Below, in pieces: positions 1 through 64,000 of a stretch of DNA of 64,000 bases. The DNA is taken from assembly GCA_048938385.1 (NCBI GenBank), contig JBHLMG010000007.1, forward strand, positions 1-64,000, read 5' to 3'. The DNA is from Promethearchaeota archaeon (GTDB taxonomy: Archaea; Asgardarchaeota; Hermodarchaeia; Hermodarchaeales; Hermodarchaeaceae). A program made the position numbers and the translations under genes. A model generated the notes under the pieces. The model was not told where the DNA came from and ran no database searches. It saw only the letters and a list, made by a program, of their open reading frames with translations. Numbering within the stretch: the stretch's first letter is position 1; each line of letters begins with the position of its first letter.

Positions 1-360
1 TTTTCAGACAAAAAAGGTGGATCTAGGGCAAAAACTTTCAATGGCTTCTTGGTATTTCAACAAAGAATGAAATGCCTTCATATCTAGGGCAATCACTGGA
101 AATGCGAAAATCAATGTAAGAAAATAAAGATAACACCAGGTTCTCAAAGTCAAGTTAGGCTTTCTCGTTCACTCAATTGAAGTGCAAACCTTGTTTCTCT
201 TTCATTAGAATCTAGATTATAACCGTTAAACGACTACCACAGAAATCGAAGATTTGCATGTGTAATAGTGTTGGCTCGAATGCTGTATTAATGAGGTGTA
301 AGGTCGTATCAACACTACGGCTTGCCGGGCGAGGTGAATTTTAAGGTCAGCTTGTTCGAT

Positions 361-726
361 TTACTTGATTCCAAATCGCGATGAGATTTTGACGAGAAGG
401 AATATGATGAAGGCGACGATGATGAATGTTATGAGTTCTTGAATGAACAGAGTGGGGGTAAAGGGGACGATGACGCTTTCCCATCCAATAGTCACAAAGA
501 TTATTGAAAGGATCGGTGAGATGAAACTCGCTACTAGTTGACCAACAAGTCGTCCGAGATAGAGTGCCATAATGAAAGCAACAGCCAAACCAAAGACATT
601 ATACTGCATAAGAAAATCCTTGAATTCCTGAATAAACCCTTTCTTCTCCTTTGGAGGCGGTGGAGGTTTGACAAGGGCTTCGCGAATTTGCCGTAATTCA
701 TTTAGCATTTGTTCTTCTTTTGACAT
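361..726 (-). CDS. mscL: Large-conductance mechanosensitive channel MscL family, archaeal type
   Basis: Contains FIQEFKDFL..NVFGLAVAFI and a TM2 segment FIQELITFIIVAFIIFLLVK. Start moved to the ATG at 726, which has GAAGTGAAGG upstream; the longer ORF overlaps tpiA. Confidence 0.85.
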   Translation of the reverse strand: MSKEEQMLNELRQIREALVKPPPPPKEKKGFIQEFKDFLMQYNVFGLAVAFIMALYLGRLVGQLVASFISPILSIIFVTIGWESVIVPFTPTLFIQELITFIIVAFIIFLLVKISSRFGIK

Positions 727-848
727 GTCCTTCACTTCTAGGGGGGCAATTGATTCCATTCGGAGAGGTTCTTGATTAAAATCTATGGGTATTCCAATTG
801 AAGAACAAAAGGGATATACCTCAATAGAATGACTATTGTGCGCAGTGA

Positions 849-1544
<696 letters not shown>

Positions 1545-1549
1545 AGGTC

Positions 1550-1846
1550 TTACTCTGGAAGCCCTTCCTTACTTGGACGTTGGCGTTCATCAACTGCTTT
1601 AAACAAGTCTAGTTTAGCCTCTCGGTGATATTCAAGTGCTAATTTGATATCCATGATAAGATTCGTCATTTCTGAATCGCTGAGTTTTATGGTTTGGGCA
1701 TTCCCTTCGCCATCAGCAACACGAACGAAGAATCCGCCCTCCCTCACAAACCGGTCTTTCCGAAGTTCTGGTAAAAACGCGTCCACTGAGAGCACTGATG
1801 AAATTTTCTGTTCGAAGAAATGAATTACTTCAGCTACTTTTACCAA
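1550..1846 (-). CDS. Hypothetical protein
   Basis: 98-aa ORF filling the gap, with GGTGA SD upstream of a TTG start. Confidence 0.6.
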   Translation of the reverse strand: MVKVAEVIHFFEQKISSVLSVDAFLPELRKDRFVREGGFFVRVADGEGNAQTIKLSDSEMTNLIMDIKLALEYHREAKLDLFKAVDERQRPSKEGLPE

Positions 1847-2063
1847 GGCTGGTCACCGAGGCTATTGTGACAAATTAGCCTATAAAGCACGCCTTTTTCC
1901 TTCATTCGTTGCAGTTTTCGGTTAATTACAATGAACGGACTTTGGATTACGACATTCTTTTATGGATGGCTCCATCTTCTTTTTCAAGACTTCGTGTCAT
2001 CCAACTGCTTTGCTCGTTTCACCTAGTGAGGAATGAACGAAATAGCATAAAGACACAGTAGTT

Positions 2064-2579
2064 TTGGAGCGAAAATCCTTGCGATGGTTTAGACGAAAAA
2101 AGACAGACGAATCGGAATCACGACCCAACGAGGCTTCTTTTGAATCCTCAAATGAAGATAATGCGGCTCAAAGCACATTAGTGTCACTAACTAATCCAGT
2201 GCAGGCGTTTACGAAACGACTTGAGCTTATGATAAAAGATCCTGAAATCGCCTCGAAAACTAAGGCGTTAAAAGACACACGCATACAACTCATAATTGGT
2301 GGCGAACCCCTACTTCTGAGCAAAAAAGGAGTTCAGCCACTCAGTTTGACCTTTGAACGGAGTACCCAATCTGATGTGTTCATTCGAATATCAGAAACCG
2401 CAGCGGGCCAATTAGCCATGACTTCGAATCTCACAGAATTCAAAAAGGAGTATAAGGAGTTGGTTACATCGAAAGATGCAACATCCTTTGTCTCCATTAA
2501 ACTGCATACACAACTCACTGAACTCCGCAATCAGGGGTATTTCAGCGTCGAGCTCCTGCGAATTCTTATCGATGCTTAA
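2064..2579 (+). CDS. Hypothetical protein, possible SCP2-like fold
   Basis: Long ORF; SDVFIRISE pattern weakly resembles SCP2 domains. Confidence 0.5.
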   Translation: MERKSLRWFRRKKTDESESRPNEASFESSNEDNAAQSTLVSLTNPVQAFTKRLELMIKDPEIASKTKALKDTRIQLIIGGEPLLLSKKGVQPLSLTFERSTQSDVFIRISETAAGQLAMTSNLTEFKKEYKELVTSKDATSFVSIKLHTQLTELRNQGYFSVELLRILIDA

Positions 2580-2977
2580 AATGAATAAATTCTAGTCATC
2601 CATTGGGCTATCAGTCGTGTCAGCGGGCTAGCTCTTTGATTCTCTTGGAGTTTGGAAAAGGCTTCATATCTACCTTTCTGAAAAGAAGGAGTTTTCTCAG
2701 ATTTCACATGAATCACTCGAACTAGAGCAAGAACAGATTTCCTCCTGGCTCCAAAAAGAGAAACCTGCCTAAGGTACAAGGTTTGTTGAGGTACCGAGCT
2801 TAGCTCAAGTTTTCGAATTGTTTCTGTAAGACTGCGAATGGCTTTTTCTGTTCTTGCTACAATAAAGCCTGGTAGCTCTAGAAACCTATCAGGAGTTTCC
2901 CATACCAGCATCTTTGACTTGTCCACAATAACTGCAACTGCTGCTACAAGGATTGGAGGAGTCGGCACACGAGTCAC
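2576..2977 (-). CDS. Degenerate NUDIX-fold protein
   Basis: AAVAVIVD..MLV...LELPG N-terminal pattern, but the REUXEE Nudix box is eroded. Confidence 0.55.
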   Translation of the reverse strand: MTRVPTPPILVAAVAVIVDKSKMLVWETPDRFLELPGFIVARTEKAIRSLTETIRKLELSSVPQQTLYLRQVSLFGARRKSVLALVRVIHVKSEKTPSFQKGRYEAFSKLQENQRASPLTRLIAQWMTRIYSF

Positions 2978-3077
2978 CTATCAGAGAGAGTATGCCTTCA
3001 ACTGTATACTATTAGACAAAGTAATGGGTTTTTAATCCAATGGACACCATTGACACCCTACACCTGAGGGTCTTGCG

Positions 3078-3596
3078 TTGACCGAACAACCACCTATGAA
3101 ATCCAGAAGGCGACGCCTCATCGAAACTTTACATTTATTGATCAGCCATCACGAACCGCCGTACATGCACCGTTGTTGGCATATCACTTTCCGAGGTCAC
3201 ACATTGCATATTTGTGCCAGATGCTCCGCTCTCCTGGTTGGCATTGTACTTGCTCTTAACATCCACCTCTTCTTCATTCAGATTCCAATGAACCCTATCA
3301 CCTTCCTCGGAGCTTTCATCTTGTCCCTTCCTGCAGTGTTCGACTGGTCTACTCAGACCCTTGAGCTACGCGAAAGCCGAAACCCATTCCGTGCCCTTAC
3401 GGGATTTCTGCTTGGTTATGCAGTCGGATTTGTACTTGCTTCCCTGAACATTTTCTATTACTTACTCGTTGTCATTTTATATACCGGTTACACTATTGGT
3501 TTCGGAGTTATTGCTCCCCGGCTCATTAGACGCCGTTCTAAGCAGAATATAACGCATGGAGATTCGCCTACTACCACGGGCTTTGATAAAACCTAG
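3078..3596 (+). CDS. DUF2085-like membrane protein
   Basis: Motifs ICARC, P..DW.TQ, ESRN..R..TG and four hydrophobic segments. Confidence 0.8.
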   Translation: MTEQPPMKSRRRRLIETLHLLISHHEPPYMHRCWHITFRGHTLHICARCSALLVGIVLALNIHLFFIQIPMNPITFLGAFILSLPAVFDWSTQTLELRESRNPFRALTGFLLGYAVGFVLASLNIFYYLLVVILYTGYTIGFGVIAPRLIRRRSKQNITHGDSPTTTGFDKT

Positions 3597-3692
3597 TGTA
3601 ATGTTGATTATTTCGGTGTGAGTAAGAGGAGCTTTTATAAGGACCATCCAGGTGGTAAGGGCTACCTTCTCTCCTTGGAGGGATGTATGTTA

Positions 3693-4022
3693 ATGGCGAA
3701 GGCTGAACTAACTCCTGAAACTCAAAAGACCTTTCTTACTGTCGAAATCAAGGACTTGCTAACCCATGGTAGTGAGCTTGGGACTGCACTGATCAACTTT
3801 CTTACTGAAAAACTCAAAAAGGACATCACTGTATCGCTTGCGGACAACGAAGTCTATGTACGAAGTGATCGACCTAACCACCCTTCAAAGACTCAGCTCC
3901 GTGTCTACTTGAAGCGATTCATCCATTTGAATGCGTTACGAGAAGATCTTAAAATCATATCGCGAAGTAAAGAACGATTTGCTATTATCGAATTTGTAAC
4001 CGTTGTCTATGTTGAAGAGTAA
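3693..4022 (+). CDS. rpl22e: Ribosomal protein eL22 (L22e) homologue
   Basis: SKTQLRVYLKRFIHLNALREDLKIISRSKERFAIIEF aligns by eye with eL22 SKRYLKYLTKKYLKK..LRDWLRVVA..K..YELRYF. GGAGGGA SD upstream. Confidence 0.75.
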   Translation: MAKAELTPETQKTFLTVEIKDLLTHGSELGTALINFLTEKLKKDITVSLADNEVYVRSDRPNHPSKTQLRVYLKRFIHLNALREDLKIISRSKERFAIIEFVTVVYVEE

Positions 4023-4131
4023 CCGTTGAGCCTCTCAACTGGTTTAATCTTCTATTTTCTGGCTAGTCTTGATAATGCCTATTTAGTTATGTTTGCCGTA
4101 ATGCTTAAGAGGAAAAAGCCGACAAAAAGCT

Positions 4132-4278
4132 CCTTTAGCGAAAACAGCGGAGACAGGATGGTTGGGCATCCGGAACTCTCTCCTCCTCCCATTACTTCCT
4201 TCTCCCCTATTCCTTGCAAAAACCTGATCCTCTTATCCGGTCCAACATCCCTCCATAGCTGCGTTACGCGCGATAATG
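4132..4278 (+). ncRNA. Candidate structured small RNA
   Basis: Nested complementary arms CAGC/GCTG, GGAG/CTCC, GGATG/CATCC, GTTGGG/TCCAAC and CCGGA/TCCGG around a C/U-rich loop. TATA-like CTTAAGAG at 4104. Confidence 0.45.
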
Positions 4279-4388
4279 ATAGCCAATCCCTTCCTTAGAG
4301 AACGCTAGAATATTGTAAAACGCTTTGAAAACACAAAGCTTAAGGCGTTAAATAGCCCATGAACGGGCTAATTATGCGGGGTTGTGCA

Positions 4389-4907
4389 ATGCGGCACTTG
4401 AAAATCCTCGTTCTCGGAAGACATGGCGTGGGTAAAACTACATTAATTCAACGGGCAAGTAGTCACGCAATATCTACTGATGTCAACGGTACTACCGTGT
4501 GTCTTGATTTTGGCACAATCCAATATCGTAATTTCAAGGCGCATCTCTTCGGTAGCCCGGGCATGGCACAGTTTGGATTGGTCAGGAAAGCCCTCTCGAA
4601 TGGATCGGATGGCATTATCCTCGTCGTCGACAGCACAGATCCCAATTCAATCCGTGAAGGAGAAGCTTATGTTCACCAAATTTATGGCGGCAACCCTCCA
4701 CCTGTTGCTGTAGCTGCTAATAAGCAGGATCAACCAGGTGCCCTTCACCCGAAACAAATCCAAGCGCTTCTCACTCTCCCTGCCCCTGTTTTCCCTACTC
4801 AGGCTAACCGCGGAATTGGTCTAGATCATCTACTCGTCAGCTTCATCCGCCATCTAGCAAACATTGGGGCGGGTTTGAATCTACCCTCGCTTCTTGAACA
4901 CGCCTAA
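4389..4907 (+). CDS. Small GTPase, MglA/Arf-like
   Basis: G1 GRHGVGKT, TTVCLDFG, G4 NKQD. Confidence 0.9.
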   Translation: MRHLKILVLGRHGVGKTTLIQRASSHAISTDVNGTTVCLDFGTIQYRNFKAHLFGSPGMAQFGLVRKALSNGSDGIILVVDSTDPNSIREGEAYVHQIYGGNPPPVAVAANKQDQPGALHPKQIQALLTLPAPVFPTQANRGIGLDHLLVSFIRHLANIGAGLNLPSLLEHA

Positions 4908-4960
4908 GCGTAAACCTAAAAGATGTATGAGAATAATTCAACCTTCTCAAGTAGGTGCTT

Positions 4961-5284
4961 ATGTTGGTAACAGAACTCACTGATGGTACCATTGATGCGT
5001 TCATCAAGGAACATGAACTTGTCATTTTAGATATCTATACTGTATGGTGTGGTCCTTGTGTAATGCAGGCGAAGATTTTAGAGGACTTGGCTCCTCAATT
5101 GGATTCGAAGCGTGCTGTGATTGCAAAGATCGATGCGGACCAGGCTCCAAAGACATCAGAACAGTTTGGAATTCGGGCTATTCCAACATTGATTCTATTC
5201 AAGAATGGAGAGCCAGTGAATACGCATGTGGGCGTATGGCCCATGGATGATATGTTGAAGACGATAAAGGAATTACTAAAATAA
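4961..5284 (+). CDS. trxA: Thioredoxin
   Basis: WCGPC active site and IPT cis-proline motif. Confidence 0.93.
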   Translation: MLVTELTDGTIDAFIKEHELVILDIYTVWCGPCVMQAKILEDLAPQLDSKRAVIAKIDADQAPKTSEQFGIRAIPTLILFKNGEPVNTHVGVWPMDDMLKTIKELLK

Positions 5285-5425
5285 TCACTGTTCGCGCGCA
5301 GATTTTCCAACTCTCTTCGTTAATCAATATTTTTACTATCCAGTGAAGATAGTATATAGGTTGCCCAAACTCTTAAACAGACTGAATTCTAGGTTTGAAA
5401 GGGTAACTCCTTCGGGGGGTAAGAC

Positions 5426-5812
5426 ATGACTGTACAAGCAGAACAGCGACTATCAGATATTGAAAAGATCTTGGAAGATTTCGATGAACGCGCAGGCGGC
5501 TTAGTAGCGATTTCACTTTTAATGAAATCCGGATTACCTGTAACAGCTCGGATACATGCACATATTGATGAAACATTTCTCTCTGCGAGCCTAGCTTCAC
5601 TATTAGGTATCGCTGTCGATTTAACAGACCGACTTTTCGATCAAACACCTGCACGAGTAATGTTGGATACCGATGCGGGTAGTCTTATTCTTCGTGGCAT
5701 AAATGAGGATATGGTACTAGTAGCGATTTTTAAGAAACAACACTTGGGTGCGATGTTGTTGCTCGTTGAGCATACGGCAAGACAACTGGCTCAACTGTTT
5801 CAATCTACCTGA
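5426..5812 (+). CDS. Roadblock/LC7 (MglB-like) protein
   Basis: SLLMKSGLPV..A...SASLASLL pattern, 128 aa. Confidence 0.85.
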   Translation: MTVQAEQRLSDIEKILEDFDERAGGLVAISLLMKSGLPVTARIHAHIDETFLSASLASLLGIAVDLTDRLFDQTPARVMLDTDAGSLILRGINEDMVLVAIFKKQHLGAMLLLVEHTARQLAQLFQST

Positions 5813-5854
5813 GTGCGCAGTACTCTGAACCGTTTGTTGAGAGAATCCTTTAAT

Positions 5855-6499
5855 CTAAAAGAAGAAGGTTCGCCGCTTGGGCTTGTCTTCGTCTTCTTCT
5901 TCAACAGCAGGCTCTGGTGCTGATGGTTCTGCAGTGGGCTCAAAGGTTGGCTCGGGTTCGGGGGTTGGCTCAAAGGTTGGCTCGGGTTCGGGGGTTGGCT
6001 CAAAGGTTGGCTCGGGTGGTGGAATAGGTTCTTCTGGGACGAGAAATAGCTCCGGTGATGTTGGTTCTGGTATGGGTTCTGGAATGGGTTCAGGAGCTGT
6101 AGCTGGTTCAGGTACAGGAGGGACCGGAGGTGGTGTAATTTCGGGTTCTGGTTCTAGAGTGGGCTCTGGAACTGGCTCGGGAGCTACTTCAGGAAAAGAT
6201 TCAGCCATGGGTTCAGTTGGAATTTCTTGGAGTCCTGGGAGTACATCTTCAATGCCTTCACCAAAACTCACACCGAGGATATCTTTCAGACATGGGGCGC
6301 ATTTTTGCCGCACTGCATCAAGAGCTTCACTCACAAAGGTATCAGTCGAGCGTTGCTCTTCTGGATTTTTATCTTTATAAAAAAGGAACGTCTGTACCAT
6401 GCGGAGAGCATCGCGTACACCGTTCCAATACATTTGACCAAATTCGTCCTGTGACATTTCTGTGTTACACCTTTCCCACAAATCAGGAAGCGTGATCAT
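5855..6499 (-). CDS. Hypothetical protein with Pro/Glu-rich repetitive C-terminal tail
   Basis: Helical N-terminal half, then [10 protein letters not shown] repeats, ending in KPKRRTFFF. Confidence 0.75.
5937..6017. repeat. 30-bp tandem repeat, about 2.7 copies, coding
   Basis: Unit GGCTCAAAGGTTGGCTCGGGTTCGGGGGTT repeated exactly. Confidence 0.95.
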
Positions 6500-6664
6500 T
6501 TATGTCGCTGTTCTGGGCTGTAAATAACCTCTTACATGTCATGCTTAAAATGTTTCGTCATCCTATCTCATTAGATATGCCTTTATTGAGAAAGGCATAA
6601 AGCGATTGATTAATTCAACTTCTTGTATAACCGGGAATAACCAGAACATCAGTGTTGGTCTAAA

Positions 6665-8155
6665 ATGGCAAAATCACGACTTGAGGAAATCATGACGATT
6701 TCTCTGCGTCGCGGGATTCTTTATCCAAGTGCAGAGATATATGGAGGGCTTGCAGGATTCTACGATTTTGGCCCGATTGGTACTCGTATCCGTAATAATC
6801 TCATCAAGCTTTGGCGCACTTGGTTTGTCGATAGACGAGACCATGTCTATGAAGTGAGTGGCAACACAATTCTACCTCGCCAGGTTTTCAAAGCCTCTGG
6901 CCACCTGGATCATTTCACCGATCCTTCTTGTGAATGCCCCAAGGGTCATATTACCCGAATCGATCAATACATCGAAGATAAGTTAAACATCCCAGCGGAA
7001 GGCAAAACTAACCAGGAACTTGCCCAACTTGTCAAGGATAATAGACTACGATGTCCTGTGTGTGGGGACTCCCTCACGGAAGTCAAGAGTTTTGGACTCA
7101 TGTTCAGCACAAGCGTGGGGGGAGAACGGCGTGATGCCTTCCTTCGACCTGAAACCGCACAAAATATCTTTCTCGGATTTAAACGCGTCCACACTGCCAT
7201 GAGACCTAAACTCCCCTTTGGTGTTGCACAAATTGGCCGATCTTACCGAAATGAAATTTCTCCACGACAGAGTATCGTTCGCGTCAGGGAATTCGAACAA
7301 ATGGAAATTGAATACTTCATAAATCCTGATGCCTTGAATGAATGTCCCCTCTACGCTGAACTCTCCCATGTCCCTTTGACTATTATAACTCGTGAAGCAC
7401 AAAAAACTGCAATAGCGCAATCCAGTACTGAATATGCCTCTGTAGAGGTCAGCGTAGAAGAAGCCGTTGAGAAGGAATATGTTCCAAATCAATGGATGGG
7501 ATGTATTCTGGGTGATGAAGTTCTCTTTTTCCAACAGTTAGGTATTCCCACGAAAGCCGTTCGGTTCCGGCATATGCGAAAAGAAGAAACCCCCCATTAT
7601 AGTGGTGGTAACTTCGATCTAGAGGTTCACTTCAGTTTTGGTTGGAAAGAAGTAATCGGAAACGCATACCGTCTTGATCACGACCTACAATCTCATATGA
7701 GCGGGAGTCAAAAGGATTTGAGCATCGATGTGGAGGGTGAAAAGGTCGTCCCTCATGTTATTGAACCGTCCTTTGGGGTGGACCGCATTATCTATGCCAT
7801 ATTGGAACATACCTACCAGCCAAAGGATAATGGTCGTGGCTGGTCTTGGTTCCAGTTCCCACTAGCCCTTGCGCCTTACACTGCAGTTATACTTCCCCTC
7901 CTCAATCGCACCGAACTGGAAGAATTAGCCACTCAACTGTTTGTAAAGTGTAAGAACCAAGGACTTACGGTACTATATGACGATCGTGGTCGTATCGGTC
8001 GGCGATATGCACGCGCGGATGAAATCGGTATTCCATTCGCAGTAACAGTCGATCCTGAAAGCCTAGAAGATAATTCTGCAACAATCCGACAACGAGATAC
8101 CGCAAAACAAGTCCGTCATCCCATCAGTAAAATCCCGTCATTACTCAAATCCTAA
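6665..8155 (+). CDS. glyS: Glycine--tRNA ligase, alpha2 (archaeal/eukaryotic) type
   Basis: Motifs EIYGG..GFYDFGP.G, LRPETAQ, RNEISPR, REFEQME and IEPSFG; C-terminal anticodon-binding domain. Confidence 0.97.
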   Translation: MAKSRLEEIMTISLRRGILYPSAEIYGGLAGFYDFGPIGTRIRNNLIKLWRTWFVDRRDHVYEVSGNTILPRQVFKASGHLDHFTDPSCECPKGHITRIDQYIEDKLNIPAEGKTNQELAQLVKDNRLRCPVCGDSLTEVKSFGLMFSTSVGGERRDAFLRPETAQNIFLGFKRVHTAMRPKLPFGVAQIGRSYRNEISPRQSIVRVREFEQMEIEYFINPDALNECPLYAELSHVPLTIITREAQKTAIAQSSTEYASVEVSVEEAVEKEYVPNQWMGCILGDEVLFFQQLGIPTKAVRFRHMRKEETPHYSGGNFDLEVHFSFGWKEVIGNAYRLDHDLQSHMSGSQKDLSIDVEGEKVVPHVIEPSFGVDRIIYAILEHTYQPKDNGRGWSWFQFPLALAPYTAVILPLLNRTELEELATQLFVKCKNQGLTVLYDDRGRIGRRYARADEIGIPFAVTVDPESLEDNSATIRQRDTAKQVRHPISKIPSLLKS

Positions 8156-8266
8156 TTTCTCAAGCGAATTAGCCTCTCTTTCTAACTGGGGCAAGAGCTT
8201 TTTTCACATCCTACTAGTAATTATGTTATTTGACAATCCTCATTTTGTATCCAACCGAATTGTAGG

Positions 8267-8887
8267 TTGAACGCGATGACACAAAAGTTGAGTACAATTG
8301 AATGTTTACGAATGTATTGGCGTATGGCTGAACTTGGCCCCCTCACCCGCCGATACATTGTTATCGGCGCATTTGACGGGGCGCTTACTATTGTCGCCAT
8401 TATATTAGCGACTCTTGCAGGCGTGATGCTATTTAGTGCTCAGGTCACGATACTCGAAGTTAATCTATTGATTCGTGCTGGACTCAGCGCCGGTGTAGGA
8501 TTGGCGATTTCCAGTGGCTGGGGTGCGTTTGAAGCGGAGCGTGTGGAGCGTAAACGAGAAATCCAACATCTAGAAGTTCAAATGCAACGATCCATGGATG
8601 GGTGTTTAGTAGATTCTGCCGTTCGCTTTGCTACAGCCTGGGCGTCCTTTATTCACGGGATTGCTCCTTTACCTGCAGCTGTCCTCCCGTTGATCCCGTT
8701 GTTTCTGTTTCCTGCTGACTTCGTCATGGCAGGACTCCTCTCTGTCGCTATTACTATGTCGTTCCTTTTTTTACTCGGGATATGGATGGCACGAATTATG
8801 AAAACTAATCCCTTTGCTTGTGGGCTTCGTATGGTTTTCGCAGGATTGATCACAGCAATTATTTGTGTTCTCATTGGGGCGTTCTAA
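8267..8887 (+). CDS. VIT1/CCC1 family transporter
   Basis: RRYIVIGAFDGAL, GAFEAER..; five TM segments. Confidence 0.8.
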   Translation: MNAMTQKLSTIECLRMYWRMAELGPLTRRYIVIGAFDGALTIVAIILATLAGVMLFSAQVTILEVNLLIRAGLSAGVGLAISSGWGAFEAERVERKREIQHLEVQMQRSMDGCLVDSAVRFATAWASFIHGIAPLPAAVLPLIPLFLFPADFVMAGLLSVAITMSFLFLLGIWMARIMKTNPFACGLRMVFAGLITAIICVLIGAF

Positions 8888-8933
8888 TACTGGAGTTCAA
8901 AAAAGGTAAAGCTTGATTTGCGTAAACTAAGTG

Positions 8934-10841
8934 TCAGTTCATTAGCTGACTGCGAATAGCGGCGAGAAGGAGGTCATTAACCAGTTTTCCATCTGCTCGT
9001 CCACGAACTTCCTTCATAACCAGCCCCATTAAAGGTCCCATAGCTCGTTCCTTTCGTTCTTTGATTATCGCAGTGTTTTTCGCTACGACGCGTTCTACTA
9101 TTTCTTTCAATTCAGTTTCTGAGATGGTTGTTAACCCAAGCTCTTGTAAGCCATCATCGGTAGTCGAAGTGGGATGCTGTGCGAGCCATGAAAGCAAATC
9201 CTCGATGGCTTCTTTCGCAAAACGGTTTTCAGCGAGTCGGTCAAAAAGAAGGATCACTTGTTCTTCAGGGATATCATCTACTGCTAAACCTTCACGCTCC
9301 AAGTTTGTCCAAAGTGTTTCAAGCGTAGCAGCTAAGGTCACTGCTAGTTCGGGGTGTTTTTGTGCGATGACTTCGAAGAGATCGATGCGAAGGGAACGAA
9401 TCATGATTTGAGCGAGTTCTGCACTTAGATGAAACTGCGTGCGGAATTGTTCTAATTTCTTTTCAGGAAGTTCAGGAAGCGCATTCTTGATTCGATTTAG
9501 TCGTTCTGAGTCGATAGCGACGGGGGCAACATCGGTCTCGGGATACATCCGTGCTGCACCCGGACGGGGACGCATATAGCGAGTCGTACCTTCTTCTAAG
9601 GGGCCACGGGTCTCTTCTGGTACGCCGTTCAAGACATCGCGTGCTCGTTGAGCTACGGCTTCCAGGGCTTCGGTAGCGTCTTGTTTAATAGCAGCCACAA
9701 GAATGATGGCGTCTGCTGGTTTTGATTTCAAATGTGTTCGGAGGCGTTTTAGATCCTCAGCAGTAATGCCATATTTAGGAAGTTCATCTGAGTGGAAGAT
9801 ACCTTGAACATTGCCCCAAAACTGGGCATAGTCTGCGAACTCGCTGCCTAATCGTCGATTCGGTTGCAATTCCCGCCCTACAAAGCCAGCAAACCCAGGA
9901 AGCAAAAGGGCGAACACGCCCTCTTTGCGCTTGAGCGCTGCCTTAATTACCTTACTATCAGATTGTTGAAACAGCGATGTCACATCGTGAAGAGTATTTT
10001 TAATTGCGTTAGCTTGGATGCCCTTTTCTTTGAGTTCTTTGCGGATGTTTAAGAGCTCTACTTGTCTTTGTACTTCGTATTTGACAACCTGTTTAATGAG
10101 ATTGAGTTTCTGGACGCCTTTGATTTCAATGATGGCACCATCTTTGATTGAGACATTGATGTCTTGACGTATGGTTCCTAAACCTCGTTTCACCTTCTTG
10201 GTGACACGGAAGATTTGTCCAATACGGAGGGCGGTGGCTTGAGCTTGTTCGGGAGTTTTCATTACCGGCGCTGTTGCAACCTCAATCAAGGGAATGCCAA
10301 GTCGGTCTATACGCCAGTATGTCTTATTGCCCTCCTCTCTGATTTTTCGCGCAGCATCTTCTTCAATACCGATGGTTTGTATGGGCACAGTTAATTCATC
10401 GACTTTGATAGTTCCTCCAAATGCTACTACAACACTGCGTTGGAATCCAGTCGTGTTGCTACCATCAATGACGAGTTTTCGCATAATTTGGATTTCATCA
10501 ACGGGCTCCGCGTTCATGAGGAGAGCGATTTCGAGTGCAAAATCCACCGCTTCACCATCTAAGAGGTGCGGTGGTTCTTCATCGTGTTCTACTAGGCAGA
10601 TACTATCATCATAAGTTTCATATACATGGAGTCGCTCTTTTTGGAATTCAAAGAGGGCAGCGGGATCTACTTCACCAAGCTCGCTTTGAGTGGGGCGTAA
10701 TCGTCGAATGAATGTGGAGTGAGGTTCATCTTCACGAATCTCTGTTGGGCAGTTACAGAATAATTTGGTTTGAGTATCGAGTTGCTGATGTACTTCGATG
10801 CCTATTAGGGCACCCACTTTTTCGTAGTCGATTTTTGGCAT
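8934..10841 (-). CDS. gatE: Glu-tRNA(Gln) amidotransferase subunit E
   Basis: GIEVHQQL, DGSNTTGFQR, RGLGTIRQD, RPRPGAARMYPETD. Confidence 0.98.
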   Translation of the reverse strand: MPKIDYEKVGALIGIEVHQQLDTQTKLFCNCPTEIREDEPHSTFIRRLRPTQSELGEVDPAALFEFQKERLHVYETYDDSICLVEHDEEPPHLLDGEAVDFALEIALLMNAEPVDEIQIMRKLVIDGSNTTGFQRSVVVAFGGTIKVDELTVPIQTIGIEEDAARKIREEGNKTYWRIDRLGIPLIEVATAPVMKTPEQAQATALRIGQIFRVTKKVKRGLGTIRQDINVSIKDGAIIEIKGVQKLNLIKQVVKYEVQRQVELLNIRKELKEKGIQANAIKNTLHDVTSLFQQSDSKVIKAALKRKEGVFALLLPGFAGFVGRELQPNRRLGSEFADYAQFWGNVQGIFHSDELPKYGITAEDLKRLRTHLKSKPADAIILVAAIKQDATEALEAVAQRARDVLNGVPEETRGPLEEGTTRYMRPRPGAARMYPETDVAPVAIDSERLNRIKNALPELPEKKLEQFRTQFHLSAELAQIMIRSLRIDLFEVIAQKHPELAVTLAATLETLWTNLEREGLAVDDIPEEQVILLFDRLAENRFAKEAIEDLLSWLAQHPTSTTDDGLQELGLTTISETELKEIVERVVAKNTAIIKERKERAMGPLMGLVMKEVRGRADGKLVNDLLLAAIRSQLMN

Positions 10842-10843
10842 TT

Positions 10844-12193
10844 CTAGCTCAGCTCTTCGAACTGGCTACGTTTCGTACATAAAGAAATTTCACCAGCAAT
10901 GTTCGCTAGCATACGGCTTCGGATTTCTTGCGGATTTTTAGTTTGAGCAAGCACCCACATTAGTTTCACATAGGCTGTTTCCGGAATCATGTCCTCTGCG
11001 GCAATGACTCCGCGTTGTACGAGTTCAACACCGGTGCGATATACCCTCATCTGCACGCGTCCCCAGATGCATTGAGATGTCATGACTATTGGTATTTTTT
11101 CTTCACGCGCACGTTCTACTGCTGAGAAGACGGTTTCAGGTGCATGACCCAGCCCAGTACCTTCTAGGACGATTCCATGATATCCACGGTCAATGAGAGC
11201 ATCAATAGGGTCAGCGGTCATCCCAGGAGCGGTCTTCACCAAGCCCACTTTCGAATCGAACTTGGGCTGTAAGCGTAATTGACGCCTTTTATCTCGGTGT
11301 CGAAACGCTGTATCTTCTACGAGCATGTAGACTTCCCCATTTTTTACCTCTCCAAGGAGATCAGCGTTAATTGTCTTGAAGGCGTCTCGACGACTGGTGT
11401 GAGTTTTTCTCACTTGTGTTCCCAGATGGAGGGCAATGCTTGTATCGTTGATGGTTCGATGCATCGCTACCACTACCTCGGCAAAAGGCCCTTTTATTGC
11501 CGCAATCACGGCGCCAGTTAGATTCAATGCCGCATCTGAGGACGGTCGATCGGAGGAACGCTGAGAGCCTGTGAATACCACGGGGCCAGGCAAGTCTTGA
11601 AGGGCAAAACTCAATGCTGCCGCAGTATACCCCATGGTATCCGTTCCATGAGCGATTACAACTCCTTCAGCTTCTTCAAGGTGTTTTGCTGTTTCCTTCG
11701 CAATTTTCGTCCAGTGATTGGGCTGAAGATTCTCGCTAAATACGCTGAAGAGTACTTCTGCACGAATATTCGCAAGGTCACCGAGTTCTGGAACCACGGT
11801 ATACAAATCATCTGCAGAGAGTGCAGGATTGACAGCACCTGTATGATAATCTACTCGGCTAGCAATAGTACCACCGGTACTAAGAATACTTACCCAAGGA
11901 AGGCCTTTCTTCGTTTTGCGTGATACAGGCGGGAGTTCCGGTTCAGTAGGCCTCCCTTCGGCTAGATGGACTACTTTCTGTATCTTGTCAACTTGAATCC
12001 CCACATTATAACCAGAATCCAGTTTGAGGATAATGTGTTGATCGTCTGCACCAATTTCAGCTCGAGGGATCACAATACCCTCGTAGGTGGTTTTTGCCGT
12101 CTTAATTTCAATTCGATCACCTACGGAAATCCTAGCTTTCCGGAGAATCTTATCAGCTTCTCCCAAGTATCCAGTTGGTTCTTCAGTTGGCAT
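10844..12193 (-). CDS. gatD: Glu-tRNA(Gln) amidotransferase subunit D
   Basis: LKLDSGYNVG, TGGTIASRVDY, HGTDTM, GSQRSSDRPSSD. Start moved to MPTEEP. Confidence 0.98.
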   Translation of the reverse strand: MPTEEPTGYLGEADKILRKARISVGDRIEIKTAKTTYEGIVIPRAEIGADDQHIILKLDSGYNVGIQVDKIQKVVHLAEGRPTEPELPPVSRKTKKGLPWVSILSTGGTIASRVDYHTGAVNPALSADDLYTVVPELGDLANIRAEVLFSVFSENLQPNHWTKIAKETAKHLEEAEGVVIAHGTDTMGYTAAALSFALQDLPGPVVFTGSQRSSDRPSSDAALNLTGAVIAAIKGPFAEVVVAMHRTINDTSIALHLGTQVRKTHTSRRDAFKTINADLLGEVKNGEVYMLVEDTAFRHRDKRRQLRLQPKFDSKVGLVKTAPGMTADPIDALIDRGYHGIVLEGTGLGHAPETVFSAVERAREEKIPIVMTSQCIWGRVQMRVYRTGVELVQRGVIAAEDMIPETAYVKLMWVLAQTKNPQEIRSRMLANIAGEISLCTKRSQFEELS

Positions 12194-12254
12194 ATCCAAT
12201 GACCGTCCCAAGGATGTTGTGTTCTCTTCGCTTTTAGGACTTTGCCTGTTTTTC

Positions 12255-13649
12255 CTAGAAGATTCGGTATCGGAACCGGTAAAGGAGAAGAATGACCACC
12301 ACAATTATGATGAAGCCTACTCCGACTTGGATTAGTGTAAGTTCGCTTGGGAGTAAGCCATTCCCTATTGTTATAGAAAACGCGGAAGTCTGGACATTGT
12401 ACTGATCGTAGAAAATATCTATTCCAACCACTGAAGCTTCTGGATACTCGTATACTCCTGCTGTGATTGCCATAACTGTGTATTCGATGGTTACATTCTC
12501 TCCTGGCTTAAGCGTTTCCACTTGGAGAGAGATGCTTCCTCCGATTAGTTGGAACATGCCTTCTTCGATAGATTGTACATCTTGGATGTGAATCTGATCG
12601 AAGGGCACATCTCCCGTGTTACTTACGGTGATTTCGACAGAGACCTGTTCACCACGTACAAGGGCTGAAATGGTTGGGCTTTTCACAGAGTTTTGGATGA
12701 ATGATCGCGCTATTGCTAGGGTTGAGATGGGTTCACGGAACCAGATGGTGTAATTGAAGTTTTGCTGGACTGAAGTGAAATCATAGATCTCGACGCCGAT
12801 GGGAAACCAGGGGAAGATTCCATTATTTAGGACTTCAGCAGGAGTTCCATTAACGATCATTCTATTGTATGGTCCACTAAGGGTAAGTCTGCCTGGTCCT
12901 GAGAGGTTGAGTGGAAGAGTCAAACCCAAGGCTCTTCCGAGGCTGAAAATGTAGGTGTCTCCAGTCTGTAGGGTGGCATTATCTATTAAGTAGGAGAAGG
13001 TCACTGTGGAGTTGTCTTCATTCCATTCAAGATAGATCCGATATTCCAGAAAGTTCGACGCGATACCAGAAGCGTTGAACCCATCCATGAGGTACTCTGT
13101 GGCATTATTCACAAGATAGAAGGTAGTGTTAAGGAATTCTTCATGCGATGCAATGGCATCATTAAACACCCACAGAGTAGTATTTTCATATTCGGTGAAA
13201 TTATAGCTCGCTAAGCTGGGCCAGCTAGTACAGCGAACATAGTTGTCCATGGTATAGTTAAGGAAGTTTTGAATTTCAAGAGCAGTGACATCGTCATCCC
13301 AGGGCATCGCAGTGATAGTGACATTTCCTGGGTTTCCTTCCCACACGCCGCCTTCAATGGATCCATTTGCTGTCCAGGCATAAAGTGGATTAAAGGGAGA
13401 TTGAGCTCCCGTTCGTGGCATTCCATACCATGAAATCGATGCTGTGTCATTGAAGTGATAAGATGCGTCTAGCTTTACTGAAATCCAATCAGGTAGATCT
13501 TGAGGTGCCGGTGGCGTTTGGGTATTGATAGTTGGAGAAAGTTTAGTCGATCCATCATTGAACGTCGCGATTGACGATGTCAAGACGGGATTTAAGATTA
13601 GAAATCCAAGTAGGATAAGGATTGGGATGAGTTTTGTTTTAGCTTTCAC
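12255..13649 (-). CDS. Secreted, C-terminally anchored glycoprotein with a TRAP-beta/BatD-like Ig domain
   Basis: Signal peptide, many N-x-S/T sequons, Ig domain V.ITVSNTG...D....F.LIGG..., C-terminal TM with basic tail. Confidence 0.7.
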   Translation of the reverse strand: MKAKTKLIPILILLGFLILNPVLTSSIATFNDGSTKLSPTINTQTPPAPQDLPDWISVKLDASYHFNDTASISWYGMPRTGAQSPFNPLYAWTANGSIEGGVWEGNPGNVTITAMPWDDDVTALEIQNFLNYTMDNYVRCTSWPSLASYNFTEYENTTLWVFNDAIASHEEFLNTTFYLVNNATEYLMDGFNASGIASNFLEYRIYLEWNEDNSTVTFSYLIDNATLQTGDTYIFSLGRALGLTLPLNLSGPGRLTLSGPYNRMIVNGTPAEVLNNGIFPWFPIGVEIYDFTSVQQNFNYTIWFREPISTLAIARSFIQNSVKSPTISALVRGEQVSVEITVSNTGDVPFDQIHIQDVQSIEEGMFQLIGGSISLQVETLKPGENVTIEYTVMAITAGVYEYPEASVVGIDIFYDQYNVQTSAFSITIGNGLLPSELTLIQVGVGFIIIVVVILLLYRFRYRIF

Positions 13650-13771
13650 AATTGTCCACCATCACTGGGAAATGTTGTATTAGAGAGTGAATCCGAATGT
13701 TCTAAGGTTTTTAAAAGATTTTCTGGTAAGAGCATTCTTAATAGACTCTCATCAACTAAACTTGTTTCATA

Positions 13772-14656
13772 ATGATTTCTGTTTATCCTTTACAGGGTAT
13801 CAGTGGGCTTTCTTCCTCCATCTTAGTCAACTGGGAAGGTACCCGCTTCCTTTTAGACGCCGGTCCTGGAGCAGTCACAGAAATCTGGCGTCGTGGAATA
13901 CGATTACGTGGGCTTTCTGCTATTTTCATCAGTCATGCACATCTAGACCATCTTTGGGGGCTTCCACCTCTGTTATGGTTTTTACATCAACATGAGTGGT
14001 CTCACGAATTAGCGTTATACTTTCCTCATGAAGCTGAATCTGTTGTGAAACAGATGGTAGAACTCAGTGGTGCTCCTCCCTTTGTAATATTCAACCCCTG
14101 CTCACTGGATGGTGTTCCTTTTCACTTCAATTCTTTAACTGTTCAGGCCTTTGGCGTGAGTCATCCAGGACCTAGTTATGGATTTACTATCGCTGAACAA
14201 CCCAAAGTTCGTTTGGATACTGTAAAACTAAAACAAGATGGTATTCCGGTTACACAATGGGCTGCGATCGCAAAAGGTAAGCGAATTAAATACAAATCAG
14301 GGAACATTGATCCTAAGGAGTATCAGCTGAAACCTCGGTGCCGGAAAATCGTGTTTACTGGTGACGCAGGTCCTGCCACACAACTCCTTAAACAAGCTCA
14401 AGGTGCGGACCTCCTCATCATTGAAGCAACATGGCTCCACCCACAATGGGGTCTCGAGGATGATGCACCTCATCTTACTCTACGACAAGCCTTTGAGATA
14501 GGACAGCGGGGTGAAGTGGCGCGAATGCTCTTGTTTCATCTGACGAGTCGAGTCTCATTTGACGATTACAGACAGGCTATTACAGTACTACAAGAAGAAT
14601 TCAACAGTGAAATTCCAGTTTTTTTACCGACGGATGAAAAAATCGAGATTCCGTAA
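13772..14656 (+). CDS. rnz: Ribonuclease Z-like metallo-beta-lactamase
   Basis: SHAHLDH..GL, exosite-like insertion, FTGD, EAT and HLT motifs. Confidence 0.8.
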   Translation: MISVYPLQGISGLSSSILVNWEGTRFLLDAGPGAVTEIWRRGIRLRGLSAIFISHAHLDHLWGLPPLLWFLHQHEWSHELALYFPHEAESVVKQMVELSGAPPFVIFNPCSLDGVPFHFNSLTVQAFGVSHPGPSYGFTIAEQPKVRLDTVKLKQDGIPVTQWAAIAKGKRIKYKSGNIDPKEYQLKPRCRKIVFTGDAGPATQLLKQAQGADLLIIEATWLHPQWGLEDDAPHLTLRQAFEIGQRGEVARMLLFHLTSRVSFDDYRQAITVLQEEFNSEIPVFLPTDEKIEIP

Positions 14657-14666
14657 CCAGTTGCGT

Positions 14667-14882
14667 CTAACCACCCGCGATAACCGGGAGTACAATAACG
14701 GATTGTCCTTCTTTGATCTCTTCGCTAAATTCGGCCCGTTTTCCGTCAACTAAGACAACAAAATGCCGATGCAGTAATCCTAATTCTTTCAGGAGTTCAC
14801 GAACAGTCTTAGTTTTAGCTAACCGAATTTCCGCAAAGCCGCCGTTTTGAGTTATTTCCATTAACTCCGTTTCAACATCCAT
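14667..14882 (-). CDS. Ubiquitin-like sulfur carrier (SAMP/MoaD/ThiS)
   Basis: 71 aa ending in PVIAGG. Confidence 0.85.
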   Translation of the reverse strand: MDVETELMEITQNGGFAEIRLAKTKTVRELLKELGLLHRHFVVLVDGKRAEFSEEIKEGQSVIVLPVIAGG

Positions 14883-14989
14883 GATGCTGCACCCGTAATG
14901 CTATCACCACACAAAGTACAGATAAAAATATATCCGGCTCTCCCTGTCTATTCCAGTAGGAATACGGATTCCTTATACAAGTTCAAATC

Positions 14990-15066
14990 GGGCCCGTGGC
15001 CAAGTTGGATAAGGCACCGGCCCTCTAAGCCGGTAATCGTGGGTTCAAATCCCACCGGGCCCGCCA
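14990..15066 (+). tRNA. tRNA-Arg (anticodon TCT), CCA encoded, no intron
   Basis: Acceptor stem GGGCCCG/CGGGCCC, anticodon stem CCGGC/GCCGG with loop CCTCTAA, T-loop TTCAAAT, discriminator G. Confidence 0.92.
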
Positions 15067-15094
15067 AAACCATCAGTGCTTTTGAGGGAAAACC

Positions 15095-15604
15095 GTGAAA
15101 GAAAAAGAAATTCAAACAATCCTCGCACGGCGTAGTATTCGCCAATATACGGATGAGCCAGTGAGTGAAGATGATATTATGGCTCTGCTTCAAGCGGCTA
15201 TGGCTGCTCCCTCCGGCTCAAACCTAAAACCTTGGCATTTCGTCACAATTACAGAGCGAACAAAGCTCAATGCTCTTGCAGAGGTTAAAACAGCAGCGAA
15301 TATGCTCAAAAAAGCATCCTTATGTATCACAGTGTGTGGCGATGAAAATGCGTCGGAGAGCTATTGGGTGCAAGACTGCTCTGCAGCTACTGAGAACATT
15401 CTCATTGCCGCAAGTGCCTTGGGTCTTGGGGCGGTGTGGATTGGAATTTATCCTCTTGAAAATCGTGTGAACCCAGTCAAGGAAATATTAGAACTCCCTG
15501 ATGCGATAATTCCGTTATGTCTGATCGCAATTGGTCATCCTGCAGAAGAAAAAGAACCGCGAACACAATATGATGCGTCTCGAGTTCATCGAGAACAATG
15601 GTAG
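15095..15604 (+). CDS. Nitroreductase family protein
   Basis: RRSIRQY, APSGSN..PW.F, LGLGAVW. Confidence 0.92.
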   Translation: MKEKEIQTILARRSIRQYTDEPVSEDDIMALLQAAMAAPSGSNLKPWHFVTITERTKLNALAEVKTAANMLKKASLCITVCGDENASESYWVQDCSAATENILIAASALGLGAVWIGIYPLENRVNPVKEILELPDAIIPLCLIAIGHPAEEKEPRTQYDASRVHREQW

Positions 15605-15610
15605 AGTTAA

Positions 15611-16204
15611 ATGCCCAATGATAGTTCGAGCACCCTTCCTCCCATTCGCTTACGATATTTTGTACCATATCTCCTCATTTTTGTTCTTGTGCCAATTGTT
15701 ACTTTCATGGTAGGCAGATACATCGACCGCTTTTTTTGGCTTCCACGCGTTCCCCCTTTTCCCATCAACCTCATCAGTGGGCTTTGCATTATGTTTTGTG
15801 GAGCCGCCATTGGGGTAAAAGCAACACGCCAATTACGCAAGGCTGGAAAAGGTCTTCCCTGGGGAGCGTTTGAGAAGAAAGCTCAATCCAGCATCCTCAT
15901 CACCACTGGTATATACGCACATTGTCGCAACCCAATCACATTTGGATATACGCTCTTGCCTCTTGGAATGGGGCTTCTCTTTCAATCGCTAGGAATGGCA
16001 ATTCCTTTTCCTTTGATTATTTTAGTGATTATGGTAATTCGGATTAAACTTGTAGAGGAACCGCATTTGGAAGAACGCTTTGGCGAACAGTACCGTGAGT
16101 ATAAACGCAAAACTCCTTTTATGGTACCTCGAGTGGTACCTTTGTTGATGGGTCTATTTACCCGGCACCGAAAAAGCCCCAAGAAAAACAAAGCAGTTAC
16201 TTAA
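15611..16204 (+). CDS. Isoprenylcysteine carboxyl methyltransferase / PEMT family membrane protein
   Basis: GIYAHCRNP and EE..L..RFG..Y..YK..TP motifs. Confidence 0.85.
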   Translation: MPNDSSSTLPPIRLRYFVPYLLIFVLVPIVTFMVGRYIDRFFWLPRVPPFPINLISGLCIMFCGAAIGVKATRQLRKAGKGLPWGAFEKKAQSSILITTGIYAHCRNPITFGYTLLPLGMGLLFQSLGMAIPFPLIILVIMVIRIKLVEEPHLEERFGEQYREYKRKTPFMVPRVVPLLMGLFTRHRKSPKKNKAVT

Positions 16205-16733
16205 TGAATGTATCTCGATACCTATGAATGGCGTTTCGAATTAGCGCTTCTGCTGTAGTGGAATCCTGCCATTCTTTCACTTTAACCCATTTGCATGGTT
16301 CGAGGTTCTTATAATTTAAGAAAAAGTCCGCGATTTCTGCTCGAAGATGTTGTGCCATCATCGAGCAATCAGAGAGCTCATCGAAACGAGGATCACTGAC
16401 AGGGACAGCAATGATTTTATCATCCTCGCCTTTTTCATCTTCCATGGTTAACACACCTATAGGTCGGGCTTCCATTATACAGCCAGTAAATGTGGGTTTT
16501 GATGTTAAGACCATGATGTCTAAAGGGTCGTCATCTGTGTACCAAGTTTGTGGGATGATTCCGTAATCAGCTGGATAGTATAAGGCTCCATATAGAACAC
16601 GGTCGAGTCGAAAAACGCCCAACTCATGATCGTATTCATATTTGTTTGTCTCCCCCTTTGGGACTTCTACAATCACATGGACGCGTTTCGGTGGATTTGG
16701 GCCTGGTGGTAAGTCACGCCATAGGTTCGTCAT
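16197..16733 (-). CDS. ppa: Inorganic pyrophosphatase, family I
   Basis: NKYEYD, YPADYG, DDDPLD, DDKII. Confidence 0.97.
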   Translation of the reverse strand: MTNLWRDLPPGPNPPKRVHVIVEVPKGETNKYEYDHELGVFRLDRVLYGALYYPADYGIIPQTWYTDDDPLDIMVLTSKPTFTGCIMEARPIGVLTMEDEKGEDDKIIAVPVSDPRFDELSDCSMMAQHLRAEIADFFLNYKNLEPCKWVKVKEWQDSTTAEALIRNAIHRYRDTFIK

Positions 16734-16763
16734 TTTGGATGCACATCTTTCTGTTAACGGAGT

Positions 16764-19535
16764 TCATTTCTTTCTGGTTGTTTTTTTCCCTGACTTTTTA
16801 ACCGGTTTTGTACTAGGTTCTTCGTCGGGGCGCCATTTCCGTTCTTCTCGTAGGTTCAGTTTAGCCGTTACCAAACCATCTGTTGATCGCTTCAGTGCGA
16901 AGCCCATTTTTTCCATTATGCGTTGGGCTCGGTAGTTATCAGGTAACATTACGCCATAGAGTTCTTCGAGTCCACGCTCTGTACTGATTTCAATCATATA
17001 ATCTAACATTTTCGATCCTAATCCCAGACCTTGCCAGGGATCTGCAACAATGAATGCAATTTCTCCGCGTTTTCTATCAGGGTCTTCGATGAGACGGACA
17101 ACTCCTAGTATACGTTGTTGATTTCCTTCTTGGAGGACTGCAACTAGACCGAGTTCTCGGTCATAATCGATGTTTGTATAGCGGATTCGGACCTCGTGGG
17201 GTGTGTCTTTGATGATTTCAAAAAATCTGTACCGAATTGATTCCTCAGAGAAGTTCTGGAACATTTCCAACCACAAGGGCTCGTCTTCTGGTTTGATGGG
17301 TCGAAAGAGCACATTTCGTCCATCGCGCATACGCCAAATTAGTTCATACCGTTTTGGATAGGGACTTATCACTAGTTCCTTAGAGGGCTCACTTTTTTTT
17401 CCTATTCGATCAAGATTAATCACTACCCGTGCATCCAAAGCAATGGCTTGTTTATTATCAACTAAAAGAGGGTTGATGTCAATTTCCTGAATTTCGGGAA
17501 ATTCGATTACCATTTGAGATAATCGTACGATGAGTTCTTCAAGCACTTTCAAGTTAGCTGGTGGCAAGCGTCTATGTCCATGTTTGAGGATTTTGAACAC
17601 TCGGGTTTCTTCCATGATTCGCCGAGCCAGGGTTTGATTTAGGGGGGGAAATCCGATGGCGACATCTTTGAAGAATTCTACACCCATGCCCCCCATACCA
17701 AACATAATTGTTGGTCCAAAAAGGGGGTCTCGTTTTGCTCCTAGGATCACCTCGGTCCCTGTTGGCTGCACCATCGGTTGTACTGTGACTCCTTCAATGT
17801 TAGCTTTGGAATTGTACTTCTTTGCCGCTTTCAGAATTTGGTTGTATGCCTCGCGAACTTCGTTGTCGGTACGGAGGTTGAGTTGCACTCCACCAGCGTC
17901 GGATTTGTGGGTTATGTCAGGGGAGAGAAGTTTAAGAACCACAGGGTAGCCCATACTGCCTGCAACAGCGGCCGCCTCGTCAACAGATTTTGCAACTCTG
18001 GTTTTTACTACAGGAATGTTATAGAACTCTAAAAGCTGTTTTGCCTCAGCTTCAGTGAGGATAGTTCGCCCATCCTTTGCGACACCGCGTAAAAGCACCG
18101 TAACCGGGCGTTTAGGTGGAGCACTTTCAATGGAGAGCTCTTCAGGTGTTTCATAAAGCAAGTCGAGGCTTTGTTTGTATTTACACATGTACATGTATGT
18201 TGCAATAGCCTGTTCTGGGGTCCAGTAGGTTGGATAGCCGCTTTCAGCGAATATTTGATTGGCTTCACTGATTTTTTCTCCGCCAATAAAAGAGGTCAGG
18301 ATGGTCTTTTTACATCCGCCTCGTAAGTCACACATTCTTACAACGCTTGTGGCTATTGCTGATGCAGCTGTAACGGCTTGTGGAGTGAAAATAATGAGAA
18401 TTCCATCTATATTAGGATCTGCCAGACAGAGATCTAGCACTGCGCGATATCTTTCTGCATCCGCATCTCCTAGTACATCAATTGGATTTCCACGACTCCA
18501 ATAGAGTGGTAAGATTTTGTCAAGTTTTTTGATTGTAGCTTCACTAAGTTTTGCTAATTTTCCACCTCGGGCGATTAGTGCGTCAGCTGCCATCACTCCT
18601 GGACCTCCGGCATTGGTGATAATGGCTAGGCGGGGGCCTTGTGGAAGTGGTTGCATGCCAAGGACTTCAGCAGCATTGAAAAGATCTGAAATTTCTTCTA
18701 CACGGACGATCCCTGCTCGTTTGAAGGCAGCATCATAGACTAAATCAGAACCAGTTAATGCTCCTGTGTGTGAAGCTGCGGCTTTTGCACTTTCAGTAAA
18801 TCGTCCTGATTTTACCACAATGATGGGTTTGGTGCGAGCAAAGTGTCGTGCTGCGCTCATGAACTTTCGGGCATCGGTGATGCCTTCCATATACATGAGT
18901 ATGCTTCGAGTGTGAGGATCGCTACCAAAATAATCGATGAGATCACCAAAGTCGACATCAGCCATTGAGCCGACTGAAACGAAGTTGCTAAACCCTATGT
19001 TTTCCTTCGTTGCCCAGTCGATGATCGCAGAACCCAAGGCACCGCTTTGAGAGATAAACGCGATATTACCGGGCTTTGGCATGGTTTCGGCAAAGGTTCC
19101 ATTCAAATTGATTCGAGGTCGAATGATTCCGAAGCAGTTAGGTCCGACAATCCGGAGATTATACTTCTTCCGAAGAACTTTGATTTCTTCTTCAAGTTTA
19201 CGACCCTCCTCACCGATTTCTTTGAATCCTGCTGATATGATTATAATTCCAAGGATTTTCGCTCGGCCGCACTCTTCCACGATTCCGGCAACGGTTTTCG
19301 CAGGCGTAGCGATGATGGCCAAGTCTACGGAATCAGAAATAGCACCGACATTAGGGTAAGTCTTGATTCCCATTACTTGTTCATGGTTGGGATTCACAGG
19401 ATAGACTGTTCCCTCAAACCCTGTCTGAATGAGGTTTCGCAATAAAATGTTTCCAACGGATCCTACTTTTTCACTTGCACCAACCAGTGCAATACTCCGA
19501 GGGTTAAAAATTCGATCTAAGTTTATCGTGACCAT
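16764..19535 (-). CDS. ADP-forming acyl-CoA synthetase alpha+beta fused to a C-terminal GNAT (Pat/YfiQ-type lysine acetyltransferase architecture)
   Basis: GPNCFG, SQSGA, SHTGAL, NAGG and HKSDAGGV motifs; GNAT motif QGLGLG. Confidence 0.92.
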   Translation of the reverse strand: MVTINLDRIFNPRSIALVGASEKVGSVGNILLRNLIQTGFEGTVYPVNPNHEQVMGIKTYPNVGAISDSVDLAIIATPAKTVAGIVEECGRAKILGIIIISAGFKEIGEEGRKLEEEIKVLRKKYNLRIVGPNCFGIIRPRINLNGTFAETMPKPGNIAFISQSGALGSAIIDWATKENIGFSNFVSVGSMADVDFGDLIDYFGSDPHTRSILMYMEGITDARKFMSAARHFARTKPIIVVKSGRFTESAKAAASHTGALTGSDLVYDAAFKRAGIVRVEEISDLFNAAEVLGMQPLPQGPRLAIITNAGGPGVMAADALIARGGKLAKLSEATIKKLDKILPLYWSRGNPIDVLGDADAERYRAVLDLCLADPNIDGILIIFTPQAVTAASAIATSVVRMCDLRGGCKKTILTSFIGGEKISEANQIFAESGYPTYWTPEQAIATYMYMCKYKQSLDLLYETPEELSIESAPPKRPVTVLLRGVAKDGRTILTEAEAKQLLEFYNIPVVKTRVAKSVDEAAAVAGSMGYPVVLKLLSPDITHKSDAGGVQLNLRTDNEVREAYNQILKAAKKYNSKANIEGVTVQPMVQPTGTEVILGAKRDPLFGPTIMFGMGGMGVEFFKDVAIGFPPLNQTLARRIMEETRVFKILKHGHRRLPPANLKVLEELIVRLSQMVIEFPEIQEIDINPLLVDNKQAIALDARVVINLDRIGKKSEPSKELVISPYPKRYELIWRMRDGRNVLFRPIKPEDEPLWLEMFQNFSEESIRYRFFEIIKDTPHEVRIRYTNIDYDRELGLVAVLQEGNQQRILGVVRLIEDPDRKRGEIAFIVADPWQGLGLGSKMLDYMIEISTERGLEELYGVMLPDNYRAQRIMEKMGFALKRSTDGLVTAKLNLREERKWRPDEEPSTKPVKKSGKKTTRKK

Positions 19536-19751
19536 TGACAAGTTCTCCGTTTTGTTGCAATTATGTTAAACGATAAGTGTATCGTTTGTTTATACCGATT
19601 TCCTTGCTGTAAAGAACCAGGTCGTACCTCTTCACCTAAACATAATGCATTTTTATTTACTAGGCTGGCAGTTGGGGAGGTTATGTGTTCGATGTACTGA
19701 GGTGGGCTTTTGGATATTCGAGGAGTTGCGGTGTATTCGTTATAGGTGTCT

Positions 19752-21689
19752 TCATTTACTAGGTTTGGCGAGAAATTCCTCCAAAAAAACAGCGTATTCA
19801 CATGGATGCGTACCATCCTGAATGAGCGATTTGATGACTTTGATTCGTCCTTTATCTGTTTTAGCGACGCGGGAAAGAATGTATTCGATTGCTTTCTTAC
19901 GGAATGAACATAGCCATGTTTTTTGGTTGTTCTTCACCAGCTTGTAATAGGGACAAGTACGGTATTTGAGGGTGAATCCACCTTCGAAGTATTCAATTTC
20001 CACTTGTATACCAAGTTCACGATACATCTCAAGCAGGCGGTCTCCAATTTCATGGATTGTCCAAGGGTAATCAAGGGGAAAGAGTTGATCTAAAGTGGGT
20101 TTCACCTGACTGAGAGCGTTTTTAAGGGAATCTGCAGCGATTGCATCGCTGACCATTTGAACCACTTCGCTGCGATGCAGAGGGCTAAGAAAAGGTCTTT
20201 CGACCTTCTTCACCATCACATTCAGTAGGTTTCGGAATTCGGTGAAGGATGCTTCATATCCTAATGCATCAAGTAGTGAACTAATGATTAATCGCTGACT
20301 TGTTATGGTCACCAAATCCATTTGCTTGAATACTACTGAAAAATTCTCTTCATCAATAAATCGCACTTCAGCACCAGGTTGGGCTTGATGGATGTTTTTC
20401 TCAACGAAGCTTCGAATTAATTTTCGTATCTGCGATTCATCATTTTTTGTCAACATTCGAATGGCGTTAGCAACCCGAAAACCTATGCTACGAAATATTT
20501 CCTCAAATCGCCGGCGATCACTATCATAGACTTTTACCGTAAGTGTATCGTATAACTCACGTGGTACGGCAATTGAGTCTAAAAACTGCTCATTCACAAC
20601 CTGATATAAATTCAAAACGCTCAACTGATCTAATACATCTTGTGTTCCTTCAACTAACTCGATGTGTAAAGTACCATGGTTGTATTCTGTCGAATAGCGA
20701 TTGAGCTTCCATCCCCGTGTCGCTAGGATTAAGGCAAAAGTAACAGTGGCTATATTAGCCATCGAAGGCGATGTTGCCTGAAAAGTAATACTATATTGGT
20801 TATCGGATTCGTGGCCAATTTTACTCTGGGAAATCCAATTCATGCTTCGAGCTGCTTCTAACAATCCTTGCATGAAATCCTTAGGGTTGGTCGCTAGTTC
20901 TGCTGGTCTTATAAATAGTTGAATATCTTCAATGACGGTTCCCAAATCAGAAATTGAACCTTCAAGGCTTTTTGCAGCCCATTTCAAGAACGCTGGTCCA
21001 ACTAGCGCTAATTGATCTTTATAGAGTTGGGGTGTTAGAGTTTCAAGCTTTTCTCGCATGCGTTCAATGATTACCTGTAGAGTGTCAGTTCGTCGGATGG
21101 CTGCGATATCTCTCCGAAGCATTTTTACAATGATTTCTTTTCGCATTATCCGCAGGTCAAAATGAACCCCAACTCCTTCCAATATGATTGCTAATTGTAA
21201 AGCGATTAATTCAGGCATTCGGAGAAATAACAATGGTCGGAGTACAACCGTGTTATCCATTTCGCGATGTGATGTAATCTCAAATAATCGGGTGATCTCG
21301 CTGATTTGCTCAAATACTGTTAAAAATTCTCGGAATTGCGTGGGAGGTTTCCACTGGATAATGCTTTTAATCAGTTCAATTGAATTTTGCGCTTCATTCA
21401 CTTGCCACTGAATGAATTCATCTATTGTTTGGTCAGCAAGAGCAATTTTTAGAAGTTCATCAAGGAAATCTCGGCGAACAGAAGCTAACTCTAATGCATC
21501 ACGCAGCTTGTTCTGTTCTTCAATCTGTGCTTTTAACTCACAATCTTCACAAGAACCAACTTTATCGACGCGTAATAGCGTTTCTAAAGCCATTTCAAGG
21601 ACCCGGCTCTTTGTTCCGTAAGTTTCAGCTAATTGATCTAACATTTCACCCGATTTTTTGGGAATAGTGGTATGGATGTGCACAGACAA
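19752..21689 (-). CDS. Putative transcriptional regulator: N-terminal ribbon-helix-helix, CxxC and tandem V4R/MetOD1-like domains
   Basis: VHIHTTI..(helix)..TKSRVLEMAL is RHH-like. The C-terminal CPY...LC...HPCEY Cys triad is typical of V4R-like domains. Confidence 0.65.
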   Translation of the reverse strand: MSVHIHTTIPKKSGEMLDQLAETYGTKSRVLEMALETLLRVDKVGSCEDCELKAQIEEQNKLRDALELASVRRDFLDELLKIALADQTIDEFIQWQVNEAQNSIELIKSIIQWKPPTQFREFLTVFEQISEITRLFEITSHREMDNTVVLRPLLFLRMPELIALQLAIILEGVGVHFDLRIMRKEIIVKMLRRDIAAIRRTDTLQVIIERMREKLETLTPQLYKDQLALVGPAFLKWAAKSLEGSISDLGTVIEDIQLFIRPAELATNPKDFMQGLLEAARSMNWISQSKIGHESDNQYSITFQATSPSMANIATVTFALILATRGWKLNRYSTEYNHGTLHIELVEGTQDVLDQLSVLNLYQVVNEQFLDSIAVPRELYDTLTVKVYDSDRRRFEEIFRSIGFRVANAIRMLTKNDESQIRKLIRSFVEKNIHQAQPGAEVRFIDEENFSVVFKQMDLVTITSQRLIISSLLDALGYEASFTEFRNLLNVMVKKVERPFLSPLHRSEVVQMVSDAIAADSLKNALSQVKPTLDQLFPLDYPWTIHEIGDRLLEMYRELGIQVEIEYFEGGFTLKYRTCPYYKLVKNNQKTWLCSFRKKAIEYILSRVAKTDKGRIKVIKSLIQDGTHPCEYAVFLEEFLAKPSK

Positions 21690-21713
21690 GGAAGTTCCCT
21701 CAATTCAAGGCAA

Positions 21714-21749
21714 TGTACACCAATTTATTAATCTTGTACATGGTGTACA
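21714..21749. promoter_or_regulatory. Three TGTACA boxes flanking the TATA box of the RHH regulator
   Basis: TGTACA at 21714, 21735 and 21744; minus-strand TTAATAAA lies between boxes 1 and 2. Confidence 0.6.
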
Positions 21750-21791
21750 GGTGACTCTGTCTTAAAAAAAAGAAAGGCAGCAAAAAGCTGC

Positions 21792-23570
21792 CTAAGAACT
21801 CTGTAAGGCTTTTGGTGCTGATTGAATCATTCTTTCCCTGACAAATGAGCGCTTCCTGGTTTGCATGGCATAACCAATTCGGCGTAAAGCCAGCATGTAG
21901 GCTGCGATTCGCATTGGAACATTATATTCTTTTGAGAGTGCTAACACATCCTGGAATCCAGTTTGCATTATGTGTTTCAATTTACTTTGAACCTCTTCAA
22001 CTGTCCAGAAGTAATTCATTTGGTTTTGTACCATTTCAAAGTAGCTTACTGTAACACCGCCAGCGTTAGCTAAAATGTCGGGAATGAGGAAGATGCCTCG
22101 TTCATAGAGGATTTCATCAGCCTCAGGAGTTGTGGGACCATTTGCTCCTTCAGCAATGATTTTGGCTTTGATGCGAGGCGCGTTTTCAACGGTAATGGCG
22201 TTTTCCAAAGCTGCAGGGATGAGAATGTCGCAGTCGAGTTCCAAGACATCTTGGTTACTGATTCGAACGGAGTTTTTGTAATCAATCACTGAACCAGTGG
22301 AATTCTTGTGTTCTTTTACCTTCTTCGGATCAAGGCCCTTCGGGTTGAAAATGCCTCCTTTCGAATCAGAGACTGCAATAATTTTACAGCCTAGCTCATG
22401 GAGGATACGAGCGGCATGAAAACCCACATTTCCAAATCCCTGAACAACCACGCGGGCATCTTTCAGTAGTATGTCTAGATCTTTAAGGGCTTCTGTGACA
22501 GTATAGACCAGGCCAAGTGAGGTAGCATCATCGCGCCCTTTTGAACCTCCAATTCCAACAGGTTTTCCTGTCACAACACCAGGACAATATACGCCTGTGC
22601 ATTCAACATATTCATCCATAATCCAAGCCATCGTTTGCGAGTCGGTGTACACATCTGGGGCAGGAACATCGGTCTGCGGACCAATGAATCGGACTAATTC
22701 TCTAGTGTATCCACGAGTCAGGCGTTCTAACTCACCCATTGACATTTCTTTAGGATTACAACGTATCCCGCCTTTACCGCCACCCAAGGGAAGGCCCACG
22801 ACAGCAGTTTTGAATGTCATCCATGCCGATAACGCGATGACCTCATCTAGTGTTACATCTGGATGATAGCGAATGCCTCCTTTATTGGGACCCAAGGCAT
22901 CGTTATACTGGGACCGGTATCCAGTGAATACCCGAACGCTACCATCATCCATGTGAACTGGAATGTTGACGATAAGGATGCGTTGGGGATGACGAAGAAC
23001 CTCATGAGTGGCTGGGTCCAAACCCAGTATTTCGGCAGCGAGATCCAGCTGTTGAAGTGCTGCTTCGTAGGGGTTAGGTGTTGGTGTTACCGTAGCAAGG
23101 GTTTGAATATTGACAGCTGTAGCTTTTTGCAACTGTTCTATCAGATGGTCACAGTGGAATCGAATTTTTTCGATATCGCCACCATGAATCCACTTGAAAT
23201 AATCAGTGAAGGCTTCTAGTCGATCACTTAACAAGCTCTCTTTGGTATGAGCAGGGCTCTCAGCAAAGTAGTCAAACATAGCGTCAATAATTTGAAGTTC
23301 TAGACGGCACAAGTCGCCATTTCCTGAATCATCAGGGCATTCAATGTTCATATATTCAGCACTACGGATCTTCGAAGCAAGTCTGTCGAAGATGCTTGTT
23401 GTGTCTTTGAACGGAATCTTGTAGTTTTCTGACAATGCTGTCATTAAAGCGTAATGAGTAGAGGTGATGTTTTCAAGACCCGCAGTGTATTGGGGCTTGT
23501 CCGCAAAAAAGTCGACCATTAACTTCTGCAAGCCCAATTCTATTGGAGTTAATTCAACCAGGTTCAGCAT
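21792..23570 (-). CDS. gdhA: Glutamate dehydrogenase with a roughly 165-aa N-terminal extension
   Basis: KGGIRYHP, GGGKGG, VPAPDV, TGKP..GGSKGR, GFGNVG, EGANGP, NAGGVTVSYFE. Confidence 0.95.
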   Translation of the reverse strand: MLNLVELTPIELGLQKLMVDFFADKPQYTAGLENITSTHYALMTALSENYKIPFKDTTSIFDRLASKIRSAEYMNIECPDDSGNGDLCRLELQIIDAMFDYFAESPAHTKESLLSDRLEAFTDYFKWIHGGDIEKIRFHCDHLIEQLQKATAVNIQTLATVTPTPNPYEAALQQLDLAAEILGLDPATHEVLRHPQRILIVNIPVHMDDGSVRVFTGYRSQYNDALGPNKGGIRYHPDVTLDEVIALSAWMTFKTAVVGLPLGGGKGGIRCNPKEMSMGELERLTRGYTRELVRFIGPQTDVPAPDVYTDSQTMAWIMDEYVECTGVYCPGVVTGKPVGIGGSKGRDDATSLGLVYTVTEALKDLDILLKDARVVVQGFGNVGFHAARILHELGCKIIAVSDSKGGIFNPKGLDPKKVKEHKNSTGSVIDYKNSVRISNQDVLELDCDILIPAALENAITVENAPRIKAKIIAEGANGPTTPEADEILYERGIFLIPDILANAGGVTVSYFEMVQNQMNYFWTVEEVQSKLKHIMQTGFQDVLALSKEYNVPMRIAAYMLALRRIGYAMQTRKRSFVRERMIQSAPKALQSS

Positions 23571-23600
23571 TTGACTTCACCTGGTTAACCTAGAATATAA

Positions 23601-23646
23601 TGTTCAACTATTCAAAGCTTATGTTCATTATGTTCATTAATGTACA
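23601..23646. promoter_or_regulatory. Four TGTWCA boxes in the gdh / KaiC-like divergent promoter region
   Basis: TGTTCA at 23601, 23622 and 23631; TGTACA at 23641. Confidence 0.6.
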
Positions 23647-23704
23647 TCAAACAACAGCCACACATATAATCCGCAACTAACCAACATTGGTTTTGTGGTA
23701 TTCA

Positions 23705-24433
23705 ATGCGCTGTTCAACTGGTATTCCAGTCCTAGATGAAATCCTTGGGAAGGGATTAATCTTAGGGGAGAATGTAGTCTGGGAATATGAAACCGGTACC
23801 TTTGTCAACGAATTCATGCAAAACTTCATGCGACAAGGAATTGTGGAAAAAAACCAAGTAATTTACTTAGATTTCATCTATCCGCCGCAAGCTTTGTTAT
23901 TATTTCTTGAACCTTTGATGAGCTCACTTCCTTCTGGTTGGGAGAAGTATTTTTTAGTCTTGGATTGTTTCTCCGAATCGAGCGGTCGTGGAGAACTTAT
24001 TTTCACCGATTTCTATGATAAGGCACCCTCTTGGATTCGCAAAGTTCCGATGTCTCGTGAAGTTGAGCGGTTCCATCATTTCTTTGGACGGATAGAAAGG
24101 GAGTTCATTAGTGAGGGAACCCGACTAGTAATAAACAGTCTTACAGCCATGGAAATCATTTGGGGACAGGAAAATGCGAAATTGCTTTTCGGGCATATCT
24201 GTCCTGCTTTGTATGCTTACAAAACCTTGGCCTATTGGACAATGAAGCAAAATGCCCATAATAAGGAGTTTCTTGCGGCAATCGAACATACTACGCAAGT
24301 CGTTATAGAGTTGAATCGAATTGATAATCAACGATCACTCCGCGTAAAAAAGGCCGGTGGTCGCTACCAACCTCTAACTTATGAATCATATCCCTATCAG
24401 GTCGAAGAGTTAAATATCGCAATCAAAAAGTGA
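23705..24433 (+). CDS. KaiC/RAD55-like RecA-fold protein, probably ATPase-inactive
   Basis: STGIPVLDEIL..G N-terminus. Walker A is replaced by YETGTFVN and Walker B reads LVINS. Confidence 0.8.
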   Translation: MRCSTGIPVLDEILGKGLILGENVVWEYETGTFVNEFMQNFMRQGIVEKNQVIYLDFIYPPQALLLFLEPLMSSLPSGWEKYFLVLDCFSESSGRGELIFTDFYDKAPSWIRKVPMSREVERFHHFFGRIEREFISEGTRLVINSLTAMEIIWGQENAKLLFGHICPALYAYKTLAYWTMKQNAHNKEFLAAIEHTTQVVIELNRIDNQRSLRVKKAGGRYQPLTYESYPYQVEELNIAIKK

Positions 24434-24620
24434 TGAATCCCATTTAATATGGATGCACCTGGTTACACCGATTTAGGGGTGGTTCTTCTCTTCCCTTCAT
24501 TGGTGATACAAGTGCGCCTTGGTCAAAATTAGGGCTTAACCTAAAACATCGATAATCTTTATCAAGTATCCCTTCACCCGCCAATCAGAACCCACTTTAA
24601 GCTTGGAAAGGCGCTACGAA

Positions 24621-25457
24621 ATGTTCAAAGTATTAGCCACCCAGCAAATCGCGACCGATATCTATGAGTTTGATATCGAAGCTCCCGAAATCGCTGAAAA
24701 AGCTAAGCCCGGACAGTTCTTGATCTATCGCCTTAATGAACACGGAGAGCGTATTCCTCTCACCCTCAAAGACTGGAACAAAGAAAAGGGTTCCATCACT
24801 ATAGTATTTCAAGTTCTTGGAAAATCTACTCTAGAACTTTCTCAGTTAAAACCCGGTGATGTCATCAAAGACATCATCGGACCACTTGGTAAAGCTCCTT
24901 CTGCTGAGAAATATGGCACCGTAATTGTAGTTGCAGGAGGTTGTGGTGCAGCCCCTTCTCTGCCAAGAGCACGACAGCTCAAAGAAGCTGGAAACTATCT
25001 CATCACAATTCTTGGTGCCCGTCAAGATAACCTATTAGTTTGTGAGTTGGAACTCAGCCAAATCAGTGACGAACTCTACATCACCACCGACGATGGTTCA
25101 AAAGGCATCAAGGGTTTTGTTACAACAAAGCTGAAAGCACTGTTGGACTCGGGTAGGAAAATCGATTATGTTTTCACTGTAGGCCCTCCAATCATGATGA
25201 AGTTCGTCGCCGCAACCACCAAACCCTTTGGCGTGAAAACGGAATGCAGTTTGAATCCCATAATGGTCGATGGAACCGGGATGTGTGGGGCATGCCGTGT
25301 CGAAGTAGACCAAGAGACGAAATTTGCATGTGTGCATGGTCCTGAATTCGATGCCCATGCTGTCAATTTCGATTTACTAATGAAACGCCTTGACACCTAC
25401 AAAGCCCAAGAAACTAAAGCGATGGAATCTTACAGACAAACTTGTGCTCATCGTTAG
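24621..25457 (+). CDS. sudB: Ferredoxin:NADP+ oxidoreductase / sulfide dehydrogenase small subunit (NfnA/SudB)
   Basis: PGQF, ERIPLT, GPLG, TDDGS.G, DGTGMCGACRV, CVHGPEF. Confidence 0.93.
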   Translation: MFKVLATQQIATDIYEFDIEAPEIAEKAKPGQFLIYRLNEHGERIPLTLKDWNKEKGSITIVFQVLGKSTLELSQLKPGDVIKDIIGPLGKAPSAEKYGTVIVVAGGCGAAPSLPRARQLKEAGNYLITILGARQDNLLVCELELSQISDELYITTDDGSKGIKGFVTTKLKALLDSGRKIDYVFTVGPPIMMKFVAATTKPFGVKTECSLNPIMVDGTGMCGACRVEVDQETKFACVHGPEFDAHAVNFDLLMKRLDTYKAQETKAMESYRQTCAHR

Positions 25458-25548
25458 CGGTGCTAAGCGTTGACTACAAAATTTCTGTATAGGGGTCGAG
25501 TTTTTAGCCTACATCGATAATGTGTAGCCCTTCTGGTGAGACCAACCA

Positions 25549-25884
25549 ATGGTAACTAAAGAGGAACTTCTCAAAGTGCTTGAGAGCGTGCGGACCAAAT
25601 TCGAGGATCCGGACACAAAGCCAAAATTCAAAGGATTTGATCGAACGCTTCAATTTCATTTCACCGATCTTGACACCAGTTTTCACACCCGCATCCATAA
25701 GGAAACTATGGAACCCTTTACTAAGGGTGAATTAGAAACTCCTAATCTCCTCGTCACAACAGATAGTGGCACATTCGTGGACATCATACAAGGGAATTTA
25801 AGTCCGCTCGATGCGTACTCGGTTGGAAAACTCAAAGTTAAAGGTAGCATGACGGATCTCCTAAAACTCCAAATTCTTATGTAA
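25549..25884 (+). CDS. SCP2 sterol/lipid-binding domain protein
   Basis: G.LSP..AY..GKLKVKGS...L.KL signature. Confidence 0.88.
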   Translation: MVTKEELLKVLESVRTKFEDPDTKPKFKGFDRTLQFHFTDLDTSFHTRIHKETMEPFTKGELETPNLLVTTDSGTFVDIIQGNLSPLDAYSVGKLKVKGSMTDLLKLQILM

Positions 25885-25912
25885 GTTGGACACACAGAAG
25901 GAACGAAGGAGC

Positions 25913-26920
25913 ATGCGTCTTCTTATTACAGCTTCATTCCATGAAGAGGGTCTAGAGATACTGCAACATCATGCATCAGTGATCCACGAAGATTGGCGAA
26001 GGACCAGTCGAGTCTATTGGGGGGATGAACTACTCACCAAGTTAAAGGAAAACCAAGCAGACGCCATTATTGTTGAAGCTGACGCTGTCACCGAAGAAGT
26101 GTTCGCTGGAACCTCTCTTCAATTTGTAGGCTGTGCCCGTGATGCTCCAAAAGAAATTGATGTGGATGCTGCCACCGTGAGGGGCATTCCCGTTTTCTAC
26201 GCTCCCGGTCGAAATGCCGATTCTGTTGCAGATCTTACGATTCTCCTCATCCTCGCTCAGGCCCGAAAACTCATACAAACCGATCGATTACTCAAATCAG
26301 GGAAGGTCCAAATTGATAGCGCAGAGCAATTTACTAAGCTCCATGATTTGCTGAAAGGACGCGAGCTAGGACGCAGTACAGTAGGTATCATCGGCTTGGG
26401 GCAAATTGGGTCGCGTGTCGCTAAACGGTTACAGGGATTTGGGTCCCGTATTCTCTTCTATGATCCGTATATTAGTGAAAAACAAGGGAAGAAAATTAAG
26501 ACGGAGAAGGTTGAGTTGGAAACCCTGATGCGGGAATCTGATTTCGTTACCTTGCATACTCGGGCATCGCCAGAAACCTTCCGAATGATTGGTAAAGAAC
26601 AGCTATCGTGGATGAAACCCTCGGCGTTTTTAATCAATACAGCGCGTTCGGCAATTATCGATGAGGACGCTCTTTTTGTTGCACTGAAGGAAGGCCATAT
26701 TGCGGGAGCTGGGCTCGATGTCCATTCACGCGAACCCGTTGATTCCACAAACCGATTCCTCACTCTAGATAATGTTACTGTAACTCCCCATATTGGCGGG
26801 AATACAAGTGATGTTATCTATCGGCAATCTATGATTCTAGCCACAGATATTGATCGATTTTTGAAAGGAGAAACGCCCAAATACTTGGCTAACCCAGAAG
26901 TTTTGAACTCCTCTCGTTGA
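25913..26920 (+). CDS. D-isomer-specific 2-hydroxyacid dehydrogenase
   Basis: GLGQIG, INTARS, DVH..EP, TPHIGG. Confidence 0.92.
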   Translation: MRLLITASFHEEGLEILQHHASVIHEDWRRTSRVYWGDELLTKLKENQADAIIVEADAVTEEVFAGTSLQFVGCARDAPKEIDVDAATVRGIPVFYAPGRNADSVADLTILLILAQARKLIQTDRLLKSGKVQIDSAEQFTKLHDLLKGRELGRSTVGIIGLGQIGSRVAKRLQGFGSRILFYDPYISEKQGKKIKTEKVELETLMRESDFVTLHTRASPETFRMIGKEQLSWMKPSAFLINTARSAIIDEDALFVALKEGHIAGAGLDVHSREPVDSTNRFLTLDNVTVTPHIGGNTSDVIYRQSMILATDIDRFLKGETPKYLANPEVLNSSR

Positions 26921-26929
26921 GGACTTGAT

Positions 26930-28453
26930 ATGGTCTCCCCTCAGCTCTTAACCATCGATTTCGGCACATCAGGCATCAAGTGTATGTCATTCACAATAGC
27001 TGGCAAGGCAACGATTCAACAGTTTACCCCGATTACCTATCTTGACTCAGAGGGATTGATGGGTATCGGCAAAGAATTCGATGCTACGAAGACATGGGCT
27101 ATAATATGTCGAATGATTCGCGCCTGTATACGAGATGCCAAGCTGGCACCAAGGAATATCATCGCCATCGCTGCAACCAGTCAACGACACGGTGCAGTAT
27201 TCCTCGATGGGAAAGGGGAGGTTCTCTACTCAGGTCCTAACTTAGATGCCCGTGGAGTCTTCGTTCAAGACACTGTCCTGCAAGATCTTGAATCTTCATG
27301 TCCTCCAACTGGGTGCTGGCCTCCACTGCTTTACTCGCTATGTCGGCTCATTTGGTACAAACAAAATAAACCTGAGATTTACAAGAAAATCCATCATGTA
27401 CTTTCGATTAGTGACTGGATTGCATATGAACTCACAGGAAAAGCCGTAACCGATCCCTCTCAAGCATCGAATACCCAGTTGATGGATATCGAAAAATCTG
27501 TTTGGTCTCCTGAAATTCTCGAAATGGCTGATGTCTCAGTAGATCTCTTACCACCAATCCACCATTCGGGAACACTCATTGGACACATCTCAAACAAAGC
27601 TAGCCAGGCCACTGGTTTATCACCAAAAACAATCGTTGGGGTGGGAGGTGCTGATACTCAGTGTGCCTTACTAGGTTCAGCTATTATCAAACCAGGTCAG
27701 GCCTGTGTGGTTGCAGGAAATACAGCCCCAATCCAGCTGATCACTGACCATCCAATTATCGACAAAACCTGCAAATTATGGACGGGTCGATTCTTAATAC
27801 CGAAACACTGGGTAATTGAAGCCAATACCGGAAAAGTTGGTGAAGTTTTGCGATGGTTTGTCCAAAACCTCATCCAGCCACTTACGGAGATACCTACACC
27901 TCAAGAAGCTTATGCTAAGGTCGAGGCTCTAGCAACCCAAGCAGAGATCGGCTCTCACGACGCGATTGCGCTGTTAGGCCCTCAAATCATGGATGCTAAA
28001 GATATCGCTACAGTGCGTCCAGCGATGTTTATGTTTCCTCCACCTGCTTCCCCGGTCGTTACTCCCGTTACGATTCATGATTTAGCACGAGCCCTGTTCG
28101 AAAATATTTGTTATGCTGTACGGATGAATCTCAATTTAATTCAGCAACTAGCCAAAATCTCTCTTTCTTCTTGTACAATAGCAGGCGGACTTGCTCAGAG
28201 CCAATTTTGGCAACAAGTCCTGGCCGATGTCACAGGGCTAGAAATTCAGCGAGGGCAGGAAGTAGAGGCTTCCAGCTTAGGTGCAGCTATTTGCGCCGCC
28301 ACAGCAGCGAATGAGTACGATACTCTTCCCTTGGCGAGTAAGGCTATGGTCAAGCTGCAGTCTTCCATTCATCCACGCCCAGAAATTCGTGATAAATACA
28401 ATACCTATTTTACTCGGTGGCAGGCTTTGTACAAACAATCAGCTAACCTATAA
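26930..28453 (+). CDS. FGGY-family carbohydrate kinase, LsrK-like
   Basis: IDFGTSG, ATSQR, DAR, DPSQAS, GGADTQC, AGGLAQS, EASSLGAA. Confidence 0.9.
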   Translation: MVSPQLLTIDFGTSGIKCMSFTIAGKATIQQFTPITYLDSEGLMGIGKEFDATKTWAIICRMIRACIRDAKLAPRNIIAIAATSQRHGAVFLDGKGEVLYSGPNLDARGVFVQDTVLQDLESSCPPTGCWPPLLYSLCRLIWYKQNKPEIYKKIHHVLSISDWIAYELTGKAVTDPSQASNTQLMDIEKSVWSPEILEMADVSVDLLPPIHHSGTLIGHISNKASQATGLSPKTIVGVGGADTQCALLGSAIIKPGQACVVAGNTAPIQLITDHPIIDKTCKLWTGRFLIPKHWVIEANTGKVGEVLRWFVQNLIQPLTEIPTPQEAYAKVEALATQAEIGSHDAIALLGPQIMDAKDIATVRPAMFMFPPPASPVVTPVTIHDLARALFENICYAVRMNLNLIQQLAKISLSSCTIAGGLAQSQFWQQVLADVTGLEIQRGQEVEASSLGAAICAATAANEYDTLPLASKAMVKLQSSIHPRPEIRDKYNTYFTRWQALYKQSANL

Positions 28454-28484
28454 GGGGGAACCCCCTACTGGATGGCGGTTTGAT

Positions 28485-29153
28485 ATGACATTCGACTCCT
28501 CGCAAGATCCTAAGACAATAGTTCTCAATGCATGCAAAGAAATGCAAAAGGTCGCCCTCGTTATTGGTAGCTCTGGAAACGCGAGCCAACGAATTATGGG
28601 AACCGATCAGGTTGCTATCACTCCTAGTAGCGTTGATTATTCTTGTATGTGTGCTGATGATGTAATGATCATCAACTTAGAGGGTGAAGTACTTGACGGT
28701 GATCGTAACCCCTCAATAGAATACCCCTTGCACACAGCCATCTACAAGACGCGACCTGATGTTAATGCGATTGTTCACACCCATTGTATCTACGCTTCGG
28801 CGCTTGCTGTACTGCGTCAACCAATTCCTCCTATTATTGACGAGTTCGTCATTAAACTCGGTGGACAAGTGGAGGTGGCTGAATATGGGTTGCCAGGTAG
28901 CCATGAACTAGCGGATAATGTTGTAAAAGCGCTGGGTCCTCGGAATGCAGTGCTGTTAGCAAATCATGGTGGAGTCACCGTAGGATCCACTATGGATAGT
29001 GCTTTTCATAACGCGTTGCTCCTTGAACGAGTCGCTCAAATCTATCTGCTAGCGAGGGCAGTGGACTCTAAGAAGATTACCAGCATTCCTCCTGAGGCGG
29101 TTAAAACTCAACAGCAGCTATTCGAAATGATGAAGCGATTTAAAAAAGGGTGA
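28485..29153 (+). CDS. Class II aldolase/adducin family, FucA-like
   Basis: GN.S, PS.E...H, HTH and NHG zinc ligands. Start moved to MTFDSS. Confidence 0.92.
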   Translation: MTFDSSQDPKTIVLNACKEMQKVALVIGSSGNASQRIMGTDQVAITPSSVDYSCMCADDVMIINLEGEVLDGDRNPSIEYPLHTAIYKTRPDVNAIVHTHCIYASALAVLRQPIPPIIDEFVIKLGGQVEVAEYGLPGSHELADNVVKALGPRNAVLLANHGGVTVGSTMDSAFHNALLLERVAQIYLLARAVDSKKITSIPPEAVKTQQQLFEMMKRFKKG

Positions 29154-29159
29154 TACTGC

Positions 29160-31001
29160 ATGCCGGCCCTGCCAGGGTATATGAACCGCTTCCTGTTTGT
29201 GGATTTGACTAGAGGCATTGTAAAGCGCAAGCCAGTAGACCACGAGATTGCGAAGAATTTCATTGGGGGCGCTGGCTATGCCGCGCGATTGCTCTACAAC
29301 CGCCTTGAACTTGAAAGGCTTGACCCATTTCATCCAGACAACGAAGTGGCGATCTTTACTGGGCCACTCACTGCTACAGGGGCCCCATGTACTGGGCGCC
29401 ATGCCATCTGTACGAAATCGGCGCTTACGGGAATTTGGGGAGAATCAACAGGTGGAGGGTACTTTGGGGCTGAGCTGCGAAAGGCAGGATTAGACGGCCT
29501 CCTAATCTCTGGAAAAGCGAAAACCCCAGTGTTCTTGGACATCACCAATGACGAAGCTCTATTGAAAGCAGCAGATCATTTGTGGGGAAAAGACACCTTT
29601 CAAACACAAGACATTATTCGTAAGGAAACAGCTGATGAAAATACACGGATTCTCTCGATTGGTCCCGCTGGAGAAAATCGGGTCCGGTTCGCCGCTATAA
29701 TGAATGATAAAGGACGCGCTAGCGCTCGTGCAGGAGCTGGAGCTGTTCTTGGGGCGAAACAACTGAAAGCGATTGCGGTGCGGGGCTCACAGAAACCTGA
29801 ACTTGCAGACCCTGAAGAATTTCGTGAGCACGCAAAAACGGCATTTCAGTTACTTGAAATCCTCGCGCGCATCTTAGGGGAGCACGGGACCCTTTATAGC
29901 GCGGATATGCTAATGAACCTATTCAATGATATGCCCGTCCGCTATTTCTCCCAACCTACTATGGATATTTCAAAAATCAATGCCAAGGCTTTGAAAAAAT
30001 ACCGGTCCGGAAAGTACCACTGTCATGCCTGCCCTATTGGGTGTGGTCCAGTTATCACTGTTAAAGAAGCAAATGTCACACTGAAGGATGTCGCTGGACC
30101 TGAATATGAAACCATAGCGGCTTTTGGAACCCTCTGTCAGGTCGATGACCTCTCTTTCCTATGTCAGGCTAATCATCTCTGTAATCTCTATGGGATTGAT
30201 ACAATCTCCTGTGGTAGCGTTATTGCCTTCAGTTTTGCTGCACATGAAAACGCAAAAATCCCTCAAGAACTCGCTGGCTCCTTAGATCTCTCCTTTGGTA
30301 ATGCAGAAACCATGGTAAGACTCATTGAAATGATAACCACACGCCAGGATCTCGGGGATATCCTTGCTGAAGGCGTAAAACGAGCTGCTGAAAAACTCAG
30401 TGTACCTCATCTTGCTCTTCATGTGAAGGGTCTAGAAATACCAATGCATGATCCCCGAGCCTTCTTTGGTCTTGCCACTGCCTATGCCGTATCTCCTATT
30501 GGCGCAAGTCACATGCAAGGTGATATACCAACAATTGATATTGGCGTCGAAATCCCTGACTTCGGCATTGAACCAGGAGACCGACATGCAGATAGAAATC
30601 AAGGAATAAAAATCGCAAAACTCCGAAATTGGCGTACTCTCTTCAATTCTCTCCCACTCTGTCAACTTGCCCTCCTTGAGCCTCCACTAGTTACAGCCCT
30701 TTATAATGCTGCAACCGGGCGAAAGTGTTCACCAATTCAGCTCCTTGAAATCGGTGAACGGTCAATGATGCTAAAGCGGGCTTTCAATATTCGATGCGGA
30801 ATCACCGCTGCAGACGATCACTTGCCACTAATCTTATCAACGCCAATGACCAGCGGACTCAACGAAGGAAAGGTTCCAAATCTGTCCCTTCAACTCAAAC
30901 AATTCTACGAAGAGAGCCAGTGGGATCCTGAAACCGGTAAGCCTTTGATTGATCGCCTTTCTGAACTGGGATTAGCTGATGTGGCCAAAGATATCTGGTA
31001 A
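29160..31001 (+). CDS. aor: Tungsten aldehyde:ferredoxin oxidoreductase family
   Basis: IGPAGE..RFA, K.LKAI, CHACPIGC, EYET, DTIS.G, KGLE...HDPR. Confidence 0.95.
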   Translation: MPALPGYMNRFLFVDLTRGIVKRKPVDHEIAKNFIGGAGYAARLLYNRLELERLDPFHPDNEVAIFTGPLTATGAPCTGRHAICTKSALTGIWGESTGGGYFGAELRKAGLDGLLISGKAKTPVFLDITNDEALLKAADHLWGKDTFQTQDIIRKETADENTRILSIGPAGENRVRFAAIMNDKGRASARAGAGAVLGAKQLKAIAVRGSQKPELADPEEFREHAKTAFQLLEILARILGEHGTLYSADMLMNLFNDMPVRYFSQPTMDISKINAKALKKYRSGKYHCHACPIGCGPVITVKEANVTLKDVAGPEYETIAAFGTLCQVDDLSFLCQANHLCNLYGIDTISCGSVIAFSFAAHENAKIPQELAGSLDLSFGNAETMVRLIEMITTRQDLGDILAEGVKRAAEKLSVPHLALHVKGLEIPMHDPRAFFGLATAYAVSPIGASHMQGDIPTIDIGVEIPDFGIEPGDRHADRNQGIKIAKLRNWRTLFNSLPLCQLALLEPPLVTALYNAATGRKCSPIQLLEIGERSMMLKRAFNIRCGITAADDHLPLILSTPMTSGLNEGKVPNLSLQLKQFYEESQWDPETGKPLIDRLSELGLADVAKDIW

Positions 31002-31096
31002 GTGTTCCGAGCCCCCAATTCTTGCTGAATTAGCGGAACTCTTTAATCCATCTATTTGTGCACTCGACAGCAGCGCTGATCATCATCGAAGTGACT

Positions 31097-32524
31097 ATGA
31101 TGACGCCAGACAAATCTAAGGAGAAAAAACCTCCACGCCCCTGGGAAATCAAGCCTCCTCAAATGCCACATCAGAACCCGAAAACACGGATTACCAACTT
31201 CGGGGAAGTAAATCTAGGATATACAGAAGAGCAAATCCTGCAAGAGGCAACGCGCTGTATGCAATGTAAAAACCCTACATGCGTAGCGGGCTGTCCGGTT
31301 GAAATCGAAATTAACCGCTTCTTAGATGCGGTGCGTAACAAGGATTATCGCGCTGCCATAGGAATAATCAAAGAGAAAAATAGTCTACCTGCTATCTGCG
31401 GGCGTGTCTGCCCACAAGAAATTCAATGTCAAAAAGGCTGCGTCCTCAGTAAGAAAGGGTATCCCATTGAAATTGGACGCGTTGAACGCTTCCTCGCTGA
31501 CTGGGAGCGTGAACACGGTGTAAAACTTCCCGCCCTTCCTCAACCTACAGGTCTCCAGGTTGCCATTGTGGGAAGTGGTCCAGCTGGACTCACTGCTGCA
31601 GGGGATTTAGCTCTCCTGGGCCATGGAGTCACAGTCTTTGAGAGTCTACATGAGCCTGGAGGCGTTTTAGTGTATGGAATTCCTGAATTCCGATTACCCA
31701 AAGCGATTGTCAAGGCTGAAGTCGATTATCTCAAACAGTTAGGAGTTAAATTCCAGCTTAATGCCTTCATTGGTCAACTTTACTCGTTAGAGGATCTATT
31801 CGACAAAGGCTTCGATGCCATACTTCTCGCCTCCGGAGCAGGACTCCCCCGATTCATGCAAATTCCTGGGGTCAATTTAGTTGGAACCTATAGTAGTAAT
31901 GAGTTCCTCACCCGCGTCAATCTAATGCGAGCCTATCAATTCCCCGAATATGATACCCCTATTATTCGGGGCAAAACTGTAGCAGTAATTGGTGGAGGTA
32001 ATGCGGCCATGGATAGTGCGCGTACTGCATTACGACTTGGTGCATCCAAAGTCTACATTGTGTATCGACGCTCAGAAAAAGAAATGCCCGTGCGTCGAGA
32101 AGAATACCTCCACGCTCAGGAAGAGGGAGTAGAGTTCAAGTTCCTCACCCAACCCACAGAGCTCTTTGGTGGTGATCTTGACCGAGTCACAAGAATGCGC
32201 TGTATTCAAAATTGCTTGGGCGAACCCGATGAAAGTGGTCGGTGTCGCCCTGAGCCCATTGAAGGCTCTGAGTTTGAATTCCCTGTGGATACAGTGATTT
32301 TTGCGATCGGTGCTTCAGCCAATCCTTCAGTGCCTAGTTGTACACCTGAACTTGAATGTGATCGATGGGGTGATGTCATCGTTGACCCTGAGACCTTAGA
32401 AACATCAATTTCTCATGTGTGGGCAGCTGGTGATCTTACTGGGGGTGAGGGAACCGTGATTGCTGCTGCAGGAGAGGGGAAAAGAGCGGCCCGAAACATT
32501 CATTCATATCTAACACAACTCTAA
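31097..32524 (+). CDS. sudA: NfnB/SudA (GltD-like) large subunit
   Basis: RCMQC...CVAGCP, CGRVCPQE.QC...C, GSGPAG, YGIPEFRLPK, GGGNAAMD, YRRS. Confidence 0.93.
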   Translation: MMTPDKSKEKKPPRPWEIKPPQMPHQNPKTRITNFGEVNLGYTEEQILQEATRCMQCKNPTCVAGCPVEIEINRFLDAVRNKDYRAAIGIIKEKNSLPAICGRVCPQEIQCQKGCVLSKKGYPIEIGRVERFLADWEREHGVKLPALPQPTGLQVAIVGSGPAGLTAAGDLALLGHGVTVFESLHEPGGVLVYGIPEFRLPKAIVKAEVDYLKQLGVKFQLNAFIGQLYSLEDLFDKGFDAILLASGAGLPRFMQIPGVNLVGTYSSNEFLTRVNLMRAYQFPEYDTPIIRGKTVAVIGGGNAAMDSARTALRLGASKVYIVYRRSEKEMPVRREEYLHAQEEGVEFKFLTQPTELFGGDLDRVTRMRCIQNCLGEPDESGRCRPEPIEGSEFEFPVDTVIFAIGASANPSVPSCTPELECDRWGDVIVDPETLETSISHVWAAGDLTGGEGTVIAAAGEGKRAARNIHSYLTQL

Positions 32525-32690
32525 CCGCCTGCTGCATGACATATTTTATACATCAAATTTGTAGCCGAAAATTAGTAACTCTAATCATTTTTTTAGTTTC
32601 AATACTCCTCTAACTAGGACGTAGCTCTTCTGACAATGTTCCCTATCAGAGGGTTTATGAGCAACTGCAAGAAGGAATAGTTGGATTGGG

Positions 32691-32801
32691 ATGATCGGAC
32701 CAATTTCTGCTGCCCCTTTCATAATATTGTGTTTTTTCATTATCATCATGAGCTTATATTTCATCTACAAACTTGTAAAAAATTCGAGAACGATGGTGTA
32801 A
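32691..32801 (+). CDS. Candidate small single-pass membrane protein (36 aa)
   Basis: MIGPISAAPFIILCFFIIIMSLYFIYKLVKNSRTMV, read by hand; below the track cut-off. Confidence 0.3.
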   Translation: MIGPISAAPFIILCFFIIIMSLYFIYKLVKNSRTMV

Positions 32802-33147
32802 TCTCTTCCTTCCATCTACTCAGAAATTAAGAGTCAGACTTGGCGTCCCTATACTGATTACATTCATTCCAAGGGTCACTTCAAGAGTTGAGGGAATTTG
32901 CCTTCTATTCATTAATAGGTCATTCCCCTAATGTGATAACTCAACTTACTCATCATAAGAACGCGTCAATTACGTATTCCAATGTCGCTACCATCACCAT
33001 AACATATTTATTGAATCGTTCGGGCATTGGGCGGTAAGCATGTGTTATTTAGGCATGCCTGAAACCCAAAAGAAGAGTGATGCACAATGACATACTTTAA
33101 TCCAAGAAGTAAACACACTGCTGCACAAACACCGACCGCCCTCCAAG

Positions 33148-33798
33148 GTGATGACGATGGTGATGGCCAACGGCCCCTCACGCGGGCGTTCACTGGTTTG
33201 GCGAGTTTATCGCGAAGCCATGCCTATCCTTCTCTTCACTGTAGTAGCGGAGCTCTTCGCCGGATACCTCTTAATTCAACTTGAACATGGCAGCCTTGCA
33301 AACCTTGTGGGGCTTTTTGTTTTAATTCCTGGGCTCATGCAATTACGCGGGAACATTTCTACAGCTCTAGCTCAACGTTTAGGGTCTGCAACTCATCTCG
33401 GCACGATCTCTTGGAAACAAGGGTTAAACGAACCCCTTCGGGCCAACATAAAAGTAGCCTTCTACCTGGGGCTGGTGATGTCCTTCAGTTTAGGCGTTGG
33501 AGCGTGGGTAGTTACTCAATTAAGTCTTAGTTCCCTGGGAAACCAAGGCATCTCCATTGATTTTCATATCCTTGCACTCTCTCAATTTGTAACTATCGCC
33601 ATGGTCACAGCTCTCCTAGCGAGCTTAGTTCAAGTTACTATTACGGTGACCGTTGCCTTATTCGCTCATGCTAAGGGGCTTGACCCAGATAATGTGGTGA
33701 TTCCGATGGTAGCAGCAATTGGTGACATAATCACTATCGCCTGCCTTCTCTTTGCGATCAATTTCGCGGTCCTTATTGTTCCTCCCTGGCCCCTTTGA
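33148..33798 (+). CDS. MgtE-type divalent cation transporter membrane domain, subunit 1
   Basis: PGLMQLRGNI..A...RL and GLDPDN...P....GD motifs. Confidence 0.88.
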   Translation: MMTMVMANGPSRGRSLVWRVYREAMPILLFTVVAELFAGYLLIQLEHGSLANLVGLFVLIPGLMQLRGNISTALAQRLGSATHLGTISWKQGLNEPLRANIKVAFYLGLVMSFSLGVGAWVVTQLSLSSLGNQGISIDFHILALSQFVTIAMVTALLASLVQVTITVTVALFAHAKGLDPDNVVIPMVAAIGDIITIACLLFAINFAVLIVPPWPL

Positions 33799-33811
33799 GA
33801 GGTGAATCCTG

Positions 33812-34408
33812 ATGACCACTCACACTGTCCGTAAAATCCTCCTCGAAAGCCTGCCGGTTCTTGCTGTGGTGTTAGTGTTCGCTCTTGCTGCTGGACAGTT
33901 CCTTGACCAAACCGTAGATGGGCTGCGAGTAATCTTTCCCTTGGTGCTCCTAATGGTGCCAGCCTTTATCGACATCACTGGTGATCTTGCCGGAGTGGTA
34001 GGAGCCCGCGTTACTAGTCATCTCTACACTGGTGAGCTTGATCAAGGGTTCCGACCTTATCGCCTTCTCATTACTAATCTGTTAGCCATCCTCCTCGTTT
34101 CTGCTACTGCGTACGCTTTCTTAGGAGTCTGTGTGATCGCTATCACATTAGGCGTAGGATTTGTTTTCGGGCTGGTTTTCCCGGTTGTGGGATTTCCACA
34201 TCTGTTTTTTGCTATTCTCGGTGCAGGAGTGTCAGCTACAGCGTGTACGAGCGTGATTGGGTTATTCGCAGCGCGGCTTGTTTATCGGTCAGGGCGGGAT
34301 CCTGACAGCATTATTCCACCTCTAACCACAACCATAGGAGACTTACTAGGTATCGTTTTCATTGCCCTTGCAATCATTGGTATAGGTAATCTCCTAAACC
34401 TCATCTAA
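33812..34408 (+). CDS. MgtE-type divalent cation transporter membrane domain, subunit 2
   Basis: PAF..ITGDL..V.GAR and DPDS..PP.TTT.GD motifs. Confidence 0.88.
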   Translation: MTTHTVRKILLESLPVLAVVLVFALAAGQFLDQTVDGLRVIFPLVLLMVPAFIDITGDLAGVVGARVTSHLYTGELDQGFRPYRLLITNLLAILLVSATAYAFLGVCVIAITLGVGFVFGLVFPVVGFPHLFFAILGAGVSATACTSVIGLFAARLVYRSGRDPDSIIPPLTTTIGDLLGIVFIALAIIGIGNLLNLI

Positions 34409-34479
34409 ACTAGAAGCGTGAAAAAAGGGGAAGTGGAAGAGCGGTTCCTTTGTCTCAGTAGGTTTCGTCTTTTGGTATG

Positions 34480-35718
34480 TTATACGCTCTTCCAACCAGG
34501 TGCGCGTTTCCAGATGTAGACATGAATTAACATCGCCCAGAGCAGCCACAGTACCCAATTGACAGGATTGTATACTCCAGTTAAGAGGAAATCGCCGAGT
34601 AGCAACGGTGAGATGAAGAAGTAGAGAAAGAGGCTGACTAAGCCCAATACAATAACGATGATGGTGCGGATTAAGATATTCACGATGGCATTGTACTTGG
34701 TGGGCCAGTTTCCAAAGTATTGAGTCCAGAGGAATATGTTGAGAATGATAAAGACGGCTATCCATGCTGAATAGGCATGCATCGCAGCAAAGCCCAGTGT
34801 TGCCATTATTCCGGCTAACAGGATAGGCATAATGAAGAAGGCAAAGAGGCCACCTAGAAGAGTGCAACCAATTAAAGCCGCAACACCAATCCATGGTTGT
34901 TTCTTGAGGGCTTTCCAGGGTTGGTATTCCCAGGTCATTAGAGTGAGTAGTCCAAACATGATGATCCATTGGGTAAAGGCTAGGGAGAGGTAAGCACCAC
35001 CGTTGTTCACTTCACCTGCAATGGGGTCATATGCCCAGAAGGGCCAAGCAGTCCAAATGGTCCAATCTACAGTGGTTGTCGTTGGGGGGAGCGCGGTAGC
35101 AATTTGAAAAGGCCAGTATAGTATGAGCCATGTGAAGGTCGTGATGACGCCTGCGAGTAGCATAACCGTAAAACCACGCTTGGGTTGCTCTAGCTCAGTA
35201 AATGGCCAGTATATGCTTCCTGCAGCCCAAATGGAGGCAAAACTGAATCCACAAGAGAGAATCGTTCCAATAGCGGCAGATGACAGGAAAAGCGCCAGGT
35301 ACCAGTTACCGCCGATTGTAGAGACATTCATGAGGGCAAACGGGCTGAACATTGGTATCATGTACGGACCAATAATGAACCAGAACACTAGAATGACGAT
35401 AGCAATTGCAATGATGTTGAGCAGCGTACCGACTATGCCTTGCGCAATCAGGTTTTTCAACTTGGAAGCGAGGTAGTGGTCAAACCAGATTTGAAAAACG
35501 ACGACAAGGATTCCCCATCCAGCAATTGCCGATCCGAGGAACATCCAGCCAGACCAGTAAAAGAGGGAAAATCGCCAGTCCATGAAAACATACCAGAACA
35601 CTAGTGCAACGATGAAAATGATGATGAAATTCACCAAACCTGAAACAATCCAGTTCCATCGACGTTCTGTGATGACAGGACGCCACATCTGTTTTTCAAG
35701 TGATTTTTCTTCGCTCAT
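34480..35718 (-). CDS. Trp-rich multipass membrane protein, putative transporter
   Basis: About 10-11 TM segments with repeated WP(F/W)..L.QP..G motifs. Confidence 0.7.
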   Translation of the reverse strand: MSEEKSLEKQMWRPVITERRWNWIVSGLVNFIIIFIVALVFWYVFMDWRFSLFYWSGWMFLGSAIAGWGILVVVFQIWFDHYLASKLKNLIAQGIVGTLLNIIAIAIVILVFWFIIGPYMIPMFSPFALMNVSTIGGNWYLALFLSSAAIGTILSCGFSFASIWAAGSIYWPFTELEQPKRGFTVMLLAGVITTFTWLILYWPFQIATALPPTTTTVDWTIWTAWPFWAYDPIAGEVNNGGAYLSLAFTQWIIMFGLLTLMTWEYQPWKALKKQPWIGVAALIGCTLLGGLFAFFIMPILLAGIMATLGFAAMHAYSAWIAVFIILNIFLWTQYFGNWPTKYNAIVNILIRTIIVIVLGLVSLFLYFFISPLLLGDFLLTGVYNPVNWVLWLLWAMLIHVYIWKRAPGWKSV

Positions 35719-35827
35719 TTAGTCAACACCTGTTGACATTTTGGCGAATCCTATATCATGCTGTTAAGATATTTAAGCATGAATGGATGACCCCTTCAGC
35801 ATCTAATTGCGCATACGAGGTTTTAGC

Positions 35828-36607
35828 ATGCCTGAAGCCCAAATAAGTGATGATGTAACGCTCTATTATGAAGAACAAGGTGAAGGTTTTCCGCTCCTTC
35901 TTATCCATGGATTGTTAAGCGATCTAACCAGCTGGCGATACCAATTTGACCATTTTGCTAAGCATTATCGGGTTATCGCTGTCGATCTGAAAGGGTTCGG
36001 CAAATCTACGAAGCCACGCAAGGAATACCGCGTTCACTCACACGCCGACGATCTCATTGTGCTTCTTCGTAATCTGAATATTGCCCAGGCTCACATTTGT
36101 GGACTCTCTATGGGTGGAATGGTCGCAGAAGTGTTAGCGCTAAAATCTCCCCAACTTGTAAAAGGGCTAGTTCTTGCTGATTCCGCCGCAATGATCGCAG
36201 ATTATGCAGTAAGCGATCGTCTCACCCTCATCAGTGATCACGACATGAACTGGTTTGCCGATTGGGGGACAAAGAAAATACTTCGGCTTGCTACCGATGA
36301 AGCCAAGAACCATGTACGGGAAATGATTCGCCGAGTCAACAAGACTGACTATCGCCTAGCTATTATTTCAACAGCAGGATTCAACATCGCAAACGAATTG
36401 AAGAAGATAGCATCACCAACCCTCATCATTCAAGGCGAGAAAGATGAAACAGTTCCCATGTGGCATGCCGAACAACTAAAAAATTGGATCCCCAATACGA
36501 AATTTGTTGTTATGAAAGGCGCTTCGCATATGACGCCTGTGGATAATCCTGAGGAATTTAATCAACTCGTGTTAAATTTTCTTGCTGAAGTTGATGCATC
36601 CGTCTGA
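35828..36607 (+). CDS. Alpha/beta hydrolase, PcaD-like
   Basis: HG oxyanion motif, GLSMGG nucleophile elbow, GEKD and SH catalytic residues. Confidence 0.92.
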   Translation: MPEAQISDDVTLYYEEQGEGFPLLLIHGLLSDLTSWRYQFDHFAKHYRVIAVDLKGFGKSTKPRKEYRVHSHADDLIVLLRNLNIAQAHICGLSMGGMVAEVLALKSPQLVKGLVLADSAAMIADYAVSDRLTLISDHDMNWFADWGTKKILRLATDEAKNHVREMIRRVNKTDYRLAIISTAGFNIANELKKIASPTLIIQGEKDETVPMWHAEQLKNWIPNTKFVVMKGASHMTPVDNPEEFNQLVLNFLAEVDASV

Positions 36608-36618
36608 TGTGAGACAAC

Positions 36619-38190
36619 ATGATGGACATACCCCCACCAGATGCCTGGAACTGGATTGGGAATTGGCTTGGGCGCCGAGCCTCTCTCTCACCCCATCGCG
36701 AAGCCTTACTCGATCCCCATACAGAGCAACGATACACCTACTATGACCTTGATCAACGAGGCAATCAACTCGCCCATTTCCTTTACAACCGATACAACAT
36801 CCGAAAAGGGGATCGCGTTGCGTTTCTGCTGAACAACCGCCTTGAATGCATTGATGCGTTTACTGCCTGTGGAAAACTTGGGGCGATTTTAGTCCCTCTT
36901 AACGCTCGTTTAACGGCAGATGAGCACAAAGAATATCTCAGCACCATAACTCCCAAGGTCCTTATTTACGAAAACATCTTTGACGCAACCATCCAACAAT
37001 TCCGACCCCATGTATCTAGCATCAAACATTACCTAGCACTCGATAAGTCATCTCTCGCTGACGCTGACTCCTATCAGAAGGAACTCACGGGTCAACCCAC
37101 CACAGCGCCTCTCCAGGAACCCATACGCTTTGAAGACCCTTTTCTCATCCTTCCGACAGGTGGGACAACCGGTCTTCCCAAAGGCGCCGTACTCAGCCAC
37201 CGCCATATCTTTTGGAACTCCGTTAACACCATCGTGTGCTGGGGAATCAATCCCACCGATGTCTGTCCAATCATCTTTCCCCTTTTCCACACAGGTGGCT
37301 GGAATGTGCTCCTCATTCCTCTTATCCATGTTGGAGCTCGTTTTATACTGTGGCAAAAATTCGATGCCCTCGATACGCTTCGCCGCATCGAAAAGGAACG
37401 CTGCACCATTATCATTGGCGTGCCAACCATGTACCATGTGATGATTAACACTCCTGAGTTCACCACCACTGATTTCAGTTCTGTGCGCTTCTGGCTCAGT
37501 GGCGGAGCTCCTTGTCCAGTATCGATTATGGAGACCTTCTGGAAACGCGGTCAAGAGTTTGCCATGGGTTATGGGCTCACAGAAGTTGGTCCCAACAATT
37601 TCTTTATGCCTCCTGGCGCTTCACGGAGCAAACCTACGGCTGTAGGATTGCCCTTTTTCCACAACGAAGTTCGCATCGTGAACGACGACCTAGAGGATGT
37701 CCCCTTTGGGGAGGTTGGGGAACTCCTGCTTCGGGGACCCCACGCTTTTAGTGGCTACTGGAACAATCCACAGGCCACACAAGATACCATCGAACCAGAT
37801 GGCTGGGTTCATACCGGAGATCTTGTACGGCAAGATGAAGACGGCTTCTTCTACATTGCCGGACGGAAGAAAGAAATGCTGATTTCAGGCGGGGAGAATA
37901 TTTTTCCCATCGAAATAGAGCGAGTTTTAGAAGAGCACGAGTCGGTTGATGCAGTTGCCGTCGTTGGTATGCCGGATAAAAAATGGGGTGAAGTGCCCTT
38001 TGCGTTCGTAGCCTTAAAGGAAGGATCAACCGTTACAGAAGCTGATTTGAAGGCTTTCATGCAGACAAAAATTGCACGATACAAAGTTCCGAAGAAAATC
38101 GCGTTTCTGGAGAAACTCCCATTAACAAGTGCGGGAAAAGTTGACCGACGAGCTCTGGAGCGACAAGCGTTAAAATTCGTTGGAGCCTAA
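36619..38190 (+). CDS. Acyl-CoA synthetase (AMP-forming)
   Basis: TGGTTGLPKG, GYGLTE, TGD, GRKKE.LISGGEN, P.TSAGK. Confidence 0.95.
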   Translation: MMDIPPPDAWNWIGNWLGRRASLSPHREALLDPHTEQRYTYYDLDQRGNQLAHFLYNRYNIRKGDRVAFLLNNRLECIDAFTACGKLGAILVPLNARLTADEHKEYLSTITPKVLIYENIFDATIQQFRPHVSSIKHYLALDKSSLADADSYQKELTGQPTTAPLQEPIRFEDPFLILPTGGTTGLPKGAVLSHRHIFWNSVNTIVCWGINPTDVCPIIFPLFHTGGWNVLLIPLIHVGARFILWQKFDALDTLRRIEKERCTIIIGVPTMYHVMINTPEFTTTDFSSVRFWLSGGAPCPVSIMETFWKRGQEFAMGYGLTEVGPNNFFMPPGASRSKPTAVGLPFFHNEVRIVNDDLEDVPFGEVGELLLRGPHAFSGYWNNPQATQDTIEPDGWVHTGDLVRQDEDGFFYIAGRKKEMLISGGENIFPIEIERVLEEHESVDAVAVVGMPDKKWGEVPFAFVALKEGSTVTEADLKAFMQTKIARYKVPKKIAFLEKLPLTSAGKVDRRALERQALKFVGA

Positions 38191-38241
38191 ACCACCGAAT
38201 CCCTGAATATCGAAAAACCACCCTTAGAACTAAAGTGGGTG

Positions 38242-38727
38242 TCACTTCTCGCTCTTTTCTGGTGGTGGCCAAATTCCTAGGATTTTTCGTAGGAGGACGA
38301 TTTGTCCGATGTGGTAACTGTTGTGCTGAAATTCGATGATTATTCCCCTGCCGAGTGGGGCGCCACCAAATCCCTTGACGGTTCGAGTCAAGTCTTCGGT
38401 TTCGGAGAGTTCTTTGAGTTTGATAAGGTGGGTTGTGAACTTTGCAACGAGTTTTTTCCAAGCCTTATCAGTGAAATCGGCATCCTCTGGCAACCAGTCT
38501 TTGTCTTTAAGGCTCTGCCAATCGATATCTTCTTCTTGAATGGCTTTCAGCGTGATATCGTGCCAAAACACCATGTGGAAAAGGTGATCCCATATCGATC
38601 GTTCGTTCTTTACAGGTTGCTTTTTTGCCTCTTCAGCGGTTAGTCCTTGAAGGGCTTTAAGCACATCATAGTGTGCGTCTTTGCCATATAATGCATCAGT
38701 AAAAGCCTGTCGTATCCAATTTGTCAT
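38242..38727 (-). CDS. DinB/YfiT-like metalloprotein
   Basis: SIWDHLFH and HNSYHIGQI motifs. Confidence 0.88.
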   Translation of the reverse strand: MTNWIRQAFTDALYGKDAHYDVLKALQGLTAEEAKKQPVKNERSIWDHLFHMVFWHDITLKAIQEEDIDWQSLKDKDWLPEDADFTDKAWKKLVAKFTTHLIKLKELSETEDLTRTVKGFGGAPLGRGIIIEFQHNSYHIGQIVLLRKILGIWPPPEKSEK

Positions 38728-38853
38728 GGTCTTGACCCTTGATATTTTTGTCTTCTCAGTAGTGTAAGTTATATGGAAAATAGGTTTTTCCTTACCTGCA
38801 GATTAGAGTATCTAAATCTGTGAAGGTTCAATCACAATTGATGTGGTATCCCG

Positions 38854-40755
38854 ATGCTGGCTATCGAGAATGGATGGTTCATTGACGATTTTGGACGGAA
38901 GGTATTACTCCGTGGAATTAACCTCGGAGGGAGTTCAAAGGTCCCCAAGACTCCTAACGGTGCCACTCACCTCAAATCGGATTTTACTAATTATAATGTG
39001 TCTTTTGTCGGACGACCCTTTCCACTCCAGGAGGCACCTACACATTTTCAGCGTATTCGGCACTGGGGTTTCAACGCCCTACGATTCCTCATCACCTGGG
39101 AAGCCATTGAACATAGCGGTCCTCGATGTTACGACAAAGAATACTTAGACTATATCGAGGAAATCCTCAAGGTAGCTGCGGAGCATGAGTTGTATATTTT
39201 CATTGATCCACACCAGGATTTATGGGGCCGGGCTTCAGGAGGGGATGGTGCACCTATTTGGACTTATGAAAAAGTGGGACTTGATGTCAGGCAATTCGAT
39301 GCATCCGAAGCTGCGTTTGTAATGCAGCATCGCTACGATCCAACAAATGCTGATGCGTACCCTCCGATGTCTTGGCTTCAAAACTATGGGCGTTTCGCCA
39401 CTTGTACTATGTTTACGCTCTTTTTTGGAGGCATTGATTTCGCACCAGCTTCTAAGATAGAAGGCATCTCCACTCAGGACTATCTACAGAAACATTTCAT
39501 CAATGCCATCAAACAAGTAGCAAAGCGTATCCATGACAATCCCTTTGTAATTGGTTTTGAAACGATGAATGAGCCTAGCCCAGGGTGGATCGGTCAACGA
39601 GTGGACGGTGCCTCCAAACTAATATCACGTGAACTGTTCTATAGCATCAATCCTTTCGACGCCATGCTTCTTGCTGCAGGCTTTCCTCGTGAAATCCCAT
39701 ACAATCTCATAAAGCGATTTGCCATTAGGGAGATTCGTCGCGACCTTCTAAATCCAGGTAGAATTAGCTGTTGGCTTGATGGGTTTGAGGATGTTTGGCG
39801 ACAACATGGAGTGTGGGGTTTGAATGAGGTGGGAACACCTGTTATTCTCCGGAACGATTATTTCCAAATCCAAAATGGAAAACAAGTAGATTTCTTAGAA
39901 GATTATCTATCACCTTTTGTCCAGCGTTTCGCGTCAATGATTCGTGAAATCTGTCCGCAGACCCTGATCGGAATCCAACTGCCAGCGGAGGGAGCGATGC
40001 ACGGAGAAGCCTTTCTCTCTAACCCACCAGAAAATAGCGTAAATTCCTCACACTGGTATGATGAAATCACTGTTGGCCTCAAACGATTTCGTGGCTGGTT
40101 AAGTTATGATACTGTCAACAATAGACTAGTTCTTGGAAATACAAATGTACAGAAGATGTTCATCCGGCAACTCGGAAAAATCAAAGCCATGTCCAAGGAT
40201 ATACCCACCATTGTTGGGGAATTCGGATTGTGTTTTGATCTCAATAATCGGAAGGCCTTTCAAATTTTGAAGGATCGCCCTCGAAATGCTTGGAGAACAC
40301 ACATCCAAGCTCTTTCCATGTACTATAATGCAATGGACGCCAATCTACTCCATTCTATGCTCTGGAACTACACTGCAGACAATGACAATACTTGGGGTGA
40401 TCAGTGGAACCAAGAGGACTTCTCAATTTTCAGTCGTACTCAGCAAATCAATCCGACAGACATCAACAGCGGAGGGCGAGCCATCGAAGGTTTTTGCCGT
40501 CCATATTTCATCGCAGTCGCTGGAACCCCTCTCCTTATGACCTTCTCAACGAAACGGAAGGTGTTTCGTTTCGAGTTCGATGCCAACCCAGGTATAGACG
40601 CTCCTACGATTCTCTACATTCCACAAATTCAATATCCTAATGGCTATCGCGTTGCCGCTCCTGATCTCCTCCTAGAAGAAACATCTAACCCTCAGCTTCT
40701 TGCATTTCGTGTTCATGATACGGGAGCGAAACGAATTCTAATTACTCCTGTTTAA
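38854..40755 (+). CDS. GH5 glycosidase, endoglycoceramidase-related (EGCrP/Egh1, GH5_12-like)
   Basis: RGINLGGSSKVP, GRPFPL, TWEAIEH, DPHQD.W.R.SGG.GAP, NEP, HWYD, GEFG, W(N)Y..DN...GD.WN.EDFS. Confidence 0.88.
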   Translation: MLAIENGWFIDDFGRKVLLRGINLGGSSKVPKTPNGATHLKSDFTNYNVSFVGRPFPLQEAPTHFQRIRHWGFNALRFLITWEAIEHSGPRCYDKEYLDYIEEILKVAAEHELYIFIDPHQDLWGRASGGDGAPIWTYEKVGLDVRQFDASEAAFVMQHRYDPTNADAYPPMSWLQNYGRFATCTMFTLFFGGIDFAPASKIEGISTQDYLQKHFINAIKQVAKRIHDNPFVIGFETMNEPSPGWIGQRVDGASKLISRELFYSINPFDAMLLAAGFPREIPYNLIKRFAIREIRRDLLNPGRISCWLDGFEDVWRQHGVWGLNEVGTPVILRNDYFQIQNGKQVDFLEDYLSPFVQRFASMIREICPQTLIGIQLPAEGAMHGEAFLSNPPENSVNSSHWYDEITVGLKRFRGWLSYDTVNNRLVLGNTNVQKMFIRQLGKIKAMSKDIPTIVGEFGLCFDLNNRKAFQILKDRPRNAWRTHIQALSMYYNAMDANLLHSMLWNYTADNDNTWGDQWNQEDFSIFSRTQQINPTDINSGGRAIEGFCRPYFIAVAGTPLLMTFSTKRKVFRFEFDANPGIDAPTILYIPQIQYPNGYRVAAPDLLLEETSNPQLLAFRVHDTGAKRILITPV

Positions 40756-40810
40756 GGAATAACACATAAGAGGAACATATCAATCTTCATCGGAAACAAG
40801 TGAATTTCCC

Positions 40811-40972
40811 ATGATGAAAGAAGACAAATGTCAACAATGTGAACATACCAATGACTTCAAAGGTTGTGCACTAAAACACATTACTACGGCCCGAAAGCTA
40901 ATTTCCGAAGGGGATCTCAAAGGGGCCGAACATCAACTCGAATGCGTGGAACGACATCTAAAACAAATGTAA
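40811..40972 (+). CDS. Small Cys/His-rich protein (53 aa), missed by the ORF track
   Basis: MMKEDKCQQCEHTNDFKGCALKHITTARKLISEGDLKGAEHQLECVERHLKQM; AAGTGA SD-like sequence upstream; fills the gap. Confidence 0.6.
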   Translation: MMKEDKCQQCEHTNDFKGCALKHITTARKLISEGDLKGAEHQLECVERHLKQM

Positions 40973-40981
40973 AACTATTCT

Positions 40982-42001
40982 CTAACCCCATTTAATGCAG
41001 GTTGCTGACCATGTATATCCGATGCCAGCTGCGGCCATACAAACCAAATTTCCGGGTTGAATTTTTCCGTGTTTCAGCCCCTCTTCAATGGACACAATAG
41101 CGTCATTTTGTCCCATATGGCCATATTCTTCAAAGTAGGTGGTTTGATCCATTGTCAAGCCAAGTTCATCGATCACATAAGTGAAGGCGGAGCGTTTCAT
41201 GTGGAGTAACGCAAGGTAATCGATGTCTTGAATCGAAAAGCCACTTCGATGGGTTGCATCATCTATGACTCGGATGAAGTTTTCCATCGATAATTTATCT
41301 AATCGCTCTTTCATGCCAGAGGGATCAGGCACATCCAAGTATTGCAACCCTTGTTCAATGGCTTCACAAGTAATGGGCTGTTCGGTTCCTCCTGCGGGGC
41401 AATAAACATCATCAGCAAAGGAACCGTCAGTGATAATTGTGGTTTCAAGTACTCGGTTGTGGGGATATTCGCGTTGTAAAAGCGCGGCAACACCACTAGC
41501 AGCAAGGCTGAACATGAATCGGCTCCGATCATTTTTGTAGTTAATCAGGTCGCAATTTTGATATCCACTTGCCAATAGAATAGTTTGAACATCCGGTTCT
41601 GCCGCCATGAGGGCTTTGGCAAGGCGAAATCCACCCATTAATGTGGCACACCGTGCACTCAGATCCAACGCCCAGGCGTTAGTCGCTCCAATGTTGTATG
41701 AGAGTTTGACACCTGCTACCTGCATGGGGCGTTCAATGAATGTTTCACCTGTCCAAAGAACTACATCAATATCATCCGCTGTGATACTTGGGGCCTTTTT
41801 GAGGGCGGTTTGAGCGGCACGACTACCCATTGTAATAGGGCCATCTTCTGGTCCACCTACGGTTTTACTTGTCAATCCGAACTTTGTAATGAGAATGTCC
41901 TCGGGGATGTTAGTTTCCTTCGAAATATGGGCGGCTGTATGACGATGTTCAGGAAGATATACTCCGGTGCTCACCAGTCCCACTGACACTTGTTTCTCCA
42001 T
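40982..42001 (-). CDS. FabH-like (3-oxoacyl synthase III / thiolase superfamily) enzyme
   Basis: Catalytic Cys in ARCAT, His in LHMK, YGHMGQND, AAAGIGYTW. Confidence 0.88.
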   Translation of the reverse strand: MEKQVSVGLVSTGVYLPEHRHTAAHISKETNIPEDILITKFGLTSKTVGGPEDGPITMGSRAAQTALKKAPSITADDIDVVLWTGETFIERPMQVAGVKLSYNIGATNAWALDLSARCATLMGGFRLAKALMAAEPDVQTILLASGYQNCDLINYKNDRSRFMFSLAASGVAALLQREYPHNRVLETTIITDGSFADDVYCPAGGTEQPITCEAIEQGLQYLDVPDPSGMKERLDKLSMENFIRVIDDATHRSGFSIQDIDYLALLHMKRSAFTYVIDELGLTMDQTTYFEEYGHMGQNDAIVSIEEGLKHGKIQPGNLVCMAAAGIGYTWSATCIKWG

Positions 42002-42083
42002 GCGTTTTCACCTTTGAATCGGAGTCAGGCTGTGTGCTTAGGGCGTCATGGTGCCTTAAAAAAATGCTTGGCTTTTCAGGAGG

Positions 42084-43454
42084 TTAGTTAGCTGAGATAT
42101 TTTCGATGCGTTCACGCGTTTCCCTAGCATTGGTCTTTATGTCTTTACGAATATTGTACAGGATTGGAATAATCGCTAGGGCGGCGATGAAAAAGAAGAT
42201 GCAGATAATCGCTAAGGCTGGTGAGTAAAACCCGCCAAAGTAGGTGGCTGCTATTGATGCGGGGAGTTGGGTCCCTAAAGCCACGCCAATGACATGTGCA
42301 AGGAGGTGCAAAGAGAGAGCAGTACTTCGGATTTCTGGGGTATTAATGTCCCCGGCACTGACATAAATGAGGGGGGAGAGTCCGGCATCAAAAAAGGTGC
42401 CCGTGAAAAGGAGGATAAAGAATGTAAGGGTTATGGGATTGAGGAATAGATCTATAATGGTAAAGCCAGAAGCCCAAAAGGGGTAGAAGCACGCTATGAG
42501 AAGAATGGGTCCAGCAGCTAAAGTGCACAATAGGATTAAATCGATGCGACCGCGTTTATTTTTCCGAAACAGGCGGTCACCCCATCGACCAAAGATTGCA
42601 GTACCAGCGATTTGGCTCATTAAGGCTAAGGTCATGAAGATTGTCGCAACAAAAATATCGAGTCCGTGGTCAATATTCAGCCAGCGAACAGCCCAGGTGC
42701 CAAAAGCCGCAACGGGTATGATGGCAATGATGCCGACAACGATTAGCCAGATGTTTGATGGTTTGCGCCACATCCTGTGGAGGTCTTTCAGGCTTAATTT
42801 GTAAGTGTAAACATGACCTGCTTCATGGAGGTCTGCAAGACATTCTTCATGTTGTCCTCGGGGAGGTTCTCGAGTTAGGAAAAGGAGGAGTCCTGAGGCA
42901 AACCCGACGATTACGATGAGGAGAAATGGCATCTGCCAGCCCCAGGTTTCTACAAGAAGTCCGCTTACCATTACACCAAATCCATATCCTGCTCCGGCTG
43001 CAGTGCTTAGTAACCCAATTGTGGTGGAACGAAAGCTAGCTGGAACGCAGTCAATAGTCATTGACAAAGCAAGGGGAGCCGTAGCTCCAATGCCGACAGC
43101 TGCGAGACTATAGAATAAAAATAGCGTCCAGTAGTTGATGTAAGGAAGGAGAATGGGAATCAGCCAAAAAATCCAGAAGAAGGTGCTGATTATGAGGAGC
43201 CTTCGACGGGTGGTTCGATCAGCCATATATGCCCAGGGTATAGCTGTAAAACCCGAGATGAGGAGGAAGATGGTGACTATGAACGCGATCCAATCATCGG
43301 AGGGGACACCAAGTATTGGAACAACGATGCCTGACATCGGTGGCAATATTGCACTTGCAGCGGCAATGGTGAGTGAAAGGAGGAAGAGAATGCCATATGT
43401 TAAGCGGTCCTGGCGTTTCCATTGATCCGCTGGTTGCTTCTGCTCCGCTGTCAT
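42084..43454 (-). CDS. MFS transporter, Spinster-like
   Basis: 12 TM segments, ADRTTRR motif A, REPPRG loop motif. Confidence 0.85.
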   Translation of the reverse strand: MTAEQKQPADQWKRQDRLTYGILFLLSLTIAAASAILPPMSGIVVPILGVPSDDWIAFIVTIFLLISGFTAIPWAYMADRTTRRRLLIISTFFWIFWLIPILLPYINYWTLFLFYSLAAVGIGATAPLALSMTIDCVPASFRSTTIGLLSTAAGAGYGFGVMVSGLLVETWGWQMPFLLIVIVGFASGLLLFLTREPPRGQHEECLADLHEAGHVYTYKLSLKDLHRMWRKPSNIWLIVVGIIAIIPVAAFGTWAVRWLNIDHGLDIFVATIFMTLALMSQIAGTAIFGRWGDRLFRKNKRGRIDLILLCTLAAGPILLIACFYPFWASGFTIIDLFLNPITLTFFILLFTGTFFDAGLSPLIYVSAGDINTPEIRSTALSLHLLAHVIGVALGTQLPASIAATYFGGFYSPALAIICIFFFIAALAIIPILYNIRKDIKTNARETRERIENISAN

Positions 43455-43617
43455 TCATAGTCACACCGAAAGTGCGCATGCCAACCTCTAAGGGCGATTA
43501 ATAGTTTTCCAACCAACGGGAAACCGTTGAGTATAATTGAGGGGAATGAGTGATGTGAAAAGGTCTTAAGGTGAATCAAAACTCACAATGTTGCATCCAT
43601 CTAAAGAGGTATGAAGT

Positions 43618-44829
43618 ATGAACCATAAAACCACTACACTGATCATGGCAGGAACAGCCCATGGTTTGGTTCACTTACTCATGCTTTCTTTACCCTATAT
43701 CACTGTGAAGCTCCTACAAGTAACACCCGTTCTTCCTGGACAAGAGGCGTTAATTGTCATTCTTCTTAATACTCCTTCCTACTTTGTCTTTGGATTGGGT
43801 GCAATTCCTGCTGGAGTGCTCTGTGACCGAATTGGTCCCACAAAAACGATAGCCATCGGGCTTTTCTTAGCTGTATGCTCTGGTATCGGGTTGTTCTTCC
43901 TGTGGCCGCTAGGTATAGGGACGATTGCGCTATTTTTTATTCTATACAGTTTTGGAGCTGGTTTGTATCATCCCGCGGGCACAACCTGGGTATCAAATAC
44001 TTTCCAAGAAAATCGGGGTAAGGCACTAGGGCGCCATGGAATTGGTGGAAGCATTGGACAAGCCTCTGCACCTATTCTTTCTGCGCTCATTCTCAGCACA
44101 ATCTTTTGGTCAGCTATCTTTCTTGTTCTAGCCCTTATCGGCTGCATTGTAGCATTCGTCATTCTGCGTATCCGTCTCACGCCTACAGAGGTTCAGGAGT
44201 CACTTCATTCTGACAAGAAACCTAGCACGACTTTCTTTGCTGCGATGACACCGCTAGTCTTCGTTGTAATGTCGTTGGTTCTTATTACTCGTGGAATGTT
44301 GTATCGTGGAACGGTTACTGCGCTTCCCACTTACATCACAATCGAACTGCAAGCGCTCCTCGTCTTAGCCGGGTTGTTTGGAACACTTGTCTACATTGGT
44401 GGTGCTGTTGGCCAAGAAGTAGGTGGGCGCCTTACTGACAGGATTGGCTGGCAATTTACGCTGTTCATCATGTGTGTCCTCTCGGTGTTCTCCCTTCTTC
44501 TGCTCTCGATGCCCTATTCTCCAAATCTTTTGTCTGATTTACTGTTGATCATCTCTGTACTGCTATTCGGGTTTTCGTTCTTTTCAGCGCAAGCGGCGAC
44601 GAACACTATGGTTGCCGATCTCTCTACATCTTCTAACCGTGGTTCGGTGTTTGGTTGGAGTTTCTTTGCCCGCTTCGGAATGGGCGCTTTTGGAATTACC
44701 ATTGCGGGAATGATGCAGTTCCTATACGGCACTTGGGCTATGGGATTTCTCATGATGGCGATCTTAGGATTATTAGCTGCCCTATTCGTACCTCTAGTTC
44801 GTAGTCGATATGAAAAAGTAGATACTTGA
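43618..44829 (+). CDS. MFS transporter
   Basis: G.LCDRIG, YHP, RGKALG and G.LTDRIG motifs. Confidence 0.9.
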   Translation: MNHKTTTLIMAGTAHGLVHLLMLSLPYITVKLLQVTPVLPGQEALIVILLNTPSYFVFGLGAIPAGVLCDRIGPTKTIAIGLFLAVCSGIGLFFLWPLGIGTIALFFILYSFGAGLYHPAGTTWVSNTFQENRGKALGRHGIGGSIGQASAPILSALILSTIFWSAIFLVLALIGCIVAFVILRIRLTPTEVQESLHSDKKPSTTFFAAMTPLVFVVMSLVLITRGMLYRGTVTALPTYITIELQALLVLAGLFGTLVYIGGAVGQEVGGRLTDRIGWQFTLFIMCVLSVFSLLLLSMPYSPNLLSDLLLIISVLLFGFSFFSAQAATNTMVADLSTSSNRGSVFGWSFFARFGMGAFGITIAGMMQFLYGTWAMGFLMMAILGLLAALFVPLVRSRYEKVDT

Positions 44830-44890
44830 AAATTCCCACTTCAGAAATCTTTTAGTCTTGAATTTCTTGAATGACCATAGGAGATTGCAC

Positions 44891-45703
44891 ATGGCTGAGA
44901 CGAAAATGGGTAATGGCCGCCCAATTGTTGCACGACAACTTGTCCGACGATTTGGAGACACAATCGCAGTTGATCAGCTCTCCTTCGAAGTTCGGGCTGG
45001 TGAAATCTATGGGCTCCTCGGTCCAAACGGAGCGGGTAAAACCACAACTGTCAAAATGGTGAGTGGCTTGCTTCCGCCCAACGATGGACAAGTCGAAGTC
45101 TTTGGCTATGATCCAATGACAGATCCTATCGCTGTTAAAAAGCGCATTGGATTGGTACCTGAAGATCATATCCTTTATGAGTCCTTAACTCCCCGGGAAT
45201 TCTTCAACTTCATCGCATCTATACGGCGATTAGATTCGGTAGAGGTTGAAACCCGAGTGATTGCTCTCATTAGCGCCTTTGAATTCAAAGAATACTACGA
45301 TCGCCCGATCGTCACGCTGAGCCATGGGAATCGACAAAAAGCGAGTATCATTGCGGCTCTCATTCACGATCCTCCTTTACTCGTTTTGGATGAACCATTT
45401 AGCGGGCTTGATGCGCGTACTGTGCGTGTTTTCAAAGACATCTTGGATATCCATTTGAAAAATGGTGGCGGCATTCTCTTTAGTAGTCATATCCTCGAAG
45501 TGGCTGAAAGCCTCTGCGACCGAATCGGGATTATTGACGATGGACGGTTGGTGGCTGAAGGAACAGTCGATGAACTCCGAGAATTAGTTAAATCGCATGG
45601 TTCACTTGAAGAAATCTTTCTTCGGGCAGTCCAGCAAGAAGCTGAGGTTGCGGAAACCATTCGCGCTCTCCGCTTAGCTCTTTCAAAGAAAAATAATGGT
45701 TAA
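44891..45703 (+). CDS. ABC-2 type exporter ATPase
   Basis: GPNGAGKTT, LSHG, LDEPFSGLD, SSH. Confidence 0.95.
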   Translation: MAETKMGNGRPIVARQLVRRFGDTIAVDQLSFEVRAGEIYGLLGPNGAGKTTTVKMVSGLLPPNDGQVEVFGYDPMTDPIAVKKRIGLVPEDHILYESLTPREFFNFIASIRRLDSVEVETRVIALISAFEFKEYYDRPIVTLSHGNRQKASIIAALIHDPPLLVLDEPFSGLDARTVRVFKDILDIHLKNGGGILFSSHILEVAESLCDRIGIIDDGRLVAEGTVDELRELVKSHGSLEEIFLRAVQQEAEVAETIRALRLALSKKNNG

Positions 45704-47420
45704 CTTTGTTGGTGGTTCCATAACTTTGTCAACAACCCCTGAAGGCGCTGGTAACCTCAGTTGGCGTGAAGCCTGGAGAATTGCAGGGCAAATGGCTCGT
45801 GAAATTCAGTTTCGCTCTGCCATTTCCATGAGCCAGGGTGCTGCCTTACAAAATATGGAACAGGTCATTGAACGAGCTCGCAAACAATCCCGATATAATA
45901 AATTCTCAGTAAGCATCTTCATTGGGTTACTCGCGGTAACATTAGGAATAATCGTTTGGGGCACCTTGAGTGGAGAGTTTGGAACTCCCCTTGAACATCG
46001 ATGGATCACAATAGCCTTCACAATATCTTTGTTCAGCTTCTTCGCGTTTGGATTTCTAGTTGTCTGGGGGATGATGGTTTCAACCTCGTTCATTTCAACC
46101 AATGCAGCGGCGCTGGGTCATTATTTACCCGTGTCTCATTCTGATACTGGAAAACTTGCACTTCTTGCCTATATTCGGCTCTTTGATGTGCAAATGTTCA
46201 CGATTATCATTAGCTTTCCTCTCGCATATGGTATTGCCACGATGTCCATTTTAGGAGCTCTTGCCTGTCTCGGTGCGTTCCTTATCAATGTCGGCTTGGC
46301 AATTGCAGTGATGCTCATCCTTGCCCTCTATTTTCATACTCGGTTACAATCGGGTGGGGGATCCCGATTCAGTTCGATCATCCGTTTGGTGTTCACTCTC
46401 CTTTGGGCTGTTGCCTTCATGAGTCTAACCTTAATTTCGCAGCTTCTCTACATCATAGTTCCTTTAGTTGAAAGTGTAGCCATTGGTCTGAGTGCCTACT
46501 GGGGAGTCCTTTATTTTGGTTATCCCTTTTCCTTGGGCACTTTTGTTGTTTTGGCAACTGGTGTGTTGGGTACACCTTCCCTGTTTCTAGGTTATGCTGC
46601 TACTCTCGTCTATGGGCTGTTAGCGGTTCTAGGGGTCCGTTGGGCTAGTCGGTTCCTCCAAAATATTGGTATCGGTGGGATGGCTCAGGTAGGACCTAGC
46701 CAAATCCGACCTGCTGGGGTCAAGATAAGTCAAATCAGTATAGCCCTCCTTCGGAAAGACTTACGTATCGCTACGCGAACACCGGGTCAAGCTATCCTGT
46801 TCTTTCTTCCCGTTATCTCCATGGTGCCCATTTTTCTCCAATTCATCTGGGATACATCGGTGATCCGGGTATCTGATGTCATTATATCAGTTGCTATCCC
46901 TAGTATGATGCTGGGCTTCTTTTCCATCTTCTTTCTGGGTGTTGAAGCTCGAGGAATGGCATATACCATGACGCTGCCGTTGAAAACCGAGCAGATTCTC
47001 CGCTCGAAAGCCCAACTCATCACTTGCATGTCCGTTGCCATTCCAATCGTTGTGCTGGTTGTCTCATATATTAGGTCGTTTACTAATCTCGTTTCCCATG
47101 CCATTGCCGTGTCGCAGATTGCGGTAGTCTATGTTTCAGCTTTCTTATCACTAGTCATCTTTACGCGGGTCGTCGGTGGTGGTAGGTTAATTGGCTTTGA
47201 TGTTGGTCAACACATCACTCAGATGCTACTTGTTGGTCTTCTCAGTGCTATTGTGTCTTTTATTCCCCTCGTCTTTTTCGGTGTCGTGTGGTTTGGAGTA
47301 TCGCTAACAACTGGCTCCCTCAATCTCGCTCATTGGTCTGGGCTAGCAGGGTTGTGGCTCGGCATCCTTCTCAACTATGTATTTGGTCGAATCTTAGCAA
47401 AGCGCTTACTGGTTGACTGA
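45696..47420 (+). CDS. ABC-2 type exporter permease
   Basis: About 12 TM segments, KDLR...R.P motif, overlaps the ATPase stop. Confidence 0.8.
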   Translation: MVNFVGGSITLSTTPEGAGNLSWREAWRIAGQMAREIQFRSAISMSQGAALQNMEQVIERARKQSRYNKFSVSIFIGLLAVTLGIIVWGTLSGEFGTPLEHRWITIAFTISLFSFFAFGFLVVWGMMVSTSFISTNAAALGHYLPVSHSDTGKLALLAYIRLFDVQMFTIIISFPLAYGIATMSILGALACLGAFLINVGLAIAVMLILALYFHTRLQSGGGSRFSSIIRLVFTLLWAVAFMSLTLISQLLYIIVPLVESVAIGLSAYWGVLYFGYPFSLGTFVVLATGVLGTPSLFLGYAATLVYGLLAVLGVRWASRFLQNIGIGGMAQVGPSQIRPAGVKISQISIALLRKDLRIATRTPGQAILFFLPVISMVPIFLQFIWDTSVIRVSDVIISVAIPSMMLGFFSIFFLGVEARGMAYTMTLPLKTEQILRSKAQLITCMSVAIPIVVLVVSYIRSFTNLVSHAIAVSQIAVVYVSAFLSLVIFTRVVGGGRLIGFDVGQHITQMLLVGLLSAIVSFIPLVFFGVVWFGVSLTTGSLNLAHWSGLAGLWLGILLNYVFGRILAKRLLVD

Positions 47421-47501
47421 ACCGTTAAGCTCTCGTGCGTGAATTGTCATCTGTGTCTTTTTTCACACTTTCAGGATCCTGTTTGGCTCAGGGAGCAAGT
47501 T

Positions 47502-48122
47502 TTAGTCGCACAATTTCTGGGCGACCAAGATCAATTGGTCCATGGTTCGATAAAGGGCTTTCAAACCGCGCTTATCCATTTCAGCCCCCTTGGCTCCCTT
47601 ATCCTTGGACCAAAAGGATGCGCCTAGGTTTGCTCCAAACGCACCTCCACCTACTGAGAAGATGTGGTTGATGATGTAAAAGTCATGAATGGTACGGAGA
47701 GTGGGCTCCTGTCCCCCACTCCGATCGCCACCCACAGCAATGCCTGCGCCAACCTTGTTATCGAAGATGTGAATATTTTGGACAAGAATGGCTCGTGTGC
47801 GATCGAAAAGCGTTTTGAGCTGTCCACTGATGTTTCCCTGGTAAACTGGGCTGCCGATGATGTAGGCATCAGCCCATTGTAGCAACTGATAGACTTCCAG
47901 CATGTCGTCTTGAAAGACGCATCCTTTTTTTTGCTGAACGCAGAAATCACAGTGGGTGCAGAATTGTATTTTCTTCTTCGCCACGCTAAAGTATTCAGTT
48001 TCTACATCGTATTTTTCTTCTGCGTAGCGTAATGCTTCCCTGATGGCGTAGTCGGTTGCAGCGGCACGTGGGCTCCCAGAAATTCCTAGGAGTCGAATTG
48101 CCCTTTTACCCATCTCGGTCAC
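47502..48122 (-). CDS. Iron-sulfur flavoprotein (Isf) / flavodoxin-fold
   Basis: GSPR, CxxCxxCx5C, GSPVY, GGQE. Confidence 0.9.
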   Translation of the reverse strand: MTEMGKRAIRLLGISGSPRAAATDYAIREALRYAEEKYDVETEYFSVAKKKIQFCTHCDFCVQQKKGCVFQDDMLEVYQLLQWADAYIIGSPVYQGNISGQLKTLFDRTRAILVQNIHIFDNKVGAGIAVGGDRSGGQEPTLRTIHDFYIINHIFSVGGGAFGANLGASFWSKDKGAKGAEMDKRGLKALYRTMDQLILVAQKLCD

Positions 48123-48249
48123 CGGTTAATTGAATGGAGGTCGGAGATTATGAAGCTTGTGAAACTGCAAAGCTACTTAGGACTCGACCTAGAGATAGGA
48201 TTATCAAACCCCCATGGCGCATAATAAAGACAAAGTGGTGGCTTTTACC

Positions 48250-48801
48250 ATGGTCCTTAAAGTTGCTTGGGCAATCACTGGTGCGGGGGATTACCTTGCT
48301 GATTCTTTTGCGGTCATGAAGCAGGCCACGGAGCAATATGACCTCAAACTCATGGTGTTTCTTTCAAAAGCTGGACTTCAAGTTGTAAAGATGTATAACC
48401 TCGTAAAGGAACTCGAAGTGTTGGATCCCAAATACCATGTGGAAAAAGATGCCAATACGCCTTTCCTCGTAGCTCCTCTCCAACGGCGAAAATATCACCT
48501 CGTCGTCGCGATGCCATTAACCGCTAATTCCACTGCAAAGATCGCCCATGGCATCGCTGATACTCTTGTAACCAACGCCATCGCTCAAGCTCAAAAAACA
48601 GGCGTACCTATCTATGTCTATCCTGTGGATCAGAAACCTGGCCGCGTAACCACTGTCCTTCCTTCTGGTGAAAAACTTACTCTAACCAGCCGACAAATCG
48701 ACTTAGATAATGTCGCAAAACTACGCGCGATGGATGGGTTCTTTGTGCTTGAAAACCCAAAGGAAATCCTAGCCATCTTAGAGTCTTTCCCCCAAGAGTA
48801 G
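48250..48801 (+). CDS. afpA: Archaeoflavoprotein AfpA
   Basis: VAWAITGAG, TANSTAKIAHGIADTL, PVDQ..G...T.LP; no ferredoxin domain. Confidence 0.85.
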   Translation: MVLKVAWAITGAGDYLADSFAVMKQATEQYDLKLMVFLSKAGLQVVKMYNLVKELEVLDPKYHVEKDANTPFLVAPLQRRKYHLVVAMPLTANSTAKIAHGIADTLVTNAIAQAQKTGVPIYVYPVDQKPGRVTTVLPSGEKLTLTSRQIDLDNVAKLRAMDGFFVLENPKEILAILESFPQE

Positions 48802-48898
48802 ATGGAAGCGAAGAGAAACGCTTAAATTCGTGCAAGGGGGAACGCCTCTTATCTGCAAGATATTTTACCATTATAAACTAATCGAGGGGTAATAAGTA

Positions 48899-49966
48899 AT
48901 GCCTAAAATCAAGATTGCACTTGCAGGCATTGGGAACTGTGCCAGTAGCCTCGTTCAAGCCATTCATCATTATGGAAACCCAGAAACAGCAGGCGAAAGT
49001 GCAGGGCTCGCTCATCCTATGCTGGGTCATTATGCGATCAGCGATATCGAAGTAGTCGCTGCCTTCGACATAAATCAGGAGAAGGTTGGCAACAATCTCG
49101 ACGAAGCTATTTTTGCGGCTCCAAACAACGCACCTAAATTCTCAGAGGTTTCTATACCACAGGTGAAGGTTCTACGCGGACCAACCCTCGACGGCCTTCC
49201 ACCTGAACTACGAACCTTGGTTCAAGAAAGTGATGAACCACCTGTTGATGTGGCTACAGCTCTACAAGAAACCGGAGCCCAAATCTTGGTGGGCTTACTT
49301 CCAAGCGGCGCTCAAGAATCTACTTACTTTTACGCAGAAGAAGCGTTGAAAGCCGGCTGCGGCTATGTAAACTCTTCGCCTGTGATCCTGACCTGTAACC
49401 GGGAATGGGCTAATCGCTTCAGAGAAGCCAGGCTTCCTTTAGTTGGTGATGACCTTATGAGCCAATTAGGGGCCACGGCCCTTCATCGAGCCCTGTTAGA
49501 TTTCCTGGTTAAACGAGGCGTGCGAATTGTTGAAAGCTATGCCCTCGATGTCGGAGGGGGAACTGAATCCATCGAATCTCTGCATCGGGCTCGTGATCAG
49601 AAGCGGTCTCTAAAAACTAAAATCGTCTCTGCGGAGGTCCCCTACGAGGTTCCAGTAACTGCAGGGTCTACGGATTATGTCTACTTCATGGGTAACCGTC
49701 GAGAAAGCTACTTTTACCTGAAGGGTCGATACATCGGTGATGCCGACTTTCAAATCGATCTTCGTCTAATCAGCCAAGATGCACCGAATAGTACTTCAAT
49801 TCTTTTGGATGTCATTCGGGGTGTACGAATTGGAATCGATCGGGGGTTCACGGGTCCTATCGATGCTGTCTGCTCTTATGGCTTCAAGGCTCCTCCCCGA
49901 CCCTATCCGCTCTCCTTGAGCGAGGCGATTTTTGAACACTTCATTCGCAGCACTCGTCCAGTTTAA
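48899..49966 (+). CDS. ino1: myo-Inositol-1-phosphate synthase family
   Basis: GIGNCASSLVQ, VAAFD, GDD..SQLGAT..HR, D.PNS, FK.PP. Confidence 0.88.
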   Translation: MPKIKIALAGIGNCASSLVQAIHHYGNPETAGESAGLAHPMLGHYAISDIEVVAAFDINQEKVGNNLDEAIFAAPNNAPKFSEVSIPQVKVLRGPTLDGLPPELRTLVQESDEPPVDVATALQETGAQILVGLLPSGAQESTYFYAEEALKAGCGYVNSSPVILTCNREWANRFREARLPLVGDDLMSQLGATALHRALLDFLVKRGVRIVESYALDVGGGTESIESLHRARDQKRSLKTKIVSAEVPYEVPVTAGSTDYVYFMGNRRESYFYLKGRYIGDADFQIDLRLISQDAPNSTSILLDVIRGVRIGIDRGFTGPIDAVCSYGFKAPPRPYPLSLSEAIFEHFIRSTRPV

Positions 49967-50040
49967 ACACCTAGCTTACCCCGTCATTTTATTAACTACC
50001 AGGTGAAACGACTCTACCTATTGCCAGGTGGTGCAACACA

Positions 50041-50925
50041 GTGCGTATTGGAATAGCAATGAGTCGAGATCGTCCGAATTGGCCAGTCCGACGCTTAACC
50101 CGTGCACTCTCGAACCGAGCCTGCGAAGTGGTCTTGTTTCGTCTAAGGGATCTTTCCATTCATCTTGATGGTGAGAAGATGCGTTTTCTCTTGCCACGCC
50201 GACAACCATTGGATACCAAGGCGATAATTATACGCAGTATCGGAGGGGGCTCCACTGATCAAATCACCAGCCGGATATCGCTTCTTGAAGCTTTAGAGTT
50301 TACAGGAATTCGGGTTTTTAATAGCGCCTACAGTCATCGACGCGCAAAGGACAAGTTAGCGACCCTAGTCTGGCTTACACATCAGGGCGTACCTGTTCCG
50401 AAGACAACGGTCACTGAACGGCTTGCTGTAGCTGTTGCAGCAACAAAGCGTTACGGTGACATTGTCTCTAAACCGCTCCGTGGCTCCCAAGGACAAGGAA
50501 TTTTTCGACTCCAAGATCCAGATCTTGCCTTTCGCATTTTTAAAATCCTCCAGACTGCTCATCAAACCATGTTCGTTCAACAATACATTGAGACTCCTGG
50601 TCGAGACATCAGGGTCTTTGTCGTCGGCGATCAGGTGATTGGAGCCATGTATCGGTATGCAAGGCCTGGTAAATGGAAAACTAATGTGGCCCGGGGAGGT
50701 AAACCCCAGCTGTGCCCTTTGACAGTAGAGCTCGAAACCCTCGCATTGAAAGCTAGTCAGGCAATGAAAATGGACTTTGCAGGCATTGATATTTTAGAAG
50801 ATGGGAACCGATTGGTAGTCAGTGAGGTGAACTCAGCACCCAATTGGAGTGGATTGCAAAAGGCTACTGGGGTGGATGCGGCGGAACAAATCGTGGACTA
50901 CCTGTTAAGAGAAATTAAAGCATAA
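50041..50925 (+). CDS. RimK-family ATP-grasp alpha-L-glutamate ligase (MptN/CofF/LysX-like)
   Basis: DK, P.PKT, KP..GSQG.G, DIRVFV, WKTNVARGG, EVN..P. Confidence 0.9.
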   Translation: MRIGIAMSRDRPNWPVRRLTRALSNRACEVVLFRLRDLSIHLDGEKMRFLLPRRQPLDTKAIIIRSIGGGSTDQITSRISLLEALEFTGIRVFNSAYSHRRAKDKLATLVWLTHQGVPVPKTTVTERLAVAVAATKRYGDIVSKPLRGSQGQGIFRLQDPDLAFRIFKILQTAHQTMFVQQYIETPGRDIRVFVVGDQVIGAMYRYARPGKWKTNVARGGKPQLCPLTVELETLALKASQAMKMDFAGIDILEDGNRLVVSEVNSAPNWSGLQKATGVDAAEQIVDYLLREIKA

Positions 50926-50931
50926 ACCTCA

Positions 50932-50982
50932 GAAAAAAGGGAAAGGAGGGAGGGCAATACGCCGAGGTATTACAACTCCCTC
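50932..50982 (-). terminator. Hairpin followed by a U-tract on the minus strand
   Basis: GAGGGAG(50946)/CTCCCTC(50976) stem with inner AATAC/GTATT, then TTTCCCTTTTTT on the minus strand. Confidence 0.5.
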
Positions 50983-50999
50983 GAAGGCTTTCTTAAGTT

Positions 51000-51038
51000 T
51001 TAGAAAGGGTCAATGGGACCCCATTCGCTCGGATTCAT
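51000..51038 (-). CDS. Candidate 12-aa micropeptide MNPSEWGPIDPF
   Basis: GAGGA SD upstream of the ATG, TATA-like CTTAAAAA at 51105-51112, terminator downstream. Confidence 0.3.
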   Translation of the reverse strand: MNPSEWGPIDPF

Positions 51039-51454
51039 GCTATTCCTCGCCTTAAATGGTGGATGGGGTTTGTTGTGTCCGGTAACCGCCTGGAATTTGT
51101 GGGGTTTTTAAGCGTTATGCGCAGCAGACTATCTTTCAGGGGGGAAAAATAGGCTCTTAGACCTATTTGGAGGGCGTTCTTGCTCGAGGTAGAGGCACCG
51201 CTAGTTGTTGATCTGTCCTAAAGTGTAGTAATGAGAAATTTATTCAGATTAAAAATTGTGCTGGTGAATTAACTCTCAAGAATCGGTGTATTCACCTATT
51301 TCAGTTCTTAGCTACTAATCATGAAATTCACACACATACTGCACATGGTCCCTCGTCTTATTTTTTACAGCTCTCACAGAATGGCGCTTCATGAATCACT
51401 TTCACATTTTCTCTCCCAAGCCCTTAAAAGAGTATCAAATGACGCTGAAAATTT

Positions 51455-51590
51455 GATGGAGCGAGAACTTGCAGACACGAAGCGTCTCACAGTATCTCTG
51501 CCACCAGATGTGCCAGCGGCTCAAAGGGAGCGTGGTCGATCTGGTGGGAAGACTGTCCTCACGACTGGTCTGCTTTGCTCTCGCTGATAA
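51455..51590 (+). ncRNA. Long rod-like structured 5' leader or ncRNA upstream of the GH3 gene
   Basis: Nested pairs AGCGAGA/TCTCGCT, GCAGAC/GTCTGC, ACAGT/ACTGT, CCACCAGAT/ATCTGGTGG and GCTC/GAGC. TATA-like CTTAAAAG at 51423. Confidence 0.55.
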
Positions 51591-51618
51591 AAAACAGAAA
51601 CAAAAGGAGAGATAAAAC

Positions 51619-53196
51619 ATGATTTGGTCCTTCTTCTCAAAGCTTCTCTATCGAACCAAAGTAAAACCATTCTTAAAGACACTCGATGATCCAATGGCTG
51701 CTCAAGAACAATGTCTTAAGAACCTTCTCACTTACGCTGCTAATACACATTATGGTAAGCGACAGGGATTTTCTGATATCCGAAACTATGAAGAGTTTTC
51801 ACAGCAGGTTCCGATTAACCAGTATAAGGATTTCCAACCTTACATCCAACAAGAGATGAACGGTACTCCTAACCTTCTGTACCCTGAACCCATTAACTCG
51901 GTTATGTCGACAAGTGGTACAACAGGTGAACCGAAACTCGTTCCATACACGGAATCAACCTGGAAGGTGGCTAACCGGTTCCGTCATCGCTATTTTGGCA
52001 GTGGAGGCCATATTCGTCCTTATCTTCACGGTAAGTTACTGACAATTGTTGCACCTGCAGTGTATCGACGGATTGGAAACTGGGATGTTGGTTATGTCTC
52101 GGGGTATGGGTTAAAGAAAAGTGGGAAACTAATGGCTAGCAAATTGGTACCTCACCCCTCTGTCTTTGACCTCGTCGATTGGCACGAGAAATTCCAAGAA
52201 ACGATTCGTCAGGCTGTAGCGTGTGAAAAGGTCACTGCTAGTCTGGGAGCTACCTCTTTTATGATGGCACTGCTCCGCCGTATCAAGTACGAATCCTATG
52301 ATTGGCTCATGCGTGATTCACAGATACCTGAGAAGGTTCGAAGCCGCATTGAAGCTGCACATCTGGGCGACGGCATCATTGACATACAGACATTATGGCC
52401 TGACTATTCACTCTTCTTCCACGCTGCGGTCGTTCGTGACTTATATGAACCTGTTGTACAAGATCTCGCTGGAGATGTCCACATCCATGAATCATATGCA
52501 AGCACCGAGGGTGTTTTTTGCTGCCAACTCTATGAAGACAAACACGGCGTTGTCCCTATGGTCGATGATGTCTTCTTCGAATTCGCCGAGATGCAGGAGG
52601 GTCGGCTTGCACCTGACGCTAAGACAATTCCTCTCAGTGATGTGAAACTGAATACACCATATCGTGTCGTAGTCAGTGGAAAAACCTGTCTCTGGCGATA
52701 TGATCATCAAGATGTCGTCGTCTTTATTGATACTGATCCCCCAACCATGCGATGTCTGGGTAAAAGTAAAAATGTGATCAGTATCAGTGGTGAGAAAGTT
52801 ACCGAAAGTGACCTTGGTCTAGCTCTGCGTACAGCCTGTGAAACGCAGGACGCCTTGTATCAAGAATTCGTCGTTGCCCCCCTCATTACCGAAACCGAAA
52901 GTAGTTACCACATCTTCGTCGAATTCACTAAGCCACCAACTAATATCGAAACCCTCAGTAGCGACATCGACCAGGCTCTCAAGAACCTTAGTGATGCCTA
53001 CCATCTCGTCCGAAATGCAGGAGCGATCTCTAATGTTGTGGTTCATCCCGTGCCTTCAGGTAGCTTTGCAGCCTACGAAAACCAGCGCCTACTATCCGGC
53101 CAAGCCATCGTCGGGCAAACTAAGCCACCACGACTCATCAGCTTCAATGACGCTACCCAGCAACTTCTTCAGGTTCCGGTACTCACTACGAACTAA
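51619..53196 (+). CDS. GH3 family acyl-acid amido synthetase
   Basis: TSGTTG.PK.VP, YASTEG, FFEF, LWRY...D, GEK, Q.KPPR. Confidence 0.9.
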   Translation: MIWSFFSKLLYRTKVKPFLKTLDDPMAAQEQCLKNLLTYAANTHYGKRQGFSDIRNYEEFSQQVPINQYKDFQPYIQQEMNGTPNLLYPEPINSVMSTSGTTGEPKLVPYTESTWKVANRFRHRYFGSGGHIRPYLHGKLLTIVAPAVYRRIGNWDVGYVSGYGLKKSGKLMASKLVPHPSVFDLVDWHEKFQETIRQAVACEKVTASLGATSFMMALLRRIKYESYDWLMRDSQIPEKVRSRIEAAHLGDGIIDIQTLWPDYSLFFHAAVVRDLYEPVVQDLAGDVHIHESYASTEGVFCCQLYEDKHGVVPMVDDVFFEFAEMQEGRLAPDAKTIPLSDVKLNTPYRVVVSGKTCLWRYDHQDVVVFIDTDPPTMRCLGKSKNVISISGEKVTESDLGLALRTACETQDALYQEFVVAPLITETESSYHIFVEFTKPPTNIETLSSDIDQALKNLSDAYHLVRNAGAISNVVVHPVPSGSFAAYENQRLLSGQAIVGQTKPPRLISFNDATQQLLQVPVLTTN

Positions 53197-53280
53197 GACG
53201 CAAAGAGCAAGGATCCTTCTCTTTCTTAGTAGGGATCCTGATCTCTCTTATTTTCGAGTCTTAGAGGGGGTTTCCCAGGT

Positions 53281-53958
53281 TCAACGGTGATATCTCGGTC
53301 GAATCAACAAACCTGCTGTGAGAGTGATCATTCCTATCAGATCGATGAGTTCGGAAACCCAGATGATGCCCATTGCATCAAGTGGGTTTTTCAGCACTTG
53401 TCCTACTAGGGCAATGACGGCACCAATGCTCATTATGAGCCCGTGAACATCTGGAAGCCGTTTTAGGTACCATGCCGTCATGAATGTGATGATGAAGGCT
53501 AGGAAGGCAGTCGCTAAGAAGGGAAGAAGAACAAACCGAACAATTTCAATAGTCATTGAAAGCCAAATGGCTGCGATAGCAGCTAGCGCAAAAATAACAG
53601 TTATTGCGAAACCCATTTTCCTTCGTTCAGATGTCCAAATGAGAACTGAAGCTAAGAGCCAAAGAGAGAGGGTGAACACGGTGAGGCTCACTCGAAGTTG
53701 GTAAAAAGGCAGCGTATATGTTGCAAGTCCGATTGTGTCTGAAGCGAGACCAGAATCGAAGAAAACATCGATAGCTTCTGCCGCGCCGGCAAAGAACATA
53801 CCGATACCAAAGAGAAATGGGATATCGGTGAAAAAGCGGGCTTCAGCACGAAACCACCGATAAAACAATAGTATGCCTATCAGGAACATGGTGATTATTT
53901 TGGCTAATTCAAAAATCCACAAGGGATCAGCGGAGGGAAATGCCATCGTTGGTCGCAT
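53281..53958 (-). CDS. Hypothetical 7-TM membrane protein
   Basis: Seven hydrophobic segments and no soluble domain. Confidence 0.7.
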   Translation of the reverse strand: MRPTMAFPSADPLWIFELAKIITMFLIGILLFYRWFRAEARFFTDIPFLFGIGMFFAGAAEAIDVFFDSGLASDTIGLATYTLPFYQLRVSLTVFTLSLWLLASVLIWTSERRKMGFAITVIFALAAIAAIWLSMTIEIVRFVLLPFLATAFLAFIITFMTAWYLKRLPDVHGLIMSIGAVIALVGQVLKNPLDAMGIIWVSELIDLIGMITLTAGLLIRPRYHR

Positions 53959-54230
53959 CCTTAGGGGGCAATGGTAGCGCTGATATACTGCTCCCTTTCA
54001 GGCATATAAACTACTATCTGCGGATATTTCACAAATATTATAGTACTCTTGGGACCGCTTGCATCCTCCACTCTTTATGCTGTGTTTTTGGTAACTCTCA
54101 TGACGAGTACCCGGCTCAATAACATCTACGCGCTAGATCGACTATTGACGAGTTCAATCTGTTTGTAGACTTCAAAAAGAGCAAGATGCGACTTTGACGA
54201 ACAATACAGTGTGCGTTCTACCTTACCAAT

Positions 54231-55178
54231 TTAGGTTTCGTCTTGTAGAACGCCTGCGGTTATGAGTAATTGACAGAGAAAGGAGTGTGCATCTATAGGG
54301 TTCCGAAAGGCTGTGTGTTTGAGGGGGATGAAACTTTCCCGCAACTGGTCGAATTTCGAATTAAAGGAACCCGGAGCTGATACATTCCCTTTGAGCTGAT
54401 CCAATTCAAAGACTCGGGCACGAGCATGATCAACGATACCGCATAACCCTGCCCAAGTTAGATAATCTGTTTTTCCGAGGGTGTTAATAGCGCGTGCAGC
54501 ATCAATGAGGAGAAATGAGAGGAGCCAAGGGGAAGATGCGGCTTCCGGATATGTGGGTAAAGGAAGTTCGTAAAGGTAGCTCATATAATGATGTACTACT
54601 CCGATCGTAAATCCGCGTTCGATGAGAATATGATCAGCGACATAGGTTCGTAATCTTAGAATCGCTTCAAGCATTATCGAATAGATTGTGGGATCACTGT
54701 CGTCAGGTTCGTGAGGGACAATCGGATCTAATACATAGTCGGGAGTAACGCGAACTGGTTGACAATCTAAATACGAAGGCCAAACCATGCTGGGGGTCGT
54801 ATTTGGCAGATAGTACGGATAGTCATCATAAGCATGAGTGAAAAATTGTGTAAATCCTAAAGGAATTAGGTAATCGAAGTCATGACGACAAGGAGTTTCC
54901 AAAGGGTCTGCTACAAGGACGCAGGTATCGCGGTTAGACCATAACGGCATCCAAGCCATATGAGGCCATAAGGAGTCCTGATCTTCATCTAATGGCAAAG
55001 CAATGATGCGAATTCGTGTATCCGTGGAGAAGGTGTCCTGAATAGTTTTAATCGCAGGCAGGTACTTGATTGTTGCCTCACGATAACCAGTAGTCATTAG
55101 CAGTTGGTCTAGGGCATCATCTCGAAGGCCGTAGCCTTCACTAATTCCATCAAGTGGAAGAAGCGTTGATGGTTCCAT
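54231..55178 (-). CDS. Hypothetical protein
   Basis: 315-aa ORF with no recognised motif. Confidence 0.65.
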   Translation of the reverse strand: MEPSTLLPLDGISEGYGLRDDALDQLLMTTGYREATIKYLPAIKTIQDTFSTDTRIRIIALPLDEDQDSLWPHMAWMPLWSNRDTCVLVADPLETPCRHDFDYLIPLGFTQFFTHAYDDYPYYLPNTTPSMVWPSYLDCQPVRVTPDYVLDPIVPHEPDDSDPTIYSIMLEAILRLRTYVADHILIERGFTIGVVHHYMSYLYELPLPTYPEAASSPWLLSFLLIDAARAINTLGKTDYLTWAGLCGIVDHARARVFELDQLKGNVSAPGSFNSKFDQLRESFIPLKHTAFRNPIDAHSFLCQLLITAGVLQDET

Positions 55179-55264
55179 CGTAGTTCAATTGATTGCCCGT
55201 TTTTTGATGTTTTTATATAGATTGTGGTGGCTAGCAGACAAGTATTTTTTTGGTATTGGGCTAG

Positions 55265-56524
55265 TTACTGCCATTCGCGGAGGATGAGCATCGTCTCCAT
55301 ATCGATGACTCCTGGGACTTCTTCGATGTTCTTTAGGGTTTTAGCCCGTGTACTTGCCAAACTCCGAATATCGATTCGGATGATATAGTCCCATTTACCT
55401 GAAATGGCTGAAACGCGACTCACACCATGGATTTTTCGGAGTTTTGTTAGAATATCGCCGGTTCCTGGCCGGATTTTCACAAGGATGTAACCCCGCATTT
55501 CACTCATGGAGAGGGCTATGATTCCAGAAATGACAAAGACGGTGCCAATGATTTTAATCAGCCATGAGAGAAAATCTGTAGCAGGTGGGTTATACACTCC
55601 TGGGAAGAGATTCGCTCCAAGAAGAGTCAAGGGAATCCCAAGAATGATGGACACTGATCCAATCGCTTGAACCACTGACATCTTCCCGCGACCTAATGCC
55701 TGTAAGTAGGCTATAAGCGAGAAAAAGGTCAATCCAACAGGCGCAAAAAGCCAAGGCCAAATCGTTGGAAAATTAAATAATAGCATTAGAATAGCATCTG
55801 GAGTGATGAATGGAATCATGAAAATGGTCATGAATAAGTTCAAGAAAAGCAAAATCCAAAGGCGCAAATTTAGCGAATCGATGGTCGCTTCACGACGAAC
55901 TTCAGTTCGTTTTGCGCGACTTTGAAAAAAAACGCTTATCGATACGCCTCCTGCCCAAAAAACGATGACTATGAAAAGCATTCGAAGATCGAAGATTCCA
56001 GGTGTGATACCCACTAAAAGGACGCCAAAGGTGATAGCGACAATCGAGAGGGCTTCAATCGGACTGGGCCAATCTCGAAGGAGGATGAGATCACCAATCA
56101 TGAGGTAAATCAAGGAGAACCGAGAAAAGGGAATCACGGCTGAAACATCCGCGCTCAGTCCTGTTATGAAATAGTAAGCAAAAGTGCTCGCTCCCGAGAA
56201 TACTCCTGCTAGAACGACATCTAGTAGAATCTTGCGTGAAGGTAGGCTTATGTGCGCAAAGGAGCGGTCTAGATGAGTTCCAAGGCTTCTTCGGCGTGGT
56301 CGGTTAACCGGGATGCTGAGCACGAGAAGCAAAATGAAGGTGAAAAGCAACGCAAACCACTGTTCTGCTAGGGCAAACGCAATTGGATTGGGTAGCAAGA
56401 CCCGGTAGACAAAGACATCGGAAAACACAGAGAATGCAAATAACACTCCGGCTGTTAACGCCAAGAAGTAGAAAGTTACACGGGCTCCCGAACGCCCAAT
56501 CCTCCTTTCCATTGCAGCTCGCAA
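55265..56524 (-). CDS. EamA/DMT-family transporter fused to a C-terminal Lrp/AsnC ligand-binding (RAM) domain
   Basis: 10 TM segments in two repeats, then GYILVK...V..V.AISGKWDYII.......I.....GV...ET. Confidence 0.8.
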   Translation of the reverse strand: MRAAMERRIGRSGARVTFYFLALTAGVLFAFSVFSDVFVYRVLLPNPIAFALAEQWFALLFTFILLLVLSIPVNRPRRRSLGTHLDRSFAHISLPSRKILLDVVLAGVFSGASTFAYYFITGLSADVSAVIPFSRFSLIYLMIGDLILLRDWPSPIEALSIVAITFGVLLVGITPGIFDLRMLFIVIVFWAGGVSISVFFQSRAKRTEVRREATIDSLNLRLWILLFLNLFMTIFMIPFITPDAILMLLFNFPTIWPWLFAPVGLTFFSLIAYLQALGRGKMSVVQAIGSVSIILGIPLTLLGANLFPGVYNPPATDFLSWLIKIIGTVFVISGIIALSMSEMRGYILVKIRPGTGDILTKLRKIHGVSRVSAISGKWDYIIRIDIRSLASTRAKTLKNIEEVPGVIDMETMLILREWQ

Positions 56525-56559
56525 GGCTTTCCTTCTCCTCGGTAAATCGTGAATTCTAG

Positions 56560-56799
56560 TTAAAATTCCTTCTCTACAACTGCCGTGGTGATGGCTTCTA
56601 AACCTTGGATTTTACCAATTTTGTTAGCTGTCAAGTCGTAAAGCGTTTCAAGGTTGGGTAAGTCAAATCTAGCAATGATATCGTATTCTCCAGTTGTTAC
56701 CGTGATACTTGTTGCAGTCTCAAGTTCCCGCAAAGCATCCACAGCTTTTTGGATGTGTCCCATAAACACCTTGATCATAATGTATACTGCGACTTCCAT
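56560..56799 (-). CDS. Stand-alone Lrp/AsnC ligand-binding domain
   Basis: 79 aa, TTGEYDIIA motif, no HTH. Confidence 0.88.
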   Translation of the reverse strand: MEVAVYIMIKVFMGHIQKAVDALRELETATSITVTTGEYDIIARFDLPNLETLYDLTANKIGKIQGLEAITTAVVEKEF

Positions 56800-56978
56800 T
56801 GCATCTCGCCTTTACTACAGATAGTGCCCTCACCTCTCATTCGATGATTAAAGGTTTTTCCTTAAAAATGGAAGAATCGAGGCTCTTCGTGATTCACCTA
56901 TGCCTTCTGAAGTACACCGCAACTGGGATCTCTTATTTTCAGAGTTGACGACAGGGCGACTAACGCTGAATCGGTTTC

Positions 56979-57281
56979 TTATACTTTCAAGAGATGGTCG
57001 GTTTCTGATTCCATTTTTACACAGGTTTCAATGAAATCATCAAGGGCGTATCGTTCACTTCCCACACAATGCTGTGCTTTAAGGCGTGCTGAATGAATGG
57101 CTATTAGTAGTGATTCTCGAACAGCATTCTCAATAGGCATTCCCAATGAAAGAAGATGGGGGATCTGCTCGACTAATCCCTTTGCCAAGGGCAACGCTGG
57201 TCCACGCGCTTTTAGAGCAACTCGGTTTACGGTGGCTTTTATCAACCAATGCGACTCAATCATTCCACACACACTCCACAT
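56979..57281 (-). CDS. Hypothetical protein
   Basis: 100-aa ORF only. Confidence 0.45.
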   Translation of the reverse strand: MWSVCGMIESHWLIKATVNRVALKARGPALPLAKGLVEQIPHLLSLGMPIENAVRESLLIAIHSARLKAQHCVGSERYALDDFIETCVKMESETDHLLKV

Positions 57282-57788
57282 TGTATCCTCACAAACTACA
57301 CTACTTAAACATCACAAATTTCTTGTGGCTCTTTTCCATTAAACTCTTCTTGGCGACGAATTTCAATAAATTGGCTGACGCTGTGAAATTATTCTCCAGA
57401 AAGGGTTAAAATGAAAATTCCAAACCATTGAACAAACGCCTTCCAAAGGTAGTTTAGAATTTTCTGAAGTTTTGGCTACTATTTTCAGCAACTCTTATTC
57501 GTTTAGCTAGATTTTTCAAAAAAAACTTGATCCAACTGAAAATTCTAGCAGAAATGTAACATTAGGTGAGGATTGCTACCCTACCCTGTGAGAACTTGTT
57601 GTTGACCGTAGCTTCTCCAATACGGCAATGAAAAATGAAACCAATCGCAAAAAATAGTTCCTTAGTATGAGGCATTTCTTGGGATTAAAACTCACTTCTA
57701 ACAGCATGGGCTTGCTTCAAGTCCTCAGTAATTCGTCGTCCTCCACGAATAGGAACGCTTAAAAAAGTACCAAATTCCTCGCCCGGCT

Positions 57789-58856
57789 TTGCCAATCAGC
57801 TTGTTTGATGTGAAAAAGGTGAATCCAGAACGACCTACCGGTATACAAAGGCAACTCACAAGGCAGGAGTTTAAAGTCTTGCCGACTAGAATCAATGGCG
57901 CTCAACTGGCTCTCCATTTTACTGACAATTATGGTGTTGTTTGCTGCGACATTCTCATTTATCGAGAAGTGACAAAAGAGGGTAGGGCGCTTGACGAAGA
58001 GGCTACCTATCTTTTTCAATCACTCGGACAACTCCAAACCCTACTTTGTAGCCATGCCCATCACATTGATCCAAGCATTCAGAGCCATGCCATTTCATTC
58101 CTTGGTAAAAAGGCTTACCTGCTTACCAACAATGCTAAGCGACTGATAAACTGCCGACTCCACCCCCTTCTTATTCTAATTCCTTCACAAATACCGCCTT
58201 CCCCAAAGGATCTAGCGTCAGTGTATCCTCTTCATGTCCTTCAAGCCGCAGAACTCGAGTCTTACTTAACAAAAGTTCTCTCGACCAAGGGCACAGATCT
58301 AGCTTCTTCTAGGACAAAATTTCAGAGCCTCCGCAAAGCCTATCGCTTCTTAGGATCTGCTTTAATTCTACTTCCCCTACTCTTGGGGCTTTCAGGTATC
58401 CTATTAGGCAGTGGTCTATCGTTACTCGCGGCTCTCTTCGCCCTAGCAGGCGCTCTTGGTCCTCTCTTCCTCCTTCGAGGGGCCCGATCTGCGTTTCAGC
58501 AATTTCAATTCATTCAATCAATCACCATCTTTCCGCCAACCACTTTGCAAACAATTCATTCCGATCCGAAAGGCCGTCCACGCATACTCCTGAAATCTAG
58601 CCCAATGTCAACACCTCAAGCAACCTCAATTGACTTACCCGTTATAAACAAACGCCGTTTAGTTCAACCTAAACCCGAAGATCTTGTTACAACTACCAAC
58701 AATTCATTTTCTTCAGAAACCCCTTCCTCCCTTGATGAACAAGCCACGCAACCTACTACCTCTCAGTCATCAATACAAGCAAGCCGTTCCAAGGCAAATC
58801 AATCGGAATATCCTCCAAATCAAAAGCATATCTCACAAGCAACACAACCAGGGTGA
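57789..58856 (+). CDS. Hypothetical membrane protein with a Ser/Thr/Gln-rich tail
   Basis: Two central TM segments; first gene of an apparent operon. Confidence 0.6.
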   Translation: MPISLFDVKKVNPERPTGIQRQLTRQEFKVLPTRINGAQLALHFTDNYGVVCCDILIYREVTKEGRALDEEATYLFQSLGQLQTLLCSHAHHIDPSIQSHAISFLGKKAYLLTNNAKRLINCRLHPLLILIPSQIPPSPKDLASVYPLHVLQAAELESYLTKVLSTKGTDLASSRTKFQSLRKAYRFLGSALILLPLLLGLSGILLGSGLSLLAALFALAGALGPLFLLRGARSAFQQFQFIQSITIFPPTTLQTIHSDPKGRPRILLKSSPMSTPQATSIDLPVINKRRLVQPKPEDLVTTTNNSFSSETPSSLDEQATQPTTSQSSIQASRSKANQSEYPPNQKHISQATQPG

Positions 58857-58860
58857 ACTC

Positions 58861-59529
58861 ATGCAAGTCACACCAGACATCTACGCGTTGGGCTTCATTC
58901 TCAAAGCCTTCATCGCAATCCCGCTGTTCTTATGTGTTAGTCTGATTTTCTTAAAAATAATTAATCTAGTCAGTAGCCGATTACATACACTTGTCCGCTA
59001 TCTCGCATTCCCAGGGGTGGTTCTTCACGAAGTATGCCATGACCTCCTCTGCAGGATTACAGGGATACCCGTTCTTGAACATCGAATATTCATCAAAACC
59101 CATAAAGGCGTTTGTAATGGACTCGTCATGGATACTCAACATATCCGAACCTTCACTACTGGCTTCTTGGTAGGGTTTGCCCCGCTCATTATTTTGGCCC
59201 TGTCACTCTATTTTTTTATCACTTTTTGGACGCAACTACCCATGCATGAAATCCTCAAATGCTATTTCGTTTTTTGCTTCTTCATCGGGCTTGCTCCTAG
59301 TAAAACCGATTTACAGATTGTCTCCTCAATAGTAAAAGACCATCCCCGTCAAACCCTCCTTGAACTAAGCCTAATATCTCTTCCTTTCTTTGCTACCATT
59401 GGATATCTTTTCATCCGGTCCCTTTGGCTTCTTCCCTTTTCGCTCTTAGTTTTTTCTGGCGTGTTCTTGGTAGGGGTTTTAGTATCGTTTCTTCTCTGGC
59501 GCCTCCTTAAACAATACCGAAATTCATAA
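58861..59529 (+). CDS. Membrane zinc metalloprotease-like protein (HEXXH)
   Basis: PGVVLHEVCH, FAP and PSKTD motifs; GGGTGA SD before 58861. Confidence 0.75.
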   Translation: MQVTPDIYALGFILKAFIAIPLFLCVSLIFLKIINLVSSRLHTLVRYLAFPGVVLHEVCHDLLCRITGIPVLEHRIFIKTHKGVCNGLVMDTQHIRTFTTGFLVGFAPLIILALSLYFFITFWTQLPMHEILKCYFVFCFFIGLAPSKTDLQIVSSIVKDHPRQTLLELSLISLPFFATIGYLFIRSLWLLPFSLLVFSGVFLVGVLVSFLLWRLLKQYRNS

Positions 59530-59605
59530 AAACAAATCAAAAACCGCACCTCGCTCAATGAGACCACACTATCAGAAACGAATCCGAGGCTCTAGATGTT
59601 GTTGA

Positions 59606-60544
59606 ATGTTATCAGATGGTTGGCTCAAAAAACCCGAAGAATTCATAACTATGGGAAATGTGAGAAGAGTGATAAAACCACTATCAAGCTTTAACAGAAA
59701 GGCACCTATCAAATCCCAACCCTTGTTGCTCCTCCTCTTTGTGCTCGTTTCTCCCTTGATTAGCTGCACAGCTTCTTTTTCTCCCACTTCGGTATCTGCT
59801 CAGGAAACCCGCATCTATCAACTTCGAGTCATTACGACTTATCAAAACCTCACTAGCTCTTATTTTGGTACTGAAATTGTCAGTCTGAACTCTACAGGGG
59901 ATCTCTCGTTTGAAGGGATTCTCTCTTGGAATATTACCTTTGATGAGGGTCAAACTTGGTTATCAGACTCCGTTCAGGTCACCTATGATTGGAACCGTAC
60001 CTACCAGTATGCTGGGCTAATGAGGTATACTGCATGGTGGATTCATCCTAGTGTTCAACTCGGTTCACAAATCCAGATTGACGGAGATGCTCCCGCCACC
60101 AACAATCATCTGCGTATCCAACCGTTCACAGTCACTGATCTCATTTCTTTGGATCTCGATCGAACCTATTACCTCTGTTGGCAGCTCACCTATAACACTA
60201 ATCACCAACATGAAACCTACTACTATGACTACTATACAGGCGTACTGCTCAAAGCTTCCACCATCGTCGAAAACATCGATCAACCAGTTCATGAAATCTA
60301 TTTAACAATGGAGTCAGCCACCCCCGCACCACCTAGCATCAACCCCTTCCACCATCTCTGGATCACTTACAATTCCTTTCTTTTAGCCCTCATCGGGGCT
60401 TCCTTAGTCTCCCTCATTGTCTACTACTTATTACAACGATTACGCACACAAAGGTTCCAGACGCCCTTTTCTGTCCCTTTTGAAAACGCAAGGCTTAAAA
60501 ACGAACTAAAAATCCCCGCCCGACATCCCTACTCGGGGGACTAA
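59606..60544 (+). CDS. Hypothetical secreted, membrane-anchored protein
   Basis: Signal-like segment, YYD..TG.LL beta-rich domain, C-terminal TM. Confidence 0.65.
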   Translation: MLSDGWLKKPEEFITMGNVRRVIKPLSSFNRKAPIKSQPLLLLLFVLVSPLISCTASFSPTSVSAQETRIYQLRVITTYQNLTSSYFGTEIVSLNSTGDLSFEGILSWNITFDEGQTWLSDSVQVTYDWNRTYQYAGLMRYTAWWIHPSVQLGSQIQIDGDAPATNNHLRIQPFTVTDLISLDLDRTYYLCWQLTYNTNHQHETYYYDYYTGVLLKASTIVENIDQPVHEIYLTMESATPAPPSINPFHHLWITYNSFLLALIGASLVSLIVYYLLQRLRTQRFQTPFSVPFENARLKNELKIPARHPYSGD

Positions 60545-60548
60545 GAAT

Positions 60549-63500
60549 ATGACCGCAAAACTTCATACTTTCGCTAATCTTCTTTTAGTGAGCTTCTTCG
60601 TTCTACTCCTTGCGGGAATTCCTTCTTTAAGTCCCTACCTTTCTTGCATTCCTCAAGATAGAACTAACTCACAGGCTAAGCCTTCCTTTCAAGCCTTCTC
60701 TTCGCCAGTTAGTGAACAAGGAGAAGAACTCCCTCTCAAGCCCGCTCAGACATTTCTTCCAAGCCCAGGTTCAGCACCTCCACTTTTTGGTGACATCCTC
60801 GTTGTGTATGGGGAGTATGTGAACGAATCCGGACAAGAGCCGGTAACGCCCTGGGTTACATTCTTCTTAAACTTAGGATTCAACGCCTCGGGAATCCATA
60901 TCAATGCCCTAGCCAATGCACCTTCCTATGATGTGTTAGTAGTAACACCGAGCGTGGGTATGAGTGGATTAGCCTTTGGTGTTTCTTTATCTGATGCGCA
61001 ACATGTTATGAACACCTCACAGCCCATTCTATTGCTTGGGTATGCCCATGAAGTACTCGATCTGTTAGCAGGGTTTAATCCGGCCACAGACTTCATCCCT
61101 AGTCTGGAGCGCTACTTGTGGTCTGCTGAGCCATCTCTTCAAATCTATAATACTCCCCATGAAATTCCCTCAACACAGGGACGCTTCCCACTCTATACTA
61201 CTCATATCACCTACGATGCTTATCGCCCAAACTCCCTACCTGTGAAAACCGAAGTATTGGGTACTAACTTTGATGGTTCTGGTGTCCAACTACTTTGGTA
61301 TAGGGCGATCTCCTCAAATCCTCACATCTACTATTGGGGTCTAGACCAAGTGGGTCATCTTACCGACTATGGTGGATTCTTTTGTGAGAACCTTCTCTTA
61401 TGGTTGCTCCGACCAACTTTCCAACAGCGTTTAGGCGCCACTTTGGCATCTCTTCAACTCGCTGGAGATGTACCTGTCGACTATTGGCAGCTCCACGGTG
61501 CTGGTGGCTTTGGATACCCTCTCGAACCCTCCTTACGATTCACATATTATGTCACCAGTCTGGTCTCAACCCATGGATTAGATGTAAATACGACGCCCTT
61601 TGGGTCATGGCTTCATGACACTTTCAACTCAACGCTCGGTTATTTTGAAGACTTGGCAAGCTCTCAGCTTCTGGATCGGTGCATTACAACAAGTATGTCG
61701 GTTCTTACCGCCCAGTATCTTGGAATTCTCTATCAGTTCAATATTTCACAAATTGGCGATTACATTGCCAGCTGTCAAGATTCAATAACCGGTGGATTTT
61801 TCACAGGTCATGGTGCTGCATCCGTAAACCTTGTGGCAACCCGTTTCGCCGTTGAAGCCCTCCACGCTATCGATCAGCTCAATAAAATTAATACTAGTGC
61901 GGTCATTTCCTTTGTCAGTAATTGTCAAGAATTAGATTCTTTGAGTTCAGAATATGGAGGGTTCTATTCCACCTCTTCTGGAGGTATCGTAGCCAGCCTA
62001 ATGAATGTCCAAGATGCTCTGATAATACTCTCAGTGCTGGGTGAACTTGACTCTTTTGATGACACCTCGCTCATAGGTTTTCTGGCGGGCTGTGAAGAAC
62101 CTCCAGACTCGGGAATTTTCGATGTGACACGAACCATGAGTTCTGATTATTGGGTTCTTGGTACAGCTTTGGCAATTCAGATTTTAACAGTGCTAAACGA
62201 AACTAGCGTGTTTGATATTTCCAACGGACGAGCATTCATTGTGGCGAACCAATATCCTAATGGCGGGTGGGGACGCGGGGACGCACAACACGATTTTCAC
62301 AATTCACCTGATGAAACCTGGTTCGCTGTTCAAGGGCTTGCACCCACTGGGGGACTTGGATCCTGTCAAGATGGTCTCACACAATATTTGCGTGATTGTT
62401 CCACAGGCTGGGGTGGAGCCACGGAACCTATTTCCTTTGGTGATTTCCTAACGAGCGTCCAAATTATTTCAGCTCTAAATCAAGCGGATGCATTATCAGC
62501 TGTGAATATAACGGCGTTTTTAGAGTACCTAATCTATTGCTGGTCCTCTCCACGGACCTCTTTCACAGCGCATCAACTCCCTCCGGGCGTAAGTGCTGAC
62601 ACAGACACTCCAACACCTGATCGTGTCGCGATCGAAGCCGCTACCTTTGGTCCCCTTTACCATTACGCCTTTGCCATTCTCACTCAAATACTTCCGCTCA
62701 CTGGAGATCCTTGGTCCACATGGGCTCTTCAAATTCGCCAGGAAATCGAAGCTAGCCAAACATTCGAACCTGGCTATCGAGGTATGTTTGGGCTCCATCA
62801 CCTTTATATCGGGCGTGAGAGCGATCTCACCTTTCGGTTTGACACTACTTGTTGGGACCTTCTGGCTCATCAACGATTAGGGGGACACCCCGGGGATCTC
62901 ATCAATGCCACTACGGTTCTTGAGTATCTCTTAAGTTGCTTACATGGAAACACCACTCACCAATATTTCTACGATTCGCTCCATTCTGTTCCCCTCCCTG
63001 AAGCATGGCGGATCGCTGATGGATATCTCGCTGAAACATGGCTAGGACTCCAAGCCGTTGCTTACCTCGATCCCACCTGTAACGGATTAGACGGACAACG
63101 AATCGCCACTTATGCTAGCCAGTTCCTTCTCAGCAATTTGTCTCTCATCACTGCATTCTATGCCACCGAGATCCTATACCTTTTAGCGGATATAGGATTG
63201 TATCCGGCCGCGCTAACCCTCTTAAACCATGATTCTCTCAAAACTTACTTGATGGATGCTTTCACTTATCAGGGCTCTATCAAGGACTCAAGTCTGCCCT
63301 CTGGGAAATGGTTACCATATCAGTTGGACCTCGCATTAAAACTCAGTCATCGCCTCAGCCTCTACCCTTTGCTTGACTGCAATCCCATCCTTAACCTTTC
63401 AAACATACACTATCCAAGCGAAACCCTCACAATTGGTGAATCAGTATCCTTTAACGCAACAGCCAATGAATTACGCTGGAATCTTCAGCTGGCAAATATC

Positions 63501-64000
63501 ACCGTAACAGCCAACATCTTTGACACAAGCTTTACAAACTCTTGTGATCCTCATCGTCCAGGACTTTGGCACATTCAGACGATCATACCTGCAAAGGTCG
63601 ACGCGTTAGGTCCGCAAAACCTTACCCTGATAGCAATAGCTCCCGGAGCAGTCCCCTGTTACCTACAGTATACAGAAATTTGCGAAGTTAAGGGAAACAT
63701 CACCGTGCTTCCCAGCTATGCTCCTGGATTAAATGTACCACGGAGTATTCCACTGAATATCTCAGTCCAATTGAGCTTAAGCGGAGCCACACCCCCTGAA
63801 TCCCTGCTCTCAACAGGCAATATTTCCGTAGTTATTGAAACGGTTACTTCCATCTATTACCTACCTTATCAAGATCTAGGCTGGTATACAACCCTCATCC
63901 CTACCAACACTCTGGAAGCGAAAACTTACACCCTTTTCATCAACGCTAGCGCCCCTTACTGCACACCTATCCACACAACGGTCTTTTTGAACATCGTGGT
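60549..64000 (+). CDS. Large secreted protein with prenyltransferase/squalene-cyclase (PFTB/QW-like) repeats and Ig-like domains; partial, runs off the window
   Basis: Open frame from the ATG at 60549 (MTAKLHTFANLLLVSFFVLLLAG) with no stop seen. Repeats YIASCQDSITGGF, FVSNCQ....EYGGF and FIVANQYPNGGWG; many N-glycosylation sequons. Confidence 0.8.
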   Translation, partial: MTAKLHTFANLLLVSFFVLLLAGIPSLSPYLSCIPQDRTNSQAKPSFQAFSSPVSEQGEELPLKPAQTFLPSPGSAPPLFGDILVVYGEYVNESGQEPVTPWVTFFLNLGFNASGIHINALANAPSYDVLVVTPSVGMSGLAFGVSLSDAQHVMNTSQPILLLGYAHEVLDLLAGFNPATDFIPSLERYLWSAEPSLQIYNTPHEIPSTQGRFPLYTTHITYDAYRPNSLPVKTEVLGTNFDGSGVQLLWYRAISSNPHIYYWGLDQVGHLTDYGGFFCENLLLWLLRPTFQQRLGATLASLQLAGDVPVDYWQLHGAGGFGYPLEPSLRFTYYVTSLVSTHGLDVNTTPFGSWLHDTFNSTLGYFEDLASSQLLDRCITTSMSVLTAQYLGILYQFNISQIGDYIASCQDSITGGFFTGHGAASVNLVATRFAVEALHAIDQLNKINTSAVISFVSNCQELDSLSSEYGGFYSTSSGGIVASLMNVQDALIILSVLGELDSFDDTSLIGFLAGCEEPPDSGIFDVTRTMSSDYWVLGTALAIQILTVLNETSVFDISNGRAFIVANQYPNGGWGRGDAQHDFHNSPDETWFAVQGLAPTGGLGSCQDGLTQYLRDCSTGWGGATEPISFGDFLTSVQIISALNQADALSAVNITAFLEYLIYCWSSPRTSFTAHQLPPGVSADTDTPTPDRVAIEAATFGPLYHYAFAILTQILPLTGDPWSTWALQIRQEIEASQTFEPGYRGMFGLHHLYIGRESDLTFRFDTTCWDLLAHQRLGGHPGDLINATTVLEYLLSCLHGNTTHQYFYDSLHSVPLPEAWRIADGYLAETWLGLQAVAYLDPTCNGLDGQRIATYASQFLLSNLSLITAFYATEILYLLADIGLYPAALTLLNHDSLKTYLMDAFTYQGSIKDSSLPSGKWLPYQLDLALKLSHRLSLYPLLDCNPILNLSNIHYPSETLTIGESVSFNATANELRWNLQLANITVTANIFDTSFTNSCDPHRPGLWHIQTIIPAKVDALGPQNLTLIAIAPGAVPCYLQYTEICEVKGNITVLPSYAPGLNVPRSIPLNISVQLSLSGATPPESLLSTGNISVVIETVTSIYYLPYQDLGWYTTLIPTNTLEAKTYTLFINASAPYCTPIHTTVFLNIV

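Follow-up and report, generated by a model that had tools for sequence, protein, structure and literature searches.

A three-gene cassette with shared promoter boxes in Bathyarchaeia and one Asgard family: a candidate gene switch at the glutamate node

The window (the whole stretch of 64,000 nucleotides that was analysed) contains three unusual genes lying side by side, as had been predicted originally. They code for a putative regulator, a long glutamate dehydrogenase (GDH) and an inactivated KaiC-like protein. The genes and the parts that could be recognised in their products are the following.

19752-21689, minus strand: regulator gene, 645 aa, TTG start, with an RHH-like head, a CxxC motif and four helix/hairpin modules (ORF and homologues)
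21555-21689, minus strand: RHH-like head of the regulator, residues 1-45 (invariant columns, model helices)
21540-21551, minus strand: C47-x-x-C50 motif, immediately after the head, with C47 and C50 invariant in 30 homologues
20196-20627, minus strand: module 3 of the regulator, residues about 355-498, V4R/Bet3/H-NOX-type fold (VIA-align, Foldseek)
19755-20183, minus strand: module 4 of the regulator, residues about 503-645, MetOD1/V4R-like (Pfam, invariant Cys/His columns)
21792-23075, minus strand: catalytic core of the GDH, residues 166-592 (Pfam, PDB 2tmg)
23076-23570, minus strand: N-terminal extension of the GDH, residues 1-165, duplicated and acidic (self-alignment, model)
23705-24433, plus strand: inactivated KaiC/RAD55-like protein, 242 aa from ATG 23705 (Pfam, PDB profile, orthologues)

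The TTG start of the regulator agrees with the MSVH start of its orthologues, and the orthologues of the KaiC-like protein place its start at ATG 23705, not at TTG 23687. Another open reading frame (19523-19816, minus strand), overlapping with the final part of the regulator gene and matching no family, was taken as spurious.

The genes for the KaiC-like protein, the long GDH and the regulator form one inherited unit (cassette) in about 60 genomes of Bathyarchaeia and Hermod-type Asgard archaea. The gene-neighbourhood comparison proposed together with the original prediction showed that the three genes co-occur, with identical gene order in 58 canonical cassette loci and variable flanking genes. 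In the family of the window, all three are present in 10 genomes and absent from 7, and in 2 further genomes the cassette is interrupted by contig ends. The label of an Asgard system has to be corrected: the cassette is chiefly a feature of Bathyarchaeia, and a single family of our Asgard sample has it. In the tree, the Asgard copies are nested within those of Bathyarchaeia, a position suggestive of horizontal transfer of the entire cassette. Across phyla, conservation amounts to 61 to 87% for the KaiC-like protein and 31 to 78% for the GDH extension. The stretch was matched only by DNA runs from sediment and mangrove, and no RNA run was listed with it.

The long GDH (21792-23570, minus strand, 592 aa) is a diverged paralogue to which a domain has been added. 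Its ELFV core (residues 166-572) matches Pfam ELFV_dehydrog_N (3.9e-58), ELFV_dehydrog (4.1e-86) and PDB 2tmg (E 1e-147), and the catalytic motifs are intact, with KGGIRYHP, GGGKGG, PAPDV and GANGPTT retained. Against the NCBIfam equivalog GdhA_Arch, it scores 572 bits, under the cut-off of 750. The extra duplicated N-terminal module that had been claimed for this enzyme is indeed there: 165 residues precede the core, and aligning one half of them with the other gives a Smith-Waterman score of 51, a value reached by none of 500 shuffles (23.2 ± 4.2). The AF2 model (pLDDT 82, pTM 0.79) folds the extension into two b-a-a-a-b units, and its pI lies between 4.3 and 5.4 in all 19 orthologues. No structural relative of the extension was found by Foldseek against PDB (E > 0.3), by a wide VIA-align search (best Z 4.4) or in the Atlas (TM ≤ 0.34), and Atlas feature searches with the extension and with the regulator head gave nothing usable. 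An ordinary GDH of 420 aa is encoded in 18 of the 19 genomes of the family, which marks the long one as an accessory enzyme with a specialised role.

The KaiC-like protein exceeds the Pfam cut-off for PAXNEB (35.8 bits, cut-off 28) and stays under that for the KaiC ATPase (22.8 bits, cut-off 26.6). Its profile retrieved KaiC (E 1.7e-6) and Sso2452 (E 7e-5) from PDB, i.e., the homology is that of a RecA-like core. It had been described as a divergent KaiC-like protein without Walker A, and the alignment bears this out and adds the loss of Walker B, since all 32 orthologues lack the Lys of Walker A as well as the Asp of Walker B. KaiC GTSGTGKT is aligned with E-x-E-[ST]-G-T-F-[AV], so that GKT is replaced by F-[A/V]-[R/N]; Walker B reads RLV[IF]NSL, with Asn for Asp in at least 90% of the 32 orthologues, and the FEE of KaiC is aligned with LDF. 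The gene that follows is glutamate-synthase-like in most Bathyarchaeia loci, which makes the link of the cassette to the glutamate node stronger, and codes for an NfnA/SudB-like redox protein in the Hermod-type loci. Divergent, probably inactive KaiC modules (iKaiC) have been proposed as archaeal signalling adaptors (Makarova, Galperin and Koonin 2017, per PMC5847659). The iKaiC modules cited there occur in fusions with REC, HalOD1 and domains of that kind, whereas the protein described here is a stand-alone one whose companions are a GDH and an RHH-like sensor. In haloarchaea, GvpD, a member of the KaiC/GvpD/RAD55 family with Walker motifs, controls the factor GvpE by direct interaction at a divergent promoter pair (PMC4390858); however, GvpD depends on the P-loop that the KaiC-like protein has lost.

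Full-length homologues of the regulator were found at 46 to 80% identity, and neither Pfam nor NCBIfam has a family for the whole protein. In the alignment of homologues, the head keeps the strand pattern V-H-L-H-T-T-I, with H4, H6, T7, T8 and I9 invariant, and an invariant G25. The monomer model has helices at residues 11-24 and 27-43 and draws residues 1-10 as coil, with no N-terminal strand. Pfam RHH_3 was matched weakly by two homologues (E 0.13 and 0.9) and not by the regulator of the window. Among PDB profiles, ParD gave a weak match to the head (E 0.13), and the top one was a helix-hairpin-helix segment of DNA ligase (E 4.5e-4). Three homologues were named CopG or RelB/DinJ antitoxin by JGI. 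The head therefore fits the RHH regulator of the original prediction by its pattern, but none of the profile matches to RHH families is statistically significant.

The regulator model also contains four repeated helix/hairpin modules. Module 3 was aligned by VIA-align with Bet3/TPC6 (Z 9.0-9.6, 116-126 aligned residues), DmpR 6iy8 (Z 8.0, 134 aligned), MopR (Z 7.8-7.9) and H-NOX (Z 7.1), and Foldseek retrieved H-NOX and TRAPP matches as well. Module 4 matches Pfam MetOD1 (PF18546) in the homologues P0088, P0095 and P0111 (24.2-26.3 bits, cut-off 23.8); the regulator of the window scores 15.2 bits (E 0.023), under this cut-off. MetOD1 is related to V4R and H-NOX, and a conserved three-Cys cluster has been described for MetOD1 and V4R, with PoxR and MopR cited as sharing it (PMC5847659). 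Our regulator has the three-Cys cluster plus a His (C579, C594, H628 and C630, invariant in 30 sequences), and Cys is absent from three of the four modules. In the model, modules 1, 2 and 4 have in common the order of their secondary-structure elements. The four V4R-like domains that had been proposed are thus recognisable as four modules, with the fold of module 3 and the MetOD1-like module 4 in their favour, but modules 1 and 2 gave no fold match past generic alpha/beta units and show only this secondary-structure rhythm, and no sequence similarity was detected between modules (hhalign probabilities ≤3%; pairwise Smith-Waterman not significant).

Both intergenic regions of the cassette contain hexamer boxes, arranged around putative promoter elements as follows.

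21714-21749, no strand: candidate operator array at the regulator promoter, three TGTACA boxes at 21714, 21735 and 21744 (sequence and genome pattern count)
21724-21731, minus strand: TATA-like TTAATAAA within the N15 spacer of the regulator promoter (read from the sequence)
21760-21792, minus strand: putative terminator-like hairpin, GGCAGC-5 nt-GCTGCC and then a T-run, after the GDH stop codon (read from the sequence)
23601-23646, no strand: candidate four-box operator array of the gdh/KaiC-like spacer, with hexamers at 23601, 23622, 23631 and 23641 (sequence and pattern count)
23607-23621, minus strand: N15 spacer with the gdh TATA-like element, family consensus TAA..TTTcTATA.T (consensus of 58 loci)
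23663-23670, plus strand: putative TATA-like CATATAAT of the KaiC-like gene, 16 nt past the outermost box (sequence)

That the same array occurs in both regions, as stated in the original prediction, is borne out by the spacing of 21 + 9 common to the two sets. The composite TGTWCA-N15-TGTWCA-N3-TGTWCA is found twice in the 2.48-Mb genome, once per cassette intergenic region (control hits, 0), while single TGTWCA hexamers are not enriched across the window (80 found versus 68.6 expected). All the remaining box pairs of the genome fall within ORFs, and no further operators were found in intergenic DNA elsewhere in the genome, including that near the ordinary GDH/GltB-like locus on contig C2. 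The arrangement is also conserved among relatives. In all of 58 related loci, the spacer between gdh and the KaiC-like gene holds a set of four boxes (offsets 0/10/19/40), with architecture scores of 22 to 24 out of 24 (shuffles: mean, 14.7; maximum, 19); the box nearest gdh is TGAACA in every one of them, and boxes 3 and 4 bracket a TATA-like element conserved in the 58-locus consensus. At the regulator promoter, a perfect box pair at N14/15 is present in 66 of 69 related loci, compared to 0.1% of shuffles. Here the start codon lies 24 nt plus one box downstream of the TATA-like element, and ATTAATAAA is kept between two boxes in the Asgard-type loci. In Bathyarchaeia, the pair is not around the TATA element but upstream of it, abutting, a position that is compatible with activation too. 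Near the KaiC-like gene, relatives have a TTTTTAA-type element whose distance from box 1 varies.

NikR, MetJ, CopG, Arc and omega have a short N-terminal strand-helix-helix head and bind short palindromic or tandem subsites. In cooperative RHH arrays, the subsites are one helical turn apart, and the half-sites of NikR are about two turns apart. The conserved palindromic hexamers of the cassette, 9-10 and 21 bp apart, resemble such sites, and their binding by the regulator is predicted. Unlike the RHH repressors, the regulator has a V4R/H-NOX-like rather than an ACT-like sensor and is 6 to 14 times the typical RHH size.

Paralogues of the regulator provide a link between head and boxes. At GDH-free loci, the promoter of the paralogue gene still carries related boxes. 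In two independent loci, a VRLHTTIS strand goes together with TGTGCA/TGCACA boxes at the paralogue's own promoter, and a paralogue with the strand HVHVV has TGAACA/TGTACA boxes. The change of His to Arg in the strand, accompanied by that of TGTACA to TGTGCA in the box, looks like a natural specificity variant. This covariation argues against the boxes being sites of an unrelated host factor, or a structural feature of the promoter, associated with the regulator by coincidence. Such a coincidence could appeal to the statistically weak RHH assignment and to a protein-site link that is comparative, but the boxes were kept after the transfer of the cassette between Bathyarchaeia and the Asgard family and occur nowhere else in the intergenic DNA of the genome, and we consider it very improbable. 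Since the boxes crossed phyla together with the genes, one expects the cassette itself to encode their binding protein, and no DNA-binding candidate other than the regulator accompanies them. The other conceivable reader would be the GDH itself, acting as a trigger enzyme through tandem winged-helix-like units of its extension and leaving the 645-residue protein with another role. The best structural matches of the extension are indeed mostly winged-helix/HTH, but at Z 3.3 to 4.4 they are far under significance; given also its acidity in every orthologue and the boxes kept by the paralogues at GDH-free loci, we find this scarcely credible.

The best explanation (probability of about 0.7) is that the regulator is a one-component transcription factor which recognises the boxes and thereby governs both gdh and the gene that encodes it. 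This much of the control originally predicted is favoured by the conserved unit, the promoter boxes in two phyla, the invariant strand presumed to read the DNA and the covariation in paralogues. Anatomy, conservation, joint inheritance and box positions are established; that the regulator binds DNA, which way it regulates, what ligand it senses and that the proteins touch one another is what we infer. The RHH-like head would dimerise and read palindromic TGTACA-type hexamers, and a higher-order assembly would allow the regulator to occupy those spaced by 9-10 bp and by 21 bp. At the gdh promoter, where boxes flank the TATA element, occupancy would most likely block TBP/TFB and repress the gene of the long GDH. 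Autoregulation would follow from the boxes that flank (Asgard type) or abut (Bathyarchaeia type) the TATA element of the regulator's own promoter. The outer pair of the divergent region, 16-35 bp upstream of the KaiC-like TATA, could co-regulate the KaiC-like transcript, which in Bathyarchaeia would also encode the glutamate-synthase-like flavoprotein. The sensor would consist of the four V4R/H-NOX-like modules with the Cys cluster and the CxxC motif, and the signal is, at a best guess, some metabolite of the glutamate/2-oxoglutarate node, with thiol or metal redox as the main alternative.

In this alternative, architecture and DNA binding would be the same, and CxxC and the Cys3-His cluster would switch binding upon oxidation or metal loss. 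The invariance of C47, C50, C579, C594, H628 and C630 favours it, as does the NfnA/SudB-like gene of the Hermod-type loci. However, the Cys cluster of PoxR and MopR is a structural zinc site, three of the four modules have no Cys, and the boxed genes are those of GDH and the glutamate-synthase-like protein of Bathyarchaeia, not oxidative-stress genes, so we regard a redox signal as rather unlikely. MsvR, which has a helix-turn-helix head and one V4R domain, is a precedent for the regulator as a whole and, in its chemistry, for such a signal. This methanogen-specific archaeal autoregulator is a redox-responsive homodimer, and the cysteines of its V4R domain modulate redox-sensitive DNA binding (PMC3729527). 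It resembles our regulator in the archaeal one-component design, a DNA-binding head joined to a Cys-bearing V4R sensor, and in the repeated boxes at its own promoter, at which it acts as an autorepressor (PMC3729527). The regulator described here differs in its RHH-like head, its four modules in about 645 aa and its predicted targets, GDH and the KaiC-like gene.

In addition to transcriptional control by the regulator, the dead KaiC-like protein and the acidic GDH extension would be cassette-specific partners, probably modulating either the factor or the enzyme through direct contact. It is co-inheritance that suggests contacts among the KaiC-like protein, the extension and the regulator; complex prediction with the GDH extension, the KaiC-like protein and residues 86-645 of the regulator gave scores of 0.00, 0.34 and 0.00, which speak neither for nor against binding. 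Taken to its extreme, this would make the cassette mainly post-translational, with the KaiC-like protein and the regulator modules docking on the extension to tune GDH activity or assembly and DNA binding serving only to autoregulate the unit. The very strong conservation of all three proteins across phyla, the accessory nature of the long GDH and an extension whose acidity is unlike any DNA-binding module would fit, but the strictest box site (58/58) is that of the gdh promoter, so gdh transcription must itself be a target, and we judge this version improbable. Tentatively, both levels could be coupled: the extension of the long GDH would dock on the KaiC-like protein and/or the regulator modules, and flux or ligand state at the GDH active site would be passed on through protein contact to promoter occupancy, making the enzyme a part of the sensor. 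The cassette would then be a self-contained, mobile trigger-enzyme circuit with a pseudo-ATPase adaptor, apparently transferred whole from Bathyarchaeia to the Hermod-type Asgard family. In Bacillus subtilis, the catabolic GDH (RocG/GudB) is a trigger enzyme coupled to GltC, the factor that chooses between glutamate synthase and GDH (PMC6794564). The glutamate-synthase-like gene of the Bathyarchaeia cassette adds to the likeness, but GltC is LysR-type, RocG has no extra domain, and the contact between GDH and regulator proposed here is hypothetical.

Searches for GDH extension plus Bathyarchaeota and for combinations of V4R and RHH found no published description of the cassette. Within this literature its architecture is undescribed, and what its sequence lets us read is a putative gene switch at the glutamate node. 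The genome (89.8% complete) yielded no P-II gene, and the cassette may therefore be among its few dedicated controls of this node. How transcription is controlled in Bathyarchaeia and Asgard archaea has hardly been explored, and the organisms are difficult to cultivate. The cassette offers a whole circuit, with a candidate factor, defined operators on three promoters, an enzyme at the branch point of carbon and nitrogen and two unexplained partners, and it is open to experiments on recombinant proteins and short pieces of DNA. An uncharacterised family of proteins of about 645 residues, a GDH domain of unknown fold and a stand-alone inactivated KaiC would each gain a first function.

A KaiC-like gene read leftward, a long GDH gene (gdh) read rightward and a regulator gene, also rightward, stood in this order in 58/58 of the related loci with enough flank to judge it, among 80 fetched from species-representative genomes. 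The genes flanking this cassette vary between loci. The co-occurrence in relatives, whose absence would have counted against the original prediction, is observed, and within the window's own Hermod-type Asgard family all three genes lie on one contig in 10 genomes, are absent from 7 and are cut by contig ends in 2. The arrangement in the window is as follows.

16764-19541, minus strand: ACD-GNAT gene, 925 aa, downstream of the regulator gene
19523-19816, minus strand: 97-aa ORF, overlapping the regulator 3' end and the ACD-GNAT/regulator spacer
19752-21689, minus strand: regulator ORF, 645 aa, 102 nt downstream of gdh
21714, 21735, 21744: regulator-promoter boxes, in steps of 21 and 9
21792-23570, minus strand: long GDH gene, 592 aa
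23601, 23622, 23631, 23641: gdh/KaiC-like intergenic boxes, in steps of 21, 9 and 10
From ATG 23705, plus strand: KaiC-like gene, divergent from gdh
24603-25457, plus strand: NfnA/SudB-like gene (FAD/NAD-binding iron-sulfur protein), after the KaiC-like gene

The regulator is therefore placed directly downstream of gdh, as had been claimed. Alignment of orthologues set its start at TTG 21689 (family N-terminus MSVH) and that of the KaiC-like gene at ATG 23705 rather than 23687. The ACD-GNAT product is an ADP-forming acyl-CoA synthetase fused to a GNAT acetyltransferase (Pat-like); since its gene is kept at that position only in Hermod-type loci (nine of those fetched), it is a lineage-specific neighbour outside the cassette. 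The slot after the KaiC-like gene is occupied by the NfnA/SudB-like gene in Hermod-type loci and by a glutamate-synthase-like one in most Bathyarchaeia loci. No family match was found for the 97-aa ORF, which is probably not a gene.

Homologues covering the full length of the regulator were found at 68-80% identity in MAGs of Hermod-type Asgard archaea and at 46-62% in many Bathyarchaeia. When 1.84 billion cluster representatives were searched exhaustively with a profile, only 46 matched: a single full-length cluster, some fragments and a handful of shorter paralogues (493-519 aa, without the last module). Among 150 additional Asgard genomes sampled, 11/18 of the window's family had the regulator, against 0/132 from 26 other families. 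In a tree rooted on paralogues, which came from a quick search and has long branches to the outgroup, the Asgard sequences form a clade (support 100) nested within Bathyarchaeia, sister to loci L027/L028 (97) and then to L029/L030 (100). This nesting suggests that the whole cassette entered the Asgard lineage in one transfer. Three loci depart from the pattern. In L081 the GDH gene runs leftward and is followed by a KaiC-like and a regulator gene running rightward; its regulator has diverged strongly (42% identity). L098 holds only adjacent KaiC-like and regulator fragments, possibly a decayed copy. L095 is a 3.5-kb contig that bears the name of a bacterium, Candidatus Acidoferrum, and codes for a C-terminal portion of the regulator (52% identity); a binning error is more likely than a bacterial copy. 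We found no publication describing the regulator family or the cassette.

Both intergenic regions had been said to carry the same hexamer array, and they do share the 21 + 9 spacing. Over the full window TGTWCA is not enriched (80 occurrences against 68.6 expected); however, the composite TGTWCA-N15-TGTWCA-N3-TGTWCA occurs only twice in the 2.48-Mb assembly, both times in the cassette and on the same strand, and its reversed control not at all. The remaining N15, N3 or N4 box pairs of the genome all fall within long open frames. Across relatives, four hexamers at offsets 0/10/19/40 occupy the KaiC-like/gdh spacer in 58/58 loci, scoring 22-24 of 24 (shuffles: mean 14.7, maximum 19), and the gdh-proximal box is TGAACA in every one. 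Boxes 3 and 4 are separated by 15 nt with the consensus TAA..TTTcTATA.T, a putative TATA element that they bracket exactly; the TATA-like element of the KaiC-like gene is 16-35 nt away from the two outer boxes. Upstream of the regulator gene, a perfect pair at N14 or N15 is found in 66/69 loci (0.1% of shuffles), bracketing ATTAATAAA in Asgard-type loci, while in Bathyarchaeia the second box adjoins TTTAAAAG. The predicted operators move together with the cassette genes.

No Pfam or NCBIfam model covers the window's regulator. Its head (first 45 residues) fits a strand-helix-helix pattern with H4, H6, T7, T8, I9 and G25 invariant, and the profile matches are weak (RHH_3, E 0.13-0.9; ParD, E 0.13); the best PDB match is a DNA-ligase HhH segment. 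Because statistical support for the head is weak, we consider an RHH domain probable (roughly four chances in five) and unproven. Two paralogues, P0129 and P0136, have Arg at the position of the main-family His4, and their own promoters, on two unrelated contigs, carry TGTGCA/TGCACA pairs around TATA-like elements; a third, P0127, has TGAACA/TGTACA boxes. This apparent covariation of residue and box independently supports an RHH-like head. Shorter paralogues (L018:4126-4299, L100:3860-4000, L017:4213-4562; 493-519 aa, without the Cys-bearing last module) are read divergently from genes for REC-only response regulators and for a histidine kinase, or lie near CDC48, and their promoters have hexamer arrays of their own (TGTGCA/TGCACA or TGAACA). 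They look like part of a wider, undescribed family of RHH-like regulators with partner proteins.

An invariant CxxC motif directly follows the head, and in the AF2 model (pLDDT 69.5) a unit of helices, hairpin, helix and hairpin then recurs four times, with no sequence similarity detectable between the copies. The tandem V4R-like domains originally noted are supported in part: module 3 matches Bet3/TPC6 (Z 9.0-9.6), the DmpR and MopR V4R sensor domains (Z 7.8-8.0) and H-NOX (Z 7.1), and module 4, with invariant C579, C594, H628 and C630, scores above the Pfam MetOD1 threshold in three homologues. MetOD1 is related to V4R, H-NOX and ATC hydrolase through such a Cys cluster (PMC5847659). Modules 1 and 2 have in common only a secondary-structure rhythm.

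The profile of the KaiC-like protein matches KaiC (E 1.7e-6) and Sso2452. In 32 orthologues, 63-87% identical across phyla, Walker A, whose loss was already noticed, has F-[A/V]-[R/N] in place of GKT, and in addition the KaiC catalytic pair FEE is changed to LDF and the Walker B Asp to Asn; by these residues it is an inactivated, strongly constrained KaiC. In ca. 39 Bathyarchaeia loci it is followed on the same strand by a 535-aa protein partially matching the glutamate-synthase FMN domain, and there the four-box region separates the predicted GDH transcript from a divergent KaiC-like/GltS-like one. A search of the window's genome (89.8% complete) turned up glutamine synthetase and no P-II (GlnB/GlnK) gene.

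The GDH core shares ca. 55-60% identity with hexameric GDHs of solved structure, and its catalytic motifs are retained. As already noticed, the N-terminal 165 residues of the protein are internally duplicated. They are conserved in all orthologues, acidic (pI 4.3-5.4) and modelled with confidence as a pair of b-a-a-a-b units (pLDDT 82, pTM 0.79), with no structural relative in PDB or Atlas. A winged-helix DNA binder is very unlikely, as the weak matches of that kind fall short of significance (Z at most 4.4) and the charge argues against it. An ordinary 420-aa GDH lies on another contig beside a 532-aa ORF like the GltB FMN domain (C2:141534-145245), without TGTWCA boxes in the intergenic DNA there; in some Bathyarchaeia (L013) this pair directly adjoins the cassette. 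Since the ordinary GDH is found in 18/19 family genomes, including those without the cassette, the long GDH is an accessory, specialised paralogue.

A V4R-domain autoregulator has its nearest precedent in MsvR (PMC3729527), the operator logic in RHH repressors, a GDH coupled to a regulator in RocG/GudB-GltC (PMC6794564), and a KaiC-family protein that acts on a transcription factor in GvpD-GvpE (PMC4390858), although there the P-loop is required and here it is missing. Contacts among the regulator, the long GDH and the KaiC-like protein are inferred solely from their strict co-inheritance. In the best-supported model, the 645-aa protein would bind the hexamers through its head and repress gdh by sitting on the box pair on either side of the TATA element; it would also regulate its own gene and may co-regulate the divergent KaiC-like transcript, with the input received by its V4R-like modules and Cys sites.
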